Part shown: positions 1 to 14,789 of the stretch, piece after piece
How positions within the stretch are numbered: position 1 is the stretch's first letter
How the letters are laid out: each line of letters opens with the position of its first letter
Assembly (NCBI GenBank): GCA_030765455.1
Contig: JAVCCM010000093.1
Location: 1-14,789 of the forward strand
Direction: 5' to 3'
Source: Candidatus Electryonea clarkiae
GTDB lineage: Bacteria; Electryoneota; Electryoneia; Electryoneales; Electryoneaceae
Length of the DNA: 14,789 bases
The notes under the pieces: model-generated
Database searches by the model: none
Told to the model about the DNA's origin: nothing
Seen by the model: the letters and a program-made list of their open reading frames with translations, nothing else
Program-made: the position numbers and the translations under genes

Positions 1-105
1 TGAAATATCAAGGGAAAGTAAACAGGAGCCGTATACGTGAACCGTACGTACGGTTCTGTGAGAGGGATGAGGCGAAGTAGATCACTCCGCCTCACCCTAC
101 TCGAT
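1..105 (+). mobile_element. Group II intron 3' terminus (domain V, then a domain VI-like hairpin). The intron body and any IEP gene would lie upstream of the window.
   Basis: Positions 26-56, gAGCcguauacgugaaccguacguacgguuc, reproduce the canonical domain V flanks GAGCCGUAU / ACGUACGGUUC. They include the AGC catalytic triad, G-U wobbles and the 2-nt AC bulge (46-47). A GC-rich imperfect hairpin follows (about 63-100, gagggatgaggcg...cgcctcaccc) with an unpaired A, consistent with domain VI. The end coordinate is approximate. Confidence 0.5.
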
Positions 106-227
106 TGTTTTTGTGATGATTCAATCGTAGATATAGTGATTACACTTTGGATGAATCCGCCAAAGGTTGGACAAGCCAAACTTTGTTTTTGCGTATTCAA
201 TAGTTTTGATTCAGGATTTGAAGAACA

Positions 228-263
228 AACCATGTTTGAAATCAAACATGGCCACCCGCCGCC
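228..263. repeat. Direct repeat copy 1 (aaccatgtttgaaatcaaacatggccacccgccgcc). It contains the hairpin ccatgtttga-aa-tcaaacatgg. On the minus strand this reads as hairpin followed by tttgttctt, an intrinsic-terminator-like signal directly after the SIR2 stop.
   Basis: The 30-nt core is identical to 1936-1965. The 10-bp perfect stem is visible in the sequence. It abuts the stop codon of the SIR2 gene (263-265). Confidence 0.8.
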
Positions 264-1798
264 TATATTTGAAAAACCTCATCAATTATTTTATACTTTT
301 TTAAGTCATAAGCGCAAAGTAATTTTCTGTAATTAGTTCCTGTTTTAAGTGAATTGTTGAAATTTCTAAGGAATTCTTCCGTATCTCCTAAAGTGACCTT
401 GTTCTCCATGATTGACCACAATATTGCATTTGTTTTATTGCTTGTGGTTACAGAATCGTCCTCTATAATATCTTGAATTTTTGAGTGTGATGTTTTACAA
501 TTTTCATTAATTTTGCTAAAACTATTTTCAATATTTGAAGATTGTTGTTTTTGTAATTTCTGTATATTTTCTATTTCTGAACATATTTGACCAAATCCAT
601 AAACTGGAAAATATTGCGAACTGTGTATCGTGTGTTTATTGATGAGTGTTAGTAATTGAGAGTTAGATTCATCCAATATGTTGAAATAATTTGACATCAT
701 TTCAGAAGATGTTTGATATTGGTAGCTAATTGTTTTCATTGACCCAATTGCAATTATTTTGTCGCTATTTCTTAGCGTATCCAAGTCTTCTGTGATTTTA
801 ACTTTAATATCTCCGCCTGAATATATTTCTCTTACAATTCTTTGAACTTTGCGTACATCCATGGCAGAAACAGGAAGCGATAATTTAGATAATGATTTAT
901 AAATTTCAATAAAATCGTCCGTTTTTATTTTATTAATTCTTATAGTGGAAAATCCTTCGATATCAATATCATGTTCTGTTATTTCATGTGATAATGAATT
1001 CTTTTCAAATTCTACCAATAGGAAATTTGCTCTGATTCTTTGAGCCTCATCAGAATTAAACTCAACATAGGTGAATATAGTTTTCAACAAACTCTTTATG
1101 TTCTTATCTCCTATGCCATATCCCAAAAATATTATTGGGTTATGAATAAATATCGACAGTAGTTGAGCTCGTATTAATTCATATTTATTTTCAAACAAAT
1201 CATAATCATTTTCAGTTATTATAATTTTCGATGGTTGCGTTGTACAACCATGAATTTTGTAAACAGAACCATAAGGATTACTAAGTAGAATGTCATTACC
1301 AATCAAAGGATTGAATTTAAAAACATTCTTTACAAGAGAGTCATAGTTTGTTGTTATGATAGAACCAATATTTTTTCTTGTTTTTTTAAATTCTGCAATT
1401 TCATCTTTCATTTCTTCTTTAAAATCTAAACATGAATGGATATTTGATATATATATTTTAAACCGACTCAGATTAATTCCTTTGTTCATTTGATCATAAA
1501 AATAATCATTAACATCTTTAAATTTACCATTGCGATCTTTTACCAATGAATCGTTAAAATCGTGTTCTAACAATTGAGCTATTTTATCATATGCAAATAT
1601 TCCGTCGTCTTCACATCTAGACTTTATATCTAAATAATATTCAGAATTATCTTTCAATTCAACAGAGATATATTTTAGCAAGTTATCCCACGTATATGAA
1701 TTATTTAGATATCTTAAACTGATTCCAGTTCCTATGAACAGGACAGGATGATTTCTATATTTAGAAATGAAGTCATGAACATTCATTAATAATCCCAT
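263..1798 (-). CDS. SIR2-like (SIR2_2 / DHS-like NAD-binding) domain protein with an uncharacterised C-terminal domain of about 250 aa. Candidate NADase-type anti-phage defence protein, possibly ThsA-like.
   Basis: The 511-aa ORF has an N-terminal HPVLFIGTGISLRYLNNSYTWDNLLKYIS (the GAG-S / PsW-LL motif of the SIR2_2 family). It also has IITTNYDSLV (catalytic Asn motif), KIHGC (catalytic His) and IIFLGYGIGDKN. Total length and the N-terminal SIR2 plus C-terminal alpha/beta-like region resemble Thoeris ThsA (SIR2-SLOG). The C-terminal domain is not identified. Confidence 0.8.
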   Translation of the reverse strand: MGLLMNVHDFISKYRNHPVLFIGTGISLRYLNNSYTWDNLLKYISVELKDNSEYYLDIKSRCEDDGIFAYDKIAQLLEHDFNDSLVKDRNGKFKDVNDYFYDQMNKGINLSRFKIYISNIHSCLDFKEEMKDEIAEFKKTRKNIGSIITTNYDSLVKNVFKFNPLIGNDILLSNPYGSVYKIHGCTTQPSKIIITENDYDLFENKYELIRAQLLSIFIHNPIIFLGYGIGDKNIKSLLKTIFTYVEFNSDEAQRIRANFLLVEFEKNSLSHEITEHDIDIEGFSTIRINKIKTDDFIEIYKSLSKLSLPVSAMDVRKVQRIVREIYSGGDIKVKITEDLDTLRNSDKIIAIGSMKTISYQYQTSSEMMSNYFNILDESNSQLLTLINKHTIHSSQYFPVYGFGQICSEIENIQKLQKQQSSNIENSFSKINENCKTSHSKIQDIIEDDSVTTSNKTNAILWSIMENKVTLGDTEEFLRNFNNSLKTGTNYRKLLCAYDLKKYKIIDEVFQI

Positions 1799-1935
1799 TG
1801 AAAATTGATCCGTAAAAAATGCGGATTAATTGTTTCCCGTCAGACGAGTGACCCTGTTGGCACCATGCCTACGTTGGATCTCTCAACGTGGTTATATTGT
1901 TATATTCGATAACGTTGATCAAGATTTGTAGAATA

Positions 1936-1973
1936 AACCATGTTTGAAATCAAACATGGCCACCCTCCCGCCC
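1936..1973. repeat. Direct repeat copy 2 (aaccatgtttgaaatcaaacatggccaccctcccgccc), immediately followed by caggttatccca (1974-1985). On the minus strand it is a terminator-like hairpin followed by tttattcta, after the stop of the 186-aa gene.
   Basis: 30/30 identity to copy 1, then a near-identical GC tail. It lies 14 nt 3' of the stop of ORF 1987..2547. Confidence 0.8.
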
Positions 1974-1986
1974 AGGTTATCCCAGG

Positions 1987-2547
1987 CTATGTTACTTGAA
2001 ATATTTGATCGTAAAGATCATACAAATGTGTAGTACCTAATTCTTCTAAAGTTACACTGCTATTCCAATTTAATTCGTGATGATCAAATGATTCATCATT
2101 TATTATTGTGTATGTTTTACCGGGTAATTTCAGTTTATGAACAATGCCAAAGCGTTCCCATTTCGTAATAAAGCGATCATGGGACAAATTTAAATTATAT
2201 AATTCAGAAGTAGAAAAATTTTCAATCTTTGAGGAAAGTTTAAAAGATGGTGCGACAAATAGTATTATTTTTGGTTTCAAAATGAGATCATTATAACTGA
2301 TATTTACTATGTCTGCTCCCAAACTTTTTGCGTAAATATATGTATCTTCCTCTGATTCAACTCGATCATTATAGAATTTTTTAAAGGAATAACAAGCATA
2401 TTTCATCATTATATTTGATGGGATTCCGGACCACATAAATCGGTGACAACTAAATCCAAATGGTTCAAAATGTTCTGAGAGTGTTTTCATCCACATTAAG
2501 GTAGATTTTCGTACTATTGCTCCAGGAAGTATAATCAATTGACTCAT
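1987..2547 (-). CDS. Hypothetical 186-aa soluble protein with no recognisable domain. Translationally coupled to the upstream membrane protein.
   Basis: ORF with an ATGA start/stop overlap with 2544..3644. No signal peptide or TM segment. I see no TIR, Macro or nuclease motif with confidence. Confidence 0.6.
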   Translation of the reverse strand: MSQLIILPGAIVRKSTLMWMKTLSEHFEPFGFSCHRFMWSGIPSNIMMKYACYSFKKFYNDRVESEEDTYIYAKSLGADIVNISYNDLILKPKIILFVAPSFKLSSKIENFSTSELYNLNLSHDRFITKWERFGIVHKLKLPGKTYTIINDESFDHHELNWNSSVTLEELGTTHLYDLYDQIFQVT

Positions 2548-3644
2548 TTTAATACTTTTTGTTTAAATAATTCGGAAAGCAGACTTACTACGAAGGGGGA
2601 TAGTAAAGGTAGCAGAAGCATTGTGTAAACATTCGCAAATAGCTTGAATTCAAACAATCGGGAATCAGTTTTTTGCAGCCCCTCATAGATAGTAAAAAAT
2701 CCTTGGTTTTTCAAGGTTTGAATTCTTCCAACAAAGTCGGACGATTTTAAATCCAAGGTGTTTATTCCATATTTACTGAATGTTTCTTTAACTGCATCAT
2801 CTTTGAATCGATTGAGCAAAACCTTTATCGGTTTGAAATACATTAAAAGGATAATTGGACTTAGAAGGAAAAATCCAAAAATCATCATTAGTAACTCTGG
2901 ATCTCCAAATAAGGTTTCAAGAGAAAATGTATCTTCCCAATTAAGAAATATGATAAGAAAATAGAATCCAAATATTGAATATATCATTACAATCCTTTGT
3001 CCAAGTCTAATTAAATTTTCAAGACCACATTTTTCATCTGGGAATAGTAATTTTGGTACTAAAACTGATTTATTGCATATATTTCGAACGAATCTTGCGA
3101 AAAAAATCGTATCAATGATTAGAATAATTAAATGATATGCGATGATTGCAAAGATTACTGCGTAATACCAACCACATACTGTAGGATTTCCATCTATTAG
3201 ATGGACATAATTAACATCTGCATTTTGTCCACCAAGCTGGATGATAGTGAATAAAAATACTATTGCCACAACTTCGATGTTAGCAAATATTGAATATTTA
3301 AGAGAAACTATTTTTCCATACTTAGTTCTATTAGGAATATCTAAAATGCCATTTGTTTCAAGATCTCCAAATACTTTTGATGTATCTTTGTAAAAACGTG
3401 ATGCTTGGTAAAAAAGTGCAGGAATCAGAAGGGTTCCTCCTACTAAAATAGTCAAATGGTCAATCAGGGGTTTCTCAATTTCAGCACTTGGAAGTAATGT
3501 TCCTTCAAACATTGAGATTATTACCTGGATGATAAAAGTAAGAAAAAATACAATAAATGTTAAAAGCCAAGAGGAGGGAGATATGACAACTTTGTCATAT
3601 ATTGGTGATCTCAGGAAGCGTCCATTAAATACTTTTTCAGGCAT
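2544..3644 (-). CDS. Hypothetical polytopic inner-membrane protein (about 7-8 predicted TM helices), family unknown.
   Basis: The 366-aa ORF has multiple 20-25-residue hydrophobic stretches (e.g. SWLLTFIVFFLTFIIQVIISMF, IEVVAIVFLFTIIQLGG, YYAVIFAIIAYHLIILIIDTIFF, LLMMIFGFFLLSPIILLMYF, VYTMLLLPLLSPFVVSLLSELF). Its stop overlaps the start of the 186-aa gene (ATGA at 2544-2547). No Abi/CAAX or other motifs recognised. Confidence 0.65.
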   Translation of the reverse strand: MPEKVFNGRFLRSPIYDKVVISPSSWLLTFIVFFLTFIIQVIISMFEGTLLPSAEIEKPLIDHLTILVGGTLLIPALFYQASRFYKDTSKVFGDLETNGILDIPNRTKYGKIVSLKYSIFANIEVVAIVFLFTIIQLGGQNADVNYVHLIDGNPTVCGWYYAVIFAIIAYHLIILIIDTIFFARFVRNICNKSVLVPKLLFPDEKCGLENLIRLGQRIVMIYSIFGFYFLIIFLNWEDTFSLETLFGDPELLMMIFGFFLLSPIILLMYFKPIKVLLNRFKDDAVKETFSKYGINTLDLKSSDFVGRIQTLKNQGFFTIYEGLQKTDSRLFEFKLFANVYTMLLLPLLSPFVVSLLSELFKQKVLK

Positions 3645-3855
3645 TTTTATATTTCTTTACTCATATATTTTATACATAACATGTCTTCAGCGGATTGAGT
3701 GGTCATACATATAGGTGTTGGAATCATATTCCTACTATCCTATTCAGAAGATTCTGATGTAGCACCATCTTTTTCTAATCTACAACTGAATTATCTGGTA
3801 CACGGTTGCTCGATCAGACAATTGATTGTCTAGTTAATCAATCTTGTCAACTTTC

Positions 3856-4113
3856 CTAGTCTGGTGGACCTATATCTTTTCTCTCTACTTTATCGACTGT
3901 ATCTACCGATTGCATATTACCCGGTGTTTCTGGATGTTTTTGGGTGTCTTCCATTACCCAGTTGGGGAGATCGAGTCCTTCCAGGTTCCGGATATTCTTC
4001 AAGCCGGAGAAAGTACCCCATAAACCGTTAACGAATTCGGCAGTGTTAGTCTTGCCGCTATCCCTGTTGCCGCCAAGGTTATCCCATGCTTCATTCCTAT
4101 TTTTGTATCGCAT
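3856..4113 (-). pseudogene. Orphan C-terminal fragment of flotillin (a duplicate of the 3' end of the gene at 5602..7062).
   Basis: The translated fragment ...WDNLGGNRDSGKTNTAEFVNGLWGTFSGLKNIRNLEGLDLPNWVMEDTQKHP... aligns to residues about 407-460 of the intact flotillin (VVWDNLGGGRDSGKTNTAEFVNGLWGTFPGLKNVLNMVGLDLPNWVMEDTQKHP). There is no SPFH domain or TM segment. Homology starts abruptly at 4087. Confidence 0.75.
3932..4087. repeat. Imperfect direct repeat copy A (about 156 bp, about 88% identical to 5696-5851), derived from the flotillin 3' coding region. It ends in ccgccaaggttatccca.
   Basis: By-eye alignment shows the first about 41 nt identical, a diverged middle, a 31-nt identical block ataaaccgttaacgaattcggcagtgttagt, then an identical 18-nt end. 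Confidence 0.8.
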
Positions 4114-4534
4114 GTAAAATCTTCAATTTTATCTCTTCTGAATCGAACTTGCCATTGATCAAAGCTGTTATTATTTCCAACAGTAGATCTTTATCAATTC
4201 GACCTGCAGCGACATGGTAACTGATATTTTCCATTTCTCGAATAAAACTTCCAGCGATGAATAGATATCCATTAAGTAACAAAAATTGTGCCCCGAGGGA
4301 AATTGCTATTCTTTTATTTCCATCTTGAAAGCAGTGAAACTTGTTTGCCGAGTAAAACAAATGTGTAAGTTTCTCCTCGAAAGTAGAGTAATAAACGTCA
4401 TTCTGAATATGCTCAAGAACACTGTCCAGTAAGCCTATATCCATGAGGCCATCAGCACCTCCTCCACTAACCTCAACAGTTTTCTTATGAATCTCAACTG
4501 CCTGGTCGAGAGTGGGATAAATAATTCTCCTCAC
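4097..4534 (-). CDS. doc: Doc (death-on-curing) / Fic-family toxin.
   Basis: 145 aa. HCFQDGNKRIAISLGAQFLL matches the Doc Fic motif H-x-F-x-D-x-N-K-R (P1 Doc: HIFNDANKRTA). The N-terminal LDQAVEIHKKTVEVSGGGADGLMDIGLLDSVLEHIQ resembles the Doc N-terminus. There is a 4-bp overlap with the upstream gene. Confidence 0.8.
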   Translation of the reverse strand: MRRIIYPTLDQAVEIHKKTVEVSGGGADGLMDIGLLDSVLEHIQNDVYYSTFEEKLTHLFYSANKFHCFQDGNKRIAISLGAQFLLLNGYLFIAGSFIREMENISYHVAAGRIDKDLLLEIITALINGKFDSEEIKLKILHAIQK

Positions 4535-5550
4535 TCTCGTTCCTTCAATCGTTTGAATACATCTTTTGCCTCTTCAAGTCGTTCAGCAAGCTCTTTACTT
4601 TTTTCGCCAAGAAAACGCTCAAATTCATCGGATTGAAGCGGCGTGATATACTCCTTCAGTTGAAGATGTAATGCATCACGAAAAGCCAGATCGCGACTTG
4701 CCATCTTCTGCCGTGCTCGCTCGATGAGAGGCTTCCAGTGAGGTTGGGATTCAAATTCTGAGAATAGATGATCAACTTCCCAGGAGTCCAGTTTTCTATC
4801 TACCTTGTAAAATGCTTCCTCTAATGCTTTAGCAAACCCATATTCATACGATGAAATAAGATCAAGAATTTCGGAGTAAAACGTGTCTCGTACTTTTTCA
4901 TTTGCTTGTAATTTCAAAATATTGCGATACTCTTCAGCATTTTCACGGAATATACTTAGATAGATTTTATTCGTATAGATTGGGTACTTGATGTTTCCCA
5001 TATCTACAAAATCACGTAATGCGTCTGTAAACTCCTTACGGTAGTCTTCCTCCTGAAAATATGCTATGATGAAATCTTCATCGCGTTGGTTGATATATTT
5101 GGTGCCTCCGCCTGATTTTATATTGATTGTATCAATAACAATATCAAGTATTGTCTGTCGAAGCAGCCTGGCTCGTTCGCTTTCTGTTAGCAACATTGCT
5201 ATATTCAAAAATGCCCGGAAATTGAATGCCCCTAATCGTGTAGTTTTGGTAGGGACATTGATGTCCTTACCAAACTGTCCCTCTACAGCTAACATGAAGG
5301 TACTCAGCCGTTTCCCTCGAAGAACCACGTAACCGTTTTTTGTCAATTCATCGGAATATTTGCCGATATATCGATTCACGGTTCGAATGTCGATTTCAAA
5401 AAATGCAGCTACTTGCTCTCTTATAACCCAGTATGAATTTTCAAACTTGATGCCTTTGATCTCTACTGCATTTTGGATTTCTTTCAGGGCATAGGGATTA
5501 TTAAGAACATTTTGCCTGTCTATTTGTGATTGTGTAAGATTCTTATTCAT
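4531..5550 (-). CDS. RhuM-like (virulence protein RhuM family; ORF6N/KilA-N-type DNA-binding N-terminus) protein. Probable partner or antitoxin-like component for Doc.
   Basis: 339 aa. VIREQVAAFFEIDIRTVNRYIGKY resembles the RhuM-family motif (approximately LMAELFQKDVRTINEHLKNIY). The size is typical of RhuM (about 340 aa). It is translationally coupled (ATGA-type overlap at 4531-4534) to doc. The family assignment rests on recall of the family consensus, not on a search. Confidence 0.55.
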   Translation of the reverse strand: MNKNLTQSQIDRQNVLNNPYALKEIQNAVEIKGIKFENSYWVIREQVAAFFEIDIRTVNRYIGKYSDELTKNGYVVLRGKRLSTFMLAVEGQFGKDINVPTKTTRLGAFNFRAFLNIAMLLTESERARLLRQTILDIVIDTINIKSGGGTKYINQRDEDFIIAYFQEEDYRKEFTDALRDFVDMGNIKYPIYTNKIYLSIFRENAEEYRNILKLQANEKVRDTFYSEILDLISSYEYGFAKALEEAFYKVDRKLDSWEVDHLFSEFESQPHWKPLIERARQKMASRDLAFRDALHLQLKEYITPLQSDEFERFLGEKSKELAERLEEAKDVFKRLKERE

Positions 5551-5601
5551 TTAACTGTCTATCTGTTTTCTGAATAGAATTCTGAAAAAAACCTTCATAT
5601 C

Positions 5602-7062
5602 CTAGCTTTCCTCGTCCACTGTTTCAGATGAATGCATATTTTCTTTCTTCACTTCAGCTGGAGTATCCGCAGTTGCTGTTGTAGCTTGCGTAGCCGGATG
5701 TTTTTGGGTGTCTTCCATTACCCAGTTGGGGAGATCCAATCCTACCATGTTCAGGACATTTTTTAAGCCGGGGAAAGTACCCCATAAACCGTTAACGAAT
5801 TCGGCAGTGTTAGTTTTGCCGCTATCCCTGCCGCCGCCAAGGTTATCCCAGACTACGACATTACTCAGATCAAGACCCTGTACCGTATCACCTACAATTT
5901 TGGTTAAATCGGTGATCTTGTCGGCGATCATCAGTTGTACAGCGCGGTCAGGATCATTACCTGCGGCGTTGACGATCTCCTTCAAACCATTAGCTGTTTT
6001 TTCAAGGATTTCAAATGCACCGCGTCCCTGGGCTTCCATCTTGGCGAATATGGCGTCTGCTTCACCCTTCGCCTCACGGCGTAATTTCTCAGCTTCAGCT
6101 TCGGCAGCTATTTCGATCTTCTGTTTGTTGATTTCAGCCGGGACAACATCCTCTGCACGTTGACGGGCACGTTCCATATCGGCACGGGAATCCTCAGCTT
6201 TTTGCTCTGCCTGGAAGGCTTCCCTTTCGGCGTCAGCCTGCTTGGTACGTTCGGCGGCGTAACCAAGTCTCTCAGCTTCCGCGACCTTTTCACGACGTTG
6301 GGCGTTACTGTTTTCCTCGGTTACTTTGGCAACGTTTTCACCTGTCACCGCATCAGCGTTGGCACTGGCGACGTTGACGCGCTGATCACGTACAGCGTTG
6401 GCGCGTCCTACCTCACCATCACGTTCCTGCTCGGCGACTTTTATCTTCGCTTCGTTGATCGCGCGAGCCGCGGCTTCCTTACCAAGGGCTTCGATATATC
6501 CGCTTTCGTCCTTGATATCGGTGATATTCACATTGATCAGTTTCAAACCGATCTTTTTCAGCTCTGTTTCAACGCTCTGCGTGATATTCTGGACGAATTT
6601 ATCACGGTCAACATTGATTTCTTCGATTCTCATGGTAGCGATAACACTACGGAGCTGACCGAGGATGATCTCTTCAGCGAGGGCTTCAACCTGGGTGTGT
6701 TTCAGGCCGAGGAGACGTTCAGCGGCATTGCTCATTATCGCCAGGGTGGTGGAGATACCTACAGTGAACACCGAAGGAACGTCAACACGAATATTCTGCA
6801 AACTCAACGCTCCCCGAAGATTGATTCCAATCTGCATCGGGCTGAGGCTGAGGAACTGGTAAGACTGGATCAGTGGCCAGATGAATGCTGTTCCGCCATG
6901 AATGCATTGAGAGCTGCGTGACTCGCCGTCACTGCCCTTTCCGACCTTTCCGTAAACGACAAGTACCTGGTCACTCGGGCAGCGTTTTACCCGGCTTAAT
7001 GTGGCAATAAGTAAAGAAAATGCAAGAATAAAAATAACTACAAGTGCGGTTAAACCAATCAT
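5602..7062 (-). CDS. yqiK: Flotillin / SPFH (band 7) domain protein, YqiK-like.
   Basis: 486 aa. It has an N-terminal TM segment (LTALVVIFILAFSLLIATL) and an SPFH region. A long Ala/Glu/Lys/Arg-rich coiled-coil (AEAERLGYAAERTKQADAEREAFQAEQKAED...EAEAEKLRREAKGEADAI) is typical of flotillins. It sits downstream of an NfeD-like gene, as in yqiJ-yqiK. Confidence 0.85.
   Translation of the reverse strand: MIGLTALVVIFILAFSLLIATLSRVKRCPSDQVLVVYGKVGKGSDGESRSSQCIHGGTAFIWPLIQSYQFLSLSPMQIGINLRGALSLQNIRVDVPSVFTVGISTTLAIMSNAAERLLGLKHTQVEALAEEIILGQLRSVIATMRIEEINVDRDKFVQNITQSVETELKKIGLKLINVNITDIKDESGYIEALGKEAAARAINEAKIKVAEQERDGEVGRANAVRDQRVNVASANADAVTGENVAKVTEENSNAQRREKVAEAERLGYAAERTKQADAEREAFQAEQKAEDSRADMERARQRAEDVVPAEINKQKIEIAAEAEAEKLRREAKGEADAIFAKMEAQGRGAFEILEKTANGLKEIVNAAGNDPDRAVQLMIADKITDLTKIVGDTVQGLDLSNVVVWDNLGGGRDSGKTNTAEFVNGLWGTFPGLKNVLNMVGLDLPNWVMEDTQKHPATQATTATADTPAEVKKENMHSSETVDEES
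5696..5851. repeat. Imperfect direct repeat copy B (within the intact flotillin 3' coding region), ending in ccgccaaggttatccca.
   Basis: See copy A. The repeat encodes WDNLGGG...HP of the intact flotillin. Confidence 0.8.
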
Positions 7063-7256
7063 TATAAACCCCTTATGTGTGGTGAACTGTTACTTCAATT
7101 TTGGACTCTGGATTTTGAATGTTGAATTGGAAAAGATTTTGGTCTCATATTTGATAAATACATACAATTGTTTCACGCAAAGACGCCAAGAAAACAAAAC
7201 AAGGCGCAAATTATTTTCTCAAACAAAGGTGCAAAGAAATGAAGAATTATCAAGAT

Positions 7257-7296
7257 GAATTCAATTCATAATTCCTAATTCATAATTCTTAATTGC
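7257..7296. repeat. Short tandem repeat, (aattcataattcYt) x about 2.5, between the yqiJ-like stop and the flotillin start.
   Basis: gaattcaattcataattcctaattcataattcttaattg is visible in the sequence. Confidence 0.6.
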
Positions 7297-7300
7297 TTTT

Positions 7301-7897
7301 TCACGCTTTTTCAACTACAAGGGTATTGTCACCCATAAGCTCTTTAACTTTTATCTTTACACCGGTGGGTAGTTCGTCACCATCGGTAACAGCATCTACT
7401 TCTCTCAAAGAGCTGTGTACAACAATCTGGACTTTGCCTGTTCCCTCTCTCTTTGACGGGATGGGGAGATAGACGTTTCCGTATTCGCCGACTGTGCTCT
7501 CATAGGAGGTAATAGTTCCGCTTTCGCTCAATTTGTACATCAGCCTGAATAATACCGCGAAAATTACAGCAGCGATTATTCCGGATAAAGATGCTACCGA
7601 TATAGTTGCAGCTTTATGCCAGCCCGCCCTCTCGCAGACAATTCCTATCCATCCGAAAACGGCGAAGAACATGATCATATTCTTTACCGAAAAAAACTCT
7701 ACCGCACCGAATATACCTCCGGCTGCATCGGCAGCATCGAGACCAATGTCCGCATCTGCACCGTCAGCGCCTAATCCAAACAATACTGATATTACCGAGA
7801 TAAACCCGAAAAGGGTAAAAGGGAGGGCTACATACCAGAAAACCTTCTCAAAAGCGGGTATAGCTGACCAGGCTTCTACAATGGAAAGTTCAATCAC
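7301..7897 (-). CDS. yqiJ: NfeD-family / YqiJ-like membrane protein (flotillin-associated, C-terminal OB-fold).
   Basis: 198 aa. Two or three TM helices, an acidic Gly/Asp/Ala-rich linker (GLGADGADADIGLDAADAAGG), and a C-terminal beta-rich region (GTGKVQIVVHSS...GVKIKVKELMGDNTLVVE) typical of NfeD short homologues. It lies immediately upstream of flotillin on the same strand. Confidence 0.75.
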   Translation of the reverse strand: MIELSIVEAWSAIPAFEKVFWYVALPFTLFGFISVISVLFGLGADGADADIGLDAADAAGGIFGAVEFFSVKNMIMFFAVFGWIGIVCERAGWHKAATISVASLSGIIAAVIFAVLFRLMYKLSESGTITSYESTVGEYGNVYLPIPSKREGTGKVQIVVHSSLREVDAVTDGDELPTGVKIKVKELMGDNTLVVEKA

Positions 7898-8083
7898 TGA
7901 TTTCTCCTTGCTGGAATTAGATATTTTCTATTTTATTAATTTGATTCATTTGAGGTGAAAAATCAATACTTCTGGCAAATTGAACCGTGAATCATACTAT
8001 CTCCAGGAGCTTTTTAAATACCTGTTTTTCATTTCTTGGAAGACTAAACCGATACATTATTTTCAGAAAATATTAGTGAGGTA

Positions 8084-8112
8084 TTGACAATTCGATTCTT
8101 TATATTTACAAT
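8084..8112 (+). promoter_or_regulatory. Consensus sigma70-type promoter TTGACA-17 bp-TACAAT.
   Basis: ttgaca (8084-8089), a 17-nt spacer, tacaat (8107-8112). It sits in the AT-rich 490-bp divergent intergenic region, about 270 bp upstream of the cheX-like start. Confidence 0.45.
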
Positions 8113-8384
8113 AACATTGGAAGAATATTTAATACGAAATTCCATACAATATTTAGGAACAAAGAGCGCAATCACTGAAGTTCTGCGAAACATCTATGAT
8201 TGAAGTTGCAGTTATTGAACAACATGTAAATTGCATCATACTCAAAGTGATACAATCACCATGTTTTCTTGAAAAGAGATAGGCTGGTATTCCATTAATT
8301 ATCAAAATTGTAAACCTGGTATTTCAGGATAACACCTTTTTCCAAGCTTTAAGAACCACCAACCTGTAGGGAAAGGAGAAATGT

Positions 8385-8858
8385 ATGACTGATGAATATG
8401 TAAAACCGTTCGTTGATGCGCTCCTTTCGACCATAGAAACGATGTCCGGTTTAAAACCCACACCGCAACCATTTTATATAAAAGGAGATGAGCCAACTCC
8501 GGGTGATGTTTTCGGTATGATCGGAATTACCGGCAGGACTTTTGTGGGATCGATTGCGTTAATATTTCCCGAAAGGCTGATTGATAGCGTAATTCAGAGG
8601 ATGACAGGTGATTTTGGCAAAGAGACCATCAGCAGTATGAAAGACGCTACCACTGAGTTGGCAAATATAGTGGCAGGCGGCGGGAAGAGGATCCTTGCCG
8701 AACGTGGTATATTAATTAACATTGCCTTACCGGGTAAAATTGGAAACAATCTGAAAGAGATGAACTACGGAACCTTTGCGAATGTATTTGTTATTCCCTA
8801 TGATATGGAGGGAGACAGGTTCCATATGGAATTAATGCTGAAAAGTATCGCCGCTTGA
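8385..8858 (+). CDS. cheX: CheX-like chemotaxis phosphatase (CheC/CheX/FliY family).
   Basis: 157 aa. E-x2-N motif with a Pro about 22 residues later (ELANIVAGGGKRILAERGILINIALP). The size is typical of CheX. There is a strong SD (aggag, 8374-8378) 6 nt upstream of the ATG. Confidence 0.65.
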   Translation: MTDEYVKPFVDALLSTIETMSGLKPTPQPFYIKGDEPTPGDVFGMIGITGRTFVGSIALIFPERLIDSVIQRMTGDFGKETISSMKDATTELANIVAGGGKRILAERGILINIALPGKIGNNLKEMNYGTFANVFVIPYDMEGDRFHMELMLKSIAA

Positions 8859-8973
8859 ATTACCCAACCCGGCCAATTGGAACCAAATAATATTACAGGG
8901 ATGCGCAGGATTAACAGGATTTATTCTTTGCACTTTTGTGACTTTACACGAAAAGAAGATTTCTGATTGATGC

Positions 8974-9888
8974 TTGGAATTATTCAGGCATTTTTTTGTG
9001 GTTCATCAATGCTGTACCACTGTCGATGAGGTTATTTTGAATTTCTCGGATCATGGGATAACAGGCAATATAATCGCAATTTTTCTTCTTGCAGTCGGAT
9101 CATTCTCAATTGTGATTCTTTACCTTTTTCTTTTCCAGTCTCGTATGATTTATTTCCCCAAGCGTGACATTTCATCCACACCCGATATGTGGAACCTGCC
9201 ATACGAGTCCATTCTATTCGAAACCGTGGATGGTAAAAAACTCAATGGCTGGTATATTCCCGCTGAAAACAGCCGGGGAACAATTCTGTTTTGTCACGGT
9301 AATGCCGGAAATATTTCAAACCGTATGGATTCCATAGTTTTATTCAATCGTCTTGCACTTTCAGTTTTCATCTTCGACTACCGGGGTTACGGATTAAGCG
9401 AGGGGAAGCCAAACGAGAAGGGGACCTACCGTGATGTAGAAGCTGCATGGAAATACATGGTAGAAGACAGGAAAGAAAACGCCTCAGAAATCATTCTTTT
9501 CGGCAGGTCACTGGGTGGAGCTATCGCTTCTTATCTCGCCACGATCCAAAATCCCGGAGCGCTGGTCATTGAATCCAGTTTTACAGATATCCGTGATCTT
9601 GGCAGGGAGTTATACCCATATCTGCCGGTGAAAATGCTCTCACGTTACAGGTATCGGACAATTGACTATGTAAAAAATATCGACTGTCCAATATTAATAA
9701 TACACAGCTTGTATGATGAGATGATCTCGATTGAGCATGGAAACAAAATCTTCGAAGCGGCGCATGAACCTAAAGAGTTCCTCGAAATCAGGGGAAGTCA
9801 TAATGATGGGTTTCTGCTATCGGGGAAAGAATACGAGACGGTGTGGAGTAGTTTTATTGATAAGTATATTCACAAAGAAAAACTTTAA
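8974..9888 (+). CDS. Alpha/beta-fold hydrolase (serine hydrolase, GxSxG = GRSLGG) with a possible N-terminal TM anchor. Start codon uncertain.
   Basis: ILFCHGNAGNIS (oxyanion HGxxG region) and GRSLGG (nucleophile elbow). A hydrophobic N-terminal stretch NIIAIFLLAVGSFSIVILYLFLF. The ORF opens with TTG at 8974; alternative in-frame starts are GTG 8998 or ATG 9144. Confidence 0.7.
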   Translation: MELFRHFFVVHQCCTTVDEVILNFSDHGITGNIIAIFLLAVGSFSIVILYLFLFQSRMIYFPKRDISSTPDMWNLPYESILFETVDGKKLNGWYIPAENSRGTILFCHGNAGNISNRMDSIVLFNRLALSVFIFDYRGYGLSEGKPNEKGTYRDVEAAWKYMVEDRKENASEIILFGRSLGGAIASYLATIQNPGALVIESSFTDIRDLGRELYPYLPVKMLSRYRYRTIDYVKNIDCPILIIHSLYDEMISIEHGNKIFEAAHEPKEFLEIRGSHNDGFLLSGKEYETVWSSFIDKYIHKEKL

Positions 9889-9973
9889 TTCTAATTTTCA
9901 TCAGGAACTCCATCATGTCATAAACGTTATGATGATAATATCATGGTACATTGATACATCAGATTGAAGGGGT

Positions 9974-10004
9974 TGTCATTCTCGGGTCAAGCCCGAGAAT
10001 GACA
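9974..10004. other. Perfect 13-bp-stem / 5-nt-loop hairpin (tgtcattctcggg tcaag cccgagaatgaca). Possibly a bidirectional terminator or a protein-binding palindrome.
   Basis: Visible in the sequence. It lies 86 nt after the hydrolase stop and 115 nt before the HD-GYP start. No U-tract follows. Confidence 0.5.
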
Positions 10005-10119
10005 GAATACTCCGATATATATGAACTGATTCAATAGTATCATTCCTGAATTAGTTGCAAAAGGATATTCGGGTAATAAAGAAGATCGAAGTAATATTCT
10101 AAAAAGATTGGTAACTTAG

Positions 10120-11199
10120 ATGCCAAAAGTATCAATATCAGCAGTCACACCGGGGTCAGCATTAAGCTCAAATCTCTTCAAGAGTGGTAAAACTCTCTTT
10201 CGTAAAGGTCATATCCTCTCTCAAAGAGACATCCGTCATATAAGGGAAGCCGGATTTCGTCAGGTTACCATTGAGGATGATTCCTTTGAATCACCACGGA
10301 AATCAGGAACAATCAGCAACGAAACCCGTGAACATGCGGTGAAGACAGTTGAGACGGTTTTCGGAGACTTTGAGAATATTGATTCCCGAAAATTTGAAAA
10401 AGTAAAAGCCAGCGCTGAAATGATCGTAGAAGAAATCACCGGCATGGATGAGCTGGCGATTCATACTCACGATCTGCGTACTTATGATGACTATACCTAC
10501 CGTCATTGTGTGAATGTTACTGCTGTCTCAGTTGCCATCGGAAGATTAGCGGAATTCTCCCAAGCTGATTTGAGAACCCTGGCAGCAGGCGCCCTGATGC
10601 ATGACATTGGTAAAATGAAGCTGTCGGAAGCAATCCTGAATAAAGAGGGAAAGCTCGACCAGGATGAACGACAACACGTAATGGAACACCCTGTCCTGGG
10701 ATTTAATCTTCTCAGCGAAAAAACACAAAGTTCCCCGATAATCTGGGCGATTGCCCGGCAGCATCATGAAACGTTGGATGGTAACGGTTATCCCGATGGC
10801 AGAACCGGCGATCAGATTCATCCCTGGGCGCAAATTGTCTGTGTTGCCGATATCTGGGATGCTCTAAGAAGTGACCGTCCTTACAAAAAAGGTTGGTCGC
10901 CTGATAAAGTACTCGAGCATATGAACGGCTCCAGGGTAAAATACAAGTTCGATCCCAAGGCACTGAATATTCTGAACCAGATTGTCGTTCCATATCCAAC
11001 AGGTTCAAAAGTATTGTTATCGAACGGAATGATTGGAGAAGTACAGTCGCAAAACAATGAAGACCGGAGCAGCCCGGTTATTAGAGTTTTCTGGTATAAG
11101 AGAGGAATGCCTGTTGATAATCCCGACAAGCATATAATCGATCTTACCAAAGAGAGTGGCGTTATTATAGTCGAAACATTATCACCTGATGAGATGTAA
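10120..11199 (+). CDS. HD-GYP domain c-di-GMP phosphodiesterase (with an N-terminal uncharacterised domain).
   Basis: MHDIGKMKL (the HD motif), HHETLDGNGYP (the HHExxDGxGYP signature of HD-GYP) and a downstream VADIWDAL. 359 aa. Confidence 0.85.
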   Translation: MPKVSISAVTPGSALSSNLFKSGKTLFRKGHILSQRDIRHIREAGFRQVTIEDDSFESPRKSGTISNETREHAVKTVETVFGDFENIDSRKFEKVKASAEMIVEEITGMDELAIHTHDLRTYDDYTYRHCVNVTAVSVAIGRLAEFSQADLRTLAAGALMHDIGKMKLSEAILNKEGKLDQDERQHVMEHPVLGFNLLSEKTQSSPIIWAIARQHHETLDGNGYPDGRTGDQIHPWAQIVCVADIWDALRSDRPYKKGWSPDKVLEHMNGSRVKYKFDPKALNILNQIVVPYPTGSKVLLSNGMIGEVQSQNNEDRSSPVIRVFWYKRGMPVDNPDKHIIDLTKESGVIIVETLSPDEM

Positions 11200-11228
11200 T
11201 GATCAGGAGTGAATGAATAGCTTCTCAA

Positions 11229-12401
11229 CTAAAAAGAAATACCAAATTCAATCCATTCAGTATTAGTTACAGGGTGACCTTCGCCTGCATCCCAAAATGA
11301 TTTTGAATAATTGATATTCGTCCTTGTCATTATTAATTTGTAAAACTTTCCGTAAGATTTCCCCTGTTTTTGTGATCTGGTATATAGATAATTTGTTATT
11401 CCATTGCTCTTGATTGTGAAACCAGAGGTGGCGTTGAAGAGTGATCCCCAGGTATCATAGTAATTACCCCATCTGTATAAAAACGAATTAAAGAAATTGA
11501 CCTCGCGTCCTACACCTCCGGTGTTTATCCACTCTTTGCTAACATTGTGTACTTTTTGTTTGTTGAAATCCTGTGCATATATAAATGAGAATAGATGGTA
11601 ATCCGGCAGCTCACAGCGAAACTCAAGTCCATATCCCTTTCGTTTTATCGCTGGAAGTGGAACATTATATTGTAAATCACAGCCCAAATTTGAGTTTGAA
11701 TAACCGTAACTTGGAATGATATCGACCCTAAAAGGTTTTATTGATTCCAGCGGTTTATAATTAAATACTTCAGTGAGTGCATTGTTTAGCGGTAAACGAA
11801 AAAGGACACCCCAATCATATGCTTCAGCGCTTTGATCATTTTCTTCGTAAGAATGAAAATCCGCCCGGTGTAATTTGATTGCGTCAGATTTGTATCCCAC
11901 TCCCATTTCGATGAAATGTCGTAATCCGACAGACAAGGCATAGGATTCATTTTTATCCCAAGGTTCAATCTGGTAAATAAGATCCCCTTCATTATTCCAG
12001 ACTTCAACTCTACCGAGATTTAAAAAGCTTCGGGAATATTCAATCCCGATTGAAATCTGCCTTGTTCTCTCACCTTCCTCTTTATAGAAAGTCCAGCCAG
12101 CAAATAAGCTTGTATAATTAAAATAGAGGTCGTCTATCTTAAATGCTGGCAAATAATCAACATAAGAATGTGATGCTGCAAAGTTGTGGTCAAGGCTGAA
12201 TATTCCCATACTTCCGGGATTAAAATGACCTGACATTGGATCAACCAGCGCAGTTTGAGCTTCACCCATACCTGTTGCCCTGGCGCCAGGTGAAATGAGT
12301 AAAAAGAAAGGAGCAGTCTCATTGATATGGGTTTCTCCATTGGATACAATCGGGAGGAGTGTAATCAGGGTAATCAAGAAAAGAAGATAACCGTACCTCA
12401 T
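11229..12401 (-). CDS. Outer-membrane beta-barrel protein, FadL/PorV-like (PorV/PorQ-type), paralog 1.
   Basis: Signal peptide from M at 12401 (MRYGYLLFLITLITLLPIVSNG; the longer ORF to 12470 is probably not used). An N-terminal motif PGARATGMGEAQTALVDPMSGHFNPG resembles the FadL-family plug motif (sARalGMGgA..A.aDD.sA...NPAg). An aromatic-rich beta-strand pattern, and a C-terminal ...WIEFGISF with a terminal Phe (OMP signature). About 60-65% identical to paralog 2. Confidence 0.7.
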   Translation of the reverse strand: MRYGYLLFLITLITLLPIVSNGETHINETAPFFLLISPGARATGMGEAQTALVDPMSGHFNPGSMGIFSLDHNFAASHSYVDYLPAFKIDDLYFNYTSLFAGWTFYKEEGERTRQISIGIEYSRSFLNLGRVEVWNNEGDLIYQIEPWDKNESYALSVGLRHFIEMGVGYKSDAIKLHRADFHSYEENDQSAEAYDWGVLFRLPLNNALTEVFNYKPLESIKPFRVDIIPSYGYSNSNLGCDLQYNVPLPAIKRKGYGLEFRCELPDYHLFSFIYAQDFNKQKVHNVSKEWINTGGVGREVNFFNSFLYRWGNYYDTWGSLFNATSGFTIKSNGITNYLYTRSQKQGKSYGKFYKLIMTRTNINYSKSFWDAGEGHPVTNTEWIEFGISF

Positions 12402-12561
12402 AAAAGACAAGATATCTATATCTTTTCGAAGATTTTGAAGAGTAATCAATCTAATAGAATCATTAAGCATTTTACAGTCTTTCCTTGGTTAACTTTTACT
12501 TAAGCGGTTCACTTTGCTAAATTAATCTTATGTGTTAGGGTTTAGATATGAAACCAGCCAG

Positions 12562-13749
12562 TTAAAATGAAATACCAAGTTCTATCCATTCAGTATCAGT
12601 TAAAGGCTGACCTTCGCCTGCGTGAAATAATGATCTGGAATATTTAAAATTCATGCGAGTCATCACGAAATCATACAACTCGCCTTTAGCCCATTCCTGG
12701 TGTTGAGAACTAAGGTGAATGATTTTTAATATTCCGCTACTTTGAAAAGTGAAACCGGTTGTTGATCGTGAAGCTCGTCCCCAGGTGTCATAATAGTTAC
12801 CCCAACGATATATGAAAGAATCGAAGAAAGTAATTTCACGACCTACACCGGATGTTTCTATCCATTCTTTACTCCTGAGATCGGCTCTATCCCTATTAAT
12901 ATCATGAGCATAAATGAAGCCAAGCAACGGAACAACCGGTAGGTCAAAACGAAATTCAAGGGCATACCCACTGCGATGCACTTCCGGGAGAGGATCATCA
13001 TACATCTCATCCCCGCCCAGATTTGATTTTGAAAATCCATAACTTGGGATGAAATCGATTAAGAAGGGATATATTGATTCAGACACATCGTAATGGAGTC
13101 CCTCTTTTAATACAGTATTCGTGGGCAGGCGGATCAATATTCCCCAGTCATAAGCTTTGGCGTTCACTTCATCATCATATTCAGGATTACCAATATTAGA
13201 AAACTCGCTCAGATGGCTCGTGATGTAATTCAATTTATAGCCGATTCCCACTTCAGCCAGGTAGCGAAAACCGATAGAAACGCCGTAAGAGTAATTGTTC
13301 TCCCACGATTCAAAAGAACCTAGGTCTTCGTTGTTTTCACCCCTGCGTTCGGTTTTCCCAAGGTTCAGAAATCGCCTTGTCACTTCAATTCCACCAGATA
13401 TTTCGAGGGGATTATCAGGTTGCTTTTCATACAACTTCCATCCGGCAGATAATTGAGAATAGTTGAGATATAAATCATCTAAATTAAACCTAGGCAACCA
13501 GTCAGCACTGGTATAAGAGTATGAATAATTATGATCAAGACTGAATACACCTTTACTTCCGGCATTAAAGTGCCCCGACATGGGATCGACCAATGCCACC
13601 TGTGCGTCACCCATACCTGTCGCCCTGGCACCCGGAGTTATCAACATAAAACGGGCACTGGCAGCATTAGCGTGATTGTTTGAAAATAATAGAAACAGCA
13701 GAAGAATAAAAATTAATGATCTGGTACTATCGTTTGTGAATATTTTCAT
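12562..13749 (-). CDS. Outer-membrane beta-barrel protein, FadL/PorV-like, paralog 2.
   Basis: A clear signal peptide MKIFTNDSTRSLIFILLLFLLFSNNHANA, PGARATGMGDAQVALVDPMSGHFNAG, and C-terminal WIELGISF. Confidence 0.75.
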   Translation of the reverse strand: MKIFTNDSTRSLIFILLLFLLFSNNHANAASARFMLITPGARATGMGDAQVALVDPMSGHFNAGSKGVFSLDHNYSYSYTSADWLPRFNLDDLYLNYSQLSAGWKLYEKQPDNPLEISGGIEVTRRFLNLGKTERRGENNEDLGSFESWENNYSYGVSIGFRYLAEVGIGYKLNYITSHLSEFSNIGNPEYDDEVNAKAYDWGILIRLPTNTVLKEGLHYDVSESIYPFLIDFIPSYGFSKSNLGGDEMYDDPLPEVHRSGYALEFRFDLPVVPLLGFIYAHDINRDRADLRSKEWIETSGVGREITFFDSFIYRWGNYYDTWGRASRSTTGFTFQSSGILKIIHLSSQHQEWAKGELYDFVMTRMNFKYSRSLFHAGEGQPLTDTEWIELGISF

Positions 13750-13776
13750 ATTATCTCCCGATATTGAGTCAAAAAA

Positions 13777-14789
13777 TTAAAATGAAATACCAAGTTCTAT
13801 CCAAGCGGAATCAGATATATCATAATTGCTGCCTGCTTTCCAGAATGACCTGGAATATTTGAAATTCAGCCGGTTCATTACAAAATTGTACAATTCGCCT
13901 TCAGCCCATTCCTGATCCTGCGTGGCGAGATGAATTATTTTTAGTATTCCTTTACTTTGCAGTGAATAACCCGTTGTGGACTTGAAAAGGTGTCCCTCGG
14001 TGTCATAATAATTACCCCAGCGATAGACGAATGAATCAAAAAACGAGAACTCCCTGCCAACGCCCCCGGTTTTGTATCCATTATCTCCTGAAGGGATGTC
14101 ATACCTGATATCGTTATCTCCTGAAGGGATGTCATACCTGATATCGTTAAAATCCTGGGTGTATATAAAAGCAAGCAAAGGCACAACCGGCAGATCAATT
14201 CGAAATTCCAAAGCATAACCTCTTCGATTTATTTCCGGGAGAGGTTGTCCATATACTTTATTGTCTCCCAGGTTAGAATTCGAATAGCCAAAACTTGGAA
14301 TAATATCAATAGTGAAAGGGTCAATTAACCTTTGAGTATTTATATTATACACCTCTTTCAGTGCATTATTTATCGGCAACCTTAACAGGATACCCCAATC
14401 ATATGCTCTCGCATTACGATCATTCCCGGAATTTGGAAAATTGCTTCCCAAATGTGATGTAATAAAATCAGTTTTGTAACCGATTCCCAACTCGGCGATA
14501 TACCGCAATCCAATCGAAACTCCATAAGTGTAATTCCGCTCCCATAAATTTCCAGTACTAATGATTCCATATAAATCATCTCGCACTACATACTCACCTT
14601 CATCAATAAATCTTTTTGTAACTTCCAGTCCGCCTGATATTTCCAGAGGATATCCAATCCTCTTATTATGTGTGCCCAGCATGGAGTGGACGCCTGATTT
14701 TGTTAATACACCCCGATCTGGGGGAAGTAAAACCGATTGGCAAGGGCGTTGCTGGCAACGGCAGGGTCTGAAGGCAGCCATAGGCAGCA
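13777..14789 (-). CDS. Outer-membrane beta-barrel protein paralog 3, 5'-incomplete or N-terminally replaced (open to the window edge).
   Basis: Homology to paralog 2 runs from about residue 43 (YPLEISGG; about 14655 downward) to the C-terminal WIELGISF. The region 14660-14789 is unrelated to the paralog N-termini (no signal peptide, no PGARATGMG motif) and the frame stays open to the end of the window. It contains an in-frame 33-bp tandem duplication. Confidence 0.6.
   Translation of the reverse strand, partial: LPMAAFRPCRCQQRPCQSVLLPPDRGVLTKSGVHSMLGTHNKRIGYPLEISGGLEVTKRFIDEGEYVVRDDLYGIISTGNLWERNYTYGVSIGLRYIAELGIGYKTDFITSHLGSNFPNSGNDRNARAYDWGILLRLPINNALKEVYNINTQRLIDPFTIDIIPSFGYSNSNLGDNKVYGQPLPEINRRGYALEFRIDLPVVPLLAFIYTQDFNDIRYDIPSGDNDIRYDIPSGDNGYKTGGVGREFSFFDSFVYRWGNYYDTEGHLFKSTTGYSLQSKGILKIIHLATQDQEWAEGELYNFVMNRLNFKYSRSFWKAGSNYDISDSAWIELGISF
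14081..14146. repeat. Perfect 33-bp tandem duplication (2 copies of ttatctcctgaagggatgtcatacctgatatcg), in frame within paralog 3, encoding DIRYDIPSGDN twice.
   Basis: Copy 1 is 14081-14113 and copy 2 is 14114-14146, identical at all 33 positions. The protein shows FNDIRYDIPSGDNDIRYDIPSGDNGYK, in a segment that is variable between paralogs. Confidence 0.9.

What the first reader, a model, noticed from the sequence alone, without database searches (positions are those of the whole stretch)
228..1973. SIR2-domain gene bracketed by 36-bp direct repeats carrying a hairpin (cassette-like insertion)
Two copies of aaccatgtttgaaatcaaacatggccaccc(+GC-rich tail) occur at 228-263 and 1936-1973. The 30-nt core is identical. 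Each copy has a 10-bp perfect stem with a 2-nt loop. The SIR2 ORF (263..1798) fills the space between them exactly: copy 1 abuts its stop codon, and copy 2 sits just 3' of the stop of the preceding 186-aa gene. Read on the minus strand, each is a hairpin followed by a T-rich stretch, which is terminator-like. Two genes in a row ending in the same 36-bp module suggests that the SIR2 gene arrived as a cassette that duplicated or carried this module, rather than two independent terminators. A group II intron end lies 120 bp further on. Together this looks like a recombination hotspot that captured a defence gene.
Basis: seen in the sequence. Interest (0 to 1): 0.8.

Follow-up and report, generated by a model that had tools for sequence, protein, structure and literature searches.

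The report
Dispersed intergenic hairpin repeat flanking SIR2
The two hairpin repeats around the SIR2 defence gene are real, but they are copies of a short repeat found between many unrelated genes in this bacterial lineage, so they do not mark the ends of a gene cassette; the gene itself was acquired from elsewhere and sits in an insertion hotspet behind a flotillin gene.

Summary
A 50-nt direct repeat lies at 211-260 and 1919-1968 (92% identical, with a 30-nt identical core and a 10-bp hairpin) and brackets a full-length SIR2 gene.

The hairpin is the 5' module of a modular intergenic repeat about 190 nt long, found in Candidatus Electryonea clarkiae and its relatives.
- A covariance model finds 12 members in about 99 kb of lineage DNA.
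- They lie behind unrelated genes (YgiQ radical SAM, UPF0149/SecC, DUF4062) and, in both orientations, in a divergent intergenic region.
- Variant copies change their stems in a compensatory way.
- The two window copies are no more alike (52/60) than copies from different contigs (51-54/60). They have host-like GC and different architectures.

SIR2 does look foreign. It matches the PADLOC candidate PDC-S25, has 27.6% GC against a 38-50% core (GC3 22% against 34-50%), and has 62-73% identical homologues across phyla and on plasmids.

The clearer insertion scars are three nested copies of the flotillin 3' end that share one boundary (5855, 4091, 1989). They separate PDC-M59, an unknown two-gene block, and the SIR2 segment.

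A group II intron interrupts repeat copy M1.

Overall this is an ordinary kind of repeat in an undescribed family. Interest is modest.

The parts
104..262 (-). Repeat copy M1. This is the long form of the roughly 190-nt intergenic repeat: the 5' hairpin module (about 203-262) plus the middle part. It is cut at about element position 158 by the group II intron. Its 5' edge (TATAG|GCGG) supplies the SIR2 stop codon.
   Evidence: nhmmer with a full-element profile, E 1e-55. 86.7% identical to L005:5847-6005 and 82.9% to L005:2729-2890. CM R1 scores 70.1 bits at 215-260. The flank ATTATAGGCGGG is shared with L005 copies.
1863..1970 (-). Repeat copy M2. This is the short form: the 5' hairpin module (1903-1968) joined directly to the 3'-terminal module (1863-1901: hairpin ACGTTG..CAACGT followed by GGCATGG). 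It lacks about 85 nt of the middle part.
   Evidence: nhmmer hits to element positions 2-68 (E 2.5e-12) and 153-191 (E 0.0045). CM R1 scores 68 bits at 1923-1968. The + strand hairpin 1869-1891 is flagged as terminator-like.
263..1798 (-). SIR2-domain gene, PADLOC candidate single-gene system PDC-S25. The likely true start is at 1786 (507 aa). Its composition is foreign.
   Evidence: PDLC04968 E 3.8e-159 over the full length. Pfam SIR2_2. GC 27.6%, GC3 22%. Homologues at 62-73% identity in many phyla and on plasmids.
1968..1989 (-). Third, minimal copy (C) of the flotillin 3'-end core (TAGCCTGGGATAACCTGGGCGG). It contains the stop codon of the 186-aa gene and is fused to M2.
   Evidence: Repeat D9. 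The 17-mer CCGCCMAGGTTATCCCA occurs 3 times against 0 expected. Boundary alignment.
1987..3644 (-). Low-GC two-gene block: a 366-aa multi-pass membrane protein (2544-3644) and a 186-aa minimal alpha/beta-hydrolase-like protein (1987-2547) that overlap by 4 nt. Function unknown; a candidate defence pair by its context only.
   Evidence: GC 30-31.5%, GC3 22-24%. No Pfam or PADLOC hit. The 186-aa family has only 12 representatives among 1.84 billion proteins, with invariant Ser75, Asp124 and His156.
3856..4091 (-). Second copy (B) of the flotillin 3' end. It is a decaying remnant that still reads as an 85-aa ORF (3856-4113).
   Evidence: 81% identical over 215 nt to 5636-5850 (D3). 68% amino-acid identity, with substitutions at positions conserved in relatives.
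4097..5550 (-). PDC-M59 candidate two-gene system: M59A (4531-5550, 339 aa) and M59B, a Fic/Doc protein (4097-4534, 145 aa).
   Evidence: PADLOC PDLC04717 E 1.7e-107 and PDLC04718 E 6e-41. Pfam Fic. M59A homologues at 48-67% identity in 9 IMG/VR contigs.
5602..7062 (-). Flotillin/SPFH gene. Its 3' end (A, 5602-5855) is the reference copy of the duplicated segment. The duplication boundary is at 5855.
   Evidence: Pfam Band_7 E 7e-30. The identical protein is named in NCBI as from Candidatus Electryonea clarkiae. Boundary.
1..105 (+). 3' end (domains V-VI) of a group II intron. It is inserted antisense into M1, and the contig ends inside it.
   Evidence: RF00029, 48.1 bits, E 5e-07. Homology of M1 to the uninterrupted L005 copies stops at window position about 104.

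Best explanation
The two 36-50-nt hairpin modules are two independent members of a lineage-specific, modular, interspersed intergenic repeat of Candidatus Electryonea clarkiae and related Electryoneota.

Shown:
- The full element is about 190 nt.
- It begins with a conserved head (GGCGGGTGGCC) that runs into a 9-10-bp hairpin followed by GGTTTNTTCT. It ends with a second hairpin preceded by an A-run, which reads as hairpin plus T-run on the other strand.
- The 5' module, the 3' module, or both occur alone or together in many intergenic gaps.

Inferred:
- The 5' hairpin usually lies just after a stop codon in the sense orientation. It most likely acts as a transcription terminator or 3'-end stabilising stem.
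- The 3' hairpin most likely does the same for the opposite strand.
- The family spreads or is homogenised in the way REP/BIME/BOX-type elements are.

SIR2 (PDC-S25) is a horizontally acquired stand-alone defence-type gene that now sits between two such host elements. The element's own edge supplies its stop codon.

The locus is an insertion hotspot behind the flotillin gene. The real insertion scars are three nested copies of the flotillin 3' end that share one upstream boundary. They delimit the PDC-M59 block and the 366/186-aa block. This is the pattern left when small elements integrate at one site in the 3' end of a gene and each brings a replacement 3' end. No recombinase is visible.

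A group II intron later inserted into M1, after the element's 3' hairpin and T-run.
For: Family membership:
- An exact-stem scan of JGI metagenomes found true copies with conserved flanks in three other contigs (L004, L005 with two copies, L008).
- nhmmer with the full element found full copies at L005:2729-2919 and 5848-6034. It found partial 5' or 3' modules in nearly every intergenic gap of the 7-kb L005 contig.
- Covariance model R1 found 12 members in 99 kb. Two in L017 (41.8 and 21.2 bits) were not used to build it.

Unrelated neighbours:
- Upstream genes include YgiQ radical SAM, UPF0149/SecC, DUF4062 and a T9SS-tail protein.
- The three L004 copies lie in both orientations between divergent genes.

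Structure:
- 4 of 9 stem pairs show double compensatory changes (15 cells). 94% of cells are paired, and 0 of 500 shuffles reach this.
- The L010 variant has a T7 tail and a G.U pair that works only in the sense strand.
- M1 is flagged as terminator-like on the - strand, and the M2 3' hairpin on the + strand.

No recent duplication:
- M1 against M2 is 52/60. All cross-contig pairs are 51-54/60.
- M1 is the long form and M2 the short form.
- Module GC is 38-43%, against 27.6% for SIR2.

SIR2 foreign and mobile.

Flotillin scars.
Against: - Copy number in this genome is unknown, because the window is the whole contig.
- A scan of 185,579 representative genomes found no true copy of the exact stem. 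'Abundant genome-wide' therefore rests on four short contigs that were themselves selected for carrying the stem (ascertainment bias).
- Within the 14.8-kb window, the only two copies are the ones flanking SIR2.
- The U-tract after the hairpin is weak, and the terminator scan as a whole is not enriched over shuffles (5 found against 4.2 expected).
- No transposase (RAYT) or recombinase was seen, so the means of spread is unknown.
- The taxonomic assignment of L004, L005 and L008 rests only on shared repeats and similar GC (40-43%).
Confidence: 0.7

Rival explanations
1. Cassette reading, close to the first reader's. SIR2 moved as a unit with one copy of the element. For example, a circular [short-form element + SIR2] could have integrated by homologous (Campbell-type) or site-specific recombination within a resident element, leaving one copy on each side. 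Under this reading the dispersed repeats act as portable recombination sites that shuffle genes within the lineage's pangenome.
For: - SIR2 is bracketed tightly: 2 nt from M1, with the M2 3' module 77 nt upstream of the start.
- SIR2 is foreign in composition.
- The only two copies in the window flank it.
- A crossover inside the shared 5' module would yield just the observed short form upstream and long form downstream.
- Genes in L005 and in the window are co-oriented, with elements between them.
Against: - M1 and M2 are no more similar to each other than to copies in other contigs (52/60 against 51-54/60), so any such event is old or did not happen.
- The elements also follow large, housekeeping-type genes and occur in both orientations in a divergent promoter region.
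- The element ends do not fit the attC core motifs (RYYYAAC / GTTRRRY), judged by reading the sequences.
- The predicted folds show only local hairpins and no pairing between element ends.
- No integrase lies in the window.
- SIR2 homologues elsewhere are not in this context.
Confidence: 0.15
2. The hairpin module is a structured RNA element (a 3'-UTR regulatory motif or small RNA) selected for an RNA function other than termination. On this reading it is not a selfish or dispersed DNA repeat.
For: - Compensatory stem changes.
- A conserved single-stranded head and tail.
- A position right after stop codons in the sense orientation for most copies.
- A G.U pair that works only in the sense strand in L010.
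Against: - No Rfam family matches, even at E <= 1.
- The L004 and L017 copies lie in tandem or inverted clusters in long intergenic regions, not behind genes.
- One copy (L005:2730) has a decayed stem but keeps the rest of the element.
- The mosaic composition is typical of DNA repeats.
Confidence: 0.1
3. The two copies are unrelated terminators that resemble each other by chance or convergence.
For: Both are hairpins followed by a T-rich stretch on the coding strand.
Against: A 30-nt exact match has an expectation of 0. Similarity extends through the non-pairing flanks and into about 70 nt. The same flanks occur in other contigs.
Confidence: 0.01

Closest known systems
REP / REPIN and BIME elements (repetitive extragenic palindromes of Enterobacteria and Pseudomonas; REPINs as described in PMC3116915 and PMC3337134)
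   Same: Short extragenic palindromes with a conserved single-stranded head next to the stem. Many dispersed copies lie mostly just after genes. Stems vary with compensation between subfamilies. Copies occur in tandem or inverted clusters (L004 1446-1490 on the + strand with 1579-1624 on the - strand; L017 tandem pair). They combine with other modules in a mosaic, as BIMEs do.
   Different: The conserved head is GGGTGGCC, not GTAG. The full unit is about 190 nt with two unrelated hairpins, not a doublet of two like REPs. No RAYT transposase was seen or could be looked for. Copy number in a complete genome is unknown. The host is a candidate phylum (Electryoneota) where no such family has been described (no mention in PMC9324843).
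BOX / ERIC / Correia-type modular intergenic repeats (recalled from general knowledge, not tested here)
   Same: Elements of 100-200 nt built from modules (here 5', middle and 3') that occur in different combinations in intergenic regions and can carry terminator-like or promoter-like signals.
   Different: No sequence similarity was tested. No terminal inverted repeats or target-site duplications are evident at the element ends.
Integron gene cassettes and attC sites
   Same: Co-oriented genes are each followed by a conserved structured repeat. A group II intron is inserted antisense into the repeat, as IIC introns are in attC sites (abstract of PMC7923331). Defence genes are the cargo.
   Different: There are no R''/R' core motifs and no pairing between the element ends. 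The stems are perfect, without extrahelical bases. Copies occur in both orientations and behind large housekeeping-type genes. No integron integrase is present.
Integrative elements that target the 3' end of a gene and carry a replacement 3' end, including tandem arrays of cargo-only remnants (tRNA-targeting islands; recalled from general knowledge)
   Same: Three direct copies of the flotillin 3' end share one upstream boundary. The proximal copy keeps the gene intact, and the distal copies decay or are truncated. Defence-type cargo lies between the copies.
   Different: The target is a flotillin/SPFH protein gene. The units are only 1.8 and 2.1 kb and carry no integrase. The last copy is cut down to 22 nt and fused to the repeat element.
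PADLOC candidate system PDC-S25 (single-gene SIR2_2 protein)
   Same: Full-length HMM match (E 3.8e-159). A single gene of about 500 aa. Homologues lie in defence-island contexts and on plasmids.
   Different: Nothing notable. Its defence activity is a candidate annotation that was not tested here, and the only library paper found naming it is not about it.

Membership tests
REP/REPIN elements | Short (20-40 nt) extragenic palindrome present in many dispersed copies | tested here: met
   A 9-10-bp stem. 12 members in 99 kb across 6 contigs, all outside convincing genes; the two L017 copies lie inside a called 174-aa ORF with no Pfam hit. The true copy number per genome is unknown.
REP/REPIN elements | Conserved GTAG-type head recognised by a RAYT transposase, and a RAYT gene in the genome | tested here: inconclusive
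   A conserved head exists, but it is GGGTGGCC rather than GTAG. No RAYT lies in the held loci, and the genome is not available for searching.
REP/REPIN elements | Inverted doublets (REPINs) | tested here: inconclusive
   There is one inverted pair in L004 (1446-1490 +, 1579-1624 -) with near-identical stems and a spacer of about 88 nt. Most copies are single.
Mosaic intergenic repeats (BIME/BOX-like) | Modules that occur separately and in different combinations | tested here: met
   5' module alone: L005:880, L008:3913, L004:1635. 3' module alone: L005:105, 1903, 6586. 5' plus 3' modules: M2. Full element: L005:2729, L005:5848, M1.
Intrinsic (Rho-independent) terminator | G+C-rich stem directly followed by a U-tract on the transcribed strand | tested here: inconclusive
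   M1 passes the simple scan (11 pairs, 4 of them GC, tail TGTTCTTCAA). M2 does not pass. The scan total is not above shuffles. The L010 variant has a clean T7 tail. Transcript 3' ends cannot be tested here.
Integron attC site / gene cassette | R'' (RYYYAAC) and R' (GTTRRRY) core sites at the two ends, pairing into an imperfect bulged hairpin | tested here: not met
   Judged by reading the copies; no dedicated motif scan was run. The 5' end is GGCGGGTGGCC and the 3' end is GT(T/G/A)GGCATG. Folds show only local perfect hairpins.
Integron attC site / gene cassette | Integron integrase and attI next to a co-oriented array | tested here: not met
   No integrase or recombinase domain is found in the eight ORFs between 263 and 7897 that were scanned against both libraries; the other ORFs scanned against one library also show none. 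The contig ends at the intron, so one further away cannot be excluded.
Site-specific integrative element at the 3' end of a gene | Direct repeats of the target's 3' end flanking the insert, with a common boundary | tested here: met
   Copies at 5855, 4091 and 1989 begin within 3 nt of the same position (TAGYCTGGGATAACC). The 17-mer occurs 3 times against 0 expected.
Site-specific integrative element at the 3' end of a gene | Integrase gene within the element | tested here: not met
   None lies between the repeats.
PADLOC PDC-S25 | Full-length match to the PDC-S25 model as a stand-alone gene | tested here: met
   PDLC04968 E 3.8e-159, residues 5-503 on profile positions 8-515 of 517. The neighbours are separate units.
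Thoeris (ThsA/ThsB) | ThsA with SIR2 plus SLOG/STALD domains, and an adjacent TIR protein ThsB | tested here: not met
   Only the SIR2 core matches ThsA models (E 1e-15, residues 143-307). There is no TIR/ThsB hit among the neighbours.
Group IIC intron | Insertion just downstream of a terminator-like stem-loop (abstract of PMC1702495) | tested here: inconclusive
   By homology with the intact L005 copies, the insertion point lies about 7-10 nt after the element's 3' hairpin, within its T-run, on the intron strand. The 5' exon and most of the intron lie outside the window, so the intron class cannot be assigned.

The most novel reading that the evidence does not exclude
The flotillin 3' end is a dedicated attachment site at which very small defence cassettes (1.8-2.1 kb) without an integrase stack in tandem. 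Each would bring a replacement 3' end, mobilised in trans by a recombinase encoded elsewhere. The lineage's modular hairpin repeats would serve as portable terminator and recombination modules that let single foreign genes such as SIR2 be swapped in and out. Together these would make an integron-like cassette system built from different parts, in a candidate phylum.
Probability: 0.15. Interest if true: 0.65.

Novelty: new member of a known kind. Interest (0 to 1): 0.33.

Why it matters
For the scan, this is a caution. A pair of identical hairpin modules around a defence gene looks like a cassette boundary, but here it is background repeat content of the host.

Three things remain of value.
1. 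It gives a first description of a REP/BIME-like modular intergenic repeat family in Candidatus Electryoneota, where none has been reported. The covariance model could be run on the MAGs, and the repeat explains contig breaks.
2. The flotillin gene's 3' end appears to be a reused insertion site that carries candidate defence systems (PDC-M59, an unknown membrane-protein + hydrolase pair, PDC-S25). Ace Lake time-series metagenomes could be used to follow this hotspot.
3. A group II intron uses the repeat's terminator-like hairpin as a landing site. That would let intron copy number scale with repeat copy number.

Tried and rejected
- Exact-stem scan of 185,579 representative genomes: one hit, a different palindrome (CTAGCCCATGTTTGACGTCAAACATGGGCTAG). 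It was rejected as unrelated, along with L006, L007 and L009 from the metagenome scan.
- Viral contig scan for the module: none found.
- Viral contig scan for the flotillin 3' fragment: none found.
- Search for an empty site in close relatives: the nearest flotillin relatives are only 79% and 71% identical. One has different downstream genes (HTH + 142 aa, then ClpB). The contigs of the other end 50-180 nt after the stop codon. No empty site could be obtained.
- Exact-protein look-ups of SIR2, flotillin and the 198-aa protein returned only the same contig. The look-up of the 186-aa protein also returned a 1.1-kb contig that ends at the centre of the M2 hairpin. That is an assembly artefact at a palindrome and is uninformative.
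- Orthology of M1 with L005:5848 as an 'unoccupied' flank: rejected. M1 is 86.7% identical to that copy and 82.9% to its paralogue L005:2729, which is too small a difference to support orthology.
- Rfam at relaxed thresholds: nothing matches the element.
- attC reading: rejected on motif and fold (and reading of the sequences).
- Thoeris: rejected.
- Single-sequence AlphaFold of the 186-aa protein: pLDDT 31, unusable, so no fold search was run.
- Profile search of the 186-aa family against PDB sequences: no significant hit.
- Assembly chimera as the source of the duplications: considered unlikely. The repeats share only about 30-40-nt exact runs, far below the k=141 suggested by the contig name, and the NCBI MAG appears to hold a contig of the same length (14,789 nt).
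Full report
**Source**

The window is essentially a whole metagenome contig (ENA ERZ27315495 k141_363495, 14,833 nt). Look-ups of its proteins return only that contig. NCBI names the identical flotillin and SIR2 proteins as coming from a MAG of Candidatus Electryonea clarkiae. This is an Ace Lake (Antarctica) member of the candidate phylum Electryoneota (PMC9324843). The rest of the genome was not available.

**Observation**

- The 30-mer occurs exactly twice, at 228-257 and 1936-1965, with none expected by chance.
- The ungapped repeat is 50 nt: 211-260 against 1919-1968, 92% identical.
- The hairpin is a perfect 10-bp stem.
- Copy 1 (M1) ends 2 nt from the SIR2 stop codon.
- Copy 2 (M2) is 18 nt from the stop codon of the 186-aa gene.
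- The group II intron end is real: RF00029, 24-105 on the + strand, 48.1 bits.

So the description holds.

**What the module is**

An exact-stem scan of JGI metagenomes returned three further contigs (L004, L005, L008). Their copies share not only the stem but also the non-pairing flanks: GGCGGGTGGCC before it and GGTTTNTTCTNCAAATCNTGG after it. The other hits were a different palindrome.

Alignment shows that the hairpin is the 5' end of an element of about 190 nt.
- L005 holds two full copies (2729-2919 and 5848-6034), 81% identical to each other.
- M1 is a third full-type copy, 87% and 83% identical to them. Its homology stops abruptly at window position about 104, where the intron begins.
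- M2 is a short form. Its 5' module (1903-1968) is joined directly to the element's 3'-terminal module (1863-1901).
- In the 7-kb L005 contig, pieces of the element lie in nearly every intergenic gap: 105-139, 880-938, 1903-1939, 2729-2919, 5848-6034 and 6586-6645.

The genes upstream of copies are unrelated: a 231-aa protein, UPF0149/SecC, YgiQ radical SAM, DUF4062, and a T9SS-tail protein. In L004, three copies lie in both orientations between two divergently transcribed genes.

A covariance model of the 5' module, run with filters off over 99 kb, finds 12 members. Two are new tandem copies in a more distant, higher-GC relative (L017). They keep the head GGGTGGCC and the tail GGTYTCT but have different stems.

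Across the 12 members:
- four of the nine stem pairs show compensatory double changes (15 cells);
- 94% of cells pair;
- no shuffle or slid control comes close.

Rfam has no match for the element.

This is the signature of a REP/BIME/BOX-like dispersed, modular intergenic repeat. It is not the signature of a cassette-specific site.

**Are M1 and M2 products of one insertion event?**

- Their 5' modules match at 52 of 60 positions. Every pair of copies taken from different contigs matches at 51-54 of 60.
- The '30-nt identical core' is conserved across the family. Part of that conservation is built in, because the search required the stem.
- M1 is the long form and M2 the short form.
- Their GC (38% and 43%) is like the host core. 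SIR2 has 27.6% (GC3 22%).

So nothing indicates a recent duplication, or import of the module together with SIR2.

An old homologous-recombination event within the shared 5' module cannot be excluded. It could have occurred between a resident long-form element and an incoming short-form element plus SIR2 from a related genome. I give that reading about 0.15.

**SIR2**

- It matches the PADLOC candidate single-gene system PDC-S25 over its full length (E 3.8e-159). Only its SIR2 core matches ThsA.
- Homologues of about 498 aa at 62-73% identity occur in Gammaproteobacteria, Bacteroidota, Ignavibacteria and Firmicutes.
- They occur as solo genes in other defence-type neighbourhoods.
- They also occur on plasmids, including a 5.6-kb Pantoea plasmid on which the only features under the match are SIR2 and a replication protein.
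- The alignment places the likely start at the ATG at 1786. The C-terminus runs about five residues past where most homologues end.
- The stop codon TAG lies in the motif TATAG|GCGG. That motif also precedes L005 copies, where it is not a stop codon. The stop codon is therefore supplied by the host element's edge.

**The hotspot**

The stronger insertion evidence was not in the finding. The flotillin/SPFH gene (5602-7062, - strand) has its last 254 nt duplicated at 3856-4091, at 81% identity. That copy is a decaying 85-aa ORF with substitutions at positions conserved in relatives. A 22-nt piece recurs at 1968-1989, fused directly to M2.

All three copies begin within 3 nt of the same position (TAGYCTGGGATAACC).

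- Between copies A and B lies PDC-M59 (M59A plus a Fic/Doc protein).
- Between B and C lies a low-GC pair: a 366-aa membrane protein and a 186-aa protein.
- After C come M2, SIR2 and M1.

The stop codon of the 186-aa gene is the TAG inside flotillin copy C.

A shared boundary with the intact copy nearest the gene is what repeated site-specific integration into a gene's 3' end leaves behind. However, no integrase is present in the window. The units are only 1.8 and 2.1 kb. The mechanism is therefore inferred, not shown.

Relatives did not give an empty site. The closest flotillin (79%) has other genes downstream. The contigs of the next closest (71%) end just after the gene in three assemblies.

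**How it most likely works**

The 5' hairpin sits just after stop codons in the sense orientation in most copies. It is followed by a moderately U-rich tail, and by a clean T7 tail in the L010 variant. The 3' hairpin is preceded by an A-run, so on the other strand it reads as a stem plus T-run.

The simple scan flags M1 on the - strand and the M2 3' hairpin on the + strand. The scan as a whole is not enriched over shuffles.

I therefore take the element to be a two-faced terminator or insulator module that has spread through intergenic regions. Confidence in the terminator function is about 0.5. Confidence that it is a dispersed repeat is about 0.85.

**The intron**

By homology with the intact L005 copies, the group II intron entered M1 about 7-10 nt after the 3' hairpin, within its T-run, on the intron's strand. 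That is the kind of site IIC introns use (abstract of PMC1702495). The intron's class cannot be assigned from 100 nt.

**Comparison and novelty**

The element works like REP/BIME or BOX-type repeats. It fails or cannot be tested on the REP-specific features (GTAG head, RAYT). It does not meet the attC criteria.

SIR2 is an ordinary member of PDC-S25.

The flotillin-end duplications resemble tandem remnants at tRNA-type integration sites, but with a protein-gene target and no integrase.

Overall this is a new member of known kinds, in a phylum where none of this has been described.

**Verdict**

Interest is 0.33.

Noticed in passing
window 5602-5855, 3856-4091, 1968-1989: Three nested direct copies of the flotillin gene's 3' end share one upstream boundary and separate three defence-type blocks. 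This is the pattern of repeated site-specific insertion into a gene's 3' end, but no integrase is present.
   Followed up: partly
window 1987-3644 (- strand): A low-GC operon of a 366-aa multi-pass membrane protein and a 186-aa protein from a very rare family. That family has 12 representatives among 1.84 billion proteins and invariant Ser, Asp and His residues in an alpha/beta-hydrolase-like arrangement. It has no Pfam or PADLOC match. It sits between two candidate defence systems.
   Followed up: partly
window 1-105 (+ strand) within M1 (104-262): The group II intron 3' end is inserted antisense into the repeat element. By homology with intact copies, the site is a few nucleotides after the element's 3' hairpin and within its T-run, which suggests IIC-like targeting of this repeat family. 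The contig ends inside the intron.
   Followed up: partly
window 4097-5550 (- strand); loci L020-L028: The PDC-M59 pair (339-aa M59A plus a Fic/Doc protein). M59A has homologues at 48-67% identity on nine IMG/VR viral contigs, so this candidate system is often carried by phages or prophages.
   Followed up: no
window 11229-14781 and 14081-14146: Three tandem PorV/PorQ-like outer-membrane paralogues (413, 395 and 334 aa). A perfect 33-nt tandem duplication lies inside the third.
   Followed up: no
L017:19295-19335 and 19530-19570 (- strand reading): A second, unrelated repeat (GTCATTGCGARGACGCCGCAGGCGGACGAAGCAATCTCG) occurs twice in the same long intergenic region that holds the two tandem hairpin-module copies. 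This points to repeat-rich intergenic 'junkyards' in the relatives.
   Followed up: no
L011, L012, L013 contig ends; L019 end: Three independent assemblies of a 71%-identical flotillin relative all break 50-180 nt after the flotillin stop codon. A contig from another sample breaks exactly at the centre of the M2 hairpin. Either variability or palindromes disrupt assembly at these points.
   Followed up: partly
L004:1446-1490 (+) and 1579-1624 (-): An inverted pair of hairpin modules with near-identical variant stems (TGACTTG and AGACTTG), about 88 nt apart. It resembles a REPIN doublet.
   Followed up: no

What the first reader, a model, noticed from the sequence alone, without database searches (positions are those of the whole stretch)
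263..1798. Stand-alone SIR2_2 protein with an unassigned C-terminal domain: candidate NADase defence effector (ThsA-like?)
The N-terminal 250 aa carry the SIR2_2 hallmarks (VLFIGTGIS...YTWDNLL; IITTNYD; KIHGC), with both catalytic Asn and His positions present. The C-terminal 250 aa (e.g. ...DKIIAIGSMKTISYQYQ...) match no domain I can name. At 511 aa, the size and the N-SIR2 / C-alpha-beta arrangement resemble Thoeris ThsA (SIR2-SLOG). No convincing TIR (ThsB) partner is recognisable nearby. The neighbouring 186-aa protein is the only candidate partner and has no recognisable TIR motifs. If the C-terminal domain is a new sensor module, this would be an unclassified SIR2 defence variant.
Basis: partly seen in the sequence, partly recalled or inferred. 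Interest (0 to 1): 0.75.

Follow-up and report, generated by a model that had tools for sequence, protein, structure and literature searches.

The report
Stand-alone SIR2 candidate phage-defence gene
This gene encodes a single-protein, probably NAD-destroying enzyme from a large, mobile family already listed as an untested anti-phage candidate (PADLOC PDC-S25); it is not a Thoeris ThsA, and its tail domain resembles nothing solved so far.

Summary
The ORF is real: 263-1798, minus strand, 511 aa, with the likely start at M5 (507 aa). It carries a Pfam SIR2_2 domain. The catalytic Asn151 and His183 are conserved in all 24 representatives examined, close and distant.

The protein is not unclassified. 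It matches PADLOC candidate PDC-S25 end to end (E=3.8e-159) and PHROG 2695. PDC-S25 is one of 145 untested "phage defence candidates" found by embedding in restriction systems.

Homologues number more than 1,600 clusters across phyla. They sit alone in defence or mobile contexts: between hsdS and hsdR, in the P2 prophage gpQ-gpA hotspot, and in prophage replication modules.

The 186-aa neighbour belongs with the 366-aa membrane protein, not with SIR2.

Best reading: a single-protein, DSR-like abortive-infection NADase whose variable helical tail regulates or senses. This is inferred, not tested. Interest is moderate.

The parts
263..1798 (-). SIR2-family ORF, 511 aa (stop codon 263-265). The probable true start is the ATG at 1786 (M5), giving 507 aa.
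   Evidence: ORF list. Homologues and the GenBank protein P0001 begin at MNV/MNI. Full-length match to PADLOC PDC-S25 (E=3.8e-159) and phrog_2695. GC is 27.6% against about 40% for the rest of the window.
884..1798 (-). N-terminal SIR2_2 (Rossmann-type, NAD-binding) domain, aa 1-305, with a helical insertion at about aa 37-142.
   Evidence: Pfam SIR2_2. AF2 model. Foldseek hits to the SIR2 domains of DSR2, ThsA, KomC, SIR2-HerA and SPARSA, E from 1e-6 to 1e-3. phmmer hits to ThsA and KomC are limited to this part.
1346..1348 (-). Codon of the catalytic Asn151 (TTNYD motif).
   Evidence: Translation. Invariant in 50 close homologues and present in all 24 representatives examined. Aligns to N112 of BcThsA.
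1250..1252 (-). Codon of the catalytic His183 (KIHG motif). It is preceded by the family-specific, largely invariant loop LIGNDILLSNPYG (aa 165-177).
   Evidence: Translation. Conservation. The loop has pLDDT below 50 in the model despite its conservation.
719..883 (-). Conserved linker segment, aa 306-360 (LPxSAMDxRKVQ...GGxIKVxI...DKIIAIGS). Its structure is modelled poorly.
   Evidence: 71-84% identity among close homologues, as high as the SIR2 core. pLDDT is below 50 in the full-length model and 60-77 in the C-terminal model. There is only a marginal profile similarity to part of UvrA (E=0.009).
266..718 (-). C-terminal all-helical domain, aa 361-511. It is specific to this family and is the most variable part of the protein.
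104..260 (-). Intergenic repeat element just downstream of the gene. It contains the perfect palindrome CCATGTTTGAAATCAAACATGG (230-251) followed by a U-rich tail, so it is a likely terminator.
   Evidence: Terminator-like site 253->228. Fold. A 50-nt copy at 92% identity lies at 1919-1968. Copies of 83-87% identity follow ordinary genes on a related contig, L051.
1860..1968 (-). Upstream copy of the same intergenic repeat (hairpin 1 at 1938-1959, hairpin 2 at 1869-1891). It separates the SIR2 gene from the 186-aa gene, in a 188-nt gap.
   Evidence: The SIR2 gene therefore sits between two terminator-like repeats as its own transcription unit.

Best explanation
The gene encodes a member of the PDC-S25 / phrog_2695 family. 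This is a self-contained, single-protein anti-phage system of the defence-associated-sirtuin kind.

Proposed mechanism:
1. The N-terminal SIR2_2 domain, with its intact Asn151/His183 pair and GxG NAD-binding loop, is the effector. When switched on it hydrolyses NAD+, starving the infected cell and the phage (abortive infection or growth arrest).
2. The rest of the protein keeps the enzyme off in uninfected cells and turns it on after infection. This part is a conserved linker (aa 306-360) plus a fast-evolving, family-specific helical domain (aa 361-511).
3. Activation most likely comes from binding a phage-made component, possibly with a change of oligomeric state, as in DSR2 and ThsA.

Shown here: the ORF, the domain and the catalytic residues; family membership; the absence of any conserved partner gene; the non-SLOG helical C-terminus; and mobile or defence-linked genomic contexts.

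Inferred by analogy with characterised SIR2_2 defence proteins: NADase chemistry, anti-phage function, and the sensor role of the C-terminus.
For: (1) SIR2_2 domain with conserved catalytic residues, also in distant relatives. The best structural matches are all anti-phage NADases: DSR2, ThsA, KomC, SIR2-HerA and SPARSA.
(2) Full-length match to PADLOC PDC-S25. That family was nominated because members are embedded in BREX, DISARM or type I RM operons. I reproduced this: the Pseudomonas migulae homologue lies between hsdS and hsdR.
(3) In E. coli P2-like prophages a 54%-identical homologue is the only gene between portal gpQ and replication gene gpA. That is the anti-phage hotspot described by Rousset et al. 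2022.
(4) Other copies:
- 12 loci lie between the ssDNA-binding protein and the DNA polymerase genes of prophages.
- Some lie next to Ant anti-repressors.
- One lies beside an integrase.
- One lies beside a Septu-like AAA ATPase pair.
(5) No conserved neighbour. Among 115 non-redundant +/-2 neighbours from 49 loci, no Pfam family occurs more than three times. This fits a single-gene system.
(6) The effector is conserved and the C-terminal domain is variable, the usual pattern for effector-plus-sensor immune proteins.
(7) In the window the gene is AT-rich relative to the host (27.6% against about 40% GC). It lies in a run of accessory genes next to another PADLOC candidate, PDC-M59A/B, which includes a Fic/DOC protein.
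(8) 62-73% identity across Gammaproteobacteria, Bacteroidota, Firmicutes, Ignavibacteria and Electryoneota indicates frequent horizontal transfer.
Against: - No member of the family has been tested. PDC-S25 is listed among 145 untested candidates, and I found no paper reporting an assay.
- NADase activity is inferred from homology only. SIR2 domains can also deacylate or ADP-ribosylate.
- The C-terminal region is never found with another effector. The domain-shuffling signature expected of a modular sensor is therefore absent; it could be a purely structural or oligomerisation domain.
- Some copies are solitary among housekeeping genes, in Mucilaginibacter and Vibrio.
- In 12 prophages the gene is co-oriented inside the replication module, so it may be expressed in the lytic cycle rather than from the lysogen.
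- The conserved segment 306-360 and the largely invariant loop 165-177 are not modelled with confidence.
Confidence: 0.6

Rival explanations
1. It is an orphan or misplaced Thoeris ThsA: a SIR2-SLOG effector activated by a cyclic ADP-ribose isomer made by a TIR protein, ThsB, encoded elsewhere.
For: The size is similar (511 aa against about 476-485 aa). The SIR2 domain is N-terminal. ThsA is among the best sequence and structure matches for the SIR2 part.
Confidence: 0.03
2. It uses NAD+ to modify a specific target (ADP-ribosylation or deacylation of a phage or host protein or nucleic acid) rather than depleting NAD+ in bulk. It would still be a conflict or defence protein.
For: The SIR2 fold supports these chemistries. 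The same Asn/His pair serves them (established knowledge of sirtuins; discussed in PMC9503650). A family-specific, largely invariant loop (LIGNDILLSNPYG) next to the catalytic His could be a substrate-binding element.
Against: The Pfam match is to SIR2_2, not to the classical SIR2 deacylase family. There is no Cys4 zinc module: six isolated cysteines and no CxxC motif, read directly from the sequence. Every characterised structural neighbour is an NADase.
Confidence: 0.13
3. It serves the phage rather than the host. It would be a lytic-cycle or counter-defence function of temperate phages, for example reshaping host NAD metabolism or destroying NAD-derived immune signals.
For: The family has its own PHROG. 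41 IMG/VR viral loci carry it. In 12 of them it is co-oriented between the SSB and DNA polymerase genes of the replication module. Distant homologues occur in Lactococcus BK5-T, Streptococcus and Bacillus phages.
Against: The same family occurs outside prophages: inside a type I RM operon, and as solitary chromosomal genes. In P2-like prophages it occupies the old/tin exclusion hotspot. Prophage-borne defence genes are common in exactly such positions.
Confidence: 0.08
4. It is the toxin or effector of a two- or three-gene system with the adjacent 186-aa protein and the 366-aa membrane protein.
For: The genes are adjacent, on the same strand, and share low GC.
Against: The 366-aa and 186-aa genes overlap by 4 nt. 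They are separated from SIR2 by 188 nt that contains two terminator-like hairpins. Neither has a homologue in any of 52 fetched loci. The 186-aa protein has one relative in 5.8 billion sequences. There it again follows a 54%-identical homologue of the 366-aa protein, and the next gene is on the opposite strand and is not a SIR2 relative.
Confidence: 0.02
5. It is a housekeeping or regulatory sirtuin with no role in conflict.
For: A few copies sit among metabolic genes.
Against: The distribution is patchy and horizontally transferred, with 62-73% identity across phyla. Contexts are prophage, RM and integrase-linked. The zinc module of classical sirtuins is absent. GC is atypical in this genome.
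Confidence: 0.03

Closest known systems
PADLOC phage defence candidate PDC-S25 (Payne et al., bioRxiv 10.1101/2024.01.29.577857) / PHROG phrog_2695
   Same: This is the same family. The HMM matches end to end (aa 5-503 to model positions 8-515 of 517, E=3.8e-159; phrog_2695 E=4.5e-132). It is a single gene, and some members are embedded in type I RM.
   Different: Nothing differs structurally. The family is only a computational candidate with no assay, mechanism or domain description, so membership does not establish function.
DSR2 (defence-associated sirtuin 2, Bacillus subtilis; PDB 8wy8, 8wkn and others) and DSR1
   Same: It is a single polypeptide with an N-terminal SIR2_2 NADase followed by an all-helical C-terminal region and no partner gene. 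DSR2 gives the top Foldseek hits (E about 1e-6). This is the best working analogy for the mechanism: a phage protein binds the helical part and releases the NADase.
Thoeris ThsA (SIR2-SLOG; PDB 6lhx, 8bto, 8wc0)
   Same: The SIR2 domain is homologous, with the same TTNYD Asn and (K/M)HG His. The overall length is similar.
   Different: There is no SLOG/STALD domain and no ThsB/TIR partner, so there is no evidence of second-messenger activation.
Lactococcal AbiH (single-gene abortive infection protein reported to resemble sirtuins; PMC13064643)
   Same: It is a single-gene system with a sirtuin-like fold, and it is mobile.
   Different: The Pfam and PADLOC scans at E<=0.1 returned no AbiH family. 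AbiH is shorter (about 346 aa, from my own knowledge) and lacks this C-terminal domain.
KomC of the Kongming system and SIR2 of SIR2-HerA / SPARSA
   Same: These are related SIR2_2 NADase domains.
   Different: They are multi-gene systems in which partner proteins (KomA/B, HerA, short pAgo) do the sensing. Here no partner exists.

Membership tests
PADLOC PDC-S25 / phrog_2695 | Full-length match to the family HMM. | tested here: met
   PDLC04968: E=3.8e-159, 529 bits, aa 5-503 against model positions 8-515 of 517. phrog_2695: E=4.5e-132, aa 5-505.
PADLOC PDC-S25 / phrog_2695 | Single-gene system with no conserved partner. | tested here: met
   In 49 homologue loci, no Pfam family occurs in more than 3 of 115 non-redundant +/-2 neighbours. 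In an E. coli P2-like prophage the homologue is the sole gene in the hotspot.
PADLOC PDC-S25 / phrog_2695 | Members embedded within BREX, DISARM or type I RM operons (the basis of the candidate call). | tested here: met
   The Pseudomonas migulae homologue P0067 lies between hsdS and hsdR. The criterion is described. The window copy itself is not embedded in an RM system.
PADLOC PDC-S25 / phrog_2695 | Demonstrated anti-phage activity. | not testable with these tools
   The source paper lists the family as untested. Literature searches found no assay.
Thoeris ThsA | N-terminal SIR2 domain with the catalytic Asn and His. | tested here: met
   N151 and H183 align to the ThsA TTNYD and YKMHGD motifs. 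They are conserved across the family.
Thoeris ThsA | C-terminal SLOG/STALD ligand-binding domain. | tested here: not met
Thoeris ThsA | Adjacent ThsB (TIR-domain) gene. | tested here: not met
   None in the window. None recurs among the neighbours of 49 loci. None appears in 7 Pfam-annotated genomic loci. A single isolated TIR neighbour could have been missed, because only the 25 top families were printed.
Defence-associated sirtuins DSR1/DSR2 | SIR2 NADase fused to a large helical (MID plus alpha-solenoid CTD) sensor of about 700 aa; sequence membership in the DSR families. | tested here: not met
Defence-associated sirtuins DSR1/DSR2 | Activation by a phage structural protein (tail tube for DSR2). 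| not testable with these tools
   This needs genetics or biochemistry.
Classical sirtuin deacylases (Pfam SIR2, PF02146) | Match to PF02146 and a Cys4 zinc-binding module. | tested here: not met
   Only SIR2_2 (PF13289) matches. The sequence has six isolated cysteines and no CxxC motif.
AbiH | Match to the AbiH family model. | tested here: not met
   The Pfam and PADLOC scans at E<=0.1 returned no AbiH family.

The most novel reading that the evidence does not exclude
PDC-S25 is a widespread but never-tested single-protein immune receptor. More than 1,600 sequence clusters exist across at least five phyla, including E. coli P2-like prophages. In this reading, a structurally new helical domain, found in no other protein architecture and with no relative among solved structures, directly recognises a phage component and unleashes a SIR2 NADase. 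It would be a compact 'mini-DSR' with its own trigger and probably its own phage-encoded inhibitors.
Probability: 0.4. Interest if true: 0.55.

Novelty: new variant of a known kind. Interest (0 to 1): 0.38.

Why it matters
If the family works as inferred, it adds a compact one-gene NAD-depletion system to the list of sirtuin-based immunity (Thoeris, DSR1/2, SIR2-HerA, SPARSA, Kongming). It is about half the size of DSR2.

It is common and mobile. It also occurs in tractable hosts, such as E. coli P2-like prophages and Pseudomonas, so it is easy to test.

Its C-terminal domain has no solved structural relative. Finding its ligand would add a new example of how bacteria recognise phages.

For this window in particular, the result is a correction. 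The gene is neither a ThsA nor an unclassified novelty. It is a member of an already catalogued but uncharacterised candidate family.

Tried and rejected
- **Wasted genome scan.** The genome-contig scan with the single protein returned one locus only. I used IMG/VR (41 loci) and exact-protein look-ups instead.
- **Integron hypothesis rejected.** I asked whether the 50-157-nt repeats bracketing the SIR2 gene are attC-like cassette boundaries. Each hairpin is self-complementary on its own. The same repeats follow ordinary genes (radical-SAM, NmrA-like, SEC-C) on contig L051 from the same population. They look like species-specific, REP/BIME-like bidirectional terminators.
- **Chance match.** The C-terminal query hit a 2,862-aa protein, P0237. 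It is an FG-GAP/RTX repeat protein, so the match is chance.
- **Marginal similarity.** aa 312-353 show a weak profile similarity to part of UvrA (E=0.009-0.024). I note it as a possible small structural unit, not as homology.
- **Upstream 423-aa protein.** A 423-aa protein (phrog_12525) lies upstream of SIR2 in five loci, L026-L030. It is restricted to one 46-47%-identity subgroup of apparently related prophages and absent elsewhere. I did not follow it up as a partner.
- **Literature.** Searches for an experimental test under other names (DSR3, PD-T4/T7/lambda systems, P2 hotspot systems, S. thermophilus and cold-seep PDC tests, language-model screens) found none that covers this family.
Full report
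**1. The observation.**
The window has an uninterrupted ORF at 263..1798 on the minus strand, 511 aa. The contig belongs to a Candidatus Electryonea clarkiae MAG, whose GenBank protein (P0001, "SIR2 family protein") is 507 aa. That protein and the homologues start at the second Met (M5, nt 1786).

Pfam SIR2_2 matches aa 146-242 (E=2.4e-19). N151 (TTNYD, nt 1346-1348) and H183 (KIHG, nt 1250-1252) align to the catalytic Asn112 and the YKMHGD His of B. cereus ThsA. N151 is invariant and H183 at least 90% conserved in 50 close homologues. Both are present in all 24 representatives examined, 18 of them distant, down to about 43% identity in the SIR2 part.

The protein has six isolated cysteines and no CxxC motif, so it lacks the zinc module of classical sirtuins (sequence).

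**2. The C-terminal half.**
A full-length AlphaFold model built from a 50-sequence alignment has pLDDT 76.6. It gives:
- a SIR2 fold for aa 1-305;
- an unmodelled stretch at aa 310-360;
- helices only from aa 361 to 511.

A second model covered aa 300-511 and used a more diverse 42-sequence alignment. It reached pLDDT 86.9, with aa 361-511 mostly between 89 and 98 and entirely helical.

Comparisons of that model and of the sequence found nothing significant:
- Foldseek against viral models gave nothing below E=0.1.
- Pfam and NCBIfam gave nothing significant.
- A 21-sequence profile against all PDB sequences gave only a marginal UvrA segment (E=0.009).

The full-length model's Foldseek hits are all SIR2 domains of anti-phage NADases: DSR2, ThsA, KomC, SIR2-HerA and SPARSA.

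A phmmer search of aa 300-511 against 1.84 billion representatives found 131 proteins. Every full-length one is about 500 aa with the domain at about 295-500. The rest are fragments, apart from one chance hit to a 2,862-aa repeat protein. The domain therefore exists only in this architecture.

By segment, the SIR2 core (aa 141-250) is the most conserved and the helical tail the most variable. Identity to distant members is 17-34% for the tail, against 43-62% for the SIR2 part. The linker, aa 306-360, is as conserved as the core among close relatives.

A family-specific, largely invariant loop (LIGNDILLSNPYG, aa 165-177) lies just before the catalytic His. It is modelled at pLDDT below 50.

**3. 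Family membership.**
The protein matches PADLOC model PDC-S25 end to end (E=3.8e-159). ThsA models score only 55 bits, and only on the SIR2 part. It also matches phrog_2695 over its full length (E=4.5e-132, function unknown).

PDC-S25 is one of 145 "phage defence candidates". They were derived from genes embedded in BREX, DISARM or type I RM systems, and the source paper describes them as untested. Only two held papers mention PDC-S25. The one read simply lists it as a prediction in an E. coli O157:H7 strain. Other searches found no assay of this family under another name.

The family is large. The search returned 1,667 clusters with E<=0.001. The top 120 are 62-73% identical to the query and come from Gammaproteobacteria, Bacteroidota, Firmicutes, Ignavibacteria and others.

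**4. Neighbourhoods.**
I examined 41 IMG/VR loci, one GTDB locus and seven exact-protein loci. ORF clustering showed no conserved neighbour.

Recurrent settings are prophage accessory positions:
- between a Gp2.5/Enc34-like ssDNA-binding protein and the DNA polymerase (12 loci);
- between terminase/portal and the gpA replication nickase of P2-like prophages (4 loci);
- next to Ant anti-repressors.

In an annotated E. coli genome, the homologue is the only gene between portal gpQ and the replication endonuclease of a P2-like prophage. That is the cos-proximal anti-phage hotspot of Rousset et al. 2022, whose figure legend lists SIR2 among the domain labels but whose validated systems do not include a SIR2 gene.

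In cellular genomes:
- the Pseudomonas migulae copy sits between hsdS and hsdR;
- the Anaeromusa copy precedes an AAA_15/AAA_21 ATPase pair;
- the Microbulbifer copy follows an integrase;
- the Mucilaginibacter and Vibrio copies are solitary.

I scanned 115 non-redundant +/-2 neighbours. No Pfam family occurs more than three times. PADLOC hits include type I and IIG RM, PtuA-like ATPases and other PDC candidates.

No TIR or ThsB protein recurs. Only the 25 top families were printed, so a single isolated TIR neighbour cannot be excluded.

**5. The window context.**
The SIR2 gene has 27.6% GC. The neighbouring 186-aa and 366-aa genes have 30-31%, and the rest of the window has about 40%.

The 366-aa membrane protein gene and the 186-aa gene overlap by 4 nt. 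They are separated from SIR2 by 188 nt that contains two terminator-like hairpins. Neither protein has a homologue in any of 52 fetched loci. The 186-aa protein has a single relative in 5.8 billion sequences. There it again follows, with overlap, a 54%-identical homologue of the 366-aa protein, and the next gene is on the opposite strand and is not a SIR2 relative. It is therefore the partner of the membrane protein, not of SIR2.

Further along the minus strand lie PDC-M59A/B, the latter a Fic/DOC protein. Next to them is an SPFH/flotillin gene whose 3' end is duplicated.

A palindrome-bearing element brackets the SIR2 gene (50-nt copies at 211-260 and 1919-1968, 92% identical), and 55-157-nt matches to it follow ordinary genes on contig L051 from the same population. 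It is best read as a species-specific intergenic terminator repeat, not an integron attC.

**6. Mechanism.**
The best-supported reading is a self-contained abortive-infection protein. The SIR2_2 domain would hydrolyse NAD+ once activated. The linker and the variable helical tail would hold it inactive and respond to infection.

The closest working analogy is DSR2, a single polypeptide with a SIR2 domain, a helical sensor and a phage protein as trigger. This protein is nevertheless not a DSR member by sequence, size or C-terminal fold.

The steps shown are the domains, the catalytic residues, single-gene status and the mobile or defence-linked context. The steps inferred are NADase chemistry, anti-phage function and sensing by the tail. 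My confidence is about 0.6.

Rivals:
- target-specific ADP-ribosylation or deacylation (0.13);
- a phage-serving function (0.08);
- an orphan ThsA (0.03);
- a housekeeping sirtuin (0.03);
- a system with the 186-aa and 366-aa neighbours (0.02).

**7. Verdict.**
The feature is real and probably a defence gene, but it is neither ThsA-like nor unclassified. It is a member of an already catalogued, uncharacterised candidate family. Relative to characterised systems it is a new variant of the SIR2-effector kind, with a C-terminal domain that has no solved structural relative. Interest is moderate (0.38). The main value is that homologues in E. coli P2-like prophages make the family easy to test.

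Noticed in passing
window 24-105 (+): This is the 3' end (domains V/VI) of a group II intron: Rfam RF00029, 48.1 bits against a gathering score of 40, E=5e-7. It ends exactly where the 157-nt intergenic repeat downstream of SIR2 begins (position 104/105). In intact copies of that repeat (L051) the next element is a hairpin that reads as hairpin plus T-run on the + strand. The intron therefore seems to be inserted right after a terminator-like motif, and it probably explains why the contig ends here.
   Followed up: partly
window 1987-3644 (-): An orphan two-gene module: a 366-aa multi-pass membrane protein and a 186-aa protein whose genes overlap by 4 nt. GC is low, and there are no significant (above-cutoff) Pfam or NCBIfam hits and no PADLOC hits. 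The only homologous pair known is on a 1.75-kb ENA contig (L053), at 54% and 65% identity and in the same order. It lies between two PADLOC candidates, so it may itself be an unrecognised accessory or defence module.
   Followed up: partly
window 4097-5550 (-): PADLOC candidate PDC-M59. M59A is 339 aa (E=1.7e-107). M59B is 145 aa (E=6e-41) and is a Fic/DOC death-on-curing-type protein (Pfam Fic, TIGR01550). It looks like a toxin-antitoxin-style pair next to the SIR2 region.
   Followed up: partly
window 3856-4113 (-), 5636-5850, 1968-1989: The last ~215 nt of the SPFH/flotillin gene (5602-7062) are duplicated at 81% identity, forming an 85-aa remnant ORF downstream of PDC-M59. A third 22-nt copy of the same core (TGGGATAACCTKGGCGG, encoding WDNLGG) lies right after the 186-aa gene. 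This looks like successive insertions of accessory genes at one site in the 3' end of the flotillin gene. The mechanism is unknown and no integrase is in the window.
   Followed up: partly
window 104-260 and 1860-1968; locus L051 at 880-957, 2730-2937, 5848-6033 and 6580-6663: A species-specific intergenic repeat made of two separate hairpins: GGTGGCCATGTTTGA..TCAAACATGGTT and CCACGTTGGGCGAGCCAACGTGGGCATGGTGC. It follows unrelated genes. Contig L050 has a tandem variant with compensatory changes in the stem. It is probably a REP/BIME-like bidirectional terminator.
   Followed up: partly
window 11229-14781 (-): Three tandem paralogous genes (413, 395 and 334 aa; 60-75% nucleotide identity in blocks) with no family assigned here. 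The third contains a perfect 33-nt tandem duplication (14081-14146) that repeats the peptide DIRYDIPSGDN. The last 108 nt of the window are 100% identical to the start of metagenome contig L051, which suggests an assembly break in a repeat.
   Followed up: no
loci L026-L030 (IMG/VR): In a subgroup of homologues 46-47% identical to the query, the SIR2 gene is preceded on the same strand by a 397-423-aa protein of phrog_12525 (unknown function), with a gap of about 80 nt. It could be a subgroup-specific partner, or simply conserved prophage synteny.
   Followed up: no
GenBank phages: Lactococcus BK5-T 23679-25271, Streptococcus SVep1 and Javan227, Bacillus phBC6A51: Distant homologues (26-27% identity, 83-97% of the query covered) are annotated only as hypothetical proteins in cultured temperate phages of Firmicutes. 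In BK5-T the match spans two annotated ORFs.
   Followed up: no

Follow-up and report, generated by a model that had tools for sequence, protein, structure and literature searches.

A flotillin gene with stacked 3' ends in Candidatus Electryonea clarkiae: a putative additive island of integrase-less defence cassettes

The flotillin gene of Candidatus Electryonea clarkiae is followed by a second, displaced copy of its own 3' coding end, and two unrelated low-GC cassettes stop within a few bases of the same short junction sequence. We give about an even chance to the interpretation that this is an additive island, grown through successive insertions at a single attachment-like site, with each unit bringing a replacement 3' end. 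By analogy, the locus is probably a case of a known process in which integrase-less islands accumulate in tandem behind a target gene. Defence genes build up at fixed chromosomal hotspots without visible mobility genes, and this locus is a clean and compact example: two cassettes of ~2 kb, each made up solely of a junction, one defence module and a spare end of the adjacent housekeeping gene. If a recombinase acting in trans exists, minimal cassettes that repair the gene they enter can fill defence hotspots. If there is no recombinase, the locus illustrates how cassettes can be stacked by homology. In both cases the flotillin 3' end is an insertion site worth seeking in related genomes.

The source contig is a 14.8-kb piece of a metagenome-assembled genome (MAG) from a short-read metagenome assembly, and the phylum is barely sampled and nearly unstudied. 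The window, by which we mean the whole stretch of DNA that was analysed (14,789 nt), contains the following features, given in the order in which flotillin is read.

7301..7897, minus strand: NfeD-like membrane protein gene (ORF), directly upstream of flotillin; core genome
5602..7062, minus strand: intact flotillin gene (SPFH/Band 7), 486 aa, the proposed target gene; Pfam PF01145, E=7e-30
5834..5850, minus strand: core 1, TGGGATAACCTTGGCGG (WDNLGG), in the intact gene at the junction of flotillin body and 3' end B
5602..5833, minus strand: 3' end B, the functional flotillin end, conserved residues kept
4097..5550, minus strand: cassette X cargo, PDC-M59A (4531-5550, 339 aa) and the Doc/Fic toxin PDC-M59B (4097-4534, 145 aa)
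4070..4086, minus strand: core 2, an exact copy, 10 nt past the Doc stop codon
3856..4069, minus strand: 3' end A, the displaced orphan end, lying within a called ORF of 85 aa (3856-4113)
1987..3644, minus strand: cassette Y cargo, a 366-aa multi-pass membrane ORFan (2544-3644) and a 186-aa protein (1987-2547)
1968..1984, minus strand: core 3, TGGGATAACCTGGGCGG, one mismatch, 2 nt past the stop codon of the 186-aa gene
1855..1967, minus strand: hairpin unit, short form; H1 at 1919-1968, stem CCATGTTTG/CAAACATGG; H2 at ~1859-1899, CCACGTTGA..CCAACGT
263..1798, minus strand: SIR2-domain gene, 511 aa, PADLOC candidate PDC-S25 (E=4e-159); Pfam SIR2_2, E=2e-19
104..262, minus strand: second hairpin unit, H1 at 211-262 plus spacer, starting GCGGCGGGTGG directly past the SIR2 stop codon
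24..105, plus strand: 3' end of a group II intron running off the contig; Rfam RF00029, 48.1 bits (gathering threshold 40), E=3e-7

The initial annotation had reported the flotillin 3' coding end twice, at 3932-4087 and 5696-5851, with an estimated identity of ~88%. Both copies are present, and the block that includes the core (3931-4086 against 5695-5850) is identical at 143 of 156 positions (91.7%), with perfect runs of ~40 nt; the coordinates first given yield the same count. A repeat search extended the match to 215 nt at 81% identity (3872-4086 against 5636-5850). The homology runs solely from the core in the 3' direction. On the other side it stops abruptly, as had been claimed, with 7/20 bases identical, and identity also falls sharply after codon 52, to 38/75 (50.7%) towards the orphan stop codon (3856-3930 against 5620-5694). 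Divergence between the two ends is thus a mosaic, 8% over 156 nt and then 49% (Fisher p=7e-12), and the third codon positions show the same pattern (5/52 against 14/25 differing, p=2.5e-5).

The gene that contains copy B is full length, its 486 aa comparing with 472-538 aa in relatives, and copy A is the orphan ORF fragment that the initial annotation had described. At positions conserved in five relatives 3' end B retains P, L and V, and 3' end A has S, R and E where all relatives show P, L/F and V; the changes in the orphan copy (P>S, L>R, V>E) are radical. These residues support the view that the proximal end is intact and conserved and that the displaced end is probably under relaxed constraint. 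Both ends have 47-48% GC (47.8% for 5602-5850, which is 3' end B with core 1), and flotillin 50%. A word-index search with the orphan end returned itself only, and an exhaustive HMMER search of 1.84e9 representatives returned itself and two unrelated long proteins, the query being too short for that search to inform.

The junction is a 17-mer, TGGGATAACCTTGGCGG, that codes for WDNLGG on the minus strand ~80 codons ahead of the end of the flotillin gene. Written as CCGCCAAGGTTATCCCA, it stands unchanged at 4070-4086 and 5834-5850, and the copy at 1968-1984 differs from it in one base. Three matches were observed against 0.01 expected, and 0 of 200 shuffles attained three, which bears out the earlier judgement that chance recurrence was very unlikely. 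The initial annotation had placed a third copy of a 12-mer at 1974-1985. It exists, but at 1973-1984, and the exact 12-mer CAGGTTATCCCA is unique to that position; the other two copies read AAGGTTATCCCA, with 11/12 bases in common. Nor is the third core a clean att copy. It is what is left of a third flotillin 3' end, ~22 nt joined directly to a dispersed hairpin repeat: its left half, TGGGATAACCT, is found in none of the other hairpin units, and the hairpin repeat's own first bases (GGCGGGTGG) resemble the right half of the core.

The two unrelated cassettes end 2-10 nt short of the identical core base, the Doc gene by 10 nt and the 186-aa gene by 2 nt. This shared junction base speaks for a fixed site, because random capture would give a different junction for each event. 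Two of the junctions were also found in independent assemblies from a second sample, Doc with core 2 and the orphan end at 99.9% (contig L099) and the 186-aa gene with core 3 and the hairpin at 100% (contig L121), and they are therefore not assembly errors. The 17-mer is present in 0/80 other flotillin loci, so it is not a common coding form of the gene. Elsewhere, the search for it at island boundaries gave 20 single matches in viral contigs, none of them close to a flotillin end or to the cargo. Inverted repeats of the recombinase type are not obvious in the core, which, together with the arrangement being known from a single locus, counts against the island model.

The cargo is compositionally foreign, at 28-39% GC against 50% for flotillin, and each cassette is compact, low in GC and oriented as flotillin. 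Cassette X has a period of 1764 nt and cassette Y of 2102 nt, with ~50-210 nt of non-coding DNA in each. The pair in cassette X matches PADLOC candidate defence systems over the full length (PDC-M59A, E=2e-107; PDC-M59B, E=6e-41), and the Doc gene also matches Pfam Fic and NCBIfam DOC_P1. The label RhuM, used in the initial annotation, was rejected, since it has no Pfam match; the homologue in Ilyobacter is annotated as a 'DNA-binding protein'. In Ilyobacter the two-gene M59A-Doc module adjoins a type III restriction-modification system. The module is also present in nine viral loci, none of which has flanking gene-end repeats around it. The cassette Y proteins (30-31% GC) gave no match in Pfam, NCBIfam or PADLOC, and the 366-aa protein matches itself alone among 5.8e9 proteins. 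The SIR2 gene, at 27.6% GC and with its PDC-S25 match likewise covering the full length, is flanked by hairpin units and not by flotillin ends. Modules of defence-candidate cargo occur elsewhere in unrelated contexts without flotillin.

A flotillin search of the 5.8e9 proteins returned a best match of 79% identity and none above it. When NfeD, CheX, M59A, Doc and the 186-aa protein were looked up by exact match, nothing came back beyond this contig and short contigs of the same strain. We infer the mechanism of insertion because the closest flotillin is only 79% identical and no close relative displays an empty site. Distant relatives (50-79% identity) have a single flotillin 3' end and no island. 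Among the closest relatives with downstream sequence, one shows a hairpin terminator behind flotillin and lacks an island (L002) and another has one flotillin 3' end and no recognised defence cargo downstream (L126). The three assemblies of a 71% relative break after flotillin, at ~175 nt (L123, L124) or ~50 nt (L125). The NfeD-like protein gave no match in Pfam; a 209-aa gene lies upstream of flotillin in L002 (translations visibly alike) and in L123/L124. No second flotillin 3' end was found in 80 other genome loci searched with the window flotillin and with each locus's own tail, and the idea that flotillin is generally prone to a duplicated 3' end was rejected on this count. A tRNA or tmRNA gene as the insertion target was likewise rejected, none being present at the locus.

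In the model that we favour, the attachment-like site would be the WDNLGG-coding sequence in flotillin, and the incoming unit the equivalent of a small circle of ~1.8-2.1 kb. Besides the core, it would carry a flotillin 3' end to replace the resident one and a single promoter-poor defence module in the orientation of flotillin. Recombination at the core would splice the unit in, the incoming 3' end would complete flotillin, and the earlier end would be shoved downstream as an orphan. The ancestral state would have been flotillin, its stop codon, a short spacer and a terminator-like hairpin. Cassette Y, with 3' end A and the 366-aa and 186-aa genes, would have inserted first. The displaced original end may then have been deleted between GGCGG..GGG and the hairpin unit, whose G-rich start is similar, so that core 3 was joined to the hairpin. 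Cassette X, with PDC-M59A and Doc, would have inserted last, at the gene-proximal core, and 3' end B would have come in with it. A hairpin of the same family lies ~140 nt past the flotillin stop codon of the 71% relative, which fits core 3 as the original end fused to its own terminator. The mosaic divergence of the two ends demands an extra assumption of this model, either a long identity block or gene conversion.

As the initial annotation had noted, no integrase is visible, and there is no tyrosine or serine recombinase among the ORFs and Pfam matches of the whole 14.8-kb contig. A recombinase had been suggested beyond the left edge; the contig reaches just 29 nt past the window and ends within the group II intron, all of the further bases being intron sequence. 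The enzyme would therefore act in trans or be encoded elsewhere in the genome, and the cassettes would behave like cis-mobilizable elements. The earlier reading of integration into a gene 3' end fits the layout, the replacement end and the foreign cargo, but has no recombinase on the contig. At least two successive insertions had also been proposed. Two unrelated cassettes at the same junction agree with this; the SIR2 cassette is bounded by the hairpin repeat.

It has been described that elements integrate in tandem at a target gene's 3' end and that some of them lack an integrase but retain attL and attR (PMC5704250; PMC3146451); for tycheposons, arrays with partial tRNA genes have been described (bioRxiv 10.1101/2020.12.28.424599). 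As in CIMEs and the accretion of ICESt1/ICESt3 in streptococci (PMC5704250), direct repeats of the target's 3' part flank each unit, the target gene is kept intact, here by a replacement 3' end, the units have only attL and attR, and newcomers stack at one site. A CIME is defined by keeping attL and attR while missing the genes for integration and transfer (PMC5704250), and this describes cassettes X and Y, each bounded by cores and containing cargo only. Decay from an ICE or IME is not seen, since neither cassette contains pseudogene remnants of mobility genes, although the usual origin of CIMEs would predict them, and this counts against our model. Unlike the ICESt1/ICESt3 type, the target is flotillin and no integrase-bearing partner is visible; the units, at 1.8-2.1 kb, are almost wholly coding; and the long repeat, of 156 nt and more, is just 92% identical. 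The ssrA-specific islands of Dehalococcoides resemble the locus in stacking at one conserved gene; there many islands at one gene carry niche-specific cargo and drive strain diversity (PMC3146451). Their target, however, is a tmRNA gene and not a protein-coding gene, and a syntenic integration module lies beside the site in 16/31 (PMC3146451). In the tycheposons of Prochlorococcus newer integrations also displace older elements with partial target copies between them, and defence genes are among the cargo, but tycheposons have tyrosine recombinases and tRNA targets, whereas our locus has no recombinase and a protein-coding target (10.1101/2020.12.28.424599).

Could the island have been built by homology, with no integrase at all? 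We consider this possible, if rather unlikely. Circles with a captured 3' end would insert by a RecA-type single crossover (Campbell type), or the repeats would arise by long target duplication; recombination between the direct repeats would then excise one-repeat circles that re-insert in other cells. Single-crossover insertion of circles and long target duplication both lead to the topology that site-specific integration would give. With its perfect runs, the 156-nt block suffices for homologous recombination, its loss of identity after codon 52 resembles the boundary of a homology block or conversion tract, and the contig shows no recombinase. Three junctions that start at the same base are harder to accommodate, for independent captures would differ unless there had been one founding event, and the third copy, at ~22 nt, is too short for a homology arm.

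The cargo brings long target duplication to mind, defence genes being the class for which it was described. The Kobayashi group is said to have proposed 'insertion with long target duplication' for restriction-modification units. Such an event copies the resident target, and fresh repeats are identical over their whole length. The locus is similar in having a defence module between long direct repeats of the target and no mobility genes, but its copies are mosaic and the same junction was used at least twice. Adjoining segments that differ by 8% and 49% are not the even divergence expected of such repeats. This only lowers the claim, because gene conversion could mask evenness.

Mobile cassettes could be dispensed with altogether if the flotillin 3' region had been duplicated in tandem within this genome, the intervening sequence had then been replaced, and gene conversion had made the copies partly alike again. 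Such a local duplication has points in its favour. It would account for the GC content of the host gene in both copies, and the lost conserved residues of the orphan fit decay after duplication. We nevertheless regard it as distinctly improbable, since the divergence is non-uniform in a way unlike neutral decay, two different foreign low-GC modules end at one junction, and a third copy of the core is present.

The hairpin units raise the question of an integron-like array. H1/H2 is a REP-like or terminator-like dispersed hairpin repeat: it is dispersed, extragenic and palindromic, and its stems vary between family members yet stay paired behind a constant GGGTGG flank. The repeat that the initial annotation had placed beside the third junction was confirmed (211-260 against 1919-1968, 50 nt at 92%). 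Units lie right behind stop codons, twice in the window, three times in contig L091, and in L092 and L093. In L092 they separate seven co-oriented unrelated genes, and two L092 units are 83-87% identical over 157 nt to the second hairpin unit, which is terminator-like and is cut at ~105 by the intron. Group II introns have been reported to insert at integron attC sites. The intron segment, which we read as domains V-VI, sits inside a hairpin unit.

We see a slight chance that the H1/H2 units are cassette recombination sites, with the flotillin core as a secondary site of the same unseen recombinase. Besides the L092 genes, the SIR2 gene between units, the intron, the flotillin/H1 hybrid at core 3 and the likeness of the core's right half to the start of H1 agree with this, as do units that fold better than shuffles (z about -3.2) and keep their variant stems paired. 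The cassettes are also like integron cassettes: small, compact, promoter-poor and co-oriented, they form a stack behind a single site, and transcription from upstream probably reads through them. Unlike those, each has a coding 3' end as the repeat at its head. Flotillin 3' ends as attC-like folded sites were rejected, folding no better than shuffles (z 0.2 and 0.7). The junctions are without GTTRRRY/RYYYAAC boxes, reading GTTATCC; the two ends of a hairpin unit are not complementary to each other; and an IntI integrase with attI and Pc is absent from the contig. Against cassette sites, L092 includes housekeeping-type genes, and similar hairpins behind flotillin in relatives are ordinary terminators. 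It is improbable, too, that a cassette system is at work in which integrase-less defence cassettes use the coding 3' end of a housekeeping gene, and not attC, as recombination site, with the recombinase elsewhere, read-through from the flotillin promoter and H1/H2 possibly as alternative sites.

That the pattern is an artefact of assembly, or a coding motif that recurs by chance, is scarcely credible: the data are a short-read metagenome assembly and WDNL is present in the SIR2 gene too, but the second sample, the shuffles and the 80 other flotillin loci all speak against it. In the SIR2 gene WDNL is coded by a fourth one-mismatch 12-mer (1679-1690), which is unrelated.

The window covers nearly all of a 14,833-nt metagenome contig (ENA ERZ27315495, k141_363495), whose NCBI proteins carry the MAG name Candidatus Electryonea clarkiae. 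This organism, of the phylum Ca. Electryoneota in the FCB group, was described from Ace Lake, Antarctica (PMC9324843). Every relevant feature of the locus is on the minus strand and the cargo genes are all co-directional with flotillin.

Genes of the locus
7301-7897, minus strand, NfeD-like gene
5602-7062, minus strand, flotillin (Pfam Band_7)
4531-5550, minus strand, 339-aa gene (M59A), PADLOC candidate PDC-M59A, E=2e-107
4097-4534, minus strand, Doc/Fic toxin gene (Doc), PADLOC candidate PDC-M59B, E=6e-41
3856-4086, minus strand, orphan flotillin 3' end (end A)
2544-3644, minus strand, 366-aa membrane ORFan without a family match
1987-2547, minus strand, 186-aa gene without a family match
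263-1798, minus strand, SIR2-domain gene, PADLOC candidate PDC-S25, E=4e-159

In flotillin's orientation, the elements are the flotillin body, a 17-mer junction (core 1), the 3' end of the intact gene (end B), a 51-nt spacer, M59A, Doc, and 10 nt. These are followed by a second junction (core 2), end A, a 211-nt spacer, the 366-aa and 186-aa genes, and 2 nt, and then by a third junction (core 3), a hairpin unit, SIR2, 0 nt, and another hairpin unit. Successive cores are spaced 1764 and 2102 nt apart. Flotillin has a GC content of 50% and both 3' ends 47-48%; the cargo is lower, at 37-39% for M59A/Doc, 30-31% for the 366-aa and 186-aa genes, and 27.6% for SIR2.

The initial annotation described a duplicated flotillin 3' end with a recurring junction, and this observation is confirmed. 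The copies at 3931-4086 and 5695-5850 are identical at 143 of 156 nt (91.7%), and the originally annotated coordinates give the same count. Past this block they match weakly (38/75) as far as the orphan's stop codon, and on the far side of the junction only 7/20 bases are identical. The junction sequence, on the minus strand, is TGGGATAACCTTGGCGG, coding for WDNLGG. Perfect copies lie at 5834-5850 and 4070-4086, and a copy with a single mismatch at 1968-1984, making three matches against 0.01 expected; three were found in 0 of 200 shuffles. The third copy of a 12-mer within it, originally noted, does exist, but lies at 1973-1984, one base off, and has 11 of 12 bases in common with the other two. 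A one-mismatch 12-mer, CAAGTTATCCCA, is also present at 1679-1690 within the SIR2 gene, where WDNL is part of a TWDNLL motif near the N-terminus; we judge this to be a coding coincidence and not a fourth junction. A search for the 17-mer elsewhere, as had been proposed, found it in none of 80 other flotillin loci, and its 20 matches in viral contigs are unrelated. In a second sample, the Doc/core 2/orphan junction recurs on contig L099 (99.9%) and the 186-aa gene/core 3/hairpin junction on contig L121 (100%), therefore the structure is not an assembly error.

Which 3' end is functional and which displaced? Ends A and B were aligned with the C-termini of five relatives. End B retains P27, L33, and V36. 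Where all five relatives have P, L/F, and V, end A has S, R, and E, which marks it, by this comparison, as a displaced copy under relaxed constraint. Divergence between the two is mosaic: the first 156 nt differ by 8% and the 75 that follow by 49% (Fisher p=7e-12), with 5/52 versus 14/25 third codon positions differing (p=2.5e-5). An evenly decaying local duplicate does not predict such a mosaic. The pattern suggests instead either gene conversion or a long block of common identity like that of att repeats.

The 50-nt hairpin repeat at 211-260 and 1919-1968 belongs to a dispersed family. Scanning public metagenome contigs with the 22-nt hairpin identified three others, in which units begin GGCGGGTGG-CCATGTTTG-ATTT-CAAACATGG-TTT directly past the stop codons of co-oriented, unrelated genes. 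About 100 nt beyond many of these lies a second hairpin, CCACGTTGG-GCGAG-CCAACGTGG. The intergenic units are 55-190 nt, with the two hairpins (H1 and H2) behind the constant GGCGGGTGG flank.

Hairpin units
Window: 104-262; 1855-1968
L092: 880-957; 1903-1957; 2729-2940; 5848-6035; 6609-6663
L093: 3913-3978
L091: about 1455-1671

Stem sequences differ among members while the pairing and the GGGTGG flank persist. Folding of the units is stronger than that of shuffled sequences (z about -3.2), and a terminator scan also detected one window unit. In L092, where they lie between seven genes within 7 kb, the arrangement resembles a cassette array. SIR2 is flanked by hairpin units, as the L092 genes are, and not by flotillin ends. 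The ends of SIR2 (263-283) and the 186-aa gene (1987-2010) are alike on the minus strand (..DEVFQI and ..DQIFQVT, each then a stop), with about 76% DNA identity over 21 nt immediately before the junctions; this may be chance or the trace of a common cassette end.

At its G-rich start, the hairpin unit is similar to the flotillin core's right half. The core's left half, TGGGATAACCT, is absent from all other hairpin units, so core 3 is, on sequence grounds, about 22 nt of true flotillin joined to a hairpin unit. In the 79% relative, a GGCC-stem-CTTG-stem-GGTTT hairpin follows flotillin and there is no island; in the organism with a 71%-identical flotillin, a hairpin of the same family is about 140 nt past the stop codon. 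These relatives support a putative ancestral layout of flotillin, stop codon, spacer, and hairpin, and on this basis core 3 is read as the original 3' end with its body deleted down to the terminator. Three independent assemblies of the 71% relative (NCBI, ENA, and JGI) all break off about 50-175 nt beyond flotillin's stop codon (L123 10306-10482; L124 2109-2281; L125 1674-1724), the two longer ones just past an H1-family hairpin. There too, a repeat or a region that varies between strains may lie behind flotillin.

The best-supported reading has a single attachment-like site receiving two insertions in succession. Each would have brought a replacement flotillin 3' end and displaced the earlier one, and the original end would have lost its body down to the terminator, giving core 3. 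What speaks most for a fixed site is the identical starting base of two unrelated cassettes and the remnant. Flotillin homology extends from the core solely towards the 3' end, and one-sided homology of this kind is seen in elements whose target is the 3' end of a tRNA gene or of a protein-coding gene. The repeated insertion originally proposed is partly supported: the layout, the common junction, and the displaced end A favor it; against it, the contig carries no recombinase, and no empty or otherwise filled version of the site was found among flotillins of the searched collections, the closest being 79% identical. Core 3 differs from the original proposal in being a remnant fused to a hairpin. 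Looking past the left window edge for a recombinase yielded 29 nt more, all group II intron sequence, within which the contig stops. The mechanism is inferred from a single locus that has no recombinase. Integrase-free routes through the 156-nt homology would yield the same topology, and we consider them about half as likely as site-specific insertion. An integron-like array with the hairpin units as cassette sites is an unlikely alternative; attC features are absent from both the flotillin 3' ends and the hairpin units and no IntI is present.

Tandem units at the 3' end of a target gene, with attL and attR and without integration genes, are known as cis-mobilizable elements, and their stacking as accretion (PMC5704250). 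Comparable stacks have been described at the ssrA gene of Dehalococcoides (PMC3146451) and, in Prochlorococcus, behind tRNA genes (tycheposon preprint, bioRxiv 10.1101/2020.12.28.424599). The units here are likewise stacked at a gene's 3' end with integration genes absent, but the locus has no remnants of decayed mobility genes. It adds a neat case to a known kind of structure, with flotillin as a new target gene and in a poorly known phylum, and the cargo consists of candidate defence genes. The M59A-Doc pair is a self-contained module in other contexts, including nine loci of a viral collection (48-67% identity). Its closest isolate homologue, on the Ilyobacter polytropus megaplasmid pILYOP01 (L122, 124580-137596; M59A identity 67%), is directly after a type III restriction-modification system, a neighbor that supports a probable defence-island role for the module. 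Neither flotillin nor a flanking repeat is beside the pair in the nine viral loci or on the megaplasmid.

At the left end of the contig, and running off it, is the 3' end of a group II intron (24-105, plus strand; Rfam RF00029, 48.1 bits), which we read as domains V-VI. The intron breaks a hairpin unit just before the spot where homologous L092 units have the second hairpin; on the intron strand, this hairpin and a T run would sit upstream of the insertion point. Such an arrangement is a feature of terminator-targeting class C introns. The intron is probably the cause of the contig ending here. At the right end, 108 nt (14666-14773, on to 14789) are 100% identical to positions 1-108 of L092, an unrelated metagenome contig. 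Past this identity the window continues into a 5'-truncated porin-like paralogue and L092 into an H2 hairpin, and the two contigs end no more than 16 nt apart. The common segment, which has no Rfam match, probably represents one end of a mobile element present in multiple copies. Three tandem paralogous genes of 413, 395, and 334 aa, sharing 60-75% identical DNA segments and with no Pfam family on record, occupy 11229-14781 on the minus strand. In the third, the N-terminal part is missing and 33 nt are perfectly duplicated in tandem (14081-14146).

Follow-up and report, generated by a model that had tools for sequence, protein, structure and literature searches.

A predicted minimal alpha/beta hydrolase encoded with a seven-span membrane protein in a low-GC cassette array of Candidatus Electryonea clarkiae

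Two overlapping genes lie between a SIR2 gene and an orphan flotillin fragment in a contig of the uncultured bacterium Candidatus Electryonea clarkiae (the 14,789-nucleotide stretch analysed here is called the window), and they raise the question of what the two proteins are and whether the pair works as a module of its own. The initial annotation had described a 366-aa membrane protein and a 186-aa soluble protein, both with no recognisable domains, and had considered them as an undescribed abortive-infection-type module or as partners of the adjacent SIR2 protein. The features of the locus are listed below.

1987 to 2547, minus strand: gene for the 186-aa predicted hydrolase (open reading frame list, homologue, pN/pS)
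2544 to 3644, minus strand: gene for the 366-aa membrane protein (open reading frame list, homologue, pN/pS)
2544 to 2547, minus strand: ATGA stop/start overlap of the two genes (read from the sequence)
1968 to 1989, minus strand: one copy of the WDNLGG junction motif known from flotillin (TGGGATAACCTGGGCGG), adjoining the TAG that ends the hydrolase gene and marking where the cassette stops downstream (repeat family D3)
3856 to 4113, minus strand: orphan 3' fragment of a flotillin gene, bordering the cassette upstream (81% identity to 5636-5850 over 215 nt)
1919 to 1968, minus strand: terminator-like 50-nt element, made up of a hairpin (11-bp stem) and a U-rich tail behind it (repeat, fold)
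3645 to 3855, minus strand: 211-nt non-coding region upstream of the cassette, the presumed promoter (read from the sequence)

The gene pair and the edges of its cassette

The coordinates and the overlap of the two genes proved to be as annotated. At the minus-strand junction (...TTAAAATGAGTCAA) the ATG of the hydrolase gene (2547-2545) shares bases with the TGA of the membrane-protein gene (2546-2544), which produces the ATGA at 2544-2547, and this 4-nt stop/start overlap implies translational coupling. The same pair is present in a second metagenomic contig (L001), with 54% amino-acid identity for the membrane protein and 65% for the small protein, and there too the ATGA overlap is kept. Comparison with the L001 copy gives pN/pS values of 0.28/0.80 (membrane protein) and 0.21/0.77 (186-aa protein); both genes are genuine and under purifying selection, in agreement with the original proposal of a real, translationally coupled two-gene module. 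All known relatives of the pair come from uncultured metagenomes, and the 7-TM gene of one of them (L007) is frameshifted, as might be expected if the ORFs had arisen by chance in AT-rich DNA or were decaying pseudogenes, but this explanation is refuted by identities of 27-65% between related pairs from several lineages that differ widely in GC content, among which synonymous sites are saturated and non-synonymous change is low, and by the confident structure model described below.

The cassette spans about 1.9 kb of the minus strand (window 3855→1987), and its position between the SIR2 gene (263-1798) and the orphan flotillin fragment (3856-4113) was confirmed. GC content is ~30-33% over positions 1-3750 and 40-55% to the right. 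The junction motif AGGTTATCCCA, initially reported as two copies delimiting the segment, occurs in fact three times (at 1974, 4076 and 5840), against 0.01 occurrences expected from shuffles; the copy at 5840 lies inside an intact flotillin gene, where it encodes WDNLGG, and the orphan flotillin fragment begins at the second copy (4070-4091). The 50-nt hairpin element found beyond the hydrolase gene is repeated at 211-260, behind the SIR2 gene (direct repeat D2, 92% identical), the copy at 228-253 being matched by the terminator scan, and the RNA fold of 1915-1990 has an energy of -27.7 kcal/mol (z -3.5). Since such an element follows each unit, the pair and the SIR2 gene appear to be separated, each with its own end. 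At the other side, the non-coding region contains a perfect palindrome (AGACAAT-CA-ATTGTCT, 3816-3831); no Shine-Dalgarno sequence was found in 3645-3855, nor a match to the sigma-70 consensus on its minus strand, a consensus that may not be that of this host, a member of the FCB superphylum. Promoter types other than the sigma-70 consensus are expected in this superphylum. A group II intron is located at the contig end, and we propose that the region is an array of low-GC cassettes, candidates for defence, that was acquired by horizontal transfer.

The 186-aa protein and its membrane partners

The 186-aa protein was annotated as soluble, and indeed no hydrophobic span was detected in it by a Kyte-Doolittle scan, suggesting that it is cytoplasmic. 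Structure prediction from a 2-sequence alignment reached a pLDDT of 31 and that model was not used, whereas a 6-sequence alignment yielded a confident model (pLDDT 92), from which an alpha/beta-hydrolase fold was identified: the predicted structure has a central, mostly parallel beta-sheet between helices, matches solved alpha/beta hydrolases, and has lipases, monoacylglycerol lipases and acyl-protein thioesterases as its nearest structural neighbours. As modelled, the protein is a lid-less minimal alpha/beta-fold serine hydrolase of the lipase/esterase/thioesterase type, with a conserved Ser-Asp-His set, so that the absence of recognisable domains first reported no longer holds for this member of the pair.

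Conservation was assessed in 10 sequences (30-65% identical to the window protein). All ten share K74-S75-x-G77-A78-D79, D124 and H156-H157-x-x-N160, as well as G9-A10, W39-S40-G41-I42-P43 and V98-P100. The putative triad is composed of Ser75 (in an A-K-S-L-G elbow), Asp124 and His156, with His157 likewise invariant. In alpha/beta hydrolases the nucleophile, the acid and the histidine stand right after core strands; here, the elbow (A/C/T)-K-S75-x-G77 directly follows a predicted strand (69-74) and precedes a helix (76-87), as a nucleophile elbow does, D124 comes after a predicted strand at 115-121, and H156/H157 come after one at 144-149. G9-A10, WSGIP and V98-P100 sit just past predicted strand ends, which is the active-site side of the sheet in this fold. 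The HG oxyanion motif is PG in the window copy, while the other 9 of the 10 sequences keep the His, and this Pro could alter the activity of the window hydrolase.

No Pfam, NCBIfam, PHROGs or PADLOC match was obtained for the window hydrolase, and six relatives gave only single sub-threshold matches in Pfam (VirJ, E 0.018; Abhydrolase_11, E 0.074), no curated alpha/beta-hydrolase family (Abhydrolase_1-11, Ser_hydrolase/YdeN, Lipase_2 and others) passing its gathering threshold. The hydrolase is a new sequence family inside the alpha/beta-hydrolase fold. Aligned with hhalign to the window's Hydrolase_4 protein, its profile places the HG and the Ser elbow in register, a hint only, as the match is not significant (E 0.19); the same comparison with the hydrolase of another contig (L019) showed no relationship. 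An SGNH/GDSL hydrolase was discarded, as the protein has neither the N-terminal Ser block nor a conserved DxxH, and so was a secreted lipase with a foldase, no signal peptide being seen by eye at the N-terminus.

For the 366-aa protein, 7-8 TM helices had been announced; the Kyte-Doolittle scan supports about seven, with hydrophobic spans at ~25-45, 62-79, 120-137, 157-180, 216-236, 250-270 and 336-357. Loops rich and poor in Lys/Arg alternate along the protein, which fits an N-terminus inside the cell. Its family conserves a (H/F)PDxxxG(L) motif in a predicted cytoplasmic loop, with D203 and G207 invariant, and also P263, P272 and K281. An exhaustive HMMER search returned 15 matches in 1.84e9 proteins, two of which are the query itself and a spurious repeat protein, and about 14 relatives are counted among these 1.84 billion representatives. 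No match was found in Pfam, NCBIfam, PADLOC or PHROGs, nor any PDB sequence match, and profile searches of the PDB with 2-, 6-, 5- and 13-sequence profiles gave nothing significant. The initial annotation had likewise seen no transporter, CAAX/Abi, kinase or nuclease motif, and none is matched in Pfam, NCBIfam, PHROGs or PADLOC; a CPBP/CAAX (Abi) protease in particular was rejected, since neither the 7-TM protein nor its 12 relatives match the Rce1-like Pfam family. Judging from its sequence, the 366-aa protein is an inner-membrane protein of a new, rare family.

In every locus where upstream DNA could be read, the mini-hydrolase gene lies 3' of a membrane-protein gene, in most of them with a 4-nt overlap, ATGA or GTGA (L001, L003, the P0005 contigs, L004 with GTGA, L007, L012, L013, L015 and L016). 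The partner is of the 7-TM type at six loci (the window, L001, L003, the P0005 contigs, L004 and L007). An alternative, type-B partner, an unrelated 2-TM protein with a soluble domain, is found by sequence at L008, L012, L013, L015 and L016 and was called from gene layout at L009 and L010; hhalign detected no relationship between the 2-TM partner and the 7-TM family. The membrane partners of the mini-hydrolase are interchangeable.

Some members of the 7-TM family occur without a partner, and distant relatives adjoin alpha/beta hydrolases that Pfam recognises, 44 nt downstream on three contigs in one case (P0017) and ~300 nt upstream in another (P0012). No evident defence island surrounds the distant relatives that have ordinary hydrolases or no partner: those paired with a hydrolase adjoin Rce1-like, AstE/AspA-like and glycosyltransferase genes, and another is on a short contig without a called defence gene. 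Among the closer relatives, the P0005 pair is followed by a gene for an Aas/LplT-like fusion of MFS, acyltransferase and AMP-binding domains, and the L004 pair faces a convergent PAP2-like gene; these lipid-metabolism neighbours count against a defence reading. They would fit, together with the lipase and thioesterase structures nearest to the hydrolase and the non-defence settings of the distant relatives, a housekeeping or accessory membrane-lipid enzyme or envelope-maintenance complex (lysophospholipase, lipid deacylase or lipoprotein esterase) that rides on mobile DNA. We consider this unlikely, although it deserves attention, because a wider and syntenic spread would be expected of such an enzyme, whereas the pair is extremely patchy and rare (no occurrence among 185,579 species genomes), belongs to an array of low-GC cassettes and is accompanied by defence or conflict genes in 4/4 long contexts.

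Genomic neighbourhood and distribution

No relatives of either protein were found in 185,579 species-representative genomes or in viral scans that included IMG/VR, and plasmid and phage tblastn searches returned no relatives of the pair. Widespread core genes in housekeeping contexts, the finding that would have spoken against the original idea, are therefore not what was observed: the genes are absent from those genomes, and known or candidate defence genes are present at each of the four loci for which a long context is available (the window, L007, L008 and L013, a small sample), two of these loci being of the type-B version with a 2-TM partner. In the window, PADLOC matches are PDC-S25 (E 4e-159) and PDC-M59A/B (E 2e-107 and 6e-41), the latter system containing Doc/Fic. 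The L013 pair has SIR2-APAZ (E 2e-273), short pAgo (E 8e-138), PDC-M36A and a PIN toxin as neighbours, PDC-M60A/B/C are directly upstream of the L007 pair, and L008 carries TIR/DUF4062, nSTAND-WD40 and SLATT, identified from Pfam domains, its PADLOC matches being only weak. Neither protein of the window matched PADLOC-DB v2.0.0 at E up to 1, their relatives, including the type-B partner, were unmatched at E up to 0.1, and none of ten further neighbour ORFs scanned matched PADLOC. It is, then, the neighbourhood, and only the neighbourhood, that suggests a defence function.

The possibility that the adjacent SIR2 is a partner, raised initially, would make a three-gene system in which the pair senses or signals and SIR2 depletes NAD+. 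The SIR2 gene is on the same strand, 188 nt away and similarly low in GC, and another SIR2-domain gene, the only one besides it, is ~5 kb from the L013 pair. Such a system is nevertheless very improbable: the pair is set apart by a junction copy and by a stable, terminator-like hairpin, the same 50-nt element follows SIR2, and the SIR2 protein (263-1798) covers the PDC-S25 model end to end. The S in this PADLOC name denotes a single-gene candidate. The SIR2 of L013, in turn, is the APAZ partner of short pAgo and belongs to a separate complete system, and no SIR2 gene adjoins the homologous pairs at L003, L004, L007, L008 and the P0005 contigs (the L001 contig does not extend far enough to judge).

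A tight, translationally coupled two-gene operon on mobile DNA, with a swappable membrane partner, is also reminiscent of a toxin-antitoxin-like or inter-bacterial competition module, in which one protein (e.g., the membrane protein) would act as the toxin and the other as its antidote, the module serving to stabilise the island and not to sense phage. Neighbours of that type are present, namely the Doc/Fic-containing PDC-M59 of the window and, at L013, a PIN_3 gene overlapped by the ORF upstream of it. Against this rather improbable explanation, neither protein resembles known toxin or antitoxin families, a conserved putative catalytic triad would be unusual for a simple antitoxin, and the 7-TM family is also found alone, which makes intrinsic toxicity less likely.

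Proposed function and relation to known systems

Because the cassette is placed in a low-GC array of defence candidates and related pairs occur in defence islands of unrelated organisms, an anti-phage role seems the most likely, and we tentatively suggest, with slightly less than even confidence, that the pair is a self-contained, membrane-tethered esterase/lipase cassette of the abortive-infection type, separate from SIR2. Complex formation, the cytoplasmic location of the hydrolase, substrate, trigger, effector subunit and defence phenotype are what we infer from these observations. The two products would assemble into a membrane-bound complex, in which the membrane subunit may dock the hydrolase through its predicted cytoplasmic HPDxxxGL loop and a 65-residue loop at 271-335, besides gating the substrate or presenting it. 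Catalysis would fall to the hydrolase, with an ester or thioester bond in a membrane lipid or in an acylated, lipid-linked molecule as its target. Either a trigger sensed at the membrane would unleash the hydrolase, or the hydrolase would activate its membrane partner, with membrane damage or growth arrest as the probable outcome. A broader proposal, possible but somewhat more doubtful, is that the mini-hydrolase is the constant core of an unrecognised class of membrane-coupled abortive-infection systems with swappable partners (7-TM, or 2-TM plus domain), which would travel as a promoter-to-terminator cassette inside a tandem array of cassettes that recombined into a flotillin gene at its 3' end.

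We found no described system of this composition, either in PADLOC-DB v2.0.0 or in our literature searches. The mini-hydrolase is only 9-14% identical to Lip_vut1 (6nkc), B. subtilis LipA (1i6w), YdeN (1uxo), XCC1541 (2qjw) and RBBP9 (2qs9), and it differs from known minimal alpha/beta hydrolases in its elbow, (A/C/T)-K-S-x-G-A-D instead of G-x-S-x-G, in its own signature motifs (WSGIP and HHxLN) and in the membrane-protein gene upstream. The patatin-like CapV of CBASS is a phospholipase effector with a Ser-Asp dyad, activated by a cyclic nucleotide that a cyclase makes. It shares with the role proposed here the idea of a suicide effector, a serine lipid hydrolase turned against the membrane of its own cell, but CapV has a patatin fold, and the pair is not accompanied by a cyclase or any other signal-generating gene. 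A system composed of a HAD-like hydrolase and a transmembrane protein, from P4 satellite hotspots, inhibits phage T7, and its authors suggested that abortive infection is possible (Rousset et al. 2022, PMC9122126). Both that system and this pair combine the gene of a small hydrolase with that of a multi-TM protein in a defence hotspot; the HAD fold and the unrelated membrane protein of the former, compared with the alpha/beta fold found here, make this an analogy and not a homology. PDC-S25 and PDC-M59 (in the same island), and PDC-M60 and PDC-M36 (by homologues), have the same kind of defence-island evidence, whereas the pair is absent from PADLOC-DB v2.0.0.

Only about fifteen loci are known among billions of proteins, which limits the general importance of the family. 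The rise in pLDDT from 31 to 92 with a 6-sequence alignment, which revealed the hydrolase fold, indicates that a negative sequence search is not final. If the proposed function is true, three families without database annotation (the mini-hydrolase, the 7-TM partner and the 2-TM partner) would receive one, and, if the pair protects against phage, a serine hydrolase of lipase/esterase fold with a membrane partner would be added to the defence repertoire. The swapped partners offer a clean test case for telling the sensing from the killing subunit, and the mini-hydrolase, if it is indeed a constant core, would bring esterase/lipase logic into phage defence and reveal a new kind of defence hotspot.

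The gene pair and its coding status

The window takes in nearly the entire 14,833-nt contig on which it lies, part of a metagenome-assembled genome of Candidatus Electryonea clarkiae, a member of the FCB superphylum described from Ace Lake, Antarctica (PMC9324843). Both proteins of the pair are annotated by NCBI as "hypothetical" (locus tags P9L92_11565 and P9L92_11560). ORF calling and reading of the sequence agree with the initial annotation on coordinates and the ATGA shared by the two ORFs at 2544-2547, and also on their location between the SIR2 gene and an orphan flotillin 3' fragment; the segment has ~30% GC:

2544..3644, minus strand: membrane-protein gene, ORF of 366 aa
1987..2547, minus strand: hydrolase gene, ORF of 186 aa

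The same pair recurs on the metagenomic contig L001 (1,750 nt), with 54% and 65% amino-acid identity and the ATGA overlap kept; between the two copies synonymous sites are saturated (pS ~0.8) and pN is only 0.21-0.28. Judged from this comparison, both ORFs are real genes, and chance ORFs have a negligible probability. Within the 211 nt that precede the membrane-protein gene, 3816-3831 form a perfect palindrome, AGACAAT-CA-ATTGTCT, a possible operator.

Two protein families and their partners

The initial annotation proposed 7-8 TM helices for the 366-aa protein and a soluble 186-aa protein, and a hydropathy scan gives the same picture, with ~7 membrane spans in the former and no hydrophobic span in the latter. 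In the membrane protein, Lys/Arg-rich loops alternate with Lys/Arg-poor ones, a pattern consistent with an intracellular N-terminus and with residues 271-335 forming a cytoplasmic loop of 65 residues. Among 1.84 billion representative proteins, searched exhaustively with HMMER, 15 match, including the query itself, a spurious eukaryotic repeat protein, five close relatives (27-42% identity, plus the N-terminal fragment P0010) and seven distant 7-TM relatives (~20% identity); neither Pfam nor PDB sequences yield a match for the family. The loop after TM4, predicted to be cytoplasmic, carries the motif (H/F)PDxxxG(L), in which D203 and G207 are invariant; P263, P272 and K281 are also conserved, and NYxHxxxGxxTxCGxYY before TM4 is common to the close subfamily.

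The small protein (mini-hydrolase) has no match in Pfam, NCBIfam, PHROGs, PADLOC or PDB sequence profiles. Its alignment displays signs of an alpha/beta hydrolase, with HG following strand 1, the elbow K-S-x-G-A-D and, further on, a conserved Asp and a conserved His-His. Three diverged relatives gained by profile search gave a six-sequence alignment, on which AlphaFold2 reached a pLDDT of 92 and a pTM of 0.90 (pLDDT 31 on two sequences), and the top Foldseek matches of this model in the PDB are all alpha/beta hydrolases, among them two minimal enzymes, XCC1541 (2qjw) and LipA of B. subtilis. S75, D124 and H156/H157, invariant in ten sequences (30-65% identical to the window protein), come after predicted strands 69-74, 115-121 and 144-149, which we take to be the canonical placement of nucleophile, acid and histidine. 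Residue 8 is Pro in the window hydrolase (PG) and His in the other nine sequences (the HG motif after strand 1); the remaining invariant positions are all intact. The modelled fold thus places the small protein in the alpha/beta-hydrolase superfamily, nearest to minimal members such as Lip_vut1, LipA and YdeN, and as far as profile searches tell it is outside every curated sequence family. The earlier statement that the pair had no recognisable domains does not hold for this protein.

At all loci where upstream DNA was read, the mini-hydrolase gene lies downstream of a membrane-protein gene, its start mostly overlapping the upstream stop codon by 4 nt. The partner is the 7-TM protein at six loci (the window, L001, L003, the P0005 contigs, L004, where the overlap is GTGA, and L007). 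On the 501-kb L007 contig a frameshift splits the 7-TM gene (8908-10004) into ORFs of 122 and 244 aa, reflecting either a pseudogene or an assembly error. The other loci read encode a protein of ~296-309 aa with two N-terminal TM helices followed by a conserved soluble domain (L008, L012, L013, L015 and L016 from sequence; L009 and L010 from gene layout); this 2-TM partner is unrelated to the 7-TM family, unannotated, and without Pfam, PADLOC or PDB match. Two distant 7-TM relatives, P0017 and P0012, adjoin ordinary alpha/beta hydrolases that Pfam recognises (Abhydrolase_1/Hydrolase_4), located 44 nt downstream of P0017 on three contigs (in L019 and L020 an Rce1-like gene comes next) and ~300 nt upstream of P0012; a further two distant relatives lack a partner gene.

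L008 9115-10044: 2-TM partner gene
L012 272-1162: 2-TM partner gene
L013 9045-9962: 2-TM partner gene
L015 415-1305: 2-TM partner gene
L016 1961-2851: 2-TM partner gene
L019 9354-11790 (also L020 and L021): distant 7-TM relative with alpha/beta hydrolase
L022 776-2623: distant 7-TM relative with alpha/beta hydrolase

The link therefore holds in both directions: the 7-TM family is tied to alpha/beta hydrolases, and the mini-hydrolase to a membrane anchor. Upstream of the L016 pair, an ORF at 307-1170 is matched weakly, below threshold, by the Pfam abortive infection alpha family, Abi_alpha (17.8 bits vs a cut-off of 29; E 0.0035).

Island architecture and defence neighbourhood

The junction motif AGGTTATCCCA is indeed repeated around the pair, in three copies (1974, 4076 and 5840; 0.01 expected) rather than the two reported initially. 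In the intact flotillin gene, the longer form TGGGATAACCTKGGCGG (5834-5850) codes for WDNLGG; its second copy (4070-4086) is the start of a 215-nt flotillin-like fragment with 81% DNA identity to the intact 3' end, and its third (1968-1984) abuts the hydrolase-gene stop codon. After this last copy comes an element of 50 nt (1919-1968) that bears an 11-bp hairpin and a U-rich tail and is found again after the SIR2 gene (211-260).

24-105, plus strand: group II intron 3' end, domains V-VI (Rfam RF00029, 48.1 bits)
211-260, 1919-1989, 4070-4091, 5834-5855: junction/hairpin repeat regions (three junctions, two hairpins)
3856-4113, minus strand: orphan flotillin C-terminal fragment, in-frame, 85 codons
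4097-5550, minus strand: PDC-M59 two-gene cassette, a PADLOC candidate defence system (PADLOC and NCBIfam)

The orphan fragment overlaps the Doc/Fic gene at its end and probably derives from another flotillin allele, earlier or foreign, whose 3' end was displaced. Along the minus strand the order is flotillin, PDC-M59A/B, orphan flotillin end, pair, junction and hairpin, SIR2, hairpin, so that junctions and hairpins delimit three units downstream of flotillin (PDC-M59A/B, the pair and SIR2). The repeats and this order give the appearance of distinct units stacked at a single recombination site, and the island resembles an array of cassettes in tandem, recombined into the flotillin 3' end. No recombinase is visible within the window, and DNA past the group II intron, whose 3' part sits at the contig's left edge and probably explains the assembly break, is outside view. 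The SIR2 protein matches the candidate system PDC-S25 over its full length (PADLOC, E 4e-159), which, with the separate-unit layout, argues that the pair is independent of it; the partnership suggested initially, a three-gene system of pair and adjacent SIR2, is accordingly improbable. At 11229-14781 (minus strand), three paralogous ORFs in tandem (413, 395 and 334 aa), for which no Pfam match is recorded, all end in ...ELGISF or ...EFGISF, the third having DIRYDIPSGDN twice (an internal tandem duplication), and may be outer-membrane proteins.

Defence genes neighbour the pair in 4/4 contexts of at least 10 kb, with a probability of ~5e-4 if ~15% of random genes were so placed, a rough, informal estimate of ours on a small sample. 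In the window, M59A is a 339-aa protein (E 2e-107) whose gene overlaps that of M59B, a 145-aa Fic/Doc-family protein (E 6e-41; NCBIfam DOC_P1). PDC-M60A/B/C lies immediately upstream of the L007 pair, and TIR/DUF4062, nSTAND-WD40 and SLATT genes neighbour that of L008. The L013 pair has nearby PDC-M36A, a PIN_3 toxin and, 5 kb away (15683-19808), a complete short prokaryotic Argonaute system (SIR2-APAZ, 885 aa, E 2e-273; short pAgo, 494 aa, E 8e-138). Shorter contexts are uninformative or point away from defence; the P0005 pair is followed by an Aas/LplT-like fusion and the L004 pair adjoined by a PAP2-like gene. The main rival reading, a non-defence membrane-lipid enzyme carried by mobile DNA, is possible at perhaps one chance in a few. 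The pair is not a widespread core gene, being absent from 185,579 species-representative genomes, IMG/VR, PLSDB plasmids and GenBank phages.

Proposed function

In the most likely reading, which we hold tentatively, the 7-TM protein and the mini-hydrolase would assemble into a membrane-bound complex with serine esterase or lipase activity, which would act as an abortive-infection-type defence module. The analysis shows the fold, the conservation of the catalytic residues, the coupling, the exchange of partners and the defence neighbours; we infer the formation of the complex, its substrate, trigger and effector subunit, and the phenotype. A toxin-antitoxin-like or competition module is a rather unlikely alternative to such a defence complex. 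The described defence system closest in architecture is the pair of HAD-like hydrolase and TM protein from P4 hotspots (PMC9122126), an analogy and not a homology; the literature searched describes no system combining a mini alpha/beta hydrolase with a membrane partner.

The initial observation is confirmed, and the idea of a two-gene module is supported in part, by a coupled pair in defence neighbourhoods; a SIR2 partner is improbable, and the small protein does have a recognisable fold. The pair is a two-gene, membrane-associated defence-island candidate, very rare, well defined and testable, that brings new protein families.
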